The notes under the pieces are model-generated. The model searched no databases and was not told the origin of the DNA. It saw only the letters and a program-made list of their open reading frames with translations. Made by a program: the position numbers and the translations under genes. From NCBI GenBank assembly GCA_030431715.1, contig JAUIIO010000013.1, positions 39,388 through 103,387 on the forward strand: a stretch of 64,000 nucleotides of DNA, read 5' to 3'. Positions 1-64,000 of the stretch are shown in pieces. Position 1 is the first letter of the stretch. Each line of letters opens with the position of its first letter. This DNA comes from a bacterium (GTDB lineage Bacteria; Bdellovibrionota_C; UBA2361; RFPC01).

Positions 1-1309
1 TGTCTTTCATGCCATCGCCATTAAAGTCTCCAACGACGATATCAACGTGTGTGCCACTTGCATAAGATTGCGCAGTCCCAAAGTTACCTTCACCATCATT
101 TAAAAGAATATCACGATCTGATATGAGATCGATGTGTCCATCATTATTAAGATCGGCAGCTTCGAGATTTACAATAACGCCATTAGTTGAGTAAGAAGCC
201 GCAGTGTTAAAAGTACCATCGCCGTTACCTGATATGACAGCGATGCTCAGGTCAAAGTCTCCGCCTGTGGCGATATCTACATTTCCGTCTCCATTAAAAT
301 CAGCAACGCTGATGAAGGTTGCTTCTCCCAACGGTAGAGGAGCAGTGAGCGTGCTCTCGGCAAACGTTCCGTTCCGATTATTAATGAATAGCTCAAGAGT
401 ATCGTTGTATCCCCCCATAATTATATCTGCATAGCCATCATTATTAAGGTCTTCTGCTAGGAGCGTCGTGCTGTTTGGATCGGAAATCAATGTAGAAGCA
501 CTCGTAAATGTTCCATCTCCATGGCCAAAATAGATATTAACTTCGTTATCAAAAGTGTTTAGAGTTGCAATATCTAGAATACCATCATTATTGAAATCGG
601 AGCTCTTAACGCTAGTAGGATTATCTCCTGTAGAAATAATAGTTCCTTCATGAAAAGAGCCATTACCAATACCTAAACGGAGTGTTAAAGTATCATCAGC
701 TTGATTTGCAACTAAGATATCAACGTTACCATCCCCATTAAAATCACCTGCATTTATGGAAGAAGGATTACTTCCTACGCCAAATGCACCAAAATCAGAG
801 AATTCTCCCGTCCCAATAGCCCCGCCGAGCCCATCTGAAAGCAGAGCATCCGAGCCGTACCCTACCTGAAGAGATAACACTCCGTAGTCACCCTCAAAGA
901 GATTTCTACCATTAAACTCAGTAGTTTTTGCTATTCGAAAATACTCATCTTTAAGCGCCTGCGCCTCTTCATCAAGTGATGCACGCTGAGCAACGCCGAA
1001 GGTACCATTGGCTGCCTGCTCCGCGAGCTCTGTTAAGCGAAATGTAATATTAGTAAGTTCTTGTAGCGCTCCGTCTGCAATATTTACAACTGAAATTCCA
1101 TCATTGAGGTTCCTAACCCCTTGTGTAAATACTCTGGCATTTGCATTAAGACTATCAGCAATGGCGAGTCCTGCAGCATCATCGCTCGCACGATTTATTC
1201 TTTGCCCGGAAGAAAGGCGTTCAAATACCGTTTCGAGTTCTTGACTCGACCGTAACAGCTGACGCTGTCCTCGAAGTGAGGAGATATTGGAACCTAGGGT
1301 TATAGGCAT
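1..1309 (-). CDS. Flagellin N-terminal domain protein continuing into FG-GAP/VCBS repeats (N-terminal part only; the C-terminus lies beyond the window start)
   Basis: This is my own minus-strand translation from the ATG at 1309, with an in-frame TAA two codons upstream. It reads MPITLGSNISSLRGQRQLLRSSQELETVFERLSSGQRINRASDDAAGLAIADSLNANARVFTQGVRNLNDGISVVNIADGALQE..., the flagellin D0/D1 N-terminal signature. At least 6 FG-GAP-type blades follow: AGDFNGDGNVDILV, SSDFNNDGILDIAT, AEDLNNDGYADIIM, VADFNGDGNVDIAT, AADLNNDGHIDLIS, VGDFNGDGMKD. The gene is absent from the ORF track because it runs off the window edge. Confidence 0.8.
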   Translation of the reverse strand, partial: MPITLGSNISSLRGQRQLLRSSQELETVFERLSSGQRINRASDDAAGLAIADSLNANARVFTQGVRNLNDGISVVNIADGALQELTNITFRLTELAEQAANGTFGVAQRASLDEEAQALKDEYFRIAKTTEFNGRNLFEGDYGVLSLQVGYGSDALLSDGLGGAIGTGEFSDFGAFGVGSNPSSINAGDFNGDGNVDILVANQADDTLTLRLGIGNGSFHEGTIISTGDNPTSVKSSDFNNDGILDIATLNTFDNEVNIYFGHGDGTFTSASTLISDPNSTTLLAEDLNNDGYADIIMGGYNDTLELFINNRNGTFAESTLTAPLPLGEATFISVADFNGDGNVDIATGGDFDLSIAVISGNGDGTFNTAASYSTNGVIVNLEAADLNNDGHIDLISDRDILLNDGEGNFGTAQSYASGTHVDIVVGDFNGDGMKD

Positions 1310-1459
1310 CAGTTACACGCACACACTTTATAAACGCTCGACCACCGAAACGTTTCTTTAACTGCGATACTGCACGGCAAAACGATCTCAACAAAACGTT
1401 AAGCCACCCCATAAACTTCATGGTTACTTCCTTAGTAAGTAAACTACTCTACGTTAATT

Positions 1460-1486
1460 AAATCGGCTGGTTAGCTTGAATTCTTA
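1460..1486 (-). promoter_or_regulatory. Candidate sigma-28 (FliA) promoter for the flagellin-like gene
   Basis: The minus strand reads TAAG-N15-GCCGATTT, against the consensus TAAA-N15-GCCGATAA. It lies about 150 nt upstream of the ATG at 1309. Confidence 0.5.
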
Positions 1487-1703
1487 AATTGACGCGAGGC
1501 GGGTCACATGTTGAAGGGCACATCTCTTTGAGAGCTCTAAGAATTTTTCTTATTCTATTATAAATAGCTACAACCAAAGCCTATTAATCCTAGAAACAGT
1601 CTCTCTGAGTTTTCAGTGACATCGCCTTGGGCATTCAATGCACTATTTGGATCGTATTTTGCACAGCTTCAGTGCCTACAAAGAAGAAAGGGAGGAGTTC
1701 GTC

Positions 1704-2306
1704 ATGAACCGAATTACAATGAAACTCGTATTGGCTTGTTCGATGTTAACGATGTGTCTGTTCACGCCGCTGACACAAACCAGAGCTGCTTCACTGGTTG
1801 AGTATAGTTTACTGGTACAACTTTTACATTCAGTTGGTCTAGCTAGTATGAATACCAATAACTGTAATGTGACAGGAGGTGTCACAGAGTGTGGTCAAAC
1901 ATCTGCTTCAGTTGCCGCTATAGTAGCGCCTGCTGATGAAGAAGAGGCTAGCACAAATCCCGAGATTGTAGAGAGTGAGAACACGGACCCATATATGGCA
2001 GCATTTGAAACAGCTGCTAATATTGCGATTCGTAGCTGTGGAACAGCAACAGAGATGTGTGATTCACTTCAAAACGCTAAAAAGCTCTCGTTTAGGAAGT
2101 TTTTAACTTCCTATTTCAGTAGAAATGAGGCCTGCAAGGAGGCTGGAGAGAGTAAAGAATGTAAACTTGCTACCACAAACTATACTCTTGAATTAGCATC
2201 GGCCATCAATTTTCATAATTATGCAGATAGCTACTGTAAGAACGCAAAAATGACTTGCAGTGCTGGTGAATCAGAAGAGATAGAGGAAGAAGAAGAGGAA
2301 GTGTAG
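1704..2306 (+). CDS. Secreted Cys-rich hypothetical protein with poly-Glu C-terminus
   Basis: An internal ATG at 1704 is preceded by AAGGGAGGAG. The signal peptide is MNRITMKLVLACSMLTMCLFTPLTQTRA and the C-terminus is ESEEIEEEEEEV. I recognise no family. Confidence 0.55.
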   Translation: MNRITMKLVLACSMLTMCLFTPLTQTRAASLVEYSLLVQLLHSVGLASMNTNNCNVTGGVTECGQTSASVAAIVAPADEEEASTNPEIVESENTDPYMAAFETAANIAIRSCGTATEMCDSLQNAKKLSFRKFLTSYFSRNEACKEAGESKECKLATTNYTLELASAINFHNYADSYCKNAKMTCSAGESEEIEEEEEEV

Positions 2307-2352
2307 ACTTTAACTTCTTCAAGAGGAGTGTTAGGGTAAACTTGCGCTCCTC

Positions 2353-3138
2353 TTAAAGCCTCACTGGCTTAGCTTGTTCCCATATTATTTCAAAAATAAC
2401 TTCTCTAAAAAAAGTTGCTATATCTTGATTCTCTAATATGGTGCAAGTGATGCGATTATGGGTAAATGATTTTAATGAAAGACAATTGTTCCATGAAAAA
2501 ATTCCTGATGGCCACATGTGATCAGGGAGTATCCGAACTTGGACTTTAAACTCTTTTGCCCGCTTAGTGATTGTTCTTGCCCAATCAACATCAGGGAAAA
2601 TAAGACGTGAATAAATTTTCTTATTAGAACGTCTGGTAAAGTAGTCTAGCAGGTAGTTATGGCCAACAAGGTCAGAGAATAGTCCGGCATTGATGATAGC
2701 TAAGAACTCACCCCTAGCATCAAGAGTTCTTTCTAGCATGCGCTTAAACCCATCTACATCTTCATAAAACTCAACACCTGGTGTGTGTGAGTCTGGAGGA
2801 CTCACTTTGTTAAGAAAGTTAGAGAGTTGTTGCATGCTCTTTCGTTGTAAGGCTAGCGACTTTTCCTTCTGCGTAATGATATCTTCGAAGACTCGAGGTT
2901 CCTCAGCAACTATGAGCCTCTTCCGCCCTCTGCGTGTTTCAAATAGAACTCCACGTTTAATAAGTTGCTGCACGGCGCTGTGAATGGTGACCCTGTTTTC
3001 GCCTAATCTTCGAGATAGCTCCTGAACAGTTGAGGGGCCTGTCTGTAAAGCTTGAAGATAGGTCTTAGCTTCTCGCTCGGTGAAGTCTATGTGCCGAAGT
3101 TGAGCGGTAACCTTGTGAATGTCTGATTTCTTAAGCAT
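2353..3138 (-). CDS. TrmB-family transcriptional regulator
   Basis: The N-terminal winged HTH reads FTEREAKTYLQALQTGPSTVQELSRRLGENRVTIHSAVQQLIKRGVLFE, which is typical of TrmB. Confidence 0.65.
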   Translation of the reverse strand: MLKKSDIHKVTAQLRHIDFTEREAKTYLQALQTGPSTVQELSRRLGENRVTIHSAVQQLIKRGVLFETRRGRKRLIVAEEPRVFEDIITQKEKSLALQRKSMQQLSNFLNKVSPPDSHTPGVEFYEDVDGFKRMLERTLDARGEFLAIINAGLFSDLVGHNYLLDYFTRRSNKKIYSRLIFPDVDWARTITKRAKEFKVQVRILPDHMWPSGIFSWNNCLSLKSFTHNRITCTILENQDIATFFREVIFEIIWEQAKPVRL

Positions 3139-3163
3139 ATTGAATTTATGTAGAATATATCTC

Positions 3164-3180
3164 TACACATAATATGTGTA
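3164..3180. promoter_or_regulatory. 17-nt palindrome TACACATA-A-TATGTGTA in the trmB-like/SSF divergent promoter region (candidate operator)
   Basis: It has perfect 8-bp arms around a single central base. It sits 26 nt upstream of the regulator start at 3138. Confidence 0.35.
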
Positions 3181-3303
3181 AATAGTACAATATATCAAGA
3201 TGGTTATGCGGTTTAATATGATATAAAGACTTTTTGTACATAAATTTTGACAACATAGGAGGCTTCTGTACTTTAGGATTGGGAATTAGAACAGGAGTGC
3301 TCG

Positions 3304-4755
3304 GTGTCTGTATCAGCTTTATCTATTGTATTGGTCATACTCTATCTTGTGGTGATAAAGGTCATTGCCTATATGGCTCACAAGCGAAGCCTACCAACAG
3401 TGCTTGATTATTTCGTTGCAAGTAGGAGTGTATCCACTTTTGCCCTCGTAGGTACGATCCTCGCCACTATGATAAACACACTGGCGGTGACAGGTGTGCC
3501 GGCTCTTGTTTACAAAGGCGGGATACTTTACTGCCAGATGTTTGTTATAGGGATAATAGCTCCTTCGTGTATTTCAATTTTTGGTAGAAAGATCTGGAGA
3601 TATGGGAAAGAGCATAACATCTTCACTCAGGGAGAGATCTTTGGAAGGTATTATAACTCTTCAGCTATAAAACTCTGTGTAGCCGTTATCGGTCTTATTT
3701 CCGTGTTTCCATTTATGACAATTCAACTCTCTGCTGTGGGGAAAGTATTTAGCGCAGCTACTTCAGGAGCTCTTAGCTATGAGTTGGCAGTGCTGGCAAG
3801 TTCAGTATCTATTGGAGGCTACTTGTATCTTGGAGGGTCCAGAGCGGTTGTCTGGACAGATATGATACAAGCCTTTATTTTTCTCCTTATCATTGTGATA
3901 AGCGCAATTCTTTTTACCTATTGGTCAGGGGGATATGTGGATGCCGTAAGTAAACTTCAGGCAACAATCCCTGATAAGCTTACCTTTAATTCTACAAATA
4001 CGCCTATTTTTATAGATAACATTTTATCATGGCCATTCGCCTTTTTTCTCTGGCCACAACTTTTTCAGCGGATGTTTATGGCGGAATCTGAACGAGCTCT
4101 TTCCCGCTCAGTGAGCTGGAACTTCATTCTTTTTAATTTGATAGTCCTTTGTACCATGACTATGGGAATAATGGCTACTGCGACTCTTTATGGTCAGGTA
4201 CAGGATGCGGATCAAATTGTTGCTATGATGTTTCAGAGATTTTACCCGCTTGGTGCAGCGTTTATTGTTATAGCGGTGTTTGCAACTGGAATGAGTACTG
4301 TAGATAGCATCCTTCTTACATGTAGTTCAATTGTTAACAGGGATATCATTACCTTGGTACGTAAGAGCTTTTTATCAAATCGATCGGAGTTTAAAATGGC
4401 ACAGACGATAGCAATTGCATTCTTACTTCTTTCTACCGCATTTGCTCTTTCAGAGGTGGGCCGAGGTGCAATGACACCACTTGTTACTCTTGGAGCGAGC
4501 TTTGCAACACTTTTTCTCTGGCCACTTCTTGATATGTTTTATTTTAAGACTCTTGGAAAGAGCGAGATACTTCTAACAATGCTCGCAGGTGTAGTTGCAA
4601 TATGCACTGTAAAGATTACCTCTATTGGTAGCTCCTTGGGAATAGGAGTGGGGGCAGCTGGCTTTACTGTGTCCTTAACCGTATTTTTGTTTTGTCTCAT
4701 TAGAGAGCGCTTCTTGATTGATAGACGTCTGGCGATACAGACTGCCTCATTCTAA
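3304..4755 (+). CDS. Sodium:solute symporter (SSF) family transporter
   Basis: The GTG start has AGGAG 6 nt upstream. The protein has about 13 predicted TM segments and the SSF-like motif GGSRAVVWTDMIQAFIFLLII. Confidence 0.65.
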   Translation: MSVSALSIVLVILYLVVIKVIAYMAHKRSLPTVLDYFVASRSVSTFALVGTILATMINTLAVTGVPALVYKGGILYCQMFVIGIIAPSCISIFGRKIWRYGKEHNIFTQGEIFGRYYNSSAIKLCVAVIGLISVFPFMTIQLSAVGKVFSAATSGALSYELAVLASSVSIGGYLYLGGSRAVVWTDMIQAFIFLLIIVISAILFTYWSGGYVDAVSKLQATIPDKLTFNSTNTPIFIDNILSWPFAFFLWPQLFQRMFMAESERALSRSVSWNFILFNLIVLCTMTMGIMATATLYGQVQDADQIVAMMFQRFYPLGAAFIVIAVFATGMSTVDSILLTCSSIVNRDIITLVRKSFLSNRSEFKMAQTIAIAFLLLSTAFALSEVGRGAMTPLVTLGASFATLFLWPLLDMFYFKTLGKSEILLTMLAGVVAICTVKITSIGSSLGIGVGAAGFTVSLTVFLFCLIRERFLIDRRLAIQTASF

Positions 4756-4877
4756 GTAAATTTCGTAGAATCCCCTCTGCTACAGCGTTTGAGAACGTTC
4801 TCAGATAAATACTGAATCAAATATGCGCTGATCTCAGATGACTATATTGGAGTCAGCAATACATTGAGGAATATCAT

Positions 4878-6188
4878 ATGAGAATTAGCAGGTTATTATT
4901 CACCTTATCGTTTCTATTCGTTTTTTGCGATGTAGCACTCGCAGGACGTCCTACCTATAGACCAGCATCGAAATATCAAGGGGTGTCCCTTACAGCTAAA
5001 ACAAATCCTCTTCTTGATAATGCAGATATTGCATTAGAAGTGACAGCTACGGGTGTCGCTACATTAACGCTTACAAAACCATCAGCTCGGTTTCTTCCTG
5101 ATATCGTCACTACGTACACAGCACGATTTAATTGGAGAACGCTTCAGGCAACTTTTGTAGATGAAGCGACTACTGAGAAAATACGTATTTACTTGAAACG
5201 GAGTGGGCGCACCTATTCGCTCTCGTACTTTGGTACCTCATTGCAGGGAGATGATTATATTAAAGCCACACAGTATCGCTTCGATACATTTGGAAATGCA
5301 ACTATCCAATACTCTGTATCAAAAGGGGAAGGGAATGGATACTCTAATCTCTTCTACGTAAGGCATAGCTATAAAACCGTATCTAACGGGGATCGACAAG
5401 TTGTTACATCGTACCAGAACAATCGAACTGTATCAGCTGTTACAGGTACAAGTACTCTTCGTACGCATACGCATTACCGTTATGATGACATTGGACGACG
5501 TAAAGGAAATATCGTTCTTACTTATAGCACGTCAAGTACGGATCCAGAACCAATCGCGGGTCTTTCTTACTATGTTACGAATTTTGATGAGCTGTATACG
5601 CTCTCAGCTAGCACGAGTGAAAAAGGTGCTGGTGCTGCACGTTTCTTTCAATACACCGATGCGCTAGCTAAGTACGTAGCACCAGAGCAGATGAATCACT
5701 TTATGGACCGTGCCACAGCTTCGTACTACAGCAAAGGTACTCCCATCGAACAACAGATTCTCCCACGACTTACTGTTGAATACAAAGTCATAACCTACGG
5801 CTATAGCTATAATATAGATCTTGTGCCTCTGGGTGGTAGGTTAGACTACGGAAAGTTCTACATTGCAAATGGAGCAGTAGATGCGATAAACGGATCCGAC
5901 AGCGAAGATCCTGCTGATGCTGTCATTCACTGGCCTTATCCTTACTTTTACTCTAATGCAATGCACCAAGCTGGAATTTCAGCGCAGAATGTCGCCCTTC
6001 TTTATAGTCCGCAACATAAAGATTATGGGTTCATATTTATCGGAAATGCGGAAGCGGTCTTTTACTCAGCTTCAGACTTTCTAAAAGGTGAAGACGGCAA
6101 GCCTCTTTCCGCTACAGTAAATGTTGAAGGCGAGAAGATACACTTTGAGTTAGATTCTGAAGGATATCTTCAGTTCTCAGCACAATAA
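4878..6188 (+). CDS. Secreted hypothetical protein
   Basis: The signal peptide is MRISRLLFTLSFLFVFCDVALA and a GAGGA RBS is present. I recognise no family. Confidence 0.5.
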   Translation: MRISRLLFTLSFLFVFCDVALAGRPTYRPASKYQGVSLTAKTNPLLDNADIALEVTATGVATLTLTKPSARFLPDIVTTYTARFNWRTLQATFVDEATTEKIRIYLKRSGRTYSLSYFGTSLQGDDYIKATQYRFDTFGNATIQYSVSKGEGNGYSNLFYVRHSYKTVSNGDRQVVTSYQNNRTVSAVTGTSTLRTHTHYRYDDIGRRKGNIVLTYSTSSTDPEPIAGLSYYVTNFDELYTLSASTSEKGAGAARFFQYTDALAKYVAPEQMNHFMDRATASYYSKGTPIEQQILPRLTVEYKVITYGYSYNIDLVPLGGRLDYGKFYIANGAVDAINGSDSEDPADAVIHWPYPYFYSNAMHQAGISAQNVALLYSPQHKDYGFIFIGNAEAVFYSASDFLKGEDGKPLSATVNVEGEKIHFELDSEGYLQFSAQ

Positions 6189-6205
6189 TTTCCAGTTAAT
6201 ACAGA

Positions 6206-6242
6206 GCTTCCTGCCGACGACGTTGCTTGCGTAGCAGGAAGC
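6206..6242 (+). terminator. Hairpin downstream of the 4878..6188 gene (weak terminator candidate)
   Basis: GCTTCCTGC-N19-GCAGGAAGC gives a 9-bp stem, but no U-tract follows. Confidence 0.25.
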
Positions 6243-6355
6243 AAACTCACAAGTGCTACCACCTACCAAGCACAAAATGACACTATCTTTAGCGAGTATC
6301 AGGCAGTACATTTTAAGTACTGTCTTGATTCTCGTTCTAAAGGTAAGGTCTCATT

Positions 6356-7447
6356 ATGCTAGCGAACTTACACCTCAATCGACTCTATAACCTGAGTCTT
6401 GTTAAGTTCTATATAGTTGTTCTTAGCATTTCACTCCTGTGTTCAGTTTTCTTTTTTGCGCCATCTTTTGTGGCGTGGGATCTCACACAAAGTGATCACT
6501 TTGAAACAGCTCGCACATTTTCTCTTCGCTCACAGATTGAAGACCCTTTTAGGCGAGATATTGAGCCGAGTCTCTACTGGCGACTCCTCATTCCACTTAT
6601 AGCCTACGTCGCTCAGCTTCCCTTTATAGTAATCTTATTTGTTCCGCTCATTGGACTGATGCTACACCTGTATGTTGTATGCTCCTTAGTACTGAAGTTC
6701 ACTGGACGAAGAGAAGATGCATTTTATGCGACCATGCTTACATCCAGCTTTGCAAGCACGTGGATAACGACAGGGTTTCTCGGTATATTTATAATTTTTC
6801 CAGTACTTGCTTTAACGCTCATAGCATTTCTTAAGGATAAGCGGGTTCTTTATCTTGTAGCCTTTCTTGCGCCGTGGATGAGTGAGTACTACGTACTGGG
6901 AATTCCGGTAGCGCTATGTGCCAGGTACATACTCTTTCGAGATGAGATGAACCTTCCCGAGATACTCAAAGTCATTGCTCCGGGAGTGCTTGTATATGGA
7001 TTAATTAGATGCATAGTGACTGCACTTTATCCAGAGTACGACGCAAACGGCTGGAAATTTTTGTATTCATGTTTGAGGAATACAGTATGGTACTTGCCGT
7101 ATGCACCTCTAGCATGGTGGTTTGCGTACCGGCTTGGTTGGATATATCTCTGGAAGGCAATGGCTTCACTTGGCTCAATTTCAGTTCGCACAAGAGTAGT
7201 CATGATCTGTGCTATGATCGCAACTCTTACAGCTGTTACGTTACTGGGGAGTGCTATGACTGCTAATGTCATGGTGTTTTTCCCACTCTTTCTAACTGGT
7301 TTTTTAGTTTCGCCCCGAGCGTTTCAAGAGCGCTATCTCGGACTCATAGTAGTGCTAAACTTTATTATCCCTGCTGCTTATGTAGACTTTGTAAAATTTA
7401 AGATTAAGAGCCCACTGCTAATTGAACTTGGCAGACTACTCTTTTGA
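6356..7447 (+). CDS. Polytopic membrane protein, unknown function
   Basis: It has about 9-10 hydrophobic segments. I recognise no family motif. Confidence 0.5.
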   Translation: MLANLHLNRLYNLSLVKFYIVVLSISLLCSVFFFAPSFVAWDLTQSDHFETARTFSLRSQIEDPFRRDIEPSLYWRLLIPLIAYVAQLPFIVILFVPLIGLMLHLYVVCSLVLKFTGRREDAFYATMLTSSFASTWITTGFLGIFIIFPVLALTLIAFLKDKRVLYLVAFLAPWMSEYYVLGIPVALCARYILFRDEMNLPEILKVIAPGVLVYGLIRCIVTALYPEYDANGWKFLYSCLRNTVWYLPYAPLAWWFAYRLGWIYLWKAMASLGSISVRTRVVMICAMIATLTAVTLLGSAMTANVMVFFPLFLTGFLVSPRAFQERYLGLIVVLNFIIPAAYVDFVKFKIKSPLLIELGRLLF

Positions 7448-7750
7448 ATCTGAAGCCTGCTTCTCAAACTTTTTGAGCCAGATGTCCACGATAAATGGGC
7501 CAAAAGGTAAAATAGCACCTAAAACGCCAGCTCCAAAAAGCCACAGCGGGATGCGAAGTTTCTGGATTGCTATGACGTATAAGACGAATAGACCTATGAA
7601 GAGTGCGCCATGAATAGAGCCGGCTACAGTAACGGCCATGGGAATATCAGCCATATACTTAAGTGGCATAGCTATAAAGAAGAGAATAAGAGTGGAGATT
7701 CCTTCAATTATGCTAAAGATGCGAAGACGATAGAGAAATAAGGATTGCAT
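7436..7750 (-). CDS. DUF3817-like small membrane protein
   Basis: The layout RIFSIIEGISTLILFFIAMPLKY...HGALFIGLFVLYV... with four TM segments matches the DUF3817/YdzA pattern as I remember it. Confidence 0.5.
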   Translation of the reverse strand: MQSLFLYRLRIFSIIEGISTLILFFIAMPLKYMADIPMAVTVAGSIHGALFIGLFVLYVIAIQKLRIPLWLFGAGVLGAILPFGPFIVDIWLKKFEKQASDSKE

Positions 7751-8029
7751 AAAAACTTTACCTCATAGCAAAAGGAGGAGATCGGGGCGTCCGTGTAGGA
7801 GCACGCCCACTATAGAAGTGTGCCACTGTTAGAGGGATACTAATGGAATAACAACATGAAATAAAGGGGGAGGATGGTATAATATTCAATGAATACGATA
7901 AATTAGAATGCCTATGCGAAGCGCATAATCTAAATCTTTAATGTTTCACTGTGGTACTATACAACAATAACACTCTGGTATAGCGCGCATGCGGTTGAGC
8001 CAGTAGATTAATTTGTAGCAGGAGAAACC

Positions 8030-9847
8030 TTGAGTAAACGTACTTCCATTTTTATCGTCGTTAAAATTTCACTCTTAACAGTATTAGTAGCACAGCAATT
8101 TTTTGTTTCAGCTCCCAATGAGGCTTGCGCCCAAGAGGGAGGTGTTTATGTACTGGGTTCAGGACTCACTTGTGATGCCGCTACAATACTAAATAAGAAA
8201 GGCAAGACGCTTAAAATCAAAAAAGCACGCAGGGTACTTAATAAAAAGATTAAAAAACTTCAAGGCAAGCGTGGAAAAAAAGCTAAGAAGCGAAGACAGA
8301 AATTACGTGTCACAAAAAAACTCTTAAAGTCGTGCACGAATGGCGAGTTAGAAGTTCTTCCGACCCCCATACCGACGCCAACTCCAGGTGATGATGTCAC
8401 TTTGGAGCTATCTATTGAAGATGAGCTCTGCACGAACACCACCTATGATGCGACACTTTCGTTCATACCTGCACAGGTAGGAAGATCTCTTCTCTTGCAG
8501 ATCTCTGAAAATGGAGGAGCAAGCTGGGATACTGTTGCGGTAACGGAAGGGGATGCGTCCGGAGATTCTCCAGTAGAGTACGACACGCCAAGCAGTGCAG
8601 GTACGTATCACTACCGAACTTTTGCAGAGAGCACAAACATATCAGGTGAAAAGTCTGGTACACCTATCGAGGTTACTATTTCAGATTGTGGTGTTGCGAT
8701 TGTTCCTAAGAAACTACCACTTGTTCGAGCCGGGGGGGTTCACTCATGCTTGCTGGATCTTAACGGTGAAGCGTGGTGCTGGGGGGAGAATACCTACGGG
8801 GCGGTTGGTGATGGCACTGATACTGACAGATTAAATCCGGTTAAGGTATCCGGGGGGCATAAATTTATAGATATTGAGCTGGGCGCCAGACATAGCTGTG
8901 CGCTGAAAGCCGATGGCACAGCATACTGCTGGGGGAAAGATGAAGAATTTGAGAGTCAGGGTGCACTAGGGGGTGGCTCGATAGGTAGTAAGGATGTCCC
9001 TACCAAAGTAGCAGGAGGCATAAAGTTTGCTAAGCTTGCGCTAGGTCAGGAGCACACCTGTGGCATTGCCACAAATGGTTCGACCTATTGCTGGGGGAAC
9101 AATAGACACGGGCAGATAGGCGACGGTGCAACACCTGTAAAAAGTGATAGCTACAACGGAGATGCTACTGAGTATCACAGGTACAGTCCGACTCGAGTAT
9201 CAGGTTCTCAGAACTTTGAAGATATTGTGGCTAAGGGCTGGCAGACCTGTGCGCGCACCAGCTCTGGATCTATGTACTGTTGGGGCGATTCGCCTTTGGG
9301 CTGTGACACTTGTTATAAGAATAATAGTAATATGCCTGAATTAGAACAGTCACAGGCCTTTGCTAGTATCTCTATTGGATATAGCCATCGTTGCGGAATT
9401 ACTTTTAGCGGTACAGCATACTGTTGGGGAACAGAATCCCAAGGTGAATTTGGCAACGGTAATGAAACAACAGATCCGGTATCTACAACTGAACTACAGG
9501 CTGTAGAGGGATCCGTATCATTTGCTTCTATTCATGCAGGAAACTCGTTTACCTGCGGTTTGAAATCAAATGGAGAAGCTTACTGCTGGGGGTACAATCT
9601 GCTTGGTGCAGTGGGAGATGGTACCGGAGGTTCTACGTCCCTTAACCGCCATGAGCCACGCGAGGTTTTTACAATAAGAGAGTTTGATCACCTTTCAGCC
9701 GGATATGGCCATACTTGCGCCGTGAGCCTAGGAGGTTCCGCGTATTGCTGGGGCGGAAACAATCAGGGGCAACTGGGTATAGGTATCAGCGGCTTTGGTG
9801 CTTTTCGTAGTACGCCTACGTTTGTTGGATTTTCTACTGGCCCGTAG
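8030..9847 (+). CDS. Secreted RCC1-repeat (beta-propeller) protein with N-terminal K/R-rich module
   Basis: The TTG start has AGGAGA upstream and a signal peptide follows. Residues about 48-102 are Lys/Arg-rich. Then comes a PTPIPTPTP linker and at least 7 repeats of the RCC1 type: HSCLLDLNGEAWCWGENTYGAVGDG, HSCALKADGTAYCWGKDE, HTCGIATNGSTYCWGNNRHGQIGDG, FTCGLKSNGEAYCWGYNLLGAVGDG, HTCAVSLGGSAYCWGGNNQGQLG. Confidence 0.75.
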   Translation: MSKRTSIFIVVKISLLTVLVAQQFFVSAPNEACAQEGGVYVLGSGLTCDAATILNKKGKTLKIKKARRVLNKKIKKLQGKRGKKAKKRRQKLRVTKKLLKSCTNGELEVLPTPIPTPTPGDDVTLELSIEDELCTNTTYDATLSFIPAQVGRSLLLQISENGGASWDTVAVTEGDASGDSPVEYDTPSSAGTYHYRTFAESTNISGEKSGTPIEVTISDCGVAIVPKKLPLVRAGGVHSCLLDLNGEAWCWGENTYGAVGDGTDTDRLNPVKVSGGHKFIDIELGARHSCALKADGTAYCWGKDEEFESQGALGGGSIGSKDVPTKVAGGIKFAKLALGQEHTCGIATNGSTYCWGNNRHGQIGDGATPVKSDSYNGDATEYHRYSPTRVSGSQNFEDIVAKGWQTCARTSSGSMYCWGDSPLGCDTCYKNNSNMPELEQSQAFASISIGYSHRCGITFSGTAYCWGTESQGEFGNGNETTDPVSTTELQAVEGSVSFASIHAGNSFTCGLKSNGEAYCWGYNLLGAVGDGTGGSTSLNRHEPREVFTIREFDHLSAGYGHTCAVSLGGSAYCWGGNNQGQLGIGISGFGAFRSTPTFVGFSTGP

Positions 9848-9911
9848 CGGTTTCTGTGCCTTGCGTTGAATAATCAAGTGCATTTGCTTTCTAGTAAAAG
9901 CTTTTAGGCTT

Positions 9912-10982
9912 TTATAAGGACTCAGCCCTAAGAGTACATTGATATTGCCAGTATCTCTTTGAAGCAACTCCGATACTACAGAGTGTGAGATTCTGTAAAA
10001 AATAGCCGATAGGTACGATTGAAGCCATTCCCAATGGGGAGCTTAGAGCAGCTACTCCAGTTGCAGTGGCGCCGAGCCAAAATACTTGATTTCGCAGAGG
10101 GGGAAAGCTTTCAGGATCAGCTTTATGAGCTGCCTTAACAAAATCATACATCATGGGCGCAATACTAAGTGTTCTTGCAACGAGTCCAGCACTAATACCA
10201 ACAACAACACCATCTAAACCAAGCTCTTGAAAGAATGCAGCTCCTGCTTCAAAGCGAGCAGCGACCATAGGCACAAGGGATGCCCATGCAACTACTTCAC
10301 AGCTCTTTAAAAATGTCCCTACCTTCTCTGCTCGTCCGTATAGCCTTGAAACGCCATACGACAGAGCTGATCCAACGGCGAATATCGCCGGAGCAGCAAG
10401 GCTTGCTGACATTACCGACAGACTTTGTCCGGCTTGAATACCTGCATAAAGCCCAGCACCTAACAACACGCCGTGATTTAGGGTAAATATTCTAAGTGAT
10501 ACACTATTGCCCGGAAAGAAAGGTTCGCCGGGAAACATCTTTTCTCCCAGCCGAGACAGTACGTGCTGAGAACGTTTTTCGGGCGGGACGCTGCGAGTAA
10601 AGTAATTAATGTAACCTAATCCTCCCAGCACGACGCCGAGCATACCAAGAGTTGCCTTCTTGGTTTGTGAGAGCATTGAGCTCTGTGCATTCTCTGGTGC
10701 ATTATCAGTGCTTTGGGAGATTACATTTGGAATTTCTTTAGTTGCCGTATGAAGCGAGGCCTCAGAAGGTATATCTGGCAAGGTACTGTTCGAGAGCAGT
10801 TCAGGTGCGGTTTCCTCTGTCGTTAACGTAACGGCTGTGCTTGGAGTTCTGAGCTCTTGTAAGACAGAGAGGCCGGTCTCAGACTTCTCCACTGCTGGAG
10901 GCGTAAGCGCAGCAAAACTTAAGCAAACAAGCGCTGCTTGCGTGGTGTTGTTCTGTTTGCTTTTAGTCATGGGTGGACTCAT
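9912..10982 (-). CDS. Membrane protein, unknown function (low-complexity N-terminal region)
   Basis: The N-terminal 110 aa are Ser/Thr/Pro-rich and Gly/Ala-rich TM segments follow. I recognise no family. Confidence 0.45.
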   Translation of the reverse strand: MSPPMTKSKQNNTTQAALVCLSFAALTPPAVEKSETGLSVLQELRTPSTAVTLTTEETAPELLSNSTLPDIPSEASLHTATKEIPNVISQSTDNAPENAQSSMLSQTKKATLGMLGVVLGGLGYINYFTRSVPPEKRSQHVLSRLGEKMFPGEPFFPGNSVSLRIFTLNHGVLLGAGLYAGIQAGQSLSVMSASLAAPAIFAVGSALSYGVSRLYGRAEKVGTFLKSCEVVAWASLVPMVAARFEAGAAFFQELGLDGVVVGISAGLVARTLSIAPMMYDFVKAAHKADPESFPPLRNQVFWLGATATGVAALSSPLGMASIVPIGYFLQNLTLCSIGVASKRYWQYQCTLRAESL

Positions 10983-11127
10983 CCTTATATTATAGTTATT
11001 AGCTATTTCTTACTCAAAGTTGCCTAACCGAAGTTGTGTATTCACTAAATGCCATAGATTAGGTGCTATTTGACTACTCGTTCCTTGAGCTTTTACATCT
11101 AAGAGGCTAGATTTAGCCTTATAGAGC

Positions 11128-12099
11128 ATGAAAAAACGCGCTTCAAAATTTACATTTATAGACCTTTTTGCTGGTATTGGTGGTACGCGATTAGCGTTTG
11201 AAGCGGCAGGTGGAGAGTGTGTCTTTACTTCTGAATGGGATAAGTTTGCACAGCGTACCTATGAAGCGAACTTTGGCCATAAGCCGCATGGTGATATTAC
11301 TAAGATTGATTCCTCTAACATTCCAGAGCATGATGTTTTAGTCGCAGGCTTTCCCTGTCAGCCATTTTCGATTTCAGGGGTATCAAAGAAAAACTCTCTT
11401 GGTCGTCCAACAGGATTTAAGGATCCCACTCAAGGCACTCTCTTCTTTGAAGTGAAGCGAATTCTTAACGACAAAAAGCCGCAGGCATTCTTATTAGAAA
11501 ATGTTAAGAACCTTGTAAGCCATGATAAAGGGAGAACCTTTCAAATAATCTTGGGGTCTCTAAAAGAGATTGGATATCAGGTTTATCATCAGGTTATTGA
11601 TGCAGCTAAATACGTTCCGCAGCACCGACAGCGTATCTTTATCGTTGGTTTTCGTAATGTTGAGAGTTTTCAGTTCCCGATACCACCATCTGAAGATGCC
11701 CCCGCTTTCAAGGAGATATTAGATAGGAGCGTTGATCCCAAATATACTCTCTCAGATAAGCTGTGGCAGTACCTGCAAGATTATGCGGCAAAGCATAAAA
11801 AAGCAGGCAATGGTTTTGGTTACGGGCTTACCCCGTTGTCTGGAAGAGCAAGGACCTTAAGCGCACGGTATTATAAAGATGGGGCAGAGATACTGGTTCC
11901 CCAGCACGGTAAAAATCCTAGAAGGCTCACCCCGCGAGAGTGTGCTCGTCTTATGGGGTTTCCTGAGGATTTTAAGATCCCTGTCTCTGATACTCAGGCC
12001 TATAAACAGTTTGGAAACTCGGTTGTCGTTCCTGTAGTTGCGAGTATCGCAAATGAGATAGCTCGTGTTCTGCAACACAATCGTCAGAAAGCTGCATAG
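11128..12099 (+). CDS. DNA (cytosine-5)-methyltransferase
   Basis: The canonical m5C motifs are present in order: [10 protein letters not shown] (I), GFPCQPFS (IV), ENV (VI), QRQRIFIVG (VIII), [12 protein letters not shown] (IX) and GNSVVVPV (X). Confidence 0.9.
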
Positions 12100-12228
12100 A
12101 GACTTCTAGACTTGCTAGTCAGATAGTTGAACAAGAAACTCAAGAATTGCCTATCGCGATTCTTATGGCGCATGGCCAGCCGTTAAGCTAATATAGCTTT
12201 TTAGTTTAACCTTGCTCGAGGCCTTTCG

Positions 12229-12822
12229 ATGAAAAAAATACTACTCCCACTTATTCTTACACTTTTACTCCTTTGTCTAATGTCTGATGCCTTTGCCGCG
12301 AGGGGGAAGGTAAAAAGCCTTGCGAAGCGTTACCGTAATATTGATCGCAAGATAGATCGTCTTACAAAACGTTACAAAAGACTTACCCCTACGCAGCGAG
12401 CAAGTTTACTCTCAGCCTTAAGCGATAAATATGATGACGTCGACAACGACGATCTTCCTGATTATCTGGACGAAGGATCAGGGCGCTGTGATGCTGATAG
12501 TGATGATGATGGTATTCTTGATGGTGAAGATTTTGATGATGACGACGATGATGATGACAATAGTTCACCATCCCCCTCTCCCTCTTCATCACCTAGTGGA
12601 TCAGAGATAGAAATTCACGCACTTATTCAAAGTATCACAGAGACATCTATCACAGTGAACAACACCACCTTTCAGCTCACAAACTCTACAGAGTATCTTG
12701 ATGATGATAACAATGCACTTTCGCGAACTGATTTCACTGTAGGAGAGTGTGTTGAAGTTGAAGGCTATAGCTCCTCTGGAAACGCTACTGCTGAAAAGGT
12801 CAAAGAAGACGATGATTGCTAG
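12229..12822 (+). CDS. Secreted Asp-rich (thrombospondin type-3-like calcium-binding) protein
   Basis: After the signal peptide comes the K/R-rich stretch RGKVKSLAKRYRNIDRKIDRLTKRYKR. Next are DNDDLPDYLDEGSGRCDADSDDDGILDGEDFDDDDDDDD and a PSPSPSSSPS linker. The C-terminal beta-rich domain may be DUF5666-like. Confidence 0.55.
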   Translation: MKKILLPLILTLLLLCLMSDAFAARGKVKSLAKRYRNIDRKIDRLTKRYKRLTPTQRASLLSALSDKYDDVDNDDLPDYLDEGSGRCDADSDDDGILDGEDFDDDDDDDDNSSPSPSPSSSPSGSEIEIHALIQSITETSITVNNTTFQLTNSTEYLDDDNNALSRTDFTVGECVEVEGYSSSGNATAEKVKEDDDC

Positions 12823-12938
12823 CGGATAAAAATGCTGGCGGTAGTAACGTGAAAGTGGGGGGGTTATTTGTAACCTTTGTACGGCTAAACCCTCCCGAAA
12901 GCCGAATTGTTTGAAGGAATATGAGAGTCGCTGCTGCC

Positions 12939-14225
12939 CTAGGTATCGTAGCTCATCAAGACCTGGCGAGGTCCCGTTACGAGCAGGTAAACTGCGACAA
13001 AGCACACAGCGGCAAGGCCACCAAGTGCAAAGACGACAGCACAAACTACCATAATCTCGATCACCCGTTCAAAAAAGACACGAGCGATGCTGCTTCCGCT
13101 CCTACCATGAGCGCAGAAACAGAGGATCGATGCCACAAGGAAGATCCGCGTCACAACGTCGGCAATACCGACGTCGGTCAGCGCGCCATTGATGAGCCAC
13201 ACGGCAAGCGTGATGACGGCTCCGAAGGCCAATGCCGCAACGGCATATAGCCCCCAAAATTCAACGGAGAAGAACGTGCGGCCGTTCTTCTCAAGCTCTT
13301 TGCGGAGCTCGTGCATCCCCTCAAGGCCGCTCCTATCGTAGCAGAGCAACCCGAAGAGAACGTCACTTGCACCGTCAAGTAGGAGCAAGAGCGCAAAGTA
13401 CTGCCGAAATCCCCAGCCCTCCAGTACAAACGAAGAGTGGGGCGCAAACCACGTCATGGTGTCAGATAGTGGGCGGTCCAGCAGAAGCCAGCCGATCACC
13501 ATGTAGACTGCCCCGAGCTGGATCAACTTAAAGTCGACCCAGTTGGTCTCTTGCCGCTTGGAGGCGGCGAACAACACGCAGTTGTATACGAAGTGAGCTA
13601 TGAAGGCGGGAAAAAACCCGTACTTCATAAAGATGTACGTCAAACTCACTCCGCCGATGAACTGCGGTAGTACGAGTAGTGGGGAACGGTCCTCCTTACT
13701 CTTGAAGTTACCCAAATGCACGAGAGCCCAGAGGGTGTTTCCGACTAGAAACAGGGTGTAGAACCCTACCGGGTTGTGAAACACGGGCAACTTGTAAAAG
13801 ATGCCGAGGAAGAGCAACCTTGCGGAAAACTCTTCAAGGACAACTATCAGGTATACCCTCTTAAAGAGCTTCTCCTCCTTTTTGGGAGAGAGCATGCCCT
13901 CAACAGAGTGTTCGCCCTTTACGGTGATGTACTTGCTGAGCACCCCCATCAGAGCGAACACGATGGCGATGTCTAGCACGGTGATCGCAAAGATCGGGCC
14001 GAGCATCTCGTAGTATGAGGCGCTGTAGTGCCTCTGAAGTTGCACCGTGAAAAACGGCACGACGTCGGCGGCCAGCACGTTAAAGCCGCCGAGCATGAAT
14101 GCTGCGAACGACATAACGAGTAGCGTGCCTATGAAGCTTAGACCTCCAATTGATTGAGGCCGTATGGAAGAGGACTCTCCCGTGTTTCGGCCAAGAACAG
14201 CGTAGCTTGCATGCATCGAAGTCAT
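12939..14225 (-). CDS. CPBP-family intramembrane glutamic endopeptidase (CAAX protease/Abi-like) with extra C-terminal membrane domain
   Basis: The motifs are VVLEEFSARLLF (EExxxR), WALVHLGNF and FIAHFVYN (HxxxN). I prefer the start at ATG 14225 because AAGGAGG lies 5 nt upstream. The gene is notably G+C-rich. Confidence 0.65.
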   Translation of the reverse strand: MTSMHASYAVLGRNTGESSSIRPQSIGGLSFIGTLLVMSFAAFMLGGFNVLAADVVPFFTVQLQRHYSASYYEMLGPIFAITVLDIAIVFALMGVLSKYITVKGEHSVEGMLSPKKEEKLFKRVYLIVVLEEFSARLLFLGIFYKLPVFHNPVGFYTLFLVGNTLWALVHLGNFKSKEDRSPLLVLPQFIGGVSLTYIFMKYGFFPAFIAHFVYNCVLFAASKRQETNWVDFKLIQLGAVYMVIGWLLLDRPLSDTMTWFAPHSSFVLEGWGFRQYFALLLLLDGASDVLFGLLCYDRSGLEGMHELRKELEKNGRTFFSVEFWGLYAVAALAFGAVITLAVWLINGALTDVGIADVVTRIFLVASILCFCAHGRSGSSIARVFFERVIEIMVVCAVVFALGGLAAVCFVAVYLLVTGPRQVLMSYDT

Positions 14226-14474
14226 AATGACCTCCTTGTACAAAGACAAAGTGCGAGTGAAAAACGCGTCTCTCTCTATTCCTTTCTACCCTTATTCAGT
14301 TGTTAAGTTGTTGAAAAACCTTCAAGTCTTATAATATCAAATCCGAAATCCCTAAGATAATCGCTGCAACGGCCGTATTTAGGCTAAAAAATATGACCGG
14401 ATGAAATGTGTGTTTCTTGTTAGCGAGCTATTAGGAATTGTTTCTGCCGCTCCATTAATGCTAAATTTAAGCAC

Positions 14475-15122
14475 ATGGGTATTACTACAAGCAGTTCAGA
14501 TAGTGGGAGTAGATTTTTGACTTCCGGTCCATTAACCCCGTCACTTCCTCCTGTTGATAGAGGCAAAGAAGTCGCCTCCTTAGATTCTGATATCGATACG
14601 AGTCTTAGCAATTCAGAGGAGGCATCGGTTGATACTCCTGAGGAGACCTCAAGCGGTTCATTGAGCTATGATGATAGTGGGCAAGGAGTAGAGCAGACGT
14701 CCTTACCAGATAGCTACACCACCGGCCAAGACGAATCCTCAGAAGCTAAATCCGAAGGTAATATTGAAATGTATCACGGGGCATCTCTTCCAGGACGTCC
14801 TGCGCCTGCAAATTGCCCACGATACTTAAATAAGCAGGGCGAGGTAATAGTTACTCCTTCTTTAGAGAGTACTACGATGTCCGGTGATAATAGGCCAGCG
14901 CCTCGTACAAATCTTTTTGAAGCGATAAGACGTTATGGTCATGATGAGGATTTCTCTCCAGTAGAGGATGACGAAGGCTTTGTGCCTACTTCTGCACCAG
15001 CAGGCTCTCCTGAAAAAATCGATGTATTAGCTGAAAGAATAAGGCAGGGATTTCCTCTCTTTCATGAAGAGGATCGTGTTGATTACAGTGGTCTGATTGG
15101 AGCAATCCGGCCTAGAGATTAG
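14475..15122 (+). CDS. Hypothetical protein (acidic Ser/Glu-rich N-terminal half)
   Basis: This is an ORF only, with no clear RBS, so the start is uncertain. I could not assign the C-terminal segment GSPEKIDVLAERIRQGFPLFHEED. Confidence 0.35.
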   Translation: MGITTSSSDSGSRFLTSGPLTPSLPPVDRGKEVASLDSDIDTSLSNSEEASVDTPEETSSGSLSYDDSGQGVEQTSLPDSYTTGQDESSEAKSEGNIEMYHGASLPGRPAPANCPRYLNKQGEVIVTPSLESTTMSGDNRPAPRTNLFEAIRRYGHDEDFSPVEDDEGFVPTSAPAGSPEKIDVLAERIRQGFPLFHEEDRVDYSGLIGAIRPRD

Positions 15123-15181
15123 CTGTGAACGTGCCAGTTCGCAGCTTTACAAGCGAACCGGCATCACGTACACCTTCTGCT

Positions 15182-15697
15182 TTAGCCAGACTTACACCCC
15201 AGACCACCAGGCATTCTAAAATCTTTACAGCCATGTTTGCGCTGCTTGTCACCGCAACGTCCCGGAACATAGCCACTCGGACATGTCTCTTTAACTGGTG
15301 CTCGAGCTGCCTCACGTCGTTCCCTCTCGAGCCTTTCACGCTCTCTCTCTAACTCTCTGCGCTCTTCTTCAAGTTCACGTCTTTCGCGGTAAATACTCTC
15401 GCTATGATATCGGTCACGTGAGTCGTATTTGTCGTATCCTCTTCTTGCGATTTCAAAAGTTGCCCGGCATCCATCATCTACCCAGACGCCCCTTTCATCG
15501 GCTCCCCATGAGCGTCCTCTAGTGCAGGAGGATTTACTTATCTGACGCTCAATATAGACCTCTGCGTCTCTCATGTTACGTGCAGAACAGTGGCGATATC
15601 CACCGGTGGACTCACAGGTCACGTAGTCAGCAAAAGTGACTGAAGTACAAAGTAAGATCGAAGTGATTATAAAAATGCCGTATCTGGTCATGCCCAT
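15182..15697 (-). CDS. DUF3011-like secreted protein with charged ER-repeat coiled coil and Cys-rich tail
   Basis: After the signal peptide, CESTGGYRHCSARNMRDAEVYIERQISKSSCTRGRSWGADERGVWVDDGCRATF fits the DUF3011 Cys pattern as I remember it. It is followed by RERRELEEERRELERERERLERERRE. Confidence 0.5.
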   Translation of the reverse strand: MGMTRYGIFIITSILLCTSVTFADYVTCESTGGYRHCSARNMRDAEVYIERQISKSSCTRGRSWGADERGVWVDDGCRATFEIARRGYDKYDSRDRYHSESIYRERRELEEERRELERERERLERERREAARAPVKETCPSGYVPGRCGDKQRKHGCKDFRMPGGLGCKSG

Positions 15698-15901
15698 TTC
15701 TCATACCTTTGGAAACAATCGTTAAATAATTCAGGACTATTTTTATCAGATAGATTGAGTTTTTAGTATAAAAAATCGTTTTTTCTCTATCTTCTCCTTT
15801 AGCGAGTTTATGCGATAATTCGATAAATCATGGTTTGTTTTAATATCGTTAGGTATGAAACAGTAAAAAGACTATTGCCTTGCTCCAGAGCAGGCGGCTC
15901 A

Positions 15902-16951
15902 TTAAGAGATCTGGCCGTCCTCATTCTCAATTTCGAGAATTCGCCAGCGTCGATGAAATGCGTCTGTGGTTGCTTGGCGAACTGTATGTAAGTGCTTGAT
16001 TATATTTTTGGGTATCTTGTCTCGATAAGCATGAAGTGTGGTGTAAGTGAAGACAAAACATCCAACCGGTTCTTCCTGTCCAATAAGGAGCGGTGCAAGT
16101 GCAAAACGCATTTCGGGATGACGCTTAATTAGATCTGGACAAAGATCTTCCAGCTCTTCCGTTATAACCTGAGGCTCTGCCTCAATAGAGAGAATTCTAT
16201 TGCTTAGCCCTTTGTCTACAGCTTCAGTGAGTGTCTTCTTGTCGTTTAGTTTGATCTTCTCTTCTCTACACCAGTACGAAGGGTATCCATACTCGTTGCA
16301 CTGTGCGAGAGCAGAAGGGGTATCGCATTCCGTTTTGATAAGTGCCACGGTAGAATGGATTCTCTGATTCGGATGATTGATAAGAGCAAGTGTTGAAATA
16401 TCAGCAATGGCAGTTGGAGATATGTCTGAACAGAGAAGTTCAGAGAGCGAGCCATTAGAAAGGGCAGTCGTAACTACTGAATTTTTATAATCACGTAGAT
16501 TATCGTGACATTCGCTTTCAAATACTTTGAGACTTTCCAGTGGCTTCTTAAGACCCTCTGCAAAATCACTGAGCGCCTCATCCGACTCTTGAACTATCTG
16601 CTGGAAGTCCTCAGAGAATTCCGCACGCACGTGGGGGCTCTGTTCAGCCAGCCTACGCTCAAAAGTAGCACAGATCTCTTCAACTATTCTGGCCCGTAAG
16701 CGCAAAAGGTCTTTCTCAAGAGGGGAATTCTGAATAATGGCCCTAAACTGTTGAAAATGCGAGGATTCATTTATGGATGGGGTAACACCATCACCTCTTG
16801 AATCATGAGAAGCTGAAGACATCTTGCCATTATATTCGAGTCTATAAACTAAGCAATCCGGACGAGGTCCGCCCCTCCTGAATGAGTAGTTTTTTTTGTG
16901 TATTTTCAATATTGAATTGAGTAGGCTGGCCCCTGTTTGAGCTCTTTCCAT
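15902..16951 (-). CDS. Hypothetical cytoplasmic protein
   Basis: The ORF is long but the start is uncertain. The track start at 17014 would overlap the divergent gene at 16966. Alternative ATGs lie at 16951 and 16822. Confidence 0.4.
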   Translation of the reverse strand: MERAQTGASLLNSILKIHKKNYSFRRGGPRPDCLVYRLEYNGKMSSASHDSRGDGVTPSINESSHFQQFRAIIQNSPLEKDLLRLRARIVEEICATFERRLAEQSPHVRAEFSEDFQQIVQESDEALSDFAEGLKKPLESLKVFESECHDNLRDYKNSVVTTALSNGSLSELLCSDISPTAIADISTLALINHPNQRIHSTVALIKTECDTPSALAQCNEYGYPSYWCREEKIKLNDKKTLTEAVDKGLSNRILSIEAEPQVITEELEDLCPDLIKRHPEMRFALAPLLIGQEEPVGCFVFTYTTLHAYRDKIPKNIIKHLHTVRQATTDAFHRRWRILEIENEDGQIS

Positions 16952-16965
16952 ATAAGGAGGCCCTG

Positions 16966-17334
16966 ATGAAAGCCAATCGTATTGAACAAGCTGTAGTGTT
17001 TTTTTTAGTTGCATGTCTATTCGTATCTACCCCGCTAAATCTCTTTGCTGACAATAAGGGCAAAGGTGCTGCTATCGGTGCCGGTGTTGGTGTTGTTACT
17101 GGTGAAGGTATTAAGGGGGCAGCAAAAGGTGCTGCCGTTGGAGGAGGTGTTGGAGCTCTGACAGAAGATAACAAAGATGAGAAGAAGACCGAAAAGTATG
17201 CCAAGCGTGGGGCCGCTACTGGAGCAGCCGTTGGTGTACTTAAAGGTGACGGATTAAAGGGTGCTGTAAAAGGCGCTGCTGTAGGCGGAGGCACCGGCGC
17301 TGTTATCGGAGATACTCGTCGCGAAAAGCGGTGA
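16966..17334 (+). CDS. Secreted glycine-zipper protein (two internal repeats)
   Basis: AAGGAGG precedes the ATG and a signal peptide follows. GAAIGAGVGVVTGEGIKGAAKGAAVGGGVGAL is repeated as GAATGAAVGVLKGDGLKGAVKGAAVGGGTGAV. Confidence 0.6.
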   Translation: MKANRIEQAVVFFLVACLFVSTPLNLFADNKGKGAAIGAGVGVVTGEGIKGAAKGAAVGGGVGALTEDNKDEKKTEKYAKRGAATGAAVGVLKGDGLKGAVKGAAVGGGTGAVIGDTRREKR

Positions 17335-17505
17335 GACAACCGCAGGGACTTATTAGAACATCTTCTTATTAAATTTAGTAGCTAAAGTGGTATAAAGAGC
17401 CATCTTTGACCGCATATTTCTGACTACTTTGAATTTAGGTTGAGTTTGTGCTTGTAGCACGACCATAATCGGCACACCTAGCAAATAAATATGGAGAAGA
17501 GAGCC

Positions 17506-19104
17506 ATGAAAATTTTCCGATGTAGTTTGCCTTGCCTAATCATAATTATTCTTCTTGCATCTCTTTGCGCATCCATAACATCAGCATTTGCGCAGACTAA
17601 GCCTAATATTCTAGTTATCTGGGGAGATGATATAGGATGGGCGAACGTTGGTGCGTATAACCATGCTGTGATGGGTTACCGTACACCTAATATCGATAGT
17701 ATTGCAGAGGATGGAGTCTTATTTACCGATCACTACGCACAGCCATCATGTACTGCGGGTCGAGCAGCATTTCTTACTGGGCAGTACCCAATCAGGTCTG
17801 GGATGACCACGGTAGGACAACCTGGAGATCCCCTTGGTCTTCAAGCCGAATCTCCGAGTCTTGGAGAAGTTATGAAAGCACAGGGGTATGCTACTGGACA
17901 TTTTGGTAAGAACCATCTTGGCGATAGAAACGAACATCTTCCCACAGTTCATGGCTTTGATGAATTTTTTGGAAACCTCTACCACTTAAATACTCAGGAA
18001 GAAGCAGAGCAACGAGATTATCAGAACTTTGGAAAAGCATATTCCGGCGATCTCAAAAAGTATGAGGAAAAATTCGGAACACGTGGAGTTATTCATTCCT
18101 TTGCAACGACTGTTGATGACAAGACCGTCCAGCCACGATTTGGAAAAATAGGAAAACAAAAATTAACGGATACTGGGCCTCTTACACAGGAACGAATGAA
18201 AAATTTCGATTCAGAAGAAGTTATTCCTAAAGCGCTCGATTTTATAAAGAAAGCAAAGAGCGAGAATCAGCCGTTTTTTGTATGGCTCAATACAAGCCGT
18301 ATGCACCTCTATACACGTATTGAAGACGAATGGTTGAAAAAGGTAGAGAAAATTACGAGTGAAGCAGATTATCACGGTGCTGGAATGTTACAGCACGATC
18401 ACGATATAGGTGTTGTGCTTAAAGCGATAAAGGACATGGGGCTAGAAGAAGATACGATTGTTCTATACTCAACGGATAATGGGCCCGAGCACGCATCATG
18501 GCCTCACGGAGCAACCACACCCTTCCGCGGCGAAAAGATGACGACTTACGAAGGCGGAGTACGTGTTCCATGTATGGTGCGATGGCCGGGCGAGATACCG
18601 GCAGGCCAAAAGCTTAATGGCATTCAGGCCCATCAAGATCTCTTCACAACGCTTGCTTCAGCGGCTGGGGTAAAAAATGTTGCGGATCTTATGATGAAGC
18701 AAAAGAAGCAGTATATCGATGGAATTGATAACCTTGATTATTGGAAAGGCAAATCAGAAAAATCAAACCGCGATCATATCTTCCACTACTACGAGAGTAA
18801 GCTCACTGCCGTTCGCATGGGCCCTTGGAAATTTCATTTCTCTACCAAGGAGGATTACTACGCGAATGTCGTTCCACGTACTGTTCCACTTGTATTTAAT
18901 ATTCGTATGGACCCGTATGAGAGTTATGATGATTCAAGTTCGTACGGCCATCTGATGCAAAAAGTCTCGTGGCTTATTCAACCAATGGGTGAGCTCATGA
19001 ATGCACATCTCCAAACACTAGCTAAATACCCACCGGTACAGGGCGGAAAAAGCTTTGATATGTCAAATGTGGTAGAGCAATTTATAAGTAAAGGTCGTCA
19101 GTAG
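17506..19104 (+). CDS. Arylsulfatase (formylglycine-dependent sulfatase family)
   Basis: A signal peptide is followed by [19 protein letters not shown] (C-x-A-x-R formylglycine motif), GKNHLGD and YSTDNGPE. The start at 17506 has GGAGAAG upstream; the track start is 17491. Confidence 0.85.
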
Positions 19105-19370
19105 GACTCTTTCTCGAGAGAGCCATTGCGGCATCTCTCAGGTGGCTCACGCTCGGGGTCTGGGTTTGGAGCTGGTAGTGGATCAGGTTTCTTATAAGGC
19201 TCCGTTCTGCGTGGCTCTGATGGTGGGGTTGGGATTACTGGCTCTTTTGTTGGTGGTGGCTCAGTTGCTGGTTCCGGTGATGCGTAAGGGATTTGAGGCA
19301 GCCCGGGGGCTGAGTGGAGATCCTCAAAGTCTCGTATGATAGCGCTCGTAGTGTCTAGTGTAGTTTTCAT
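19098..19370 (-). CDS. Pro-rich small protein
   Basis: It is 90 aa and about 30% Pro ([47 protein letters not shown]). It starts 4 nt after the stop of the ankyrin gene, so co-transcription is likely. Confidence 0.4.
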
Positions 19371-19374
19371 ACAA

Positions 19375-21489
19375 TTATTGACCGTTTGAAGGTGTTCTTA
19401 AAATCAGATTTGCTTTCGTGTCAAATCCTGCAAGTTGAAAAAAATTTCTTATTCCTGTTCTTTCAAGGTCCTCTTCCGGTGCATTAAAATCACGGTGTAG
19501 TTTTAAGAGTTTTATCTTTTCAGCGTCAAGGCTCAGAGCTCTTTTCGGTTCTGACTCTCCGGTAATATGAAAAGGGTAAGCGTGAAAAGGGGGATAGTCA
19601 GGATGGACAAATGCAAGTTCAGGTAAGTCGTCAGCTTTTGAATGGCGTTGTCTAGCGCTTAGCCATTCAACCATGCTTTCGTAGCCTTCAGAGTAAAATC
19701 CTCCAAGTAGTGAGTCTTCAAACGATTGCTCGGCACCTACTGTCCAAGCGCTATAATAGTTCGTATCGAATTTCCAACGAGCGTAATCGCTATCGATCGC
19801 TTGTACCAGTGAAACAAGAAAGGCTATGTCCAGCAATCGCTCATTATCCCTATTTAATTCTAGATCGAGTATGGGAAGGAAGTCTCTCTTAAGGTCATAG
19901 TCGGAAAGAAACTTAAGATCTTCCGCGCTATAGCCCGCGCCAATACCAAGCCGAGAATGGTATGCGGGATGTGAAAACTTATCTCTTCCGAAGATAGGAG
20001 AAGAATTTCTCAAAAGAGTTGTGCCACGTTCTGGGTGGCTGATAAGCATGTGCGAGTGACGAAAGAGAAAGAACGTGTCAGAATCAAATTCTTCCCAGTG
20101 TGGATTGCCCTCTCTGACTCCGGAAAGGATGTGAATTGTCTTTGAGTTAGGCTTGAGCACAAAGCCCACCCCGTGCTTTGGGTCGGCGTCAATTCGTTGC
20201 ATGCCCCACTCTTCAAGAAGAGCGGGAAATACGACCCGCGAGCGATCTCTTTTCCATACACGCTGTGCGTCAAATTTCCATTTAAGAAAGCTGTGAGAGA
20301 GTGTTCCGATTTTGCCCCAAACCTCTACGGTATCCCAACTTAAATCAACGCGCTGCTTGAGGAATCTGGTAATTCCGGTTGCTGCAGCGGTGACGTGACC
20401 GAAGTCTTCGTTCTTCATCTCTTGCGGGGCATACAGTGGATGGTTGCAAAGAGCTAACATTTCAGCTTCGTTAGGGTGATGCCCATGGACTTCAGAATAC
20501 GAATCGTAGAGTCTTTCGACAGTGCGTAAAAGAACGCTGCAATCTGTAGGATCGCAGTGAAAGAGCAGGTCCGAAAGCAGATACGCAAAAGCTTTGTTTG
20601 TGTTTGAAGTATCAACGATAGCTTTTTTATTTGTAGCTGCTGTATATGCACTGGTGTAGTCAGCAAGGCTTTGGATGTTCTGAGTACGCGCAAAGATTTC
20701 GATTGCTTCTGTTCTAGCTCTAGGAGGAAGATTGTAGAACATGCGCTTCAGATCGGTAACGAATCTCTCATAAGGCACGTGCAAGACATCTTCCCTAGCA
20801 TACAGGCGGTATTCCTGATCTTTGTGGAAATATTCGTCCTCTACAACATCTGCTAAAAGATTTGCAAAAAGCTTTCTCTGCTTTTTTGTTACAAGATATG
20901 AGAGATCATGCTCTCGTAACGTAAGCCCTTCAGCTCGTAGCATTTTGATAAATTTGTTATCGCAGTGTTCGCCAATGAGATGAAAAGTCATAGCCGTGGA
21001 GCCGTCTTCAGCTTCAACGCACGGGTCATGTCCGAGTTCCAGTAAAGTTTTTGCTGCCTCTAGATTGTTAGAGTAGGCAGCAAGATGGAGCGGGCTGCAA
21101 TAGTCGAGGTCTATATTTAAGTCTTCGTTGCAGTACGAGTAACGGGCGTTCATATCTGCGCCAAGCCTGTGAATCTGATGAATGAGGTGTGTAGGAGCAT
21201 CATGCGCTATCATGAAGTGAAGCAGCGTAAAATCAGAGCAAGTGAATTTGCGATTTAACAGGACTGAAATCTCTTCGGGAATAAAGTGTTTTACCTGCTG
21301 TAAAGAATCAAGACTATGGCCAACCTCCTCCCAGTCAAAGGTTTCTGATGATGATTCAAACTGGATAAAAGCCTCTTCGGCTTTACTAAGTACTCTGTGC
21401 GATTTTACTAAGTTTCTATCTCTTTTGAGACATTCGTCAGGATTCTGAGATCGAGGGTCTTGATTTCTCGAATGATGGTCAGGGTGCAT
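19375..21489 (-). CDS. Ankyrin-repeat protein with about 500-aa uncharacterised C-terminal region
   Basis: The ANK repeats read FTLLHFMIAHDAPTHLIHQIHRLGADMNAR and SPLHLAAYSNNLEAAKTLLELGHDPCVEAEDGSTAM. I do not recognise the rest. Confidence 0.65.
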   Translation of the reverse strand: MHPDHHSRNQDPRSQNPDECLKRDRNLVKSHRVLSKAEEAFIQFESSSETFDWEEVGHSLDSLQQVKHFIPEEISVLLNRKFTCSDFTLLHFMIAHDAPTHLIHQIHRLGADMNARYSYCNEDLNIDLDYCSPLHLAAYSNNLEAAKTLLELGHDPCVEAEDGSTAMTFHLIGEHCDNKFIKMLRAEGLTLREHDLSYLVTKKQRKLFANLLADVVEDEYFHKDQEYRLYAREDVLHVPYERFVTDLKRMFYNLPPRARTEAIEIFARTQNIQSLADYTSAYTAATNKKAIVDTSNTNKAFAYLLSDLLFHCDPTDCSVLLRTVERLYDSYSEVHGHHPNEAEMLALCNHPLYAPQEMKNEDFGHVTAAATGITRFLKQRVDLSWDTVEVWGKIGTLSHSFLKWKFDAQRVWKRDRSRVVFPALLEEWGMQRIDADPKHGVGFVLKPNSKTIHILSGVREGNPHWEEFDSDTFFLFRHSHMLISHPERGTTLLRNSSPIFGRDKFSHPAYHSRLGIGAGYSAEDLKFLSDYDLKRDFLPILDLELNRDNERLLDIAFLVSLVQAIDSDYARWKFDTNYYSAWTVGAEQSFEDSLLGGFYSEGYESMVEWLSARQRHSKADDLPELAFVHPDYPPFHAYPFHITGESEPKRALSLDAEKIKLLKLHRDFNAPEEDLERTGIRNFFQLAGFDTKANLILRTPSNGQ

Positions 21490-21894
21490 ACAACAAATAC
21501 CAACAATTACTACACCTTAAAGGTATTATATAATAAATCTAAAAACAAATAGTATTGTTGTGCTTGATTATAAAATTTTCCCTGTTAATCTTAGCTTGTG
21601 AAGCAGTTGGTTAAGCAGCTGTTTTCTCGTATTTTCAGATTGAGTAGTAGTGAAAAATGCATCGTCTCTTGTAGACTGTCAGTTTATGTGGCGGCCTATA
21701 AGAGGTGATGATCATGATGTTTTGTTCTTGTTTTTCCCATTTATTCTTGTAGTTTCTCTGCTTTTGACTTCCGTGCGAAGCATAAAACGTAACTCTTATT
21801 CACTTCATTGAAGTTGTTGTTTCGAGTGAGCTCTGGAGCGATATGTACTATTGTTGCAGCGCTCACTCTGAATCCGGATATGAGGGAGTTTTTT

Positions 21895-22290
21895 ATTTTT
21901 CCGGAACTCGACATGGGAGAACGCGACAATGTTTGACCGCTTGAACCGCGCCGAGAACGCGACCAATCGTGGGCCGACGAACGCCCGCGTCAATTGCGCC
22001 CTCGCCCTCGATGTTCTGATCGCCTAGTCGACCGGCGCCGCCGCCGATCGATTCAAGAAGGAGGCCGAAATGGTCATGGAAGCGCGCCCACCCCCCGGGG
22101 TGTTTCGTTGCTGTCTCTGAAACTGTTCGACTCCGTGCGTGTTGCGCCCCTGCAAGTGAGCCCACAAACTTATTCCCCCAGAGCCTGGATCCCCGTAAGG
22201 CTCGCCCTTCAATTGAAGGGGAATATTTTAAGCGGCCCATCTAACCGCTGTATGTGTGGCCGCTTGCAGGGGCCAACTTTGATTGAGTAG
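21895..22290. other. G+C-rich non-coding island with nested helices (unidentified structured RNA or degraded foreign gene)
   Basis: By hand count, each 60-nt line from 21901 to 22200 is 60-63% G+C, against 27% for 21541-21600. No frame is open across the region. A long-range 15-bp helix pairs 22141-22156 with 22263-22277. It encloses hairpins GCGGCC-N20-GGCCGC (22232-22263) and palindrome CCCTTCAATTGAAGGG (22205-22220). CACCCCCCGGGGTG lies at 22089-22102. Confidence 0.5.
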
Positions 22291-22395
22291 CTTTGATTGA
22301 ATGAATGGAAAGAGGTGGTGTTTATGTTATGCCAGTGCATACGTGAACAGAGAGTTGTAAAAGATCATCTCCTCTATCCTTTTGTTTAGAGTGTT

Positions 22396-22905
22396 TCATT
22401 TTTCTGTGCTTTGGGATTCGCCGCTAAAACTTGGACCAGATTCAGACTTAAAATCAAAGTTAGAATGCGGTGCATATCGATCAATCAAATTATAGACATA
22501 AGAAACTTCGCCGGAAGGAGATGTGGCTGCAAAGTATGGCCCCCACGGACAACTCTCATCGATCTTCCCACATGTAAATCCGCTCTCACGAAGCACGTTT
22601 GAAACTATAGTTAAAGAAAAACGCGAACGATAGAGCTGGCATGTCTCAGGTTCATTTGGAGCGAGATCCTTTGGGAAGAGAAAGATTCTTAACCCTACAT
22701 CGTTCTCAAGTAATACACCACTTGTTGTGGTAGGTGCAGGAAGCTTCCTAAAGTTTCCTGACTCAATTCTGGTCAGAACCTCTGCCTCTACGTCTGAAAC
22801 AAGGAGCTGCGTTGCCCATTCATGCACTTCTGGCAGGAGATCCGGAGAATGTATGGGGGTGTTACTTGTTTTTGAAGAACTAGATTTAGGGGAGAAACTC
22901 TGCAT
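22396..22905 (-). CDS. Hypothetical protein (third gene of the hflX/ABC-F operon)
   Basis: The ORF starts 23 nt after the ABC-F stop on the same strand. I recognise no family. Confidence 0.45.
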   Translation of the reverse strand: MQSFSPKSSSSKTSNTPIHSPDLLPEVHEWATQLLVSDVEAEVLTRIESGNFRKLPAPTTTSGVLLENDVGLRIFLFPKDLAPNEPETCQLYRSRFSLTIVSNVLRESGFTCGKIDESCPWGPYFAATSPSGEVSYVYNLIDRYAPHSNFDFKSESGPSFSGESQSTEK

Positions 22906-22928
22906 AAAACATCCAATTAGGTTAGTAT

Positions 22929-24500
22929 CTAAACTGCTTGTACATCATTCTCCCTACTTCTGTCACATCCAATATGAAGATAGCTGTTAAGATGGAGTTC
23001 TCGTAGAAACATTTTGTCGTGAGTTGCAATTAGCAACCCTCCCTGCCAACTATTTAAGATACGAACAAGCGCTTTTTGTCCTAAAATATCCAGACTGTAT
23101 GTTGGTTCGTCTAGCACCAAAAGTTCTACCACCGGAGTAGTATGAAAAAGACAGATCAACGCAGCGCGAACTCTCTCTCCAGGGCTGAGTGACGACAGTG
23201 TGCGTTCAGCTAACGCTACAGGATATTTGTGAGCAATAATACTCTTTGTCAGTTCATCAAGGGTTAAGGTTGAGTTTGTTCTGTAGAGGTATGATAACAA
23301 ACTTTCATTGAGCATCCAGTTTTCACCTGCCTGTGAAATATATCCGATTCGAGAATGGTCTACCTTTACTTTCCCACTCTGTGGTAAGCGCTCGCCCATG
23401 ATTATTTTCATGAGTGTTGTTTTCCCTGTTCCATTCTCTCCTATAAGTGCTATTCGCTTAAAGCTCTGCTCCAGTGAGAGCTCAGAAAAGAGTTCTTTCT
23501 GGCCGGCGATAGCTGAGGTTCTGTGCAGCGATATAATATGCTCTGCGTTTGTTTTTGAAACTTCAGGGGTGACAATATCCATAGGAAGTCGAACATCAAG
23601 GGCTCTTCTGGTTGTAAGAGCCCATTCTCTTAGAGCTTTAATTCGAGCGTCCCTTACTTTTTTCATTCTGCCGTGCTTGACCTGAGCATAGTCTCGTTTC
23701 TGGTTGAGAGTAGACTTCGGGCTAGCTCGCTTGAGCTCATTTATTCGCCCATATTGTTTTTTTCTTCGTCTTCTACGAGCAGTATGATGGATTTGTTCTT
23801 CTTGTTGGGCGAGACGGCTTAGATTTTTAAGGTATTTTATCTGAGAAGTGTCGTGCTCTAACTCAAGCTCTTCCTCCAGTTGTGAGAGTGACCCTGAAAA
23901 ATACGTGCATCCACTTTCTGAAACTATGAAAAAGTGTTCAAAGTCTTGTAGAAGCTCTCGGTCATGAGAGACCACAATTAATCCCCTCTCCCAAGTTCTA
24001 AGCCATGACCTTAACCACGTTACTCCTGCTGTATCAAGATCCTGTGTGGGTTCATCCAAAAGTAATAGCTCAGGAGCTGATATTTTAGCGTTAAGGAGTT
24101 CGAGCTTGCGCTGTTCGCCGTGGCTTAAGCTGCACGTGCTATGAGACTTACAACTATTCCTGATTTCACTGGCAATTGCTCTATCGAAACGATTGAATCT
24201 TGAAAGTTTACTATCCTCTAACCACTTTAGAAGTACCGCGATGTTTCCACGATTTAATTCCTGACTCACTAGGAGAGGTTTGGTTGTCAGTTCAACAGTT
24301 CCTGCCTCAGGCTCACTTTTACCAGAGAGAATGTCTAAGAGCGTAGACTTGCCAGCTCCGTTACGGCCTATTACGGCAACTTTTTCATGGCTAAGTTGAA
24401 GTGTTAGTCCATAAAAAAGGCATCTTTCTTGCGCTGTGGAAACGGTAACGTTTGTGAGTTGGATAAGTGGTTTATTTTTGGTTTTACGCTTGGCCATCAT
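22929..24500 (-). CDS. ABC-F family ATPase (two ABC domains, no TM domain, K/R-rich interdomain linker)
   Basis: Walker A motifs are GRNGAGKST and GENGTGKTT. Signature motifs are LSHGEQRKL and LSPGERVRA. Walker B motifs are LLLLDEPT and LLVLDEPT. The linker reads HHTARRRRRKKQYGRINELKRASPKSTLNQKRDYAQVKHGRMKKVRDARIKALRE. Confidence 0.8.
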   Translation of the reverse strand: MMAKRKTKNKPLIQLTNVTVSTAQERCLFYGLTLQLSHEKVAVIGRNGAGKSTLLDILSGKSEPEAGTVELTTKPLLVSQELNRGNIAVLLKWLEDSKLSRFNRFDRAIASEIRNSCKSHSTCSLSHGEQRKLELLNAKISAPELLLLDEPTQDLDTAGVTWLRSWLRTWERGLIVVSHDRELLQDFEHFFIVSESGCTYFSGSLSQLEEELELEHDTSQIKYLKNLSRLAQQEEQIHHTARRRRRKKQYGRINELKRASPKSTLNQKRDYAQVKHGRMKKVRDARIKALREWALTTRRALDVRLPMDIVTPEVSKTNAEHIISLHRTSAIAGQKELFSELSLEQSFKRIALIGENGTGKTTLMKIIMGERLPQSGKVKVDHSRIGYISQAGENWMLNESLLSYLYRTNSTLTLDELTKSIIAHKYPVALAERTLSSLSPGERVRAALICLFHTTPVVELLVLDEPTYSLDILGQKALVRILNSWQGGLLIATHDKMFLRELHLNSYLHIGCDRSRENDVQAV

Positions 24501-25867
24501 TTGACCTCCTTGAGTTTGTGCTTTATTTTCTCGATTTCACTTTGTTCAGCTGAGACCCGTAGCTTAAGGCCTGTAATGGTTGACTCTGTGCTTAGCACTC
24601 TACTCTTTGAGTAAATTAGCGAGAGCACCTCAGTTGCATTATAGGGAACAAAGAGTGTTGTTGTGGAATGTTCACTACGTGCGTATTCAAGGAGCCTATC
24701 TTTTAGCTTTGATGTTGCTATTTCATCTTTACTACTCAGCAGCTCACAAGGATGCGGTTTACACTCATCATTAAACACTTGATCTGATACGGATGTCAGA
24801 CGATCTGCTTTATTAAACACATAGAAGCGAGGAGTATTTTCAGCCCCAAGCTTATCGAGCATTTGTGCTGTGATTGCTATATGCTCTTGCCATTCATAAT
24901 CAGATGCATCGACAACAATAACTATGAGAGATGCATCACTAATCTCGGCTAGTGTACTCTCAAAGCTTGCCATGAGGCCCTCAGGGAGCCTTCTTATGAA
25001 CCCTACCGTATCGCTTATGGTAACATCACCACCGTGCCGACTAAGAGCTCTGGACGTAGTATCAAGCGTCTCAAATGGCATCTGCTTAGCTGATAGCACT
25101 TCATCTGTAAGAGCGTTCATAAGGGAAGTCTTTCCAGCGTTTGTGTATCCAACAAGAACAATACGTTTACAGGTATCACGACCTTTACGCTCTACTACTC
25201 CTCCCTGCTCAATCTTTCGTAACGATTTTTTAAGATCCGCTAGACGGCCATCAAGTTTTCTTGCCAGAAGCTCAGAAGCTGTCTCTCCGGGACCTCGGCT
25301 CCCTCCAATTCCTCCAGCCTGTTGGTCCATGTTAATGCCAATACCTCGGATACGGGGTCTTAAGTACTCAAGCTGTGCTATCTCAACGCAAACACGCGCT
25401 TTGCGTGTTTTGGCATGCTTTAAAAAGACATTTAAGATGACCCCCTCTCGGTCACATATGGACATGCCTGCCGCGTCCTCAAGGTTTCTCATCTGAGACG
25501 GCGAGAGTTCAGCGTCTAGTACGATCATCGTAGCTCCTAAAGCAGAGGCTCTCTCAGCGATAGCACGGGACGTGCCTTTCCCAATGAGTGTTTGAGGGTG
25601 AGGGCGGGTGAGATGATAGATCTCACTCCCGACAATGATATCTCCTTGAGCCTCAACAAGATTTAAGATCTCAGATAATTGTGCTTTGCGTATGTTTGAA
25701 TCACGTTCTCTGCCTACAGATACAACATAGCAACGGTTAACACTACTAACCGCTGATGTTGCAGCTGACTCGCGCTTTGTCCAGTGATCAATAATCTCCT
25801 CAAGGCGGCCATTATCAGCGAGAGGTACTTCTTTATGTTCAGGAACAGGTTTCGAATAAAATTTCAT
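24497..25867 (-). CDS. hflX: GTPase HflX
   Basis: G motifs are GYTNAGKTSLMNAL, DTVGFI and NKAD. The HflX N-domain shows GIGGSRGPGETASE. I prefer the start at 25867 because GGAGAAG lies upstream; the track start is 25948. Its stop overlaps the ABC-F start in ATGA. Confidence 0.85.
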   Translation of the reverse strand: MKFYSKPVPEHKEVPLADNGRLEEIIDHWTKRESAATSAVSSVNRCYVVSVGRERDSNIRKAQLSEILNLVEAQGDIIVGSEIYHLTRPHPQTLIGKGTSRAIAERASALGATMIVLDAELSPSQMRNLEDAAGMSICDREGVILNVFLKHAKTRKARVCVEIAQLEYLRPRIRGIGINMDQQAGGIGGSRGPGETASELLARKLDGRLADLKKSLRKIEQGGVVERKGRDTCKRIVLVGYTNAGKTSLMNALTDEVLSAKQMPFETLDTTSRALSRHGGDVTISDTVGFIRRLPEGLMASFESTLAEISDASLIVIVVDASDYEWQEHIAITAQMLDKLGAENTPRFYVFNKADRLTSVSDQVFNDECKPHPCELLSSKDEIATSKLKDRLLEYARSEHSTTTLFVPYNATEVLSLIYSKSRVLSTESTITGLKLRVSAEQSEIEKIKHKLKEVK

Positions 25868-26159
25868 AGTTTCTTCTCCGTAGTGGATGAGCCCTGCGGA
25901 CGTACGGGTAGCGTGGTACTTGCAATGAAGTACAAAATATCTGCGCATAGTCGGTTATGCGACGCAGATAAAGAAGCGCTACAACCTCCTAAAAGGCTTT
26001 AATTACCGACATTAAATAGTTTTAGTGATAAGCCAGAAAAAATGGCGTTATACGAAGTAAGAAGTGAAAATATTCATTGGTGCCTCCATAAGACGGAAGG
26101 AAAAACGTTACTTTTTATTAGTATACTCTGGATTTATATATTGTACAAATTTTTTTTGT

Positions 26160-27698
26160 TTAAGAGAGCTCATCGGAAACAATTCGGTAGTGCGGATCCT
26201 CAATAATATTAACATCGATGATCTCACTGGAGTGGTGTAAGAGTTTTTTGCAGTCAGGGCTAAGATGCTTAAGGTGTAGCTTCTTCCCGAGTTTTAGATA
26301 ACGTTCCGTAAGCTTATTGAGTGCTTCAATTGCAGAGTGATCGGTTACGCGACTTTCAAGAAAGTCGATAATAACCTCTTCAGGATCTCCAATCGGATCA
26401 AACTTTTCTTGAAACATTGTAACCGATCCAAAAAAGAGTGGGCCATAGATCTCATAATGCTTCACACCTTCTTCATCAACATACTTTCTGGCACGAATTC
26501 TTTTTGAATTCTCCCACGCAAATACGAGAGCAGAGATGATAACTCCCACAAGTACGGCAAGTGCAAGATTGTGAAAGAAGATAGTGATAAGCGTTACGGT
26601 TATCATTACTAGTACGTCTGATGTCGGGACTTTCCCTACGGCATGTAGGCTTGCCCACTCAAAAGTTCCTATAGCTACGATGAACATAACCCCGACGAGC
26701 GCGGCCATTGGTAATTGCTCAATAATAGGGGCACCGTAGAGAATAAAGATAAGAAGTGAAATCGCTGCTACTACTCCTGAAATACGATTTCTTCCTCCAG
26801 AGCTTATATTAATAAGGCTCTGTCCAATCATAGCGCAGCCGCCCATTCCGCCAAAGAATCCTGTTACGGTGTTTGCTAGCCCCTGACCAACGCACTCTTT
26901 ATTTCCTCTTCCTCTTGTCTCGGTGATTTCATCAATAAGGCTCAGGGTAAGAAGACTCTCGATCAATCCCACTCCCGCCATGATAGCCGAATAAGGAAAT
27001 ATAATCTTGATGTTTTCATAGGTGAAAGGAACTACTGGAATATGAAAAGAAGGGAAGCCACCAGAGATTGAAGCAATATCTCCGACAGTTTTTGTTTCGA
27101 TCCCTAATCCAAGTACGATAGCTGATACGGTAACAATGGCAACAAGCGAGGAAGGAACGGCACGCGTGAGTTTAGGTAGAAAGTGGATAATGCACATGGT
27201 AAGTGCAACTAGGCCTAGCATGCTGTAAAGCGGCATACCACTTAACCACACCTTTTCACCATTTTCACTTAGCACCGTAAACTGCTCTAGCTGCGCCATA
27301 AAAATAACGATAGCTAGTCCATTCACAAAACCATACATTACAGGGTGGGGAACAAGTCTGATAAACTTCCCGAGTCGTAGTATTCCAGCAAGTATTTGGA
27401 TCACTCCCATAAGAACAACAGCAGCGAGTAGGTATTCAAAGCCGTGATCGCGTACCAGTGGCGCGACCACAACCGCGATTGCTCCAGTGGCGCCTGAGAT
27501 CATGCCCGGCCGGCCTCCCAGTAAAGATGCAATAAGCCCTATAATAAAAGCCGCATAGAGCCCGGAGAGGGGAGGTACTCCGGCGATAATTGAGAACGCT
27601 ACTGCCTCAGGAATAAGAGCCAGAGCTACGGTGAGGCCAGATAAGAGTTCGTTTTTAAGGTTATAGTTACCTTTTCTAAAGAGGTTTAAAAAATACAT
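26160..27698 (-). CDS. SulP-family anion transporter with C-terminal STAS domain
   Basis: The N-terminus reads [32 protein letters not shown], which is SulP-like. A polytopic core is followed by a soluble C-terminal STAS-like domain. Confidence 0.8.
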
Positions 27699-27868
27699 CA
27701 GCCTGTTATTAAATACTTAGTGGTTAGAGTGGTAGGTAGAGGGAGTCAGAGTGCGTGATGTTAAAAAATATTCATCATATGTATGAAATAGAGCATCTCT
27801 GTCCTCTGCGAATTGAAGGTAGATGATTACCCTATTTGCACAGAGATGCCAACCCCTTATGAAGGTGC

Positions 27869-28678
27869 TTACTTCTCGCCGTATACAGTAATACTTGAGA
27901 TCGCAGCTTCATTGGCAATAAACTCGTCTGCCTCTTTCTCAGAGAGGTACTTGAGTAGTACCTCTTTAGGGAGCGTTATCGGCTTTTCTGTTTTGACTTC
28001 GATATTCTTAAATCCAGTATCTTTTATGATTTGCAGGTATTCAGACCTCTTAAGGGCTCCTGAGACACAGCCAACATACATAATGGCGTCTTCTTGAAGA
28101 CCGATCGGGAGCGGTTTCTCCAGTACAATATCTGATACAGAGAAATGCCCGCCCGTTTTGAGTACGCGAAACATTTCACGAAATGCTCTTTCCTTGTCTG
28201 GAACGAGATTAAGAACGCAGTTGCTAATGAGCACATCGATGGTGTCGTTCTCAACGGGCATCTCTTCGATATCTCCGAGGCGAAACTCTACATTCGCATA
28301 TCCCAACTTTTGTGCATTCATTTTGGCTTTTTCGATCATAGCCTCAGTCATATCAATGCCGAGCACGTGGCCAGTTTCACCAACGAGTGCTCTTGCTACA
28401 AAGGCGTCATTACCTGCCCCGGAACCGAGATCGAGTACGGTATCGCCTTCGCCAATGGCGGCTACTTCGGTAGGGATACCACAACCAAGCATCAGATCTG
28501 CGTCCTGCATATAACCTGATAGTTTGGTGTAGTCATCATTAAAGGAGGTAAAGTCATGAGGGTCACAACAGCTTTGTGTGCCACAACACGAGGTGCTTTC
28601 AAGTTGAGCGAGAGACTTCTTTGCGATCTCGCCATACTTTTGCTTCACAATAGATTTTATCTCTTCACCGCTGCTCAT
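27869..28678 (-). CDS. arsM: Arsenite S-adenosylmethionine methyltransferase-like enzyme
   Basis: VKQKYGEIA...CCGTQSCC...LGCGIP...VLDLGSGAGNDAF...ISNCVLNLVPDK...YVGCVSGAL shows the class I SAM fold. Cys residues sit at the positions I remember as conserved in ArsM. Confidence 0.7.
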   Translation of the reverse strand: MSSGEEIKSIVKQKYGEIAKKSLAQLESTSCCGTQSCCDPHDFTSFNDDYTKLSGYMQDADLMLGCGIPTEVAAIGEGDTVLDLGSGAGNDAFVARALVGETGHVLGIDMTEAMIEKAKMNAQKLGYANVEFRLGDIEEMPVENDTIDVLISNCVLNLVPDKERAFREMFRVLKTGGHFSVSDIVLEKPLPIGLQEDAIMYVGCVSGALKRSEYLQIIKDTGFKNIEVKTEKPITLPKEVLLKYLSEKEADEFIANEAAISSITVYGEK

Positions 28679-28758
28679 ATCTGGCTCCTCTGAAATATGA
28701 AGGTACGTTATGAGAATAGCACTTCTGTGCTCAGTGGGGAACTCTAGTACCTCTCGAG

Positions 28759-29292
28759 CTAGAGTTCCATTTTAGAGAAGGGCGAGTTTTGTTTACGTGT
28801 GAGTGTGCTGGCATGGCCTTTGAGTTTTGAGAGCACCTCATTAAAGGTTATATTAAAGTACTGCAGATTGTGTTTGTCAGGTTGTATCAGGTTCTCACGT
28901 ATTGCCTCTGTCCCGTAACGGAGCAGACGGGCAGGGAGTTGGAGAAAATCTATCACCTGATAGTGTGCAGGACGATTGAGTTTAAAGGTATCAATGGCAA
29001 AGCCGTGCTCTGTGAGCATGAGACTGACGTGACCAATCGACTTTGCAAAGGGTTGGTTGTCTGCGTATGCGATATGAAGCATACGAGGTGCTTCAACTGA
29101 GTGTAAGTAAGATTTCAGTGATGTTACCAGAGCGTTGTGCTGCTCCGCATTCTTAAGCTCTGCGGCGAGGCTCATTGCATTTGAAACTCGGTATGCCTCG
29201 GCCAGATCACTCCTTGTGCCGATCTCTACATTCAGATCGTTTACGTCCCTAGCTAACTTCTCAACGGAATTGGAATCTCTATTCGTGAACAT
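28759..29292 (-). CDS. Hypothetical protein
   Basis: This is an ORF only. Confidence 0.4.
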   Translation of the reverse strand: MFTNRDSNSVEKLARDVNDLNVEIGTRSDLAEAYRVSNAMSLAAELKNAEQHNALVTSLKSYLHSVEAPRMLHIAYADNQPFAKSIGHVSLMLTEHGFAIDTFKLNRPAHYQVIDFLQLPARLLRYGTEAIRENLIQPDKHNLQYFNITFNEVLSKLKGHASTLTRKQNSPFSKMEL

Positions 29293-29423
29293 CGTACTTC
29301 CTCGTATCCTTGTTATGGAATAAGGAGAGTTTATGGTGATTTAGCCAGAAGATGGGAGCTGTATGTAAGCATTCATCTGTCTGGATAAATGCTTGATTTT
29401 CTATCTAAACAATAGAGGATTAA

Positions 29424-29493
29424 ACACAGGAGCCCACGGAGAACGCGGAGAAGTAAAGATAGCTCGCTCCGCGTTCTCCGTGGGCTCCTGTGT
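29424..29493. repeat. 27-bp perfect inverted repeat with 16-nt spacer
   Basis: ACACAGGAGCCCACGGAGAACGCGGAG (29424-29450) is the exact reverse complement of CTCCGCGTTCTCCGTGGGCTCCTGTGT (29467-29493). Confidence 0.9.
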
Positions 29494-29614
29494 GATTATT
29501 CAAGCTCATAACACCCGGTATACATACCGCGAATGCGGCCAAGGGGTGAATATTTACAGCTATATTGTAGAAAAAAGAAGAGAGGGAGGAGTGTAGGGCA
29601 AAAGGAGGGGAGAA

Positions 29615-29639
29615 GCGAGAGGCGGCACGCGCCTCTCGC
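29615..29639 (-). terminator. Candidate intrinsic terminator of the 834-aa gene
   Basis: GCGAGAGGCG-GCACG-CGCCTCTCGC gives a 10-bp GC-rich stem 14 nt after the stop. On the minus strand the pyrimidine-rich TTCTCCCCTCCTTTTG follows. Confidence 0.45.
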
Positions 29640-29652
29640 TGTAGAGCTCAAG

Positions 29653-32157
29653 CTAGTTACAAGAGCTAGTCTCAGTAGGAGTCTTTTCCATTATCTGAGA
29701 AACAATCTCGTAACGGTTAGCAGCCAACTTCTCGAGTCGACTACCAATATTCGCACGTCGCTTACGCATACGCTTTAGGCGAATAACGATCTCGTCAACG
29801 AGCTTCACAAGCCCGTCAGAGTTTGTAGTGATGGAGTTCAGAGCAGTAACGTTGCTCACCTGAGAGCACAGGTCAGCGTTTGTACAGCTAAGAATTACAT
29901 CTGGCAACAACGACAGTGCTTCGAGGTTTGTAAGTACGAGAGCAGATGCTGCTTGGTTCGTCTCTTTAGAGAACCTGCGTACCCACCTTTTCACACGCTT
30001 AAACTTACGACGTGATTCACGGCGAAGCTGTCGAGTACCAATTCTTACTACGTCTTCTTGCAGGCGAAGCGCTGTATCAAGCTCAGCATTTTGATCTGAT
30101 ACATCGGCTTCTGCACAACCAAGACAGGTGTCGTTGTTACCGTCACAGATTCCACATGCATCGAGCTCTGAGATTAAGCAGCAGCTTCCAGCAGTATCGA
30201 GCTCTGCAGCTCCGTTTGGTGTTCCAGCGCAATCGAGGCACGTTGTGTTCGCATCAGGGTCACCCTGCGCTCTACAAACGCCGCACTCGTCTACGACGTT
30301 GTTTGGCTCATCGCCTTGTACAATTGGCTCACCAGCGCAATCGAGGTCACATGCTGTAGAGGCAAGTTCAACGAAGCATGAGCTTGTTCCAAAGTCATCA
30401 CTCACCATAAGTGTGACCGTACAAGTTCCTGGTGCGATGCTAGAACCGAGGCCCGGATCGAAGAGTTCGATATCAAGAGTCTCGTCAGAGGCGCCAGAAA
30501 CAACAGTACTGAAGTTGTCACCTTCTGTTCCGCAGTTCACAACCCAGCTAAATGAAACGTCACGACCTTCAGGGTCAAGACCACTCGCAGTGAGTGAAGT
30601 TGACGTTGTAACACCACCACAATCTAGGCCAGTCTGTCCGCTAATTGAACAGCTTGGAAGCTCGTTTGGTGAACAAAGCGCGGTGCCGAGAGTCGCAGTC
30701 TCTGTAAGACCAGCAATCTCCCATGAAACAGAAGCGTCATCGTTAAACGGTACGCTAAAGACTGTTTCTGAAGCAGCATCTTTACCACCTGCGACAAAGG
30801 TCTCTGGGATACTTGGATCCGCAGGAGCATTTCCGCCGTCAACAAAGTTCAGGCTTCCTTCAGCGATAGTGATATCAAAGTTATTATCATTGGCGTAACC
30901 AAACTTAGCAGTAAGGTAACCGTTGGCGTTTCCATCAGCACTCTGCATGATACATGCGGAAGGCGTAATAGGAGCACACTGTCTGCTTACGCTTCCATTC
31001 TCCTCTACGAGGGCTTCAGCAGAGCTCAGGCTATTATCAACTGAGTAAGCGAGCCACCAGATAAGATATGGTGAAATGCTAGTATCCCATGTTGCGCTCA
31101 TAACACCGTCATGCCGTCCTTGCATAAAGAATTCTGGCTGAACAACAGAGTCAGTAAGTGCTGTGTTTGGAGAGAGCTCGTTTCGACCACCATCAATTGT
31201 TCCTACAGGAATGTTGGTGATATTTGGACGATCGCTATCATAGCCAAACCATGCAGTGGCAGTTCCGTCGTTGTTGTCGTAAACACAGCTAACAAGTGGG
31301 TTTACAGCTTTGTTCTCACAACGGTTAACAAACTCACCGTCTACTACAGCATTGTAGTAGTCGATATCGATCTCTCCGCCTACAGGAGCAGTGTCAAAAT
31401 CGGTAGGGAATCCGATTCTCCACTGAGTGGCTTCACCTTCCCATGGGGCAACGCCTTCTTTAAGGGTAAAGAAGGTTTGTGTTGGCCATGCAGGGAAATT
31501 CTCTGGCTGGCCCTGATCGTTATTAATATTTGTGAAAGAGTTCACTCCAGTTCCTGACGGGGAATTGTTAAATCCACGTGGGATGTACGAGTCCTGCGTG
31601 TTGTAGTTGGTCACGGTAAAGTGAGCTACCATCCCTTCAGGTGTGTTCTCAACACAATCGAGCTCAGGAACAATTGGACAGTCTTGTGGAGCGTCTGTTG
31701 TTTCAGCTACAGCAATTTCTGTGTGGGTAAGAACAGGAAGTCCTACTTTCCAAGCACGTGGTACACCATTAGCAGGAAAAGTAACTGAGTGTGAAAAGTG
31801 TCGTCCTGATTCAAAGTGAGTCGTTTGTCCTTGGTTCGCAGGTAATGGAAGTGCCGCGTTAAAAAAGCCTACCGGGATGTCGTATTCCGGACACGGCGTA
31901 CACTGCCACTGAAAGGTAAAAAAGTTAAAAAAGCAGAACTCATCATTCGGATTATCATAGTAGAAATCCGCCGTAACTGTTCCGTCGCAATTATTTGTGA
32001 GCTCAACGTCCGTTTCAATAGGACCGAGACAGAGTTCTTCTACGAAGATGGCGCTTGCGCTTGCAGGTAAGAATACAGTGCAGAAAAACAATGCGATACT
32101 GACGAACATGCCAGCATGAATTTTTCCCGCTTTGTTTTGTGATAGTGGGGTGTCCAT
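29653..32157 (-). CDS. Large secreted protein: four tandem repeats of about 100 aa, a PKD-like domain, a Cys-rich repeat region and a K/R-rich C-terminal module
   Basis: After a signal peptide, the repeats begin NCDGTVTADFYYDNPN, LDCVENTPEGMVAHFTVTNYN, VSCVYDNNDGTATAWFGYDSD and PSACIMQSADGNANGYLTAKFGYAND. The Cys-rich region reads DCAGEP...DECGVCRAQGD...CLDCAGTPNG...DACGICDGNNDTCLGC. The tail reads RQLRRESRRKFKRVKRWVRRF...RLKRMRKRR. Confidence 0.65.
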   Translation of the reverse strand: MDTPLSQNKAGKIHAGMFVSIALFFCTVFLPASASAIFVEELCLGPIETDVELTNNCDGTVTADFYYDNPNDEFCFFNFFTFQWQCTPCPEYDIPVGFFNAALPLPANQGQTTHFESGRHFSHSVTFPANGVPRAWKVGLPVLTHTEIAVAETTDAPQDCPIVPELDCVENTPEGMVAHFTVTNYNTQDSYIPRGFNNSPSGTGVNSFTNINNDQGQPENFPAWPTQTFFTLKEGVAPWEGEATQWRIGFPTDFDTAPVGGEIDIDYYNAVVDGEFVNRCENKAVNPLVSCVYDNNDGTATAWFGYDSDRPNITNIPVGTIDGGRNELSPNTALTDSVVQPEFFMQGRHDGVMSATWDTSISPYLIWWLAYSVDNSLSSAEALVEENGSVSRQCAPITPSACIMQSADGNANGYLTAKFGYANDNNFDITIAEGSLNFVDGGNAPADPSIPETFVAGGKDAASETVFSVPFNDDASVSWEIAGLTETATLGTALCSPNELPSCSISGQTGLDCGGVTTSTSLTASGLDPEGRDVSFSWVVNCGTEGDNFSTVVSGASDETLDIELFDPGLGSSIAPGTCTVTLMVSDDFGTSSCFVELASTACDLDCAGEPIVQGDEPNNVVDECGVCRAQGDPDANTTCLDCAGTPNGAAELDTAGSCCLISELDACGICDGNNDTCLGCAEADVSDQNAELDTALRLQEDVVRIGTRQLRRESRRKFKRVKRWVRRFSKETNQAASALVLTNLEALSLLPDVILSCTNADLCSQVSNVTALNSITTNSDGLVKLVDEIVIRLKRMRKRRANIGSRLEKLAANRYEIVSQIMEKTPTETSSCN

Positions 32158-32595
32158 GATTATGTACCTCTAGTTGAACAAGAATTAGAAGATTCGGTAG
32201 TGTGAGTGGTACCGGGTCTCCGAGTAAGCGCCCGGATAATACACCAATGAGCATTCTTATGAAAGATTTTTATTGCTGATAGGTATCCGTAAGGTATTAA
32301 ATTGAATAAAGAACTATAGTTCTGTCCCTAGGGCAGTAAACAAGCGTAGATCTAGGCTATCCTCGTGATGGCTTGTTGTCGAGGCTATAGCCTCTATGTC
32401 TGCCTGAATTCTCTGCGCAGCTTTAGAGTCGAAATATCAGGGTAGCTTATTTGCAGACATAGTCAAAGTCAGGGGGCCTGTATTTCAGCTGAGAGCCGTC
32501 TAATGCTCAATATGGTCTCTTTGTAGCAGTACAGTGAGGGGAAATAGTATAGCGCAATGATGAATTGGGCTGCTGATCTGTGATAGGCTCTCCCA

Positions 32596-33381
32596 ATGAC
32601 CGCTAATAAGAATGTTATGTTTGTACTCAAATATCTGAGATTCTGCAGCTTCTCAGCACTGTTTCTTTGGCTCGGGTGCTTTTATAGTTCTCCACTTCTT
32701 GCTGAAGTTCGTTTTGAGGTTGATAAGCTTAAACCTGGCCAGTCGCTGACTCTCAAATATCGTGTACGGGTTAAGAGTTCAGATTCCATTCCTCTTTCAA
32801 CTCGTGTTGTTTCAAGTCAGGGAACGGTAACACATGATGGCGCTACAGAAATATTTTATACCAGTGATCCTGAGAGTTCTCTTGTAGGGGCCTCGACGGA
32901 TACTCCTCTTGTTTTTGTCGACAGCGATGGTGATGGAATCTATGACGATCTTGATGGGTGTCCTTTTGCAGAGATAAAGACTTCTCCCGGGAGTTGTGGC
33001 TGTAACGTTTTAGATACTGATGTAAACAAAAATGGCGTAGCAGATTGTTTGCTCAATCTTGATCTCAAAGACCTTTTATCTAGAGCAGATGTTCTGGTAA
33101 GGAAACTTAAACCCAATAAGAAGCTACGAAAGAAGAAGCAGCGCAAGCGACAACGTTTGAATAAAAAGGAGCTACGAAGCCTGCGAAAATTCATTCTGGA
33201 TATTTTTAATGCTTCAGCGACTGAGCTTAGTGTCACAAGCGCAGACGTTAAGCTTCCAAAGCTCTATAAAAAGCTGAATATACAGATGCGCAAGACGCTC
33301 CGAACGGGAAGCAAGAAATTTAACAAATTTAAAAAACAAACTCGAAAATCACTAAGGAGGCTAGATGATGTCCTGCTCTAG
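32596..33381 (+). CDS. Secreted protein: DUF11-like beta domain, thrombospondin-type-3/Cys motif, long K/R-rich C-terminal tail
   Basis: After a signal peptide come LKPGQSLTLKYRVRVKS and DSDGDGIYDDLDGCPFAEIKTSPGSCGCNVLDTDVNKNGVADCL. The tail reads KLKPNKKLRKKKQRKRQRLNKKELRSLRKF...KKFNKFKKQTRKSLRRL. Confidence 0.55.
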   Translation: MTANKNVMFVLKYLRFCSFSALFLWLGCFYSSPLLAEVRFEVDKLKPGQSLTLKYRVRVKSSDSIPLSTRVVSSQGTVTHDGATEIFYTSDPESSLVGASTDTPLVFVDSDGDGIYDDLDGCPFAEIKTSPGSCGCNVLDTDVNKNGVADCLLNLDLKDLLSRADVLVRKLKPNKKLRKKKQRKRQRLNKKELRSLRKFILDIFNASATELSVTSADVKLPKLYKKLNIQMRKTLRTGSKKFNKFKKQTRKSLRRLDDVLL

Positions 33382-35818
33382 GTTCCAAATTTTTAGTGTT
33401 TTAGTGTTATGCCTGAGTACCCTCTCTCCATGCATGCTTGGAGCGCAGCAGCTCGATGCCACACTGACAGATAGGCTTCTCCAAGACGACAATGGAGATG
33501 GCAAGCTAGGTCCCGGTGAAGTACTCGAATATTCCGTCACGATTACCAATAACGGGGCAGAGACTCTGCGAGGCATAGTCTACAGTGACGTTCTTGATCC
33601 CAATGTGTCCTTGCTATCTGCCGATAGCACAGCAAAAGATGATTATTATCTTCTGACAGGGGGTAAGAGTGCCCACACTATTCCTGCTCAATACGGGTTC
33701 ATACAAAATAATGATTACGGAGCTGAGCTTTCGGTAAAGAGCCACGATGCCACTACTGAGCAGGGCTTTTCGTTATCAGTGGCTTCTGATGGAAGCTTTA
33801 CGTACACGCCGGGTACGTATCTTGGAAGAGATGGCTTTAACTACACAGTCCAAGACTCACTAGGAAATCAATTTTCAGCCAGAGTAACACTTTTTGTAGC
33901 TGGATCTCTTTACGCTGCTAATAACACCGTTAGCGATGGGGGAGTTGGGACCTTTGGCGATCCTTTTAATACCCTAGCCGAGGCAGAGCAGGAGTCAGAA
34001 GAGGGCGATGCGATATTTCTCTACAGTGGTGACAAAACAAGTAAGGGCCAAGACAGAGGGATCTTTGTTAAGAATCAACAGACTCTGATTGGTCAAAGTG
34101 TTGCTATCCCCGTATTTGGGGCTTCGGGCTATATCTCTACCCTCCCTGAAGCTACATCTGCATTAACCCGGCCTGTAGTAGTTAAGACCAGTGATGATGC
34201 AAACGGAGGTACGGCTATCATCGCAGGTGATAATACTTCTATCTTAGGCCTTCGCGTTGGCGATCTTTCCGAGCCGATTATATTTCGAAAGGGGCTTTAT
34301 GCTTTTGAATTTGGCTCTATCTTTCTTCGATTCCTCAGCTTTGCGCACAGTAATAGTTACCCTGTTGACCTCAGAGTTGGTGATGTTGACGCAGATATTG
34401 ATAGTGTTACCAATCTGAATCCTGCAGTTACGGGAGCGAGTCTGGTACATCTTGATACCTGTAGTGGGAGTCTGATGGTGAACGGTAAGGTGAAAGGAGT
34501 AAGACACGGTATCTCCGTAAGTGGATCGGTTGATGCTTATTTCCATGATGTTGAGCTTACTGATGCCGGAATTTCTTATGCCGCTGGCTCTGGCTCGCTT
34601 ACTATTGAAAGTGATGGAGGTGGTATCAATTTTACAGGACCAAATACCTCAGCAGCTTTACGTATTCAGGATGCTGCAAACTTTCTATTACGCAGTACCG
34701 ACGAGAACTCTCCTTTTGCTATTACTGATGCAGGCATCGGTCAGGGAAGTGGAGGAAGTACACATTATGCCGTCTCAATCTCTGGCAGCGAAAATATTAT
34801 TCTTGAGAATCTTGATATAGATTCTGGCTCAGGAAGCTCAGATACTGGAGTGGCTATTTTGGATTCTGATAGCGTCACCATTAAGGATACTGAGCTTACG
34901 GTGCACGGAGGATTTACGGGCTTTCGTGTAGGCTCTACGAATGCTGCTGAGAATATGAACGTAACACTCTCTGGTAATACCATTACTGGAGGAAGTTCAT
35001 ATCCGGACAATGTAAGGACCGGAGTGGCTGTACAATATAGTAGCAGCGCTTATAAAGCTCTTAAGCTCAATATCACAGGCAATACATTTCAGGCTACTCG
35101 AAATGAAGCGATTGAGCTTGGATTTCTTGACGGGTCAGGCTCCGCTGATAATAGAAATGTGGTTACGATTGAAGACAATTTTATCGCCGATCCTGGTGAG
35201 CAAGGAATTAATATTCAGAACAGCAGTGACTCAACAACACGTTTTCTTATTCGTAATAATGAGATAGATGGACAGGTATCGGTCCCCTATGCTTCCCGGT
35301 CTTCGTCCTATATCCCTCGATATGGTATCATTATACTATCAAATGATTCTTCGTTGAGTGACCTTACGATTTCTAAAAATAAGATAAACGATTTTGATAG
35401 AGACCAAGTACGAATTGCTTCAGCAGATAGTGGCTTTATTCGTACGCTCATAGAGCAGAATGAATTTCGTGCTGCTGATGAATTAAATAACGATGATGCG
35501 GCATTGTTAATAGTCTCTCAAAGTGCGGGCGATAGTGTGCACGCAACTGTTAGTGGAAACATTATAGATATGCCGGATGTCTTCTCTGGTCTGGAATTTT
35601 ACTCTCAGGGAGCTGGCTCTCTCACGTGTGCAGACATAGATGCGAACCGCGGAGATGCTCCGGGCTCAGCTCCTGATGGCAAAATCAGGCTGATAAATTC
35701 ATCGACTGGAAATCTTCAAGTTGCAGAGCTTAGTACCGTCTCAGCTAGAAACAACGGTGTTGAACTCTCAACAAGCGGTACTCTTTCAAGCGTCTCATCC
35801 TGCCAGAGTGTTCAATAG
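33365..35818 (+). CDS. Secreted adhesin-like protein: DUF11-like domain, cadherin/VCBS-like Ig domain, right-handed parallel beta-helix repeats
   Basis: After a signal peptide come GEVLEYSVTITNNG and FSLSVASDGSFTYTPGTYLGRDGFNYTVQDSLGNQFSARVTLFV. A long run of short G/N/S/T-rich repeat units typical of a beta-helix follows. The gene overlaps the upstream gene by 17 nt. Confidence 0.55.
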   Translation: MMSCSRFQIFSVLVLCLSTLSPCMLGAQQLDATLTDRLLQDDNGDGKLGPGEVLEYSVTITNNGAETLRGIVYSDVLDPNVSLLSADSTAKDDYYLLTGGKSAHTIPAQYGFIQNNDYGAELSVKSHDATTEQGFSLSVASDGSFTYTPGTYLGRDGFNYTVQDSLGNQFSARVTLFVAGSLYAANNTVSDGGVGTFGDPFNTLAEAEQESEEGDAIFLYSGDKTSKGQDRGIFVKNQQTLIGQSVAIPVFGASGYISTLPEATSALTRPVVVKTSDDANGGTAIIAGDNTSILGLRVGDLSEPIIFRKGLYAFEFGSIFLRFLSFAHSNSYPVDLRVGDVDADIDSVTNLNPAVTGASLVHLDTCSGSLMVNGKVKGVRHGISVSGSVDAYFHDVELTDAGISYAAGSGSLTIESDGGGINFTGPNTSAALRIQDAANFLLRSTDENSPFAITDAGIGQGSGGSTHYAVSISGSENIILENLDIDSGSGSSDTGVAILDSDSVTIKDTELTVHGGFTGFRVGSTNAAENMNVTLSGNTITGGSSYPDNVRTGVAVQYSSSAYKALKLNITGNTFQATRNEAIELGFLDGSGSADNRNVVTIEDNFIADPGEQGINIQNSSDSTTRFLIRNNEIDGQVSVPYASRSSSYIPRYGIIILSNDSSLSDLTISKNKINDFDRDQVRIASADSGFIRTLIEQNEFRAADELNNDDAALLIVSQSAGDSVHATVSGNIIDMPDVFSGLEFYSQGAGSLTCADIDANRGDAPGSAPDGKIRLINSSTGNLQVAELSTVSARNNGVELSTSGTLSSVSSCQSVQ

Positions 35819-35904
35819 GGCTATATTTACCTTAAAATCATCTCAGAGCTCTGTATCTGGAATCAAACCTAAACCTTCGTAGCAGATCTTCCGAGATAGC
35901 TGGT

Positions 35905-36474
35905 ATGGCTATTGATCGAGAAACAGTATCAAGCGATCCCCTTAAAGCACGTATGGGATCTTCTTTTAAGACCCACAATCTATTTAAAGAAGCTGGAAGG
36001 AAACTCGTCTTTAAACCCACAGCTCTTAGCAAATTTTTCGCTGGAACATTTGTCGTTCTTGGTGCCTTAGCATTACTAGCAGGCCCAGTTATACTTATTG
36101 GCTTTGCCAGTCTGGGAGGCTTGCTCTTTCTTGGCGTTGGCGGTGTCTTCTTTTCATTAGGTCTTTTCCTTTGGCGACTCTTTCATGCCGAGCGACTCGT
36201 AGATTCACGTCGTAGAAAGATTGTGTATCCGGAATGGAAGCCGATTACAAAAATTCATACCGTTGATTTTAACTTTGACGAGGTTACTGCTCTTCAGATT
36301 CTTAGTAAGGTCGTAACCACAAAAGATACTCGCTATGAGTGCTATGAGCTTAACTTTGTCCATCCTGATGGTAAGCGAAGCAATTTCCTAAATCACTCTG
36401 ACTACGATTCGATAAACGTCGCAGCTAGGGAGATATCCATGTTACTTGGCTGTGAAGTCTTCGCAGAGGCATAG
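35905..36474 (+). CDS. Membrane protein, unknown function
   Basis: It has two or three TM segments followed by a soluble C-terminal domain. I recognise no family. Confidence 0.4.
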   Translation: MAIDRETVSSDPLKARMGSSFKTHNLFKEAGRKLVFKPTALSKFFAGTFVVLGALALLAGPVILIGFASLGGLLFLGVGGVFFSLGLFLWRLFHAERLVDSRRRKIVYPEWKPITKIHTVDFNFDEVTALQILSKVVTTKDTRYECYELNFVHPDGKRSNFLNHSDYDSINVAAREISMLLGCEVFAEA

Positions 36475-36544
36475 CTCTAGCGCTCAGTAAATAAAAATTC
36501 AAATATCAAGAAACTTTCTGGTAGTTCGTATCGAACTACTGGGT

Positions 36545-37207
36545 ATGAACACATTCTCACCACAAAACTTATCTGAAATGCCACGAGAGAAAGCAGCACG
36601 TAATGGCATCGAAGCGCTTTCTGATACCGAGCTTGTTGCCCTTATCCTTGGAAGTGGAGGCAAGGGGGTACCACTTTTAACTCTGGCAGAGCAGGTTCTG
36701 GCTCTTATTGACGACAAGGGCGCAGAAATTACGATGAAGGACCTGAGTTCTGTTCCTCATATAGGACCCGCCAGAGCAACGCTTCTTCTCGGAGTGTTTG
36801 AGTTTGTGCGGCGAAGAATAAGCCCTCATGGTGTAAAGATAAGGAAGGCATCTGATGTGCTTCCACTTCTTCAGCACTGGCAAGACCGTAATCAAGAGTG
36901 CTTTATCGTTTTAACACTTAATGGTGCGCATGAAGTTCTATCAAAAAAGCTTATTACTATTGGTCTAGCCAATACCACTCAAGTACATCCAAGGGAGGTT
37001 TTTAGCTGTGCAATAGCTGATAGGGCCTGTGCGATTATAGTAGCTCACAACCACCCTTCTGGAGATACAACCCCGAGTGAAAGTGACCGTAGTGTTACAA
37101 AGCGCCTTGTCGAGGCTGGCGATCTTCTAGGGATTAAGCTTCTCGATCACATTATATTTAGCACCAGAGGCTTTTATAGTTTCTGTGAGGCTGGTGATTG
37201 TTACTAG
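36545..37207 (+). CDS. radC: RadC-family JAB/MPN domain protein
   Basis: An N-terminal HhH-like region (SDTELVALILGSG) is followed by the JAB motif AIIVAHNHPSGDTTPSESD and LLDHIIF. Confidence 0.85.
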   Translation: MNTFSPQNLSEMPREKAARNGIEALSDTELVALILGSGGKGVPLLTLAEQVLALIDDKGAEITMKDLSSVPHIGPARATLLLGVFEFVRRRISPHGVKIRKASDVLPLLQHWQDRNQECFIVLTLNGAHEVLSKKLITIGLANTTQVHPREVFSCAIADRACAIIVAHNHPSGDTTPSESDRSVTKRLVEAGDLLGIKLLDHIIFSTRGFYSFCEAGDCY

Positions 37208-37228
37208 CAGATCTCGAGCGTACAATAA

Positions 37229-38308
37229 CTATTTGCTCGCTATATAGTAGTAATTGATAATGTCGTGCTCAAGCTCCTTCATCTCTACCGTCTTGAATCC
37301 TGCCTTTTGAATCATCTCGGTTGCAAGCTCTTTCCCCCACATCGCTCCGAGTCCAGCGCCATTCTGTGCGAGTGAAACGCTCATGCAATGAGTCGTTGAG
37401 ATAGTGTACATAAGAGGACCAATTGGGTGATTAAGATTATTCTCTAGGTGACTTGAACCGGCAATGTCCTGACAAAAATATGTGCCTCTAGGTTTCAGGG
37501 CTTTGAAGATATTATTCAGCATGACCTGAGGGTTGGCCTGATCGTGTACAGAGTCAAAAGTGAAGACTATATCGTACTGCTCGTGTGCATCAAACGTGGC
37601 TGCATCTCTTTGCTCAAAAGTTATGTTGCGTAGTCCTTTTGATGCAGCCTCTTTGTTCGCATCAGACACCGCAGAGTCCAAGAAGTCGTACCCGACAAAG
37701 GTACTGTTGGGGAAAGCGTTAGCGAGTGTAATAAGTGCTTTGCCTTTTCCACATCCTACATCAAGTGCATGTATTCCTTTCTCAAGTTGCTCTTTGAGTC
37801 CATCGACAAGTGGGAGGAGAGTGTCAAGGAGTGGGGCAACAACGGTTTGAGCGCTTTCATCAGCCATCACCTCATTAAATCTCTGATATTCACTGTACTG
37901 AAGCCCACCACCATTTTGAAAAGACTCGACAATTCTATCCTCTACTTGTGCCATAAGAGGTAACCACTGTGCCGTTACAGCAATGTTATTAGGGCTACTT
38001 TTTCTTGTTAACCAAGCGGCATGCTCAGCAGGCAGAGTGTACTTCTTATTGCTCGGTAGATAGCTAACAATTCCCCCTGTGACCATTACGCCCAACCACT
38101 CTCGGACGTAGCGCTCATTGAGTTCTGCTGCCTTTGCTATCTCATCGCTAGTTGAGGCTTCCATTTCGCCCATAGTGTCAAAAAGTCCGGTACGATATCC
38201 AACAGAGATCATAAGGCCCAGCGCTCCATCATTTAAGATACCGAGCATTCGCTCAGCAAATTGATCGGACTGTGACTGGTCGATAGCTATGTTGCAATTT
38301 GTACACAT
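37229..38308 (-). CDS. Class I SAM-dependent methyltransferase with N-terminal winged-helix domain
   Basis: ALDVGCGKGKALITLA is the SAM motif I and DIVFTFDSVHD is also present. The N-terminal 100 aa resemble the wHTH dimerisation domain of Rv2258c-type methyltransferases. Confidence 0.65.
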   Translation of the reverse strand: MCTNCNIAIDQSQSDQFAERMLGILNDGALGLMISVGYRTGLFDTMGEMEASTSDEIAKAAELNERYVREWLGVMVTGGIVSYLPSNKKYTLPAEHAAWLTRKSSPNNIAVTAQWLPLMAQVEDRIVESFQNGGGLQYSEYQRFNEVMADESAQTVVAPLLDTLLPLVDGLKEQLEKGIHALDVGCGKGKALITLANAFPNSTFVGYDFLDSAVSDANKEAASKGLRNITFEQRDAATFDAHEQYDIVFTFDSVHDQANPQVMLNNIFKALKPRGTYFCQDIAGSSHLENNLNHPIGPLMYTISTTHCMSVSLAQNGAGLGAMWGKELATEMIQKAGFKTVEMKELEHDIINYYYIASK

Positions 38309-38331
38309 GGTTTATTTTCCTTTATTTTAGT

Positions 38332-38919
38332 TTACACCTGCTCGTTTATTAAAAGTCGTACTGCTTTTTCAGCATGTTCAAAGGGCCATATCTCCTGAAA
38401 GATTTCAGCATTGGCTATGGCCCCAATCTGAATCATTAAAAACTGATCTGTGATATATTGAAGGTCAAGACTCTTCAGGGCAGGATCTGAGGCAAGTAGA
38501 TCTCGAATCATTTCTTTGATGATCGTTCGAAATTCTTCGTAGTGATGCTTCGCTTCAGCTCGGATTGGACTCTGACCATTTGGAACTTCGGCAGACATGT
38601 TTGCAAATGCACACCCACGATAATCTGTGGATTTAACCCATTCCTTAATCATGGGGGTAAATTGGAGATATCGTTCTTTGGGATCATCTATTTCTGAGAG
38701 AAATGCACGTAGGTGTTCAAGTTCCTCTTCGCTCCGTGACTTTAAGTACTCAAGTCCCAGCTCATCTTTGGTTTTGAAATGAGAATAAAAAGCCCCCTTG
38801 GATACCCCTGCCTGATCGATTATCTGCTGTATACCTGTGGCGTTATAGCCCTGTGCGTAGAAAAGCTCGCAGGCTGTATGAAGTATCTTGTCTTTTGTAG
38901 ATGTTCTTTTATCAATCAT
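38332..38919 (-). CDS. TetR/AcrR-family transcriptional regulator
   Basis: KILHTACELFYAQGYNATGIQQIIDQAGVSKGAFYSHFKTKDEL is a TetR HTH. Confidence 0.85.
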   Translation of the reverse strand: MIDKRTSTKDKILHTACELFYAQGYNATGIQQIIDQAGVSKGAFYSHFKTKDELGLEYLKSRSEEELEHLRAFLSEIDDPKERYLQFTPMIKEWVKSTDYRGCAFANMSAEVPNGQSPIRAEAKHHYEEFRTIIKEMIRDLLASDPALKSLDLQYITDQFLMIQIGAIANAEIFQEIWPFEHAEKAVRLLINEQV

Positions 38920-38933
38920 GAGCTAATCATACT

Positions 38934-38955
38934 ATAAACCGACCGGTCGGTCTAT
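38934..38955. promoter_or_regulatory. Near-perfect 22-nt palindrome (candidate TetR operator)
   Basis: ATAAACCGACCGGTCGGTCTAT has a perfect 14-nt core, ACCGACCGGTCGGT, at 38938-38951. It lies 15 nt upstream of the tetR start. Confidence 0.5.
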
Positions 38956-39141
38956 AGGGGGGTGAGGTTTTTTAGTTGATAAATATAAGGGACTTAGAAA
39001 CTTGGACACCGCTCAGCCTCTGTAATTACCTCTGCTGTGGATTGTCTATGGCGCGTAGAGAGGATAGCTCGATATCCGTAGACATAGTACGTGGTACGGC
39101 GGTAGAAGGGGGGTAGAAATGTTCACAGAAGATGGAAGTTC

Positions 39142-40047
39142 ATGAGCACAGCCTTCGAATGTAGTTTACTCATTCCCTGCTTTGATGCAGCACCTTATCT
39201 CCTTAGTCTCATAGAGTGTGTCCGGGCACAGGAGCATTCCTTTAAGGAGGTGCTTTTCTATGATGACGGAAGTAGTGATAGTACTTCCCGGATTATTACG
39301 GATTTAGGTTATACACCAATAAGGGGTGATTCGAATCGTGGAGTCTCGTATGCGCGCAACAGGCTCATAGAAGCCGCGACGTGTGACTGGATTCACTTTC
39401 ATGATGCGGATGATCTGATGGAGAAGAGTTTTTTAGCCGAAATGTCAAAAGTAATTCATGAGGATCGCTCGGTATATCTCTGTCAGTCAGATTGGCTTGA
39501 TGCCGATCACGGTAATGTTCAGACAGAATGGAGATACTCTCAAGATGACTTGAGCGAGAATCCGCTTATCGCAGTGCTTCAGAAGCCGGTAAGTACCTTA
39601 AATGCGATCTATCCGAAAACGCTCCTTGAAGAAGTTAAAGGATTTGATGAAACCGTCACGTGTTGGGAGGATGCGGATCTCAATATTCGAATAGCCGAAA
39701 GAGGGTATTCTTTTAGAGTTGTTGACCAAGTACTGGTAAAGTCACTGAGGCGTAGGGACAGTAGTAGTGTGCGACAAGGAGAGTGTGAAGAGTGTCGGTA
39801 TAAACTTCTTAAATCCTACAAAGAACGTATGGATAAGCATCTTTATCCAATATTAGCAGAAGAGTTTGAACAAACAGCAAGACGTGCTCTCCGCCATAAG
39901 AACTATGCTCTCGCCAGATCGGCATTGGCATCATGTAAGGAAGTTGGTGGAGAGCCGCCCACGAGCTCAAACAAGCTCTTTCAATTTTTGAAAAAAATAT
40001 TCCCTTCGTATTGGCTCTTATTTATACAGAGTTTTATAAGAGGTTAG
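39142..40047 (+). CDS. Glycosyltransferase family 2
   Basis: Motifs seen are SLLIPCFDAAPYL, YDDGSSDST and HFHDADD. Confidence 0.75.
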   Translation: MSTAFECSLLIPCFDAAPYLLSLIECVRAQEHSFKEVLFYDDGSSDSTSRIITDLGYTPIRGDSNRGVSYARNRLIEAATCDWIHFHDADDLMEKSFLAEMSKVIHEDRSVYLCQSDWLDADHGNVQTEWRYSQDDLSENPLIAVLQKPVSTLNAIYPKTLLEEVKGFDETVTCWEDADLNIRIAERGYSFRVVDQVLVKSLRRRDSSSVRQGECEECRYKLLKSYKERMDKHLYPILAEEFEQTARRALRHKNYALARSALASCKEVGGEPPTSSNKLFQFLKKIFPSYWLLFIQSFIRG

Positions 40048-40946
40048 CTTAAGAGTCTTTTAAGTTTTTGAGTTACTTTAGAAAGAAACGATGGTCCTTG
40101 AGGCTGCCAGCTACTCCAACTCGTATGTGATAACTCTTTGAGATATTGTTGCCCATAAGGGTGACGGTAGTGAAAATGCCACGGTTTGCAAGTTGTAATA
40201 AAGTGTAGAATTCCCGGCTCTAGTGCGTCAAGCGTTGGTACAGAGGGGGGATCGGCATCGTAAAAAGGTAGGGGATTGATAAGTTGATTCCAGCGAGGAT
40301 CGAGCTCATACCAGTCACCATTGAGAGTAGCGTTTAATGCTTGTTGTGAAACAAGTTTCATCTCGTCTTTATACTGAGAGAGATAAGCAAGTGCTCTCTC
40401 GGTAACCTTTTGTTCCTTCCAGAGTTTTATGTTGATCAACAGTACGCCAGCATTTAGGCATTTTGTCTCTGGTGGAATTCCTAACTGTTTGTAGTTATGA
40501 ATACCGTAGTCAGCGTCAGCCCTCGGTGCGTATGTATCGATTACTCCGCCACATGCATGCACTGAAATATCTTGATTCCAAAGTTCCTTTAGGTCTCCAG
40601 TAATGAGAACGTCACTATCTATGTACAGTGCTCTTTGGCAGTCTGCGGGCAAAAGCTCAGGAATCAGGAATCGGTACGATGTTGCGACAGTTAGGTGTGG
40701 GTGGTTTTTGGGGTGTGGGAGAGTATTCTGTTTAAGGGGATGAAAGGTGATCTGACTCTTCTCCAAACAAAGAGGAGCAAAGACCTTGGCACGTTGTTTT
40801 TGTGTGAGACCACCGTCAAGTACGTGCAGTTGTAAGTTCTCAGGATGTGAGAGGTGTCTCAGTAGAGAGCTGAGTGTCACAGCAAGGGGCATGGCATAGT
40901 TTCGGTCTGCTGCTACTACAAGTGTTAAGGGCTCATTCTGATTCAT
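40044..40946 (-). CDS. Glycosyltransferase family 8
   Basis: Motifs seen are VAADRNYAMPLAVTLSSL, YIDSDVLITGDL and NAGVLLINIKLW. Confidence 0.75.
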   Translation of the reverse strand: MNQNEPLTLVVAADRNYAMPLAVTLSSLLRHLSHPENLQLHVLDGGLTQKQRAKVFAPLCLEKSQITFHPLKQNTLPHPKNHPHLTVATSYRFLIPELLPADCQRALYIDSDVLITGDLKELWNQDISVHACGGVIDTYAPRADADYGIHNYKQLGIPPETKCLNAGVLLINIKLWKEQKVTERALAYLSQYKDEMKLVSQQALNATLNGDWYELDPRWNQLINPLPFYDADPPSVPTLDALEPGILHFITTCKPWHFHYRHPYGQQYLKELSHTSWSSWQPQGPSFLSKVTQKLKRLLS

Positions 40947-40954
40947 GGCGAGCT

Positions 40955-41593
40955 CTAAAGTACCCAGAGTGTTTCTACAAGCTTATTGGGGCCACCTTGT
41001 TCATCTACAATCTGGCAAACGCCTGGAAACTTTTCCCTATCATAGTCGTGTCCGCAGATAATTTGTGCATCAACAGACTTTGCCCACTCGATATCTTTCT
41101 TTGTCTCGTCATAGGTATGAATGGCGTCGAGGAAGACAAGAGCTGGTGGAGGCCCATCATAGGATTTAAAAAATACGTTTTTGTCACTTACCACTCGCTC
41201 GAGATTGCATGTTCTTTCTGCTTCTTCAAGTATCTGAGCTGTGATAGATGAGTGAAGCTCTTTGCTAATGTTTAGTGGGTTCCAGTCGTAAGAATCAACA
41301 GAGAGGATTTTTTGCTCAGGAGTTTTACGTAAGAGCATTGCTCTGGTTGAGCTGCCGAAGAGAGTTCCTATCTCGACGATTGGTCCCGTGTGCTGAGCGC
41401 CTGCGACGAGCTCGCCTAAGAACTGGGCTTCCCTGAGTGATACCTCACCACGCTTTAAGTGGAGAGCTTGTCTGATAACAAGATCACGATAGGAGAGCTC
41501 AGGGGCTCTCTCTAAATCCTCTTTCTCCTCTGGGGTAAGATATACGAGATCTCGATTGAGGCTTCGAAGGAGTCGTCTAACGGCGGATCTCAT
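40955..41593 (-). CDS. Class I SAM-dependent methyltransferase (Methyltransf_24-like)
   Basis: IVEIGTLFGSST and FLDAIHTYDETKKDIEWA are present. The gene starts 8 nt upstream of the GT8 gene on the same strand. Confidence 0.5.
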   Translation of the reverse strand: MRSAVRRLLRSLNRDLVYLTPEEKEDLERAPELSYRDLVIRQALHLKRGEVSLREAQFLGELVAGAQHTGPIVEIGTLFGSSTRAMLLRKTPEQKILSVDSYDWNPLNISKELHSSITAQILEEAERTCNLERVVSDKNVFFKSYDGPPPALVFLDAIHTYDETKKDIEWAKSVDAQIICGHDYDREKFPGVCQIVDEQGGPNKLVETLWVL

Positions 41594-41744
41594 GTTTAAC
41601 TACATCCTTGCTAATGATAGGGTTTAAAAAAGAAAGCCCTACTTCTTTATCGGTATTACCATAAGGCATGTTGTACATACTCGCTATAGAAATATAGCTA
41701 CAGCTTCAAAGTGTGAGCTATTTGGAACATCTTGTAGGTACTCT

Positions 41745-42785
41745 ATGAATTTTTTATCACGCAGAGATTCTGCTTCAAGGCTCCTTCAGTTAGACGCTCT
41801 TAGAGGTATAGCAGTGTTCATGGTGCTTCTGTATCACCTCACACTCAGGTATAGCGAAAAGTATGTAACTTCCCTTTCGTTTCCGTCATTTCTTTCTTAT
41901 GGATTCTACGGTGTACATCTTTTCTTTATGATTAGTGGCTTTGTTATCTTTATGTCGTTAGACAGAAAGAGATCTGCTAGCCAATTTCTTTTATTTAGAG
42001 CTTTTCGTCTCTATCCAACCTTTTTGTGTTGCGCTCTTATAACGTACTTTATCGTTTCTTGTGCTCCTCTTCCGGATTGGGACATTGGAGTCCTTGATGC
42101 ACTTGCAAGTACTTCGATGATAGCGCTAACTCTCGGTTATGAATACATTGATGGCGTTTACTGGTCGCTTGAAGTGGAAGTGTATTTTTATCTGTTCTTA
42201 AGCCTGCTTTTTGCTCTCAAGCTTCGGCGATACATTGTTATGATATTTGCCCTTGGGGTTGTCGCGCAGGCTCTTGCGGAAAGTCATGTCCTGACTTTTT
42301 CTTTCCTTTATAACATTCCCTACCTGAAACCCCATATCTTACTTTCCTATCTTCACCTTTTCTTATTTGGAATGATCTGCTTTGAACAGAAGACCTTTCC
42401 CAAGAAATGGCACGGTCTCGCGTTAATGCTCTGTGTCTTATCTCTCTACATCTATAAACCGCTCAGCTATTGTGTTGCGGTCACGCTCCTCGCCGTACTT
42501 TTTTGGAGCGCTACTCGCTTTGAGGTGAAAATTCTTAGAGCAAAGAGTCTACTCTTTTTAGGCTTTATCTCGTACCCACTCTATCTGTTACATCAAAAAA
42601 TAGGCCATCTCTTCATATGGAAAGGACTCCAGCTCGGTATTCCACTTCTCATTCTCTATCCTGCTATTCTCTTAGTCGTAATAAGCGGAGCATATATGGT
42701 CTCAAGATATATTGAGAATCCGGTTAATAGCTTCTTAAGAGGTATGTATTCATCTTACTCCCGAAAGATAGGAATCTCTGTTTAA
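41745..42785 (+). CDS. Acyltransferase family 3 (O-acyltransferase) membrane protein
   Basis: LDALRGIAVFMVLLYHL is present, with about 10 TM segments and FISYPLYLLH. Confidence 0.75.
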   Translation: MNFLSRRDSASRLLQLDALRGIAVFMVLLYHLTLRYSEKYVTSLSFPSFLSYGFYGVHLFFMISGFVIFMSLDRKRSASQFLLFRAFRLYPTFLCCALITYFIVSCAPLPDWDIGVLDALASTSMIALTLGYEYIDGVYWSLEVEVYFYLFLSLLFALKLRRYIVMIFALGVVAQALAESHVLTFSFLYNIPYLKPHILLSYLHLFLFGMICFEQKTFPKKWHGLALMLCVLSLYIYKPLSYCVAVTLLAVLFWSATRFEVKILRAKSLLFLGFISYPLYLLHQKIGHLFIWKGLQLGIPLLILYPAILLVVISGAYMVSRYIENPVNSFLRGMYSSYSRKIGISV

Positions 42786-42815
42786 GCTGTTAAATTTAAG
42801 ATATAGAGTAACGAT

Positions 42816-43826
42816 ATGAAGGGATATCAGGTACAAACCACCGGTGGCATAGAGGACATTAAGGCTGTTACGTTAAGTGAGCCTGAGCCAGGCCCTGGAG
42901 AGGTGAAAGTTAAGATTCATGCAGCTTCTCTTAACTACCGCGATTTTGGAATTGCTGAGGGGGGGTATTACCGCAATGACGTGCGCCCCATTGTGCCTCT
43001 ATCAGATGGTGCCGGGGAAGTTGTGAGTATCGGTGAAGGTGTAACACGCTTTGCTGTAGGCGATAGAGTCTGTCCCATCTTTGTAAGAGACTGGGTGAGT
43101 GGCCCGATCAAAGAAACCTATCTTCATTCTTGTCTTGGTGGCGGTGTTGATGGGGTGCTTAGAGAGTATGTTGTGTATCCCGAGCATGCTTTTGTTTCTA
43201 TTCCAGATAATTTTTCTTACGTGCAGGCCGCGACCCTGCCGTGTGCTGCACTTACGGCATGGAATGCTCTTTTTGAATTGGGGAATGTAACCTCAGATGA
43301 TACCGTACTCCTACTGGGTACTGGTGGCGTTTCAACATTTGCTTTTCAGTTCGCAAGCAAAGTTGGCTCTCGTATTGTTCTTACTTCTTCTATGGAATCA
43401 AAACTTGATGTGTTTCGTGACATGGGCCTTACCCATGGTGTGAACTATAAGGACCATCCAGAGTGGCATAAGGAGGTGCAGCGGATTACCAATGAGCGCG
43501 GAGTTGATTATGTGCTGGAAGTTGGTGGGCCTGGAACGCTGGAGCGCTCCCTTAAGTCTACATGCGTTGGTGGGCATGTACAGCTTATTGGAGTTTTAGA
43601 TTCTCCACGTGCAAAGATTGCGCCGATGATTACCGTTTTTAATGCGCTCACTGTTCAAGGGATTTATGTGGGAAGCCGTGAGATGTTCGAACGAATGCTA
43701 TTATTTATTTCTAAACACAATATTATGCCGGTAGTAGACAAAGAATTCCCTTTTGATTCTGCTCTTGATGCTTATCGCTATATGAGTTCTCAGAGGCACG
43801 TTGGTAAGGTAGTGATTACGTTTTAG
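42816..43826 (+). CDS. Zinc-type alcohol dehydrogenase / NADPH:quinone oxidoreductase family (MDR)
   Basis: Motifs seen are GEVKVKIHAASLNYRD, VLLLGTGGVSTFAFQFA and GKVVITF. Confidence 0.75.
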   Translation: MKGYQVQTTGGIEDIKAVTLSEPEPGPGEVKVKIHAASLNYRDFGIAEGGYYRNDVRPIVPLSDGAGEVVSIGEGVTRFAVGDRVCPIFVRDWVSGPIKETYLHSCLGGGVDGVLREYVVYPEHAFVSIPDNFSYVQAATLPCAALTAWNALFELGNVTSDDTVLLLGTGGVSTFAFQFASKVGSRIVLTSSMESKLDVFRDMGLTHGVNYKDHPEWHKEVQRITNERGVDYVLEVGGPGTLERSLKSTCVGGHVQLIGVLDSPRAKIAPMITVFNALTVQGIYVGSREMFERMLLFISKHNIMPVVDKEFPFDSALDAYRYMSSQRHVGKVVITF

Positions 43827-43894
43827 AGCTGTTCTAGAGTGAAAATTCATTAAGCGTTGCTCAAGAGACAAAGAAGCTGTAAATTAATTCAGCT

Positions 43895-44815
43895 ATGAGT
43901 AATGATACCATTGAGGTGAACAACCCCGAAAGTTGGTCTATCGGGCGACGTTATGCGTCCCTTCTGGGGCCTATCCCCTCTTCCGTCAGTGGTGCGATCC
44001 GCGCTCTCTGGGCCAATCACGATACGTATCTTGAATCAGGGGTAGATGAATATACAGGCAGGATATACTCAGCGGTCAGGAGGGTGGACAGAAGTGCAGT
44101 TCTTAAGACCCCAATATACTTCGCTGCCCTTGCTCTTTATTCCGATAAATTCTCAGACACGAGAGAGGATGATACCAGCAAAGCGCTCGTACAGATCTGT
44201 GGCTCTGGTATGTTTGCCACCCTTCTTGGTCTTATTTACACCCATAAGCGTTTTTCTAAGGTGTGTAAGGCTGAAGAGTGGGGAGAGCTCTCAAAAGAGT
44301 TTATCCTGAATATGGAATATGGATATCAGCTTGGCCTTCAAGTAGAGGGATTTGATCCAGCGATTGGGATGCTCGCAGGTGGGGTCCGGTATACAGCTCT
44401 GGCGACATTTCTTATGCGCGACCGAGAGAGCTATAACTGGTACAGGGTTCAGGACAAGCTTTTTAATCTTGAAGTAGAGCACAAGAAGTGGGGCTGTGAC
44501 CACGGGCAGATAGCCGGCTATATTATGCGTGCACTTGGTTACTCTGGTGACCACATGTCTTGTGCGTACAGTATTCGTGGTTATGTTGAGAGTGAACTTA
44601 ATAAGTCACAGCAGCTCTTTCGCACGATGATCCAGCTTCTTGATGTTATGCTTGCTGGTAAGAGTCTTAATGAAGCAAACTTTGTGTCGTCTGAATTTAC
44701 ACTCTCAGAAGATCAGTACGAAGCTCTAGCCAGCACCTTCAAAGCCTTAAAGGCAAGTGGCACGAGCTTTGATTGGATGACGCGTAGCGTCAAAGAGGAA
44801 GAGACGAGTGAGTGA
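43895..44815 (+). CDS. Hypothetical protein, possibly HDOD-like
   Basis: The only resemblance is weak: EHKKWGCDHGQIAGYIMRALGY resembles the HDOD E..fG.dH..vG core. Confidence 0.3.
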   Translation: MSNDTIEVNNPESWSIGRRYASLLGPIPSSVSGAIRALWANHDTYLESGVDEYTGRIYSAVRRVDRSAVLKTPIYFAALALYSDKFSDTREDDTSKALVQICGSGMFATLLGLIYTHKRFSKVCKAEEWGELSKEFILNMEYGYQLGLQVEGFDPAIGMLAGGVRYTALATFLMRDRESYNWYRVQDKLFNLEVEHKKWGCDHGQIAGYIMRALGYSGDHMSCAYSIRGYVESELNKSQQLFRTMIQLLDVMLAGKSLNEANFVSSEFTLSEDQYEALASTFKALKASGTSFDWMTRSVKEEETSE

Positions 44816-45317
44816 TCTCAACCGTGAGGTCGTCTTTTATGACGGGGAATGCGGCTTTTGCCATAAGTGGGTGCAGTTCTTACTGAGCCATGATCGGCGA
44901 GAATCTCCTTTTTATTTTTCACCAAGACAGACAGCCTTTTATCGAGCGCATGTTCCTGAGAGTCTGGCCAATGCAGAAACTATTGTTGTGTACGATAGTA
45001 ACGGAAATTTTCTAGGTCATTCTACAGCAGTAGCGTATATGCTGAAGCAGCTAGGCGGCCGCTGGGAGATACTGGGGAAGACTCTAGAGATGATGCCACG
45101 GTTTGTCAGAGATACAGGCTACAGATTCATCTCAAAAATTCGCAAGCGACTTGTGAGCACCCCATCTGATGTATGTCCAGTAGTTCCAGAGAATCTAAGA
45201 GATCGTTTTATACTGGAGGACATTGAAAATGTCAGTAAGTCCCCCGGAGGGACAATAAATACTGCCCGCAAAAAAACTGCAAAAGCGACCAGCTTTTTCC
45301 GGGAGAAGTGGTTCTGA
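44808..45317 (+). CDS. DCC-family thiol-disulfide oxidoreductase (DUF393)
   Basis: VVFYDGECGFCHKWVQFL is the signature CxxC in the DUF393 context. Confidence 0.7.
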   Translation: MSDLNREVVFYDGECGFCHKWVQFLLSHDRRESPFYFSPRQTAFYRAHVPESLANAETIVVYDSNGNFLGHSTAVAYMLKQLGGRWEILGKTLEMMPRFVRDTGYRFISKIRKRLVSTPSDVCPVVPENLRDRFILEDIENVSKSPGGTINTARKKTAKATSFFREKWF

Positions 45318-45400
45318 ATCGGTTGATTTCCAGCAAGCTACGCCAGCATTTAAACCGGGCATTTTCATTGGCGGGCAGTATATAAGAGAAGATTGACGTC

Positions 45401-46255
45401 CTAAGGACGGATGAATTCAATCTCGGTATCGTCGGGGATCAGTCCATATTCCATGGCTTTGCCAAGGAAGAGTTGAATTGATCTCATTCCGTCTTCGCCG
45501 ATGTCTAGTGTCAGATCATTAACGTACATTCCAACAAAGATATCGGCTTCTTCCCTTGAGATGCCTCGACCGTAAGTCATGGCGTAGTCAAGTGCCTTGT
45601 CCCGATTCTTAAGAGAGTAGTCGATACTCTTGTAAAGAGCGGTCGCTGTAGCGCGAATAGCTTCTTCGCCGAGAGACTTTCGTACAACATTTACTCCGAG
45701 TGGGAGTGGTAAACCAGTTTCGTCCCACCACCATTTACCTAAATCAAGAATAAGCTGTAGCCCCTCACGGTCGTGTGTTATCTGGCCCTCGTGGATAATA
45801 ATTCCACAGTCAACATCACCAGAACGTACGGCTTCTGTAACTTTATCAAAATCAATATTAACAAGCTCAGCCTCGATACCGTTCTCTTTCATATAGAGTT
45901 GAAGTGAAAGGGCGGCGGAGGTGCGTTCTCCAGGGATTGCAATTTTACGTTTTTTACCATCAGTAAGGCTCATGGGCTCCATGGCAACAACTCGTGGCCC
46001 GTAGTCCTTGCCACCCATGGAAGCTCCGCAGGTAAGGATTGCGTATTGGCTCTTCAGGTAAGCATACGCATGGACAGATACCGCTGTGAAATCGAGCTCT
46101 CCACGGATGGTCCGCTGGTTAAGAGTTTCGATATCAGAGAGATCGTGTTCGAAGGCGTAGTCAGGATGCTCAACAGCGCCCTGTGTGAGGCCATAAAACA
46201 TGAAAGCGTCGTCAGCGTCAGGAGAATGAAAGATGGTAATAGTTTGTTTTGACAT
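45401..46255 (-). CDS. MqnA/MqnD-family menaquinone (futalosine pathway) biosynthesis protein
   Basis: ITIFHSPDADDAFMFYGL...LDFTAVSVHAYAYL resembles the periplasmic-binding-protein-like MqnA/MqnD fold family. The start is uncertain: 46255, or the track start at 46303. Confidence 0.55.
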   Translation of the reverse strand: MSKQTITIFHSPDADDAFMFYGLTQGAVEHPDYAFEHDLSDIETLNQRTIRGELDFTAVSVHAYAYLKSQYAILTCGASMGGKDYGPRVVAMEPMSLTDGKKRKIAIPGERTSAALSLQLYMKENGIEAELVNIDFDKVTEAVRSGDVDCGIIIHEGQITHDREGLQLILDLGKWWWDETGLPLPLGVNVVRKSLGEEAIRATATALYKSIDYSLKNRDKALDYAMTYGRGISREEADIFVGMYVNDLTLDIGEDGMRSIQLFLGKAMEYGLIPDDTEIEFIRP

Positions 46256-46295
46256 ATGCTTTGATTTATAGAAGAGCGCGAGTATAGTCAAGTTT

Positions 46296-47408
46296 ATGGC
46301 CACGCTGGAAGATATCTACCGTAAGAGTCGTCTCTGTGAGCGAATCTCCGCGCAGGAGGCTCTGCTTTTGTATGAGTCTGGGGACCTCCTTGAGCTTGGA
46401 AAGCTTGCTGATTCATATAGGCAGCACCTCATCCCCGGCAATCGCGTTAGTTACCTTATCGATAGAAACATCAATTACACCAATGTCTGTAATAGCGACT
46501 GTTCTTTTTGTGGATTTTATCGTCACGACCCTAAGCATCCAGAAAGTTATGTGCTTTCTCGTGATGAGATAGAGCAAAAGGTATCAGAGGCAATTGAATT
46601 AGGCGCAACTCGCATTCTCTTACAAGGAGGACATAACGATGAGCTTCCCTTTAGCTTCTATGTCGATCTTATTACGTGGCTACACGATACGTTTAATATT
46701 GAACTCAACTGTTTCTCTCCTTCAGAGATACATCAGATGCATCTAGTAAGTGGTGAGTCATACCGTCATATCCTTACTCGCTTGCAGGAAGCCGGGATGC
46801 GAGGCCTACCCGGGGGAGGCGCTGAGCTCCTTGATGATGATGTTAGAAAAAGAGTAAGCCCTAAAAAGATAAGAAGCGGTGTTTGGCTTGAGGTTATGAG
46901 TATTGCTCAAGAGCTTGGACTCACGACAACAGCTACGATGGTCATTGGCTTTGGCGAAACTCTTGAGCAGCGCATAAATCACCTGAGGAAGCTAAGAGAC
47001 CTTCAGGATGAATCTCTTTCAAAAGGGCATACTGGTTTTAACGCATTTATCTCATGGCCACTTCAGCACAACGAGAACACCTCAATGGGGCGAAGCAGGT
47101 TACGTGAGAACTACGGGGCGGACTCACTACAGTATTTAAGGAACGTAGCAGTGAGTAGGCTTTTTCTTGATAATATCATCCATCATCAGGCGAGTTGGCC
47201 TACCCTTGGAATTGAGACAGGGAAGATGGCGCTCCTATTTGGATGTGATGATTTTGGCAGTACGATGATGGAAGAAAATGTCGTGTCAAAAGCAGGCGCT
47301 CTTACCCAGAACAAATGGGAGATGAGTCCTGAGGAGCTAAGGAGTGTTATCACCGACGCGGGCTTTTCCCCGGTTCAACGTGACTCTTCTTATGCCTATA
47401 GAGTTTAA
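46296..47408 (+). CDS. Radical SAM enzyme of the MqnC/MqnE/CofH family
   Basis: NYTNVCNSDCSFCGFYR is the CxxxCxxC cluster. The TIM-barrel length and the divergent arrangement next to the MqnA/D-like gene also fit. Confidence 0.7.
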   Translation: MATLEDIYRKSRLCERISAQEALLLYESGDLLELGKLADSYRQHLIPGNRVSYLIDRNINYTNVCNSDCSFCGFYRHDPKHPESYVLSRDEIEQKVSEAIELGATRILLQGGHNDELPFSFYVDLITWLHDTFNIELNCFSPSEIHQMHLVSGESYRHILTRLQEAGMRGLPGGGAELLDDDVRKRVSPKKIRSGVWLEVMSIAQELGLTTTATMVIGFGETLEQRINHLRKLRDLQDESLSKGHTGFNAFISWPLQHNENTSMGRSRLRENYGADSLQYLRNVAVSRLFLDNIIHHQASWPTLGIETGKMALLFGCDDFGSTMMEENVVSKAGALTQNKWEMSPEELRSVITDAGFSPVQRDSSYAYRV

Positions 47409-48202
47409 TGAAGTATTGTGGCTCTCTGGTATATGTTTGTAGAGCAACACTCTTGAAAGCCAAGTTTTTTATAGAGGCCAAGTCCTTGCTCGGTGGCATA
47501 AAGAGTTATGAACTCTGGATCCATGGTCATCTTTGCATAGCTTAGAGCTGACTCTGTCACCGCCAGACCGAATCCTTTTCTCATTGCCTCAGGCTTTACG
47601 GCGACGTTAGCGAGACTTGGTACTTCTGGTCCCCAGAAGAGCGAGCAGGCCGCAACTGGCTTATTCTGCTCGTACAGGAGAAAATGTTCCCAGAGGCTTT
47701 CAGGGCCAAATCCGGCAGCGAGGTGCATTTCAAACCACGGGTAAAACCAATCTGGACCGAATTGATATGAAGAAGCTACGACCCTAGTCCATTCTAGGAG
47801 TTCCTCTTCAGAATCGACAGTAACGACCTCTGACTGTCTACCGCGAGTACTCTCCCAGTTTGAGAGGTCACGTACCATTCCTTGTGTAGAGCCTAAAAAG
47901 TAGTAGTGATATTTTCTAAGAAGCTCTTGTGAGGGGGTGCATTCTCCCGGAACCATCCATGCTAGTGGTATGTCACTGTCAGGAAGGTTTTCCTCGATGC
48001 TCATTAGGTAGCTTTCACAGAGAGGAGATTCAGGATCGAGCTCAACGATAGTGTTAAAAATTGGGGACTGAATGGTTGAGGTAAACCAAAAACTGTTTCG
48101 GTCAAAATGCATATTAAGCCCTGACCAGTTCTTCCAGCTAAGGCACCCTAAGGAGGCATTTTCTCGTATTGTGGTAATGAGTTTCTGTTCAGTCATCTTC
48201 AA
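47405..48202 (-). CDS. GNAT-family N-acetyltransferase
   Basis: VAVKPEAMRKGFGLAVTESAL is an acetyl-CoA-binding R/Q-x-x-G-x-G/A motif. Confidence 0.6.
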   Translation of the reverse strand: MKMTEQKLITTIRENASLGCLSWKNWSGLNMHFDRNSFWFTSTIQSPIFNTIVELDPESPLCESYLMSIEENLPDSDIPLAWMVPGECTPSQELLRKYHYYFLGSTQGMVRDLSNWESTRGRQSEVVTVDSEEELLEWTRVVASSYQFGPDWFYPWFEMHLAAGFGPESLWEHFLLYEQNKPVAACSLFWGPEVPSLANVAVKPEAMRKGFGLAVTESALSYAKMTMDPEFITLYATEQGLGLYKKLGFQECCSTNIYQRATILH

Positions 48203-48449
48203 GGAGCGCTTTTATTCGATCTTCATCCAGTCGGGCCGTTTGTGCTTCAAAGGTTCGACTATCAATCTTTGATGTGAGCTCCTTAAGAAGAGACTCAGCT
48301 TCTTCGATACTGCCCGTTTCGGGCTTTGTGTTGGCGATGCTTGAGTCCTGATCTTCTGTGGTTTTTTGAGTGGTCTGTGGTTCCTTACCCTCGCGTTTTA
48401 TGCTCTTATGGGTGACGGCTCCTGATTGTATGCGATCTATTTCTGACAT
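48189..48449 (-). CDS. Small acidic hypothetical protein
   Basis: It is 86 aa and overlaps the GNAT start by 14 nt. I could not assign a family. Confidence 0.35.
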   Translation of the reverse strand: MSEIDRIQSGAVTHKSIKREGKEPQTTQKTTEDQDSSIANTKPETGSIEEAESLLKELTSKIDSRTFEAQTARLDEDRIKALLEDD

Positions 48450-48633
48450 AGCTTGCCCCGTGGGTGTTATTTCTCGTACATCTTTAAGATGCGTAATCTG
48501 CGAGGAAGGCTTTAAAAGGAAAGCGCAGTCATTTCAGGATGTTGCGAGAATTGCGACGCCTATATTTGGGCCTTGAATGCCTCGACACCAGTCTTGGAAC
48601 GGTGTATCTTCTGCTTTTAGGAAAAAAAGACGC

Positions 48634-50451
48634 ATGAATATATTAGGAATTTCAGCTTTTTATCACGATAGTGCCGCTTGTCTGGTTACCGATGGCGATA
48701 TACGTGCCGCAGCGCAAGAGGAGCGTTTCACCCGCAAGAAACACGACTTCTCGTTCCCCAAAAACGCTGTGCAGTATTGTCTCGATTCTCAGGGGATTAA
48801 GATCACGGATGTCGACTACGTCGTTTTCTACGATAAGCCAGTTCTAAAATTTGAAAGACTTCTTGAAACGTATCTTACAACTGCCCCCAAGGGGTTCACG
48901 TCATATGCCAAGGCAATGCCCCTTTGGCTTAAGCACAAGTTGTGGATACCGGATACTATTAAGACCGAGCTTGGTTATGAGGGCGAGATCCTCTTTACCG
49001 AACACCATCAGAGCCATGCCGGTAGCGCATTTTATCCATCGCCCTTTAAAGATGCTGCTATTCTTACCATTGATGGTGTGGGTGAGTGGACAACAAATAG
49101 CCTCGGAGTTGGAAACGGAAATACCTTTTCTATTACCAAGGATATTAAGTTTCCACATTCACTCGGACTTCTCTATTCAGCCTTTACCTATTTCACTGGA
49201 TTTAAGGTAAACTCAGGTGAGTATAAAGTTATGGGTCTTGCCCCGTACGGTGAGCCAAAATACGCGCAGACTATTTATGATAATCTGCTAGATCTCAAAG
49301 AAGATGGCTCATTCCATCTGAACCTTAAGTACTTTAACTACATGTCTGGGCTGACTATGACCAATGAGCACTTCGCTGAGCTCTTTGATGGTCCAAGACG
49401 CAAACCAGAAACTCCACTTGCTCAACGTGAAATGGACCTTGCTCGCTCGATTCAAGAAGTAGTTGAAGAGGTCATGTTGCGTCAGTCTCGCTTCCTGCAC
49501 AAAGAGACAGGTCTTGATAATCTTTGTCTAGCTGGTGGCGTGGCTCTTAACTGTGTTGGTAACGGTCGCGTTCTTAGAGAGGGGCCGTTTAAGAATCTTT
49601 GGATTCAACCTGCAGCAGGTGATGCCGGCGGTGCGCTTGGAGCAGCGCTCTGTGTGTGGTACGGCTATTTAAATAACGAGCGTAAGACCGATGGCAAGAA
49701 AGATCTTCAGCATGCTTCTCTTATCGGACCTTCTTATAAAGACAACGAAATCGAAGAGCAGCTTAAGGAGATCGGAGCGGTATACAAGCGCTTTGATGAC
49801 ACGCACCTTTACGATGCCGTAGCTGATATTCTCAGTGAAGAGAAAGTTATAGGTTGGTTCCAAGGGCGAATGGAGTTTGGTCCACGCGCACTTGGAAATA
49901 GAAGCATTATAGGCGACCCACGGTCTTCTGAGATGCAAACGAAGATGAACCTGAAGATTAAGTACCGAGAGTCTTTCAGGCCATTTGCTCCCGCAGTACT
50001 TCGTGAGGATGTATCTGAGTACTTTGAACATGACACGGATTCTCCTTATATGCTTCTGGTTGCGCCTGTTAAAGAGAGCAGACGTAAAGAGATGACGGAA
50101 GAGCAGCAAAAGCTCTTTGGGATAGCGAAGCTTAAGATTCCACGTTCTGATATTCCGGCGGTTACGCACGTAGATTACTCTGCGCGTATTCAAACCGTGA
50201 GTGAGGATCAGAACAAGCCGTTTTATGAGCTTCTAAAAGCATTCAAGCAGAAGACAGATTGCTCAGTCTTAGTTAATACCAGTTTTAATGTACGTGGAGA
50301 GCCAATTGTATGTACTCCAAAGGATGCTTACACCTGCTTTATGCGCACTGAGATGGATTATCTCGTGGTGGGTAACTACGTGATGAAGAAAGAAGATCAA
50401 CCGAAATGGCAGGAGAAGGAAAATTGGCGGGAAACATTCGAGCTCGATTAG
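48634..50451 (+). CDS. Carbamoyltransferase (NodU/CmcH family)
   Basis: MNILGISAFYHDSAACLVTDGDIRAAAQEERFTRKKHD is the N-terminal Kae1/HypF-like domain. The C-terminal part shows NTSFNVRGEPIV. I prefer the start at 48634; the track start is 48577. Confidence 0.85.
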   Translation: MNILGISAFYHDSAACLVTDGDIRAAAQEERFTRKKHDFSFPKNAVQYCLDSQGIKITDVDYVVFYDKPVLKFERLLETYLTTAPKGFTSYAKAMPLWLKHKLWIPDTIKTELGYEGEILFTEHHQSHAGSAFYPSPFKDAAILTIDGVGEWTTNSLGVGNGNTFSITKDIKFPHSLGLLYSAFTYFTGFKVNSGEYKVMGLAPYGEPKYAQTIYDNLLDLKEDGSFHLNLKYFNYMSGLTMTNEHFAELFDGPRRKPETPLAQREMDLARSIQEVVEEVMLRQSRFLHKETGLDNLCLAGGVALNCVGNGRVLREGPFKNLWIQPAAGDAGGALGAALCVWYGYLNNERKTDGKKDLQHASLIGPSYKDNEIEEQLKEIGAVYKRFDDTHLYDAVADILSEEKVIGWFQGRMEFGPRALGNRSIIGDPRSSEMQTKMNLKIKYRESFRPFAPAVLREDVSEYFEHDTDSPYMLLVAPVKESRRKEMTEEQQKLFGIAKLKIPRSDIPAVTHVDYSARIQTVSEDQNKPFYELLKAFKQKTDCSVLVNTSFNVRGEPIVCTPKDAYTCFMRTEMDYLVVGNYVMKKEDQPKWQEKENWRETFELD

Positions 50452-50495
50452 ACGAGTCACAAGAAGTAAACACAGAGAAAAAGGGCACACCTGAG

Positions 50496-50969
50496 ATGAC
50501 GCTCATAAAAGATGACTCGAAAGCGGGAGCTTCGAAGAAAAAGGCTTCAGTACTTGAAGAGAATTATTACGGAAAGCCAAAGCGTATCCATGTTCAGGAG
50601 TTCGCTTGCATCTTTGCTATCATTGCCTTTGCTGTTGCCGGGTATAAGCTTTACTACTATGCCGATATCCCCTATGCGAGTGTTGCCTCTCTTATTGGGG
50701 CTGCGCTCGTGTTACTTGGCTACCGTGCCCCAATCGTACTTTACCCTCTTTGGAAGGGCTGGATGGCTCTAGCTCATGTCCTTGGAACGTGTATGACGTT
50801 CCTTATTCTTTCTGCGATGTGGTTTGTAGTTGCTCTTCCTATTGCCGTAATACTAAAAGTCATCGGCAAGAAGGTGATGGATCTCCGATACGATCAGAAA
50901 CTCACAACGTACTGGGAGGATCGTCCTGAGAAGTACCACGATTTTAAACTTCTAGAGCGTCAGTTTTAG
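50496..50969 (+). CDS. Small membrane protein downstream of the carbamoyltransferase (possibly SxtJ-like)
   Basis: It has three or four TM segments and sits immediately 3' of the carbamoyltransferase. The SxtJ resemblance rests only on gene context and size as I remember them. An alternative start lies at 50406. Confidence 0.35.
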   Translation: MTLIKDDSKAGASKKKASVLEENYYGKPKRIHVQEFACIFAIIAFAVAGYKLYYYADIPYASVASLIGAALVLLGYRAPIVLYPLWKGWMALAHVLGTCMTFLILSAMWFVVALPIAVILKVIGKKVMDLRYDQKLTTYWEDRPEKYHDFKLLERQF

Positions 50970-51045
50970 TTGTTTTCCATCATTGGCGTTCAAAGATATT
51001 GCTAAAAATAAGCGATTTTGAGCAATCGCAATGGGATCCTGAGGA

Positions 51046-51549
51046 TTAGGCTGATTCCCTGTAGCCGAGCTTTTCGCTCTCTGGCTGGTAGTTCTCGTGT
51101 CCAAATCCTGCTTGATCGAGATTCTTCATGGTTTGTACGAGCCTCTCATGCGCTTGATAGATATCAGCTTGGTAAATTGCAGTTGAGCACTGCATTGCGA
51201 GACGGTAGTTAAGTGGAGTCTCCTTTTTTCCGACCATTTCATTATTAGCTCTTTTTAACAGGGCAGGTTCGCGAGTTTCGTAAAAGTTGATAACAGTATC
51301 CCAAGATTTCTGAGCTTGTCGCAGGGCCCGTTTTTGCACTGGTGTGAGAGGTTCGGCCTCGTCTTTATGTGAACCAAGCCTGAGGATCATCGGCACTCGG
51401 CTCATCATCTCATTAAGAGGAATTTCATAAGCTATCAGGTTGCGATAGTAATCAATCGGACAATCTCTGTCGCTTACACTGAAAGAAAGAAATTGAAGGG
51501 TCTCGCCGGCAGATCCTGAATCCTGCTGAGCATCTGTCGAGTACTTCAT
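51046..51549 (-). CDS. Hypothetical protein
   Basis: This is an ORF only. Confidence 0.4.
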   Translation of the reverse strand: MKYSTDAQQDSGSAGETLQFLSFSVSDRDCPIDYYRNLIAYEIPLNEMMSRVPMILRLGSHKDEAEPLTPVQKRALRQAQKSWDTVINFYETREPALLKRANNEMVGKKETPLNYRLAMQCSTAIYQADIYQAHERLVQTMKNLDQAGFGHENYQPESEKLGYRESA

Positions 51550-51643
51550 AGAGCGTTATCTAATTCGATTCTTATGAAGTATGCAAGGAAAATATTATAT
51601 TGAGGTCGATTTTTGTTATGGGAGAGCAGGGCGATGTGGAGTT

Positions 51644-53677
51644 TTAGAATCTGCGGCGTAACTCATAGAATTTATGCGTGTGTGGAAACACGATCTCCAT
51701 AAGATCTATCTCAGTAACTCGCAGGTCAGACTCGATGAAATGAACCGGACCTTCTAAGGAGTCGCGCCCTACCAATTCATAGCGTGTATAAGGGGTAAGG
51801 CTAGAAGTTGTCAGTTTCAATTCGTCTTCAGACATGAACTCAATCTTTGTGCCGTACGGCTTTGCCAGCGGTTCACCGATAAAGATCCCTTCGCCAGGCA
51901 TCTTTACGGACTTCCAATAAGCCTCAAGTACTGTGTTTCCAGCAAGATACGACTTTACAAAGATACTCATACGAGGAAACTTTTCGGTAAAATTACACGG
52001 CTCAACCACGGTGCCAAAGCTCGCAGTTGCTCCAGCCTCAAGCCATTTGAGTGCCTTCATCTGACCGCCACTCTCGGTAATTCTGCCGCCAAAAGAGGTC
52101 AAGTGATCCGCTACTGCGCCGGGTAAGAACGTGTTCGTATCGATGTCAGGTACATTAGTAAGACCTGTGAAGTAGAAAAGCATATCTTCTCGGTTCTCGA
52201 ACGCGTTGCCCTCGGGGTGATTATTCGTACTATTATCGACATACGTTGTGTTTATAATGTTTTGGTCATAAAAATAGCCAAGATTGTAATAGAGAAAGTC
52301 ATGATATCTTACACTTCGAGCCTCATCAGTCGTGCGTATCATATATCCACGACCCCTTGGAAATGTCTTATCAGCCGAAGCGCCAGTTCCAATGAGGTTT
52401 AAAACATTTTGAGTGTCTGTCCCGGCGAGCATCATAGTTGGTCTGATACTATGACTTGTAAATGGTGTAGAAGATGAGGAGTAGTGGTAGCCCACTATCG
52501 CGGAACGCTGACAACCCGTTCCTTCGGCCTTACAATATTTCGTGTCAAATCCAAGAGCAAAGGCGCTTGTAATTGACATGCAATCAACTCGCCACGGGGT
52601 GGTAAATGTGAGTGCATAAGCCTGAACATGTGCAGGAGTCTTACTTTGTACATCCTGATAGACAGTTTCAAAGTCAGTTCGTGAAATATTTGTAGAGCCT
52701 GTTGGGAATGTAGTCCTTATAACATTCTCTTCGGGAATGTTCCGAGCGAGCTGATAAGCTTCTGCAACTGCAACAGATTGGGGATCACTGGTGTTAACGA
52801 TGAGTGCGAGCTCGCGATGATCGATAGAGTTTCTAGGAGACATCAGTACAGCAGAGCTGCCGCTTGCGGCTTCAGATGCAATCTGCACCTCTTTATCGGC
52901 AATTGAATATGAAGTTTCACAGGAAGTTACATTAAAATCAGTGCAGGTTTTGCTACAGGTTAGCATTCCGCCTGAGAGCCCGAGATTCATATTTGAGCAC
53001 GTTGCTCCTTGAAGTATATCGTCAGCTGTTCCACATATAGTATCGGCTCCGCATTCACAAACTTCGGCTCCAGAGATTCTACCATCACCACAAACAGTTG
53101 GCTGAATATCATCGTCGCATGCATCTCCTTCACCATCACTATTCCAGTCACGCTGACCTAAGTTTGATACCAAGGGGCAGTTGTCTATTTGGTCATCGAT
53201 ACCATCTCCATCACTATCAGACGGCTCTGCTGGAGTGGGTTCAGCGGTAGGTTGAGGGGATGAGATTGGCAACTCAATAAAAGCTTCAGCTTCCTCGCAT
53301 GCAGTAAGATAGATACTTCGAAACTTTTGAAGTCTCTTTCGTTTTTTCTTTACCCTATTCTGAATCACGATCCGTGATAGGGGAGTGACACCCTTTCTCA
53401 TGCGTTTTCTGAGGCGCTTAATCTTCTTTTTATCTAGCGCTTTTTGAGTAGTAAATGTCTGGTTAGCACCCAATCGACCGACGTAGATAGTTCCACCATC
53501 ATCGTAGCAGTCAATTGATCTTACTCTCCCGGAAGGAAGTGTTGCCTCAACTGAGTAGGCACTTTGGACGGTGTCAGATTCTGCTGAAAGAGTAGAGGGA
53601 TTCGGGATTGCATGAAGAGCCTCAGGCAGGGTAACTGCGATGAGTAAGAAAATATGTAGAATCAGTTGTTTACGCAC
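51644..53677 (-). CDS. Secreted multidomain protein: K/R-rich module, thrombospondin type-3 repeat, myxococcal-type Cys-rich repeat, large C-terminal domain
   Basis: After a signal peptide the K/R module reads KKKIKRLRKRMRKG...KKKRKRLQKFR. The TSP3 repeat is DSDGDGIDDQIDNCPLVSNLGQRDWNSDGEGDACDDD and the Cys-rich repeat is CGDGRISGAEVCECG. The C-terminal 400 aa may be TIGR03790-like, but this is from memory and carries low confidence. Confidence 0.55.
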   Translation of the reverse strand: MRKQLILHIFLLIAVTLPEALHAIPNPSTLSAESDTVQSAYSVEATLPSGRVRSIDCYDDGGTIYVGRLGANQTFTTQKALDKKKIKRLRKRMRKGVTPLSRIVIQNRVKKKRKRLQKFRSIYLTACEEAEAFIELPISSPQPTAEPTPAEPSDSDGDGIDDQIDNCPLVSNLGQRDWNSDGEGDACDDDIQPTVCGDGRISGAEVCECGADTICGTADDILQGATCSNMNLGLSGGMLTCSKTCTDFNVTSCETSYSIADKEVQIASEAASGSSAVLMSPRNSIDHRELALIVNTSDPQSVAVAEAYQLARNIPEENVIRTTFPTGSTNISRTDFETVYQDVQSKTPAHVQAYALTFTTPWRVDCMSITSAFALGFDTKYCKAEGTGCQRSAIVGYHYSSSSTPFTSHSIRPTMMLAGTDTQNVLNLIGTGASADKTFPRGRGYMIRTTDEARSVRYHDFLYYNLGYFYDQNIINTTYVDNSTNNHPEGNAFENREDMLFYFTGLTNVPDIDTNTFLPGAVADHLTSFGGRITESGGQMKALKWLEAGATASFGTVVEPCNFTEKFPRMSIFVKSYLAGNTVLEAYWKSVKMPGEGIFIGEPLAKPYGTKIEFMSEDELKLTTSSLTPYTRYELVGRDSLEGPVHFIESDLRVTEIDLMEIVFPHTHKFYELRRRF

Positions 53678-53874
53678 AATAGCACCTTCTAACCACTTAT
53701 CGGGGGTATGGGAGTTTTTGCTTCTAGTCTAGAAGAGCAAGGAAGGTGCCGTTTGTGTCTGTAATTATTGGTGTTTTAGGCTTTTTACGAAGAGCCTTCT
53801 CCTTTTTTTCTTAGAAGAGGCGTTACCAGCTATGTCTGCGGATTCACGAGTCCAGCAGAGATTTCACTGAACAA

Positions 53875-54534
53875 TCAGGTAAAGATATTCGTGGCAGGTT
53901 TGTTCACCTGCGATTTTAGAAGTGATAGAAAGTTTTGACGGGGAACTTCTTGAACCCCGAACTGGGAAAGCAGTGGCGTTTTTACCTGACAGTCTAGCCA
54001 CGGGATATTATGTGCTCGTAGCTTTTCAATAAGGAAAAAGAGGCAGAGCTTTGAAGCATTTGGTTTTCTGTAGAACATAGATTCCCCGGAGTACATCTTT
54101 CCGATAGTCACTCCGTAAAGTCCTCCCACGAGTTCACCGTCGAGTGAGCACTCTACACTGTAAGCGTAACCGGCTTTAAAGAGCTGGCAGTATCCTTGAA
54201 TAATTTCATCAGTAATCCAAGTCCCGGGTTGATCGCCTCGGTTCAAAAGTTCAGAGCAGCGCATGATGACTTCTTCAAAGTGAAGATTAGCCGTGATGGT
54301 ATAAGCGTGCTTGCGTGCAGCCTTTTGTAAGCTCTTTGAGATGTGTGCCTGTTCAGTAAAGAGAAGCGCTCGCTCGGGCGGAGAAAACCAAGTGAGGTAC
54401 TCTGGTGAGAGTGGCCATGGGAAGATACCACTACGGTAGGCAAGCAGAAGACTTTCAACTTCTGTATCGCCGCCAAGTGCCAGAAGCCCATTCTCATCGG
54501 CGAGTTCTACATCGGGAAAGGCTGAAATCACCAT
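53875..54534 (-). CDS. aat: Leucyl/phenylalanyl-tRNA--protein transferase
   Basis: GIFPWP...WFSP and GESMFYRKPNASK are LFTR signatures. Confidence 0.85.
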   Translation of the reverse strand: MVISAFPDVELADENGLLALGGDTEVESLLLAYRSGIFPWPLSPEYLTWFSPPERALLFTEQAHISKSLQKAARKHAYTITANLHFEEVIMRCSELLNRGDQPGTWITDEIIQGYCQLFKAGYAYSVECSLDGELVGGLYGVTIGKMYSGESMFYRKPNASKLCLFFLIEKLRAHNIPWLDCQVKTPLLSQFGVQEVPRQNFLSLLKSQVNKPATNIFT

Positions 54535-54614
54535 ATTCGTTCAAGCATTGTAAATGAGTTGGCGTGCGGCTATGCTCACAATATAGGTTGTTCCAATTAC
54601 CGGAAAGGAAAAAA

Positions 54615-55409
54615 ATGAGCGATCAGAAAGCTAAAACATGGGAAGCGCTACAGCTTGCAGCTGAAGATGTCATCTCGCGAGAGCCGCTTCTTGAAGCGTA
54701 CTTACGCACAATTGTACTTGATGCAGATTCGTTTGAGGTCTCTGTCGCGACGCTTCTCGATTCAAAGCTTCAGTACCTATACTTCAAGAGAGATCTGTTA
54801 AAAGACATCTTCGCAGAAACACTTGTAGAAAATAGTGAAATTCTTACGGCACTTTGTGCCGACCTTAAAGCTATATGCACACGAGATCCGGCATGTGATC
54901 ATATCCTTACCCCATACATGTATTTTAAGGGATTCCACGCGTTACAGGGCTATCGTCTTTCCAATGCTTTATGGAAAAAAGGACGCAAGGAGATAGCGCT
55001 TAGTATCCAGAGTCGTATAAGTCGAGTTTTTAGTGTCGATATTCATCCGGCAGCGACTATCGGTAAGGGGATACTCATGGATCACGCTACCGGAATTGTG
55101 ATTGGTGAGACAGCAGTTATAGACGATAACGTTTCAATGCTACACGAAGTCACGCTTGGTGGAACAGGAAAGGAGATTGGTGACAGACATCCCAAAATAC
55201 GTTCATGTGTGCTCATTGGAGCGGGCGCGAAGATTCTTGGAAATATTGTAGTAGGGGAAGGCTCGCGTGTTGGGGCAGGGAGCGTAGTTCTTGAGGATGT
55301 GCCTGCGCACTGTACAGTTGCAGGAGTCCCTGCTGTTGTTGTCGGAAAATGCAGTTCAGAACATCCGTCACTAGATATGGACCACTGTCTGAGTCGAAAA
55401 GGGGAGTAG
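54615..55409 (+). CDS. cysE: Serine O-acetyltransferase
   Basis: FKGFHALQGYRLSNALWKKGRKEIA...VDIHPAATIGKGILMDHATGIVIGETAVIDDNVSMLHEVTLGG shows the SATase N-domain plus hexapeptide repeats. Confidence 0.85.
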   Translation: MSDQKAKTWEALQLAAEDVISREPLLEAYLRTIVLDADSFEVSVATLLDSKLQYLYFKRDLLKDIFAETLVENSEILTALCADLKAICTRDPACDHILTPYMYFKGFHALQGYRLSNALWKKGRKEIALSIQSRISRVFSVDIHPAATIGKGILMDHATGIVIGETAVIDDNVSMLHEVTLGGTGKEIGDRHPKIRSCVLIGAGAKILGNIVVGEGSRVGAGSVVLEDVPAHCTVAGVPAVVVGKCSSEHPSLDMDHCLSRKGE

Positions 55410-55410
55410 T

Positions 55411-56508
55411 ATGAGTTCTAGTATAAGAGTCCTCTTCTGCTTAAGTATTCTTTCGCTTTATGCCACACAGATCAGAGCTGAAAGCACCCATGTAAAGATC
55501 GGTGCGATGCTTTGCTTAAGTGATGTTTGTTCTGAACCAGGACAAAATGCGCTTAATGGGATCCGTCTTGCTCTTAACGAAGTAAATAGTGCCGGTGGAG
55601 TGCTGGGGAAGAAACTTGAGTTGGTTGTTGAGGACACACAGGAGTCACACTCCGGGGCTCATACCGTTAGTGTTTTTAAAAAGCTAAGAACTGACTCAGA
55701 GATCTCACTATTCATAGGTCCAACGTGGTCTAATGGTGGTCTATCAGTTGCTCCGGTGGCTGCGAGAGAAAAAGGAATAATTCTAACTTCTCCTTCGCTG
55801 GGAGTTGCTGATTTTAATGAAACCTCAGATGCAATCTTTAATATCTGGCCTCATGATGACGTGGCTACTCGTGCTCTTGCACGACTCGCTGTTAAAAAAG
55901 GGTGGAAGTCGGCAGTGATTCTAAGCAGTCAAGATCCTTGGGAGTCTACTCAAGCGAAGACCTTTCGTGAAAGCTTTGAGGAGATGGGAGGAAAGGTACT
56001 AAAAGTTTTTGAGCCACTTTCCACTTCAACAAATCTTAAAGTCATCGCTCAGAGAACGGCAAAGCTCGCCCCCGATTTCATATTTATGAGTAATTATACA
56101 CGTGTAGATATCGCAGCGCGGGAGTTACAAACGATTAAGTGTGAGACCCCTAAGCTCATTGTACTTCTGGATGATGCGCGGTTGCAGGCTGCGGGCACAG
56201 CATTAGATGGTGCTATCGTAGCTGAAAACGATTACCCCTCTAAAGAGTTCGCGATTGCGTATAAGAAAAGTTACGGAGAAGAGCCGGGAATAGCTGCTGA
56301 TACCGGATATGATGTTTTAAAGATGTATGTGCAGGCGATGAAGGAAGCAAAATCCACGACTGATATCGACAAGATTCTACTTAAATACCGAGATCTTCAA
56401 TACTCAGGCGCTTCAGGGAGCGTGAAATTTGACGATGAGGGAGGAGTAGAGCGTAACCCCGTATTTCGCATAGTACGAGACCAAAAGAAGGTTCCCTATA
56501 CTGAATAA
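55411..56508 (+). CDS. ABC transporter substrate-binding protein (LivJ/Peripla_BP_6-like)
   Basis: A signal peptide is followed by IKIGAMLCLSDVCSEPGQNALNGIRLALNEVNSAGGVLGKKLELVVEDTQ. Confidence 0.7.
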   Translation: MSSSIRVLFCLSILSLYATQIRAESTHVKIGAMLCLSDVCSEPGQNALNGIRLALNEVNSAGGVLGKKLELVVEDTQESHSGAHTVSVFKKLRTDSEISLFIGPTWSNGGLSVAPVAAREKGIILTSPSLGVADFNETSDAIFNIWPHDDVATRALARLAVKKGWKSAVILSSQDPWESTQAKTFRESFEEMGGKVLKVFEPLSTSTNLKVIAQRTAKLAPDFIFMSNYTRVDIAARELQTIKCETPKLIVLLDDARLQAAGTALDGAIVAENDYPSKEFAIAYKKSYGEEPGIAADTGYDVLKMYVQAMKEAKSTTDIDKILLKYRDLQYSGASGSVKFDDEGGVERNPVFRIVRDQKKVPYTE

Positions 56509-56605
56509 TGAGAGAAGAGTCGTGTCATAGCACGTGGAACTCATGATCCTTCTGCAATTATCCGATATGGTTTATAGTTAACTTAATGAACAAAGCCAGC
56601 AGCTT

Positions 56606-56920
56606 ATGAGTGATTTTGAAAACGAAGGGGGCACCCAGACGGTAACTCGTGATAAGACGCGTCTTAAACGACCGAAGCTATTTAAGGTGCTGCTGATCAA
56701 TGATGATTATACTACCATGGATTTTGTGGTTTCGGTGCTTGAAACGATTTTTAAGAAATCACCTGCAGAGGCAACACAGATAATGCTTCAGGTGCATGAA
56801 AAGGGATCTGGTGTTTGTGGAATTTTTCCACGACAGATTGCAGAGGCCAAGGTTGAGGCTGTGAGGAGAAAGGCCCGTGCCGCGGGGTATCCTTTGCAAT
56901 GTCATCTTGAGGAGGCGTGA
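56606..56920 (+). CDS. clpS: ATP-dependent Clp protease adaptor ClpS
   Basis: PKLFKVLLINDDYTTMDFVVSVLETIFKKSPAEATQIMLQVHEKGSGVCG matches ClpS. Confidence 0.9.
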   Translation: MSDFENEGGTQTVTRDKTRLKRPKLFKVLLINDDYTTMDFVVSVLETIFKKSPAEATQIMLQVHEKGSGVCGIFPRQIAEAKVEAVRRKARAAGYPLQCHLEEA

Positions 56921-56926
56921 GGAGCT

Positions 56927-59200
56927 ATGTTTAGTACACAACTCGGCATGACGCTTGAAGCAGCCTTTCGAGAGGCCTCGTCCAGACAACATGCGTACTT
57001 TTGTCTGGAGCATCTCCTTTACGCTCTGCTCTTTGATGAAGATATTATAGATATCATTGAGAGTTGCGGAGGAGATATCTCGCTTCTAAAAAGAGATCTT
57101 GAGAGTTTCTTTGATGAGTTTTTAGAGAAGTCACACCCACAAGAAGCTGAGCCCGTGCAGACTCCCGCCGTTCAGCGAACTCTTCAGCACGCCATCTTAC
57201 ACATGCATTCTGCTGGGAAGAATGTAGTAACTAGCCGCGATGTGCTCGTAGCTATGTTTAAGGAAGAAGACTCTCATGCCATTTATTTCTTGCGTATGCA
57301 GGAAGTTCACCGTATCGATGTTCTTGATTACATCTCTCATGGAGTAGCAAAGGTAGTTAAGGCGTCTGAGGATGAGCCAGAAGAATTTTACGACGAAGAT
57401 GATGATGAGGTAGATGAAGGGTTGCACTCAGGTACAGCAACTCTTCAGAAGAAACGTACTGCGCTTGATAAGTACACGGAACATATGACTCAAAAAGCCC
57501 GAGATGGGAAGCTTGACCCTATTATAGGGAGAGATGCCGAGGTCGAACGGGCCCTGAAGGTCCTTTGTCGCAGGCAAAAGCATAACCCTCTTTTCCTAGG
57601 CGATCCCGGGGTAGGAAAAACCGCGATGGCTCATGCTATTGCCACAAGAATTGTTTCAGGTGAAGTTCCTGAGTCCCTGAGGGAGGCTGAGGTTTACTCC
57701 CTGCATATTGGTGCGCTTATAGCCGGTACGAAATTTCGTGGTGAGTTTGAGGAGCGTCTTAAGAGTCTTGTCGATGAACTTTCAAGAAAAAGCTACGCTA
57801 TTCTCTTTATCGATGAGATTCACACTATTGTTGGAGCTGGCGCCACTGGGACTGGCTCAATGGACGCGGCAAACTTGCTTAAACCTATGCTTGCCTCTGA
57901 ATCTACCCGCTGTATGGGGAGCACGACGTATGACGAGTATAAAAAACATTTTGAGAAGGATAGGGCTTTAAGTCGTAGATTCTCAACAATAGAGCTTGTT
58001 GAACCTACCATAGATGAGACAGTTAAAATTCTTGAAGGACTTAAAGAGAAGTACGAGAAACACCATAGTGTGAAGTACTCAAAAAGTGCGCTCCATGCTG
58101 CTGCAGAGCTCTCATCGAAGCACATTCTTTCACGTTTTTTACCGGATAAAGCAATTGATGTTATCGACGAAGCAGGAGCCGCAAATGCGTTTCGACCTCC
58201 ATCAAAGAGAAAGAAGACTATTACCGAGAAGGACATTGAAGAGGTCGTAAGTCTTATTGCGAAAGTTCCGGTTGGAAAAGTCTCCTCATCAGACGAAGAA
58301 AATCTTCGTACCCTTGAGGTGCGCATTAAAGCGCGACTTTTCGGGCAAGACAGGGCAGTAGAAGCTGTTGTGAAAGCGATGAAACGAGCCCGTGCGAACT
58401 TAGGTGGAGAGCGAAGGCCGAATGGGTCATTCCTCTTTTCAGGTCCAACCGGTGTAGGGAAGACCGAGCTGGCACGTGTCCTTGCTGATGAGCTGGGGGT
58501 GAATTTTCATCGATTCGACATGAGTGAGTATATGGAGAAGCATACTGTCGCTCGTCTCATAGGAGCTCCTCCTGGTTATGTTGGGTACGAAGAAGGAGGA
58601 ATCTTAACCGATCTTGTCAGGAAAGAGCCTTATGCGGTCCTGTTACTTGATGAAATAGAGAAGTCCCATCCTGATATTTACAACATCCTGTTGCAGGTCA
58701 TGGATGATGCCACGCTCACTGATTCTCATGGTAGAAAAACAGATTTTAGAAATGTGATTCTTATCATGACAACCAATGCAGGTAGTGCTGGTTCTTCTAC
58801 TATTGGCTTTGGAGTTTCTGGCAAAACGGGAAGTCGTGACAGTGAGATTAAGCGACTTTTTACCCCTGAGTTTAGAAATAGGCTGGATGAAATCATCGCT
58901 TTTGAAGCGCTTCCGGTTGAAGTCGTGAGGAGTATCGCCGGAAAATTCCTTGCCGAATTAGAAGGCCAGCTTCAGAGTAAGAACATTAAACTTGAATATA
59001 GCGATGACGTGGTCGACTGGTTGTCGAAGAAAGGGTTTAACGAAGAGCTTGGAGCACGTCCAATGGCAAGGGTGCTTGAGCGAGAAGTCAAAGATCGCTT
59101 AGCAGACGATATCCTTTTCGGTGAGCTCCAAAATGGAGGCAGTATAGCGCTCTCCTTAGATGGTGAAACCATCCAGATTAAATCTACATCACGTAGATAG
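56927..59200 (+). CDS. clpA: ATP-dependent Clp protease ATP-binding subunit ClpA
   Basis: There are two AAA+ modules (GDPGVGKTA and GPTGVGKTE) after a Clp N-domain. The gene directly follows clpS. Confidence 0.9.
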   Translation: MFSTQLGMTLEAAFREASSRQHAYFCLEHLLYALLFDEDIIDIIESCGGDISLLKRDLESFFDEFLEKSHPQEAEPVQTPAVQRTLQHAILHMHSAGKNVVTSRDVLVAMFKEEDSHAIYFLRMQEVHRIDVLDYISHGVAKVVKASEDEPEEFYDEDDDEVDEGLHSGTATLQKKRTALDKYTEHMTQKARDGKLDPIIGRDAEVERALKVLCRRQKHNPLFLGDPGVGKTAMAHAIATRIVSGEVPESLREAEVYSLHIGALIAGTKFRGEFEERLKSLVDELSRKSYAILFIDEIHTIVGAGATGTGSMDAANLLKPMLASESTRCMGSTTYDEYKKHFEKDRALSRRFSTIELVEPTIDETVKILEGLKEKYEKHHSVKYSKSALHAAAELSSKHILSRFLPDKAIDVIDEAGAANAFRPPSKRKKTITEKDIEEVVSLIAKVPVGKVSSSDEENLRTLEVRIKARLFGQDRAVEAVVKAMKRARANLGGERRPNGSFLFSGPTGVGKTELARVLADELGVNFHRFDMSEYMEKHTVARLIGAPPGYVGYEEGGILTDLVRKEPYAVLLLDEIEKSHPDIYNILLQVMDDATLTDSHGRKTDFRNVILIMTTNAGSAGSSTIGFGVSGKTGSRDSEIKRLFTPEFRNRLDEIIAFEALPVEVVRSIAGKFLAELEGQLQSKNIKLEYSDDVVDWLSKKGFNEELGARPMARVLEREVKDRLADDILFGELQNGGSIALSLDGETIQIKSTSRR

Positions 59201-59279
59201 AAAAAATTTGTTTATCATCATTCCTTCTTTTATCATTTCAGTATGATTATGTGGTGTTTGTAATTCCATGAGGTGAATT

Positions 59280-59699
59280 ATGGTGTCATTTGCAAATGGG
59301 AATGGTTTCGTAAGGCGGCCTGATGATGATGGCGGCCCGGTCCCCAAAAAACTTGGCGAGCTCGGCTTTAATGAAAGAGTGATTGCTCTTCTGGGTTATC
59401 CACCAAAAGGGAGAATTGCAGATTGGTTAAAGAACACATGCACTGAGATCTTGCGCTCTTCAAATCATGAAGAGCTTATTTCAAAAAAAACTGATAAAGG
59501 AAATTTTAACCAGATTATAGAGGGGTATGAAAAGTTGAGCCCACCGTATCCATACGAACGTGAAGCACTCCTTGCGCTAAGAGATTTTAAGGCAACAACC
59601 GATCATGGAATTCCGCTACAGGATCCCAAAATACAGGATTTTTTAAGGAGATTTGAGAAGGCCGTTCGAACAGGGGAAAATCAACAGGACCTCTTCTAA
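59280..59699 (+). CDS. Hypothetical protein
   Basis: This is an ORF only. Confidence 0.4.
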   Translation: MVSFANGNGFVRRPDDDGGPVPKKLGELGFNERVIALLGYPPKGRIADWLKNTCTEILRSSNHEELISKKTDKGNFNQIIEGYEKLSPPYPYEREALLALRDFKATTDHGIPLQDPKIQDFLRRFEKAVRTGENQQDLF

Positions 59700-59860
59700 A
59701 AAGTGACTATCTTCCTGATGGCACGAATACACTATAAGCCAATAGTGCCATCCTGATAGTCATTGCGAGGAGCTGAGACACTTATGTCGAACGACGTGGC
59801 AATCTCACGGCCTCGTGTCATTGTAATAACGGCATGAAAGGAAGTTTAGAGTAATGCCTA

Positions 59861-60274
59861 TTAGTGTAAAATGATCTTCTTAGGCGGAGCTTCTTCTTCC
59901 TCTTCTTCACCGAAGAATTCATCCTCAAAAAACTCTTCATCAGCGTCGACAATTTCAACGCCCTGAACAACAACCTTACCCTTGAGCTGTTTCGTCATGT
60001 CGTCAAACTTGCGCTTGAGTTTAATGAACTTGAGCGCCACGACAGTAAAAAACACCCCGAAAAGAACGAGAAAGAATGAGACCGCTGCTACGAGGAGCAT
60101 CGGGGCTGTAATAGCGATGACTCCGAGGAGAAAGAAAAATGCACCGGGCACAAAAAGGAGAGCTTTATTCGAAAAAGCGATAGAAAAAGACTTAAGCTGC
60201 TGCTTATTCTTTTGAAAACTGGTACCTGGCTGTCTAAACATCTCTTTCATCCGGGCTATATTATCGCGTAACAT
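59861..60274 (-). CDS. Small membrane protein with acidic C-terminus
   Basis: Two TM segments are followed by the tail DADEEFFEDEFFGEEEEEEAPPKK. The start is uncertain: 60274, or the track start at 60313. Confidence 0.4.
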   Translation of the reverse strand: MLRDNIARMKEMFRQPGTSFQKNKQQLKSFSIAFSNKALLFVPGAFFFLLGVIAITAPMLLVAAVSFFLVLFGVFFTVVALKFIKLKRKFDDMTKQLKGKVVVQGVEIVDADEEFFEDEFFGEEEEEEAPPKKIILH

Positions 60275-60394
60275 TTGGATACGTCCTTTTAAATGGATAT
60301 ACTCTATACACACTACAACAAAGAAGCTGTATATAGTAGTCTATTATGCGCATAAAGGCATAAGAAGCAAAAGCGCTTGTAACATCATAATTTT

Positions 60395-60880
60395 ATGGCA
60401 GAACTTCTCGTAGATTTTTTCCGAATGTTTTCAATTTCTAACTGGTTTTTGCAATCAGTTGCTATGGGTATAACAGCATTGCTTCTCCCGAAATTGAGAG
60501 TAACCAGTATATTTGGTCCATTACTTACTGTACTTTGCCTCGCATTTGTGAATGTACATGTTTGGGATGCGGCACTTTTTTTTCAAGTGCCAGATACCTT
60601 CACCACTCATACTCTTGTAGCCCTCTTTGTTAATGGAGCATTGTTCTGGTTTCTTGTTAAACTTTTACCCGGGATTGAAATTGAAGGTGTGCTTACTGCT
60701 CTTATAGCTCCTGTAATCTTTACCGTTTGCAATCTACTTATCGTTACCTATGGAGACCGCGTTGATTGGGCCTATATCTTTAGCGTGATCATAGACATTC
60801 TTAGTTACCTTAAAGAGCTTGCGCAGGATAAGGGGGGTGCCGCCATTGAGCCTGCGCTCAGTAGCGTGGCCTCACCTTAA
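60395..60880 (+). CDS. Phage-holin-family-4-like (DUF360) membrane protein
   Basis: The duplicated pattern ...ALLLPKLRVTS...VN... and ...KLLPGIEIEG... with four TM segments fits the DUF360 layout as I remember it. Confidence 0.5.
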   Translation: MAELLVDFFRMFSISNWFLQSVAMGITALLLPKLRVTSIFGPLLTVLCLAFVNVHVWDAALFFQVPDTFTTHTLVALFVNGALFWFLVKLLPGIEIEGVLTALIAPVIFTVCNLLIVTYGDRVDWAYIFSVIIDILSYLKELAQDKGGAAIEPALSSVASP

Positions 60881-60889
60881 GAAAATGCG

Positions 60890-61804
60890 ATGATTCTCTC
60901 CAATCTCAATGAAAATACTGGTGTTATCGTTCGTGCCTCTCGAAGGTGGGCAGAAGTCCTTCGTGGAGGTTTCCAAATTGTCCGAGGGACTGCAACGAAT
61001 AACCTTATTGATGATATCACCGTAGGAGATCTTGCTACTCTCACGAAGATGAGTGGTGAGCTTAAAGTAACTGCGCTTGCAGATCGTAAGAATTTTCTGA
61101 CTAGGCAATACGGAAAGAAGGTTAAGCGAATCGCAGCCAACTTGGACAGACTTTATATTGTTACAGCACCTGGAACTCTTCTTAATATTGATTTTATTGA
61201 TAGAGCTCTCTGTGCTGCTGGAGAGCAAGCAATCCCGACCTCGCTCATTTTTAACAAGATCGATCTTGCAAAGGGAAAAGAGGATAGTGTTTTAAATTAT
61301 TATGAAAAGATAGGTATTGATATTATTCGGACTTCAGCAAAAAAGGGTGACGTCTCAACACTTACAGGAATATTAGAGTCTCGGAATGAAGAGCTTGTAA
61401 GCTTTGCTGGGGTATCTGGGGTAGGAAAGAGCTCGCTTCTCAATGAGCTTATTCCAGAAGCGGAACGTGAAACTGGTAGCGTAAGTGCGCGTACTGGTCA
61501 GGGAAAACAGACTACCTCACAGTCTATGGCATATGTTTATGAATCCGTTAATAAGAAGATGCTTATTATTGATCTCCCCGGAATTCAAAATTACGGAATT
61601 ACTCATCTTGAAAAGCAAGATATCGTTCGTGGTATGCCGGATATTCTTGAATTTGCAATACATTGTGAGTACTCTGATTGCGCACACCGCGCTGAGGAAC
61701 AGTGTGGCGTCAAGGCGGCACTGAAGTCAGGAAAGCTTGCTGAATTTAGATACAATTCTTATTGCGCGATGCTAGATGAAATAGAGAGTGTACGAGAGTA
61801 TTGA
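60890..61804 (+). CDS. rsgA: Ribosome small-subunit-dependent GTPase A
   Basis: The circularly permuted GTPase shows [19 protein letters not shown] and DLPG. The C-terminal zinc knuckle reads [14 protein letters not shown]. Confidence 0.85.
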
Positions 61805-61805
61805 T

Positions 61806-62528
61806 ATGGCACATCCTGCACATTCCCTAAGTGAACAGAATAGCGTAGGCCAAGAAACCAACTGGAAAAGTGTACTGCGCGAAGAAAAGCAGAAAGAGTA
61901 TTTTAAGCAGGTCGTAAAGTTTGTTGAGGGAGAACGTCAGCAGGGGAAGCTGATCTTTCCCCCCAATTCCCAGGTTTTTAGCGCCCTCGCATCAACACCC
62001 CTTGAAAATGTTCGTGTGGTTATTATTGGTCAGGATCCCTATCATGGCCAAGGCCAAGCTCATGGTCTCTGTTTCTCCGTACAAGAAGGTATCACACCGC
62101 CCCCATCGCTTGTGAATATATTTAAAGAACTGGAGAGTGACCTCGGGATATCAAGACCGGACTCGGGCAGCTTAACAGGATGGGCTGAGCAAGGAGTATT
62201 ACTGCTAAATGCGGTTCTTACGGTACAAGCTCACAATGCAGGTTCGCACGCAGGCAAAGGCTGGGAAACGTTTACGGATAAGGTGATTGAAGTCGTAAAC
62301 GATAATCTTCAAAGCGTCGTCTTTCTTCTTTGGGGCTCATACGCTCAGAAGAAGGGAGCGTTCATTGATACACAGAAACACTGTGTACTTAAGTCGCCCC
62401 ACCCTTCGCCCTTATCTGCACACAGAGGCTTCTTCGGTAGTAAACATTTCTCAAAAGCCAACGAGTATCTTGTCTCAAAAGGACGTGAACCAATTGACTG
62501 GTCAAAATTTAAAGCGCGAACTGCTTAA
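61806..62528 (+). CDS. ung: Uracil-DNA glycosylase (family 1)
   Basis: [18 protein letters not shown] and HPSPLSA are family-1 UDG motifs. Confidence 0.9.
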
Positions 62529-63322
62529 TTCGCGCCTTGTTCTTGCTGTCTCTGCGCAGCTTCGCCAATTGCTTGCATCTGTTTAAGAAAGCTCTGAGCT
62601 TTCTCCTGATCGATACCCTTGAACTTTTCAGAAAGACCGTTGGTAAGAGATTGAACAGTTTTTCTCTGATCGTACTGCTGAGGTAGTACACCGAAGGCAA
62701 TCGCACCGACGATCATGAATGTGATTAGTAGGGAAACAAGAGAGGTGAGATAGAGTCCAGTGGTTCTTGCGGTCGAGGCCTCAGGGAGCGAAGAGAAAGA
62801 ACAGTAGAGAATATAAAGTGAATAAATACCGACAAAGAACGTTACAAAACCGAGCAATGGGATGAGATTAAAAACACCTGCTAGCGCTACAGGGAGAAAC
62901 GAAAAAGCCAGTGCTTTGGCCGCATTTATCTCCGAAACATTTCCGCCAAATTTTGTGGAGAGAAAAGAGACGATCTTCGCTCCGAGCCAGATATAAAGTG
63001 CACTCAGGCCAACACGAGCGATAAGGTGTATTATTGAAGGAAAGACCTCAGCTCGAATAGTGCCAACAATGGGGAAAGAGGTTCCGATAACAACGGACCC
63101 TATAAATGAGCATATCGAAGCAAGAAGCACAGCAGGCAGGTAATACTCGACTAAGATCTGCTTAAGGGTTAATTCTTCAGCATATATGTTTGCCCAGACT
63201 TCTTTAGGACGTAGGAAAACTTCTTTAGCACGATTTAAAATTTTGCTCGGATCGGGTGAGCAGGAGTTGCAGCTATTTGGAGAGCTCCCTTCTGGAGCAG
63301 TGGTTTGAGAAGTTGATGTCAT
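62525..63322 (-). CDS. Yip1-like polytopic membrane protein
   Basis: The topology is five TM segments after a soluble N-terminus. The resemblance to Yip1/DUF1282 proteins is weak. Confidence 0.35.
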
Positions 63323-63420
63323 GTATTCCCCCGACGAATCAATTGTTTAGATACACGTAGTACCGTGTCAGTGCGGGAATTTCAAGATAATAATACTGTT
63401 CTCTAGCGCGAAGCTTAAGA

Positions 63421-64000
63421 TTAGATGTATTGGTCTTCTTCAGAGCCAGTGGCGATCTGTATTTTGCCTTCAGCCTCGAGTCTTCTGACAATATCAACGA
63501 TACCCTGCTGGGCTTTCTCAACATCTTTAAGCTTAACTGGGCCAAGTGTTTCGAGATCTTCCTCAATCATCTCAGCCGCACGTTTGGATACGTTTCTAAA
63601 GAGCAGATCGGTAAGATCTTCGCTCGCAGTTTTAAGAGAGAGCACAAGTTGATCTCGTGGAACTTCCTTAAGAACAGTCTGGATACCTTTATCGTCGATA
63701 TTTTTACAATCTTCAAAAGTAAACATGAGGTTCCTGATCTGCTCGGCCATGTCAGGATACATCTCTTCAATCTCGGTAATGATTCTTTCCTCATTATTTC
63801 GATCAACGAAGTTTAAGATATCAGCAGCGGCCTTAGGACCAACAACTTCCTCTTCGTTCACCCCGCCAGAACGTAAGGTCGATCGAAGTACTTCACGAAC
63901 TTCATCAACAACGTCTGATTTTACCATGTTTAAGTTGGCGATACGTATGAGGATATCAGTTTGAGTTTCTTCATTCATTGTTTGAAGAACTTGTGCACCT
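63421..64000 (-). CDS. fliG: Flagellar motor switch protein FliG (C-terminal about 190 aa; N-terminus beyond window end)
   Basis: MFTFEDCKNIDDKGIQTVLKEVPRDQLVLSLKTASEDLTDLLFRNVSKRAAEMIEEDLETLGPVKLKDVEKAQQGIVDIVRRLEAEGKI aligns by eye with the FliG middle and C-terminal domains. The frame stays open to the window edge. Confidence 0.9.
   Translation of the reverse strand, partial: GAQVLQTMNEETQTDILIRIANLNMVKSDVVDEVREVLRSTLRSGGVNEEEVVGPKAAADILNFVDRNNEERIITEIEEMYPDMAEQIRNLMFTFEDCKNIDDKGIQTVLKEVPRDQLVLSLKTASEDLTDLLFRNVSKRAAEMIEEDLETLGPVKLKDVEKAQQGIVDIVRRLEAEGKIQIATGSEEDQYI

Follow-up and report, generated by a model that had tools for sequence, protein, structure and literature searches.

A flagellin with a predicted calcium-binding FG-GAP beta-propeller at the position of its outer domains

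The gene, its promoter and its surroundings

The window (the whole stretch of DNA analysed here, 64,000 nucleotides) begins inside a minus-strand gene that is truncated by the window edge. Translation from the ATG at 1307-1309 (-) gives a single frame of 436 codons that reaches this edge, and both ERLSSGQRINRASDDAAGLAIADSL and NDGISVVNIADGAL are present in the minus-strand translation of window positions 1-1309. The translated part (residues 1-436) is 100% identical to a 611-aa entry of the protein database, P0001; the remaining 175 residues, with the seventh blade and the Flagellin_C domain beyond the window, are known from this entry alone. Exact look-ups of P0001 and of two further entries, P0003 and P0016, gave no gene record. 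The features of the locus are as follows:

1..1309, minus strand: coding sequence of the propeller flagellin, codons 1-436 of 611, open frame
890..1291, minus strand: Flagellin_N domain (PF00669) with the N-terminal D0/D1 helices, residues 7-140
2..826, minus strand: FG-GAP beta-propeller (PF13517), residues 162-436 of 162-512, made up of the GGAIGTGEF closing segment and blades 1-6
719..745, minus strand: predicted calcium loop of blade 1, DFNGDGNVD, residues 189-197; D189 and D197 invariant in 102 sequences
572..598, minus strand: predicted calcium loop of blade 2, DFNNDGILD, residues 238-246; D238 invariant in 102 sequences
425..451, minus strand: predicted calcium loop of blade 3, DLNNDGYAD, residues 287-295; D295 invariant in 102 sequences
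275..301, minus strand: predicted calcium loop of blade 4, DFNGDGNVD, residues 337-345; D337 and D345 invariant in 102 sequences
128..154, minus strand: predicted calcium loop of blade 5, DLNNDGHID, residues 386-394; D386 and D394 invariant in 102 sequences
2..28, minus strand: predicted calcium loop of blade 6, DFNGDGMKD, residues 428-436; D428 and D436 invariant in 102 sequences
Outside the window, residue 476: predicted calcium loop of blade 7, from a motif scan of the full-length protein
1310..1452, minus strand: putative 5' leader of about 140 nt, placed from the promoter site
1460..1486, minus strand: sigma-28 (FliA)-type promoter-like site TAAGAATTCAAGCTAACCAGCCGATTT, 151-177 nt upstream of the ATG

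Sigma-28-type promoters and late (class 3) transcription are typical of flagellins without being defining. The initial annotation had pointed to an element of this kind, and TAAG-N15-GCCGATTT is indeed found at 1460-1486 (-). The pattern TAAR-N15-GCCGAT has this single match on both strands of the 64-kb window (0.18 expected from shuffles). A relaxed form, tuned after the sequences had been seen, occurs upstream of 7 of 11 family genes on the sense strand (0.17 expected) and upstream of none on the antisense strand. Judged by these sequence patterns, transcription most likely starts from a promoter of the sigma-28 (class 3) type. The leader folds no better than shuffled sequences (z -0.52), has no match in Rfam and carries no sigma-70-like site on its strand, and no obvious Shine-Dalgarno sequence precedes the ATG. 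A 66-aa ORF at 1221-1421 was rejected as probably spurious: it has a good ribosome-binding site, yet it is unconserved in relatives.

The gene stands apart from any flagellar cluster. No second copy was found in the 64-kb window by tblastn, no other flagellar genes (fliA included) lie in the window, and neither a flagellar cluster nor a conserved neighbour was found in the window or at five related loci. Its GC content is typical for the window. The encoded protein is cysteine-free and very acidic, with a net charge of -46 and a pI of about 4.05.

Flagellin core and propeller

Profile searches agree with the earlier description of a flagellin N-terminus followed by FG-GAP blades, and they match all three of the domain types then proposed. 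Flagellin_N (PF00669) covers residues 7-140 with an E-value of 3.2e-36 (124.9 bits against a Pfam cutoff of 26.6). Flagellin_C (PF00700) covers residues 528-609 of P0001, outside the window, with an E-value of 4.5e-23. Between them, FG-GAP_3 (PF13517) matches the window part in six stretches (E 1.6e-45; FG-GAP, E 2.2e-15) and the full-length protein in seven (E 1.1e-50; PF01839, E 6.6e-15). The NCBIfam flagellin models align to the propeller flagellin with an E-value of 1e-62 and about 212 bits; none of the equivalog models reaches its own full-length cutoff, as expected given the foreign middle domain. The model of the paralogous hook-associated protein FlgL (TIGR02550) scores 103.6 bits, under its own cutoff of 127.2, and by these profile scores the protein is closer to flagellin than to FlgL. 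Sequence matches in the PDB are filament flagellins, aligned through both the N- and the C-terminal stretches.

The AlphaFold2 model is confident (pLDDT 91.2, pTM 0.83) and, like the profile matches, favours the earlier reading of a functionalised flagellin. Helices span residues 9-129 (9-33, 45-100 and 106-129) and 517-610, with strands between them, and the propeller region is all-beta with pLDDT above 90. As modelled, a normal D0/D1 helical core carries a seven-bladed propeller at the D2/D3 position. The top Foldseek matches are flagellar filament subunits, found through the core, while the propeller retrieves the BBSome, ITFG2 (KICSTOR), the PVL lectin (21% identity), CRTAC1 and TcB with E-values of 1e-9 to 1e-10. 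None of the solved flagellins searched by PDB sequence or Foldseek has such a propeller domain.

Seven D-x-N-x-D-G-x-x-D motifs, one per blade and spaced 42-50 residues apart, were detected by motif scan; six lie inside the window and the seventh beyond it, in keeping with the earlier count of at least six blades running up to the edge. Each loop sits between strands 1 and 2 of its blade, and the N-terminal GGAIGTGEF segment provides the GxGxGxF that blade 7 lacks. In the model the seven blades thus close into one propeller, closure being read from secondary structure rather than coordinates. Calcium binding by such hairpin loops is established for integrins. With one D-x-N-x-D-G-x-x-D loop in every blade, each subunit is predicted to bind up to seven Ca2+ ions. 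No WD40 family appears among the Pfam matches of full-length P0001 at E-values up to 0.01, and the propeller's only sequence match in the PDB is the FG-GAP region of a secreted esterase, a weak one (E 2e-5).

A family with conserved loops and a hypervariable propeller

The initial annotation had called such a flagellin unusual, which does not hold as to rarity. The same flagellin-propeller architecture is found in 110 of the best 120 database matches, in proteins of 606-666 aa that form at least 110 clusters at 90% identity, and it is not rare in the databases among uncultured bacteria; most of the examples that carry a label come from MAGs placed in Bdellovibrionota. Relatives of ClpA reach no more than 60-67% identity, and their labels are mixed (Dadabacteria, Oligoflexia, Bdellovibrionales and Pseudomonadota). 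The few NCBI names on family members read "FG-GAP-like" or "VCBS repeat-containing protein". Motility surveys of uncultured bacteria can easily overlook flagellins that go by such names. A metagenome scan with patterns drawn from the conserved N-terminus was saturated with ordinary flagellins and yielded one partial family member. In a profile search of 1.84 billion proteins, giant FG-GAP proteins with several propellers (1,129-7,386 aa) made up the bulk of the output; giant surface proteins contain as many as 15 copies of the same whole-propeller unit.

Conservation differs sharply along the protein. Seven calcium-loop motifs are present in 76 of 102 relatives, and the motif varies very little within the family. 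Across the 102 sequences the calcium loops have a column entropy of 0.96 bits and the GxGDGxF loops one of 1.11 bits; the core helices reach 1.36 bits and the remaining propeller 2.4-2.7 bits. The two sets of loops are therefore more conserved than the filament core, and the rest of the propeller is hypervariable. Mean pairwise identity is 61% and 54% for the two parts of the core and 40% for the propeller; between paralogues the core is 83-92% identical and the propeller 31-39%. Four propeller-flagellin loci occur in MAG CAYGNZ01, and four paralogues lie on one 58-kb contig. One family member (L163) appears to be a moron-like gene within a phage or prophage genome; no full-length member was found on viral contigs, and the viral structure matches are confined to the propeller.

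Related Bdellovibrionota genomes also hold tandem ordinary flagellins of 277-287 aa. Two of these short flagellins (at L007 and L012) are 51-54% identical to the propeller flagellin at the N-terminus, and no short flagellin from a genome that carries a propeller flagellin was found among the best 80 loci.

Proposed function, alternatives and known systems

We consider it likely that the gene encodes a structural flagellin, transcribed by sigma-28, exported by the type-III system and polymerised through D0/D1, with a calcium propeller as its outer domain. The suggestion of a functionalised flagellin is supported to this extent by the succession of Flagellin_N, propeller and Flagellin_C and by the confident model, from which we infer incorporation into the filament. 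The subunit would cross the flagellar type-III channel in unfolded form and polymerise by means of its ordinary D0/D1 helical core, with one seven-bladed propeller of about 350 residues replacing D2/D3 at the D1-to-D2 junction. Being very acidic, this domain might stay unfolded in the low-calcium cytoplasm and fold after export, once calcium staples the blades. The conserved calcium and GxGDGxF loops would lie on one propeller face and the variable face would point outward. With conserved loops on one face and hypervariable loops and strands elsewhere, the propeller could serve as a rigid scaffold that presents a fast-evolving acidic surface, displayed roughly 20,000 times per filament. The function is most likely that of an acidic, presumably calcium-stapled outer coat with its variable surface outward.

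Flagellin outer domains decide how the filament meets phages, grazers, surfaces and viscosity. Here the propeller probably serves to diversify the surface, whether or not it also binds in a calcium-dependent way; candidate uses are escape from phages or grazers that target the flagellum, or variable contacts of a lectin or adhesin type. In cultured Bdellovibrio the flagella are sheathed, and if a membrane sheath is present, an exposed variable surface would make less sense. We also entertain, as an unlikely extension, a calcium-gated and exchangeable surface-variation system. In it, paralogues with near-identical cores and differing propeller faces would co-assemble or swap, and folding would be switched by the seven calcium sites, so that the 350-residue domain stays fit for export up to its exit from the channel. 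The family member apparently inside a phage genome suggests that phages could spread new variants, which, if true, would amount to lysogenic conversion of the flagellar surface.

Filaments built from several flagellins are known in Bdellovibrio, Caulobacter and Vibrio, and the protein could accordingly be a minor or conditional flagellin, confined to a portion of the filament or to particular conditions, with ordinary flagellins of about 280 aa building most of it. The tandem ordinary flagellins of related genomes, the N-terminal likeness of the two short flagellins and the solitary position of the gene speak for this possibility. We nevertheless find it doubtful, since four propeller-flagellin loci in one MAG, and four paralogues on one contig, resemble a main repertoire rather than an accessory one, and the best 80 loci include no short flagellin from a carrier genome. 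It is far less plausible that the protein is a secreted, non-polymerising cargo, as in Campylobacter FlaC, whose flagellin ends act as a type-III export signal and whose propeller is set free to work as a soluble lectin or adhesin. Such a cargo would fit the frequent use of FG-GAP propellers as extracellular binding modules and their repetition as whole units in the giant surface proteins. A flagellar export signal, however, needs the N-terminal segment only, whereas here D0/D1 is complete at both ends, the termini match solved filament subunits, and the core evolves slowly relative to the propeller. The presence of a full C-terminal polymerisation domain contradicts the alternative raised earlier, of a flagellin domain recruited for export only.

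We consider an enzymatic role unlikely and give very little credence to the propeller as a catalytic domain on the filament, such as one that degrades glycans. Flagellins that carry an enzyme within their variable region are a precedent (PMC5595980, PMC7643111), and the weak match to the secreted esterase points the same way. Against this, full-length P0001 has no catalytic Pfam domain, and beyond the calcium and GxGDGxF structural motifs not one position is conserved across the 102 members. That the gene might be an assembly chimera or pseudogene, a flagellin fragment joined to an unrelated FG-GAP gene, is refuted by the family alignment and has a negligible chance of being correct. Nothing was found in its favour. 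The check for a frameshift or assembly join found neither: the frame is uninterrupted, the GC content is ordinary, and the colinear architecture recurs, within one length range, in over 100 independent sequences of different origin.

If the structural reading is true, a filament with a coat of about 20,000 integrin-like calcium propellers would represent a new architecture of flagellin outer domains. It would provide a natural case in which to test how a large repeat domain stays unfolded during type-III export and folds once it has left the cell. It would also be an attractive display scaffold, because a rigid conserved frame is paired with freely variable loops. We found no paper connecting flagellin with FG-GAP or VCBS repeats in the literature, and no experimental study of any member of the family. 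An AlphaFold survey of flagellin outer domains (Fields et al., 2024; PMC11532411) describes a cluster #55 with a predicted "WD40-repeat" beta-propeller, treated in a few sentences and no experiment and regarded as probably co-opted from cellular proteins. The propeller described here is of the FG-GAP type with calcium loops, and the two are compared by description only.

The seven-bladed fold is shared with integrin alpha, the PVL lectin (4up4), CRTAC1 (9etn), ITFG2, the BBS proteins and TcB, and these FG-GAP relatives have the same D-x-N/D-x-D-G-x-x-D hairpin loops between strands 1 and 2. Integrin-type propellers are receptor, lectin or toxin domains, none of them within a self-assembling helical filament subunit. 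RTX domains, which fold in a calcium-dependent manner after type-I secretion, offer an analogy: both would have acidic Gly/Asp/Asn-rich repeats, one calcium site per repeat and unfolded passage through a narrow channel. RTX domains differ in their beta-roll fold and secretion system, and calcium-gated folding is a proposal for the propeller flagellin.

Flagellinolysins (PMC5595980, PMC7643111) carry a metallopeptidase with an HExxH motif in the variable region. They and the propeller flagellin both place a foreign domain there, in thousands of copies per filament; the flagellinolysin insert is an enzyme, whereas the propeller is a non-catalytic repeat scaffold without a conserved pocket, and full-length P0001 has no peptidase match in Pfam. 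Giant flagellins (PMC6248924) likewise have an enlarged variable region and exceed 1000 aa; the earlier suggestion of a giant flagellin fails on length, at 611 aa here and at most 666 aa in the family. We estimate that the filament would be comparable in thickness to that of Salmonella. The closest structural counterparts of the core, Salmonella FliC (PDB 1ucu) and Pseudomonas FliC (8sug), share the D0/D1 core and likewise receive the outer domain at the D1 hairpin, and both ends of the propeller flagellin match these chains in sequence and in fold. Where they carry D2/D3 outer domains, the propeller flagellin would have one FG-GAP propeller of seven blades, each with its calcium-loop motif.

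Gene, promoter and surroundings

Translation of the minus strand at the left end of the window gives a single open frame of 436 codons (1-1309), interrupted only by the window edge. Within this part, Pfam places Flagellin_N at residues 7-140 (E 3.2e-36) and finds FG-GAP_3 in six stretches (E 1.6e-45) and FG-GAP (E 2.2e-15). The initial annotation had described a flagellin N-domain fused to FG-GAP blades; this is confirmed as written, and the N-terminal strings it quoted are present in the frame. The full-length version in the protein database, P0001, has 611 aa, is 100% identical to the window part across 436 residues and is encoded on a contig of 107,830 bp, so it is the window edge, rather than an assembly break, that truncates the gene. 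Beyond the edge, P0001 has blade 7 and Flagellin_C at 528-609 (E 4.5e-23), completing the three matches for which an hmmscan check had been suggested; both polymerisation ends are therefore present. The top NCBIfam models for the window protein are flagellins without exception, at ~212 bits versus 103.6 bits for the paralogous FlgL model, under that model's own cutoff. Sequence matches in the PDB are filament flagellins, aligned via their N-terminal and C-terminal stretches.

Features at the start of the gene:
1307-1309, minus strand: start ATG of the propeller flagellin, from the open frame
1460-1486, minus strand: sigma-28-like site TAAGAATTCAAGCTAACCAGCCGATTT, fitting the sigma-28 consensus
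1221-1421, minus strand: 66-aa ORF in the flagellin leader, with a strong ribosome-binding site, AAGGAAG-N6-ATG

The sigma-28 consensus is TAAA-N15-GCCGATAA. The TAAG-N15 element noted in the initial annotation is indeed present, correctly oriented and 151-177 nt ahead of the ATG; nowhere else in the 128 kb of strand searched is TAAR-N15-GCCGAT matched (0.18 matches expected). A relaxed pattern, tuned post hoc, occurs on the sense strand upstream of 7/11 family genes versus 0.17 expected from shuffles; seven matches were reached in 0/3000 shuffles, and the antisense strand gave zero. On the leader's strand no sigma-70-like site was found, and the inferred leader of 140 nt shows no significant folding (z -0.52) and matches nothing in Rfam. 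The 66-aa ORF overlaps the flagellin start, which lacks an obvious Shine-Dalgarno, by 88 nt in a different frame; we regard it as probably spurious because its peptide is not conserved in related loci.

None of 30 large ORFs in the window is a flagellar gene. Neighbours include a TrmB-like regulator, a sodium:solute symporter, an RCC1-repeat protein, a cytosine methylase, a sulfatase, HflX and ClpA (best relatives <=67% identity, with mixed taxon labels). The source is a deep, uncultured lineage, plausibly within or close to Bdellovibrionota. Relatives of the propeller flagellin also stand alone in varied neighbourhoods, and the gene has much the same GC content as the window around it. Other features observed were:
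1638-2306, plus strand: divergent 222-aa ORF, probable internal start at codon 23, with a signal-peptide-like segment, many cysteines and a poly-Glu tail
8030-9847, plus strand: 605-aa protein with an RCC1-like seven-bladed propeller (E 7.6e-65)
11128-12099, plus strand: cytosine-5 DNA methylase (E 8.8e-98)
51644-53677 (minus), 33365-35818 (plus) and 19375-21489 (minus): three large repeat proteins

The 222-aa ORF has no Pfam match and is not conserved beside other family members. The RCC1-like protein is a second propeller protein near the flagellin, unrelated to the FG-GAP one, and no restriction enzyme was identified beside the methylase among the neighbouring ORFs scanned. Of the three repeat proteins, one has a calcium-binding thrombospondin type-3 repeat, one has Big_9 and DUF11 domains, and one has an ankyrin repeat; the genome may thus encode many surface or eukaryote-like repeat proteins.

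Predicted structure of the propeller

AlphaFold2, run with the family alignment of 102 sequences, returned the flagellin core and propeller (pLDDT 91.2, pTM 0.83) in answer to the structure prediction proposed earlier, with helices at 9-33, 45-100, 106-129 and 517-610 and an all-beta region at 144-503. Compared with the PDB, the modelled core (the D0/D1 helical part) resembles solved flagellar filaments and the middle resembles integrin-alpha-type seven-bladed propellers. Fold matches of the propeller include BBSome subunits, the ITFG2 subunit of KICSTOR, the fungal lectin PVL (21% identity), CRTAC1 and the TcB toxin propeller; by sequence its single PDB relative is a secreted esterase, a weak match at E 2e-5. 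PDB sequence and structure searches found no such propeller in a solved flagellin.

D-x-N-x-D-G-x-x-D motifs start at residues 189, 238, 287, 337, 386, 428 and 476; six fall within the window, in agreement with the at least six blades first counted, and the seventh lies beyond the edge. Seven are also present in 76/102 relatives. The calcium hairpins of integrin alpha lie between strands 1 and 2 of a blade, and the predicted strands likewise put the motif loops between strands 1 and 2 of every blade. A GxGDGxF motif forms the 3-4 loop of each blade except blade 7, for which the nearly invariant GGAIGTGEF at 162-170, directly past D1, fills in; the two ends of the domain thus meet to close the propeller, a layout fitting for an insertion. 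In the family alignment, the calcium loops have a column entropy of 0.96 bits and the GxGDGxF loops one of 1.11 bits, against 1.36 bits for the core helices and 2.4-2.7 bits at other propeller positions. With standard propeller topology, the two conserved loop sets would share a face, opposite the variable 2-3 and 4-1 loops. The domain (348 residues) has a net charge of -46, a pI of about 4.05, six Lys+Arg and no Cys; the median net charge across the family is -31.5.

Family, paralogues and origin

Flagellin_N, FG-GAP and Flagellin_C occur together in 110 of the best 120 database matches (all E < 1e-100), and lengths among the 102 aligned members run from 606 to 666 aa. Seven JGI and NCBI source names on members are generic (flagellin, flagellin-like FlgL, hypothetical), several JGI ones reading 'flagellin-like hook-associated protein FlgL'. 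The few function-stating NCBI names are 'FG-GAP-like repeat-containing protein' or 'VCBS repeat-containing protein', from MAGs that bear the labels Bdellovibrionales, Deltaproteobacteria, Pirellulales and Paceibacterota, of which the last two may be binning errors; other NCBI names read 'hypothetical protein'. Under such names, propeller flagellins are open to being missed or misnamed in annotation-based surveys. Among the matches listed from species-representative genomes, full-length ones come from three Bdellovibrionota MAGs, one with four loci. The cultured-type Bdellovibrionota (Bdellovibrio, Halobacteriovorax, Bacteriovoracaceae) carry tandem ordinary flagellins of 277-283 aa.

Four paralogues (P0003, P0006, P0022, P0028) lie in one genome on one 58,383-bp NCBI contig. 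Their cores are 83-92% identical to each other and 77-85% identical to the core of the window protein, the closest known; in the propeller the identity is just 31-39%, or 33-39% counted among the four. A neighbour-joining core tree places the 102 propeller flagellins in one clade separate from 19 short flagellins, in a set chosen in a way that favours this separation. Giant FG-GAP proteins (P0243-P0392, 1,129-7,386 aa) each contain 4-15 copies of the whole seven-blade unit (profile positions about 166-510), a module in wide use and presumably extracellular. A flagellin lineage appears to have captured this module once, with the giant proteins as a candidate source.

One relative, P0005 (48% identical), is encoded at 2359-4212 (plus strand) of the locus L163:154-10161 (ENA ERZ26692762 ctg65437). 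Its gene is on the opposite strand, flanked by phage packaging genes on one side and by a phage DNA primase on the other (small terminase E 2e-33, HNH endonuclease E 1.7e-21, primase E 2.9e-77). The placement within this phage or prophage is moron-like. No full-length family member was found in IMG/VR and other viral collections, so this location is a single case.

Proposed role and comparison with known flagellins

We consider it likely that the gene is a late flagellar gene for a filament-forming flagellin whose outer domain is a calcium-stapled seven-bladed propeller. The very acidic, cysteine-free, Gly/Asp/Asn-rich domain, with one predicted calcium site per blade, would remain unfolded inside the cell and take up its fold once exported. 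RTX domains offer an analogue for such folding after export. Conservation and paralogue divergence suggest that the propeller is a scaffold showing a fast-evolving surface, which might serve escape from flagellum-binding phages or grazers, or variable calcium-dependent binding. By our estimate, the filament would be roughly 20-22 nm thick with a propeller measuring ~5 nm across, and the propeller footprint would come near the subunit spacing of the surface lattice.

A minor or conditional flagellin is a less likely alternative, compatible with the filament reading. A secreted, non-polymerising cargo seems very improbable: Flagellin_C is present, both ends match solved filament flagellins in the PDB, and the two core parts evolve more slowly than the propeller (mean pairwise identity 61% and 54% against 40%). 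The first two observations, with the flagellin scores exceeding that of FlgL, also contradict the initial alternative of an N-domain borrowed as a mere type-III export signal. An enzymatic flagellin is equally hard to credit; the Pfam matches disfavour it, and the lack of a conserved pocket, the invariant and hypervariable faces and the shared cores with divergent propellers argue against it. An assembly artefact is barely conceivable given the uninterrupted frame and the like architecture of the best matches and aligned members; the frameshift or join raised as a possible refutation is thus excluded.

Foreign outer domains are familiar in flagellins, for instance in the metallopeptidase flagellins (PMC5595980, PMC7643111) and in giant flagellins (PMC6248924). 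A 2024 AlphaFold survey sorts flagellin outer domains into 682 clusters and names 'WD40-repeats in cluster #55', which have homologues in cellular proteins (PMC11532411). Cluster #55 may be the present family under a loose name. P0001 has FG-GAP matches in Pfam and none to WD40. Our literature search found no paper linking flagellin with FG-GAP or VCBS repeats. Propeller flagellins are not a new category of system; they are genuine, occur widely among uncultured bacteria and have a distinctive but unstudied structure.
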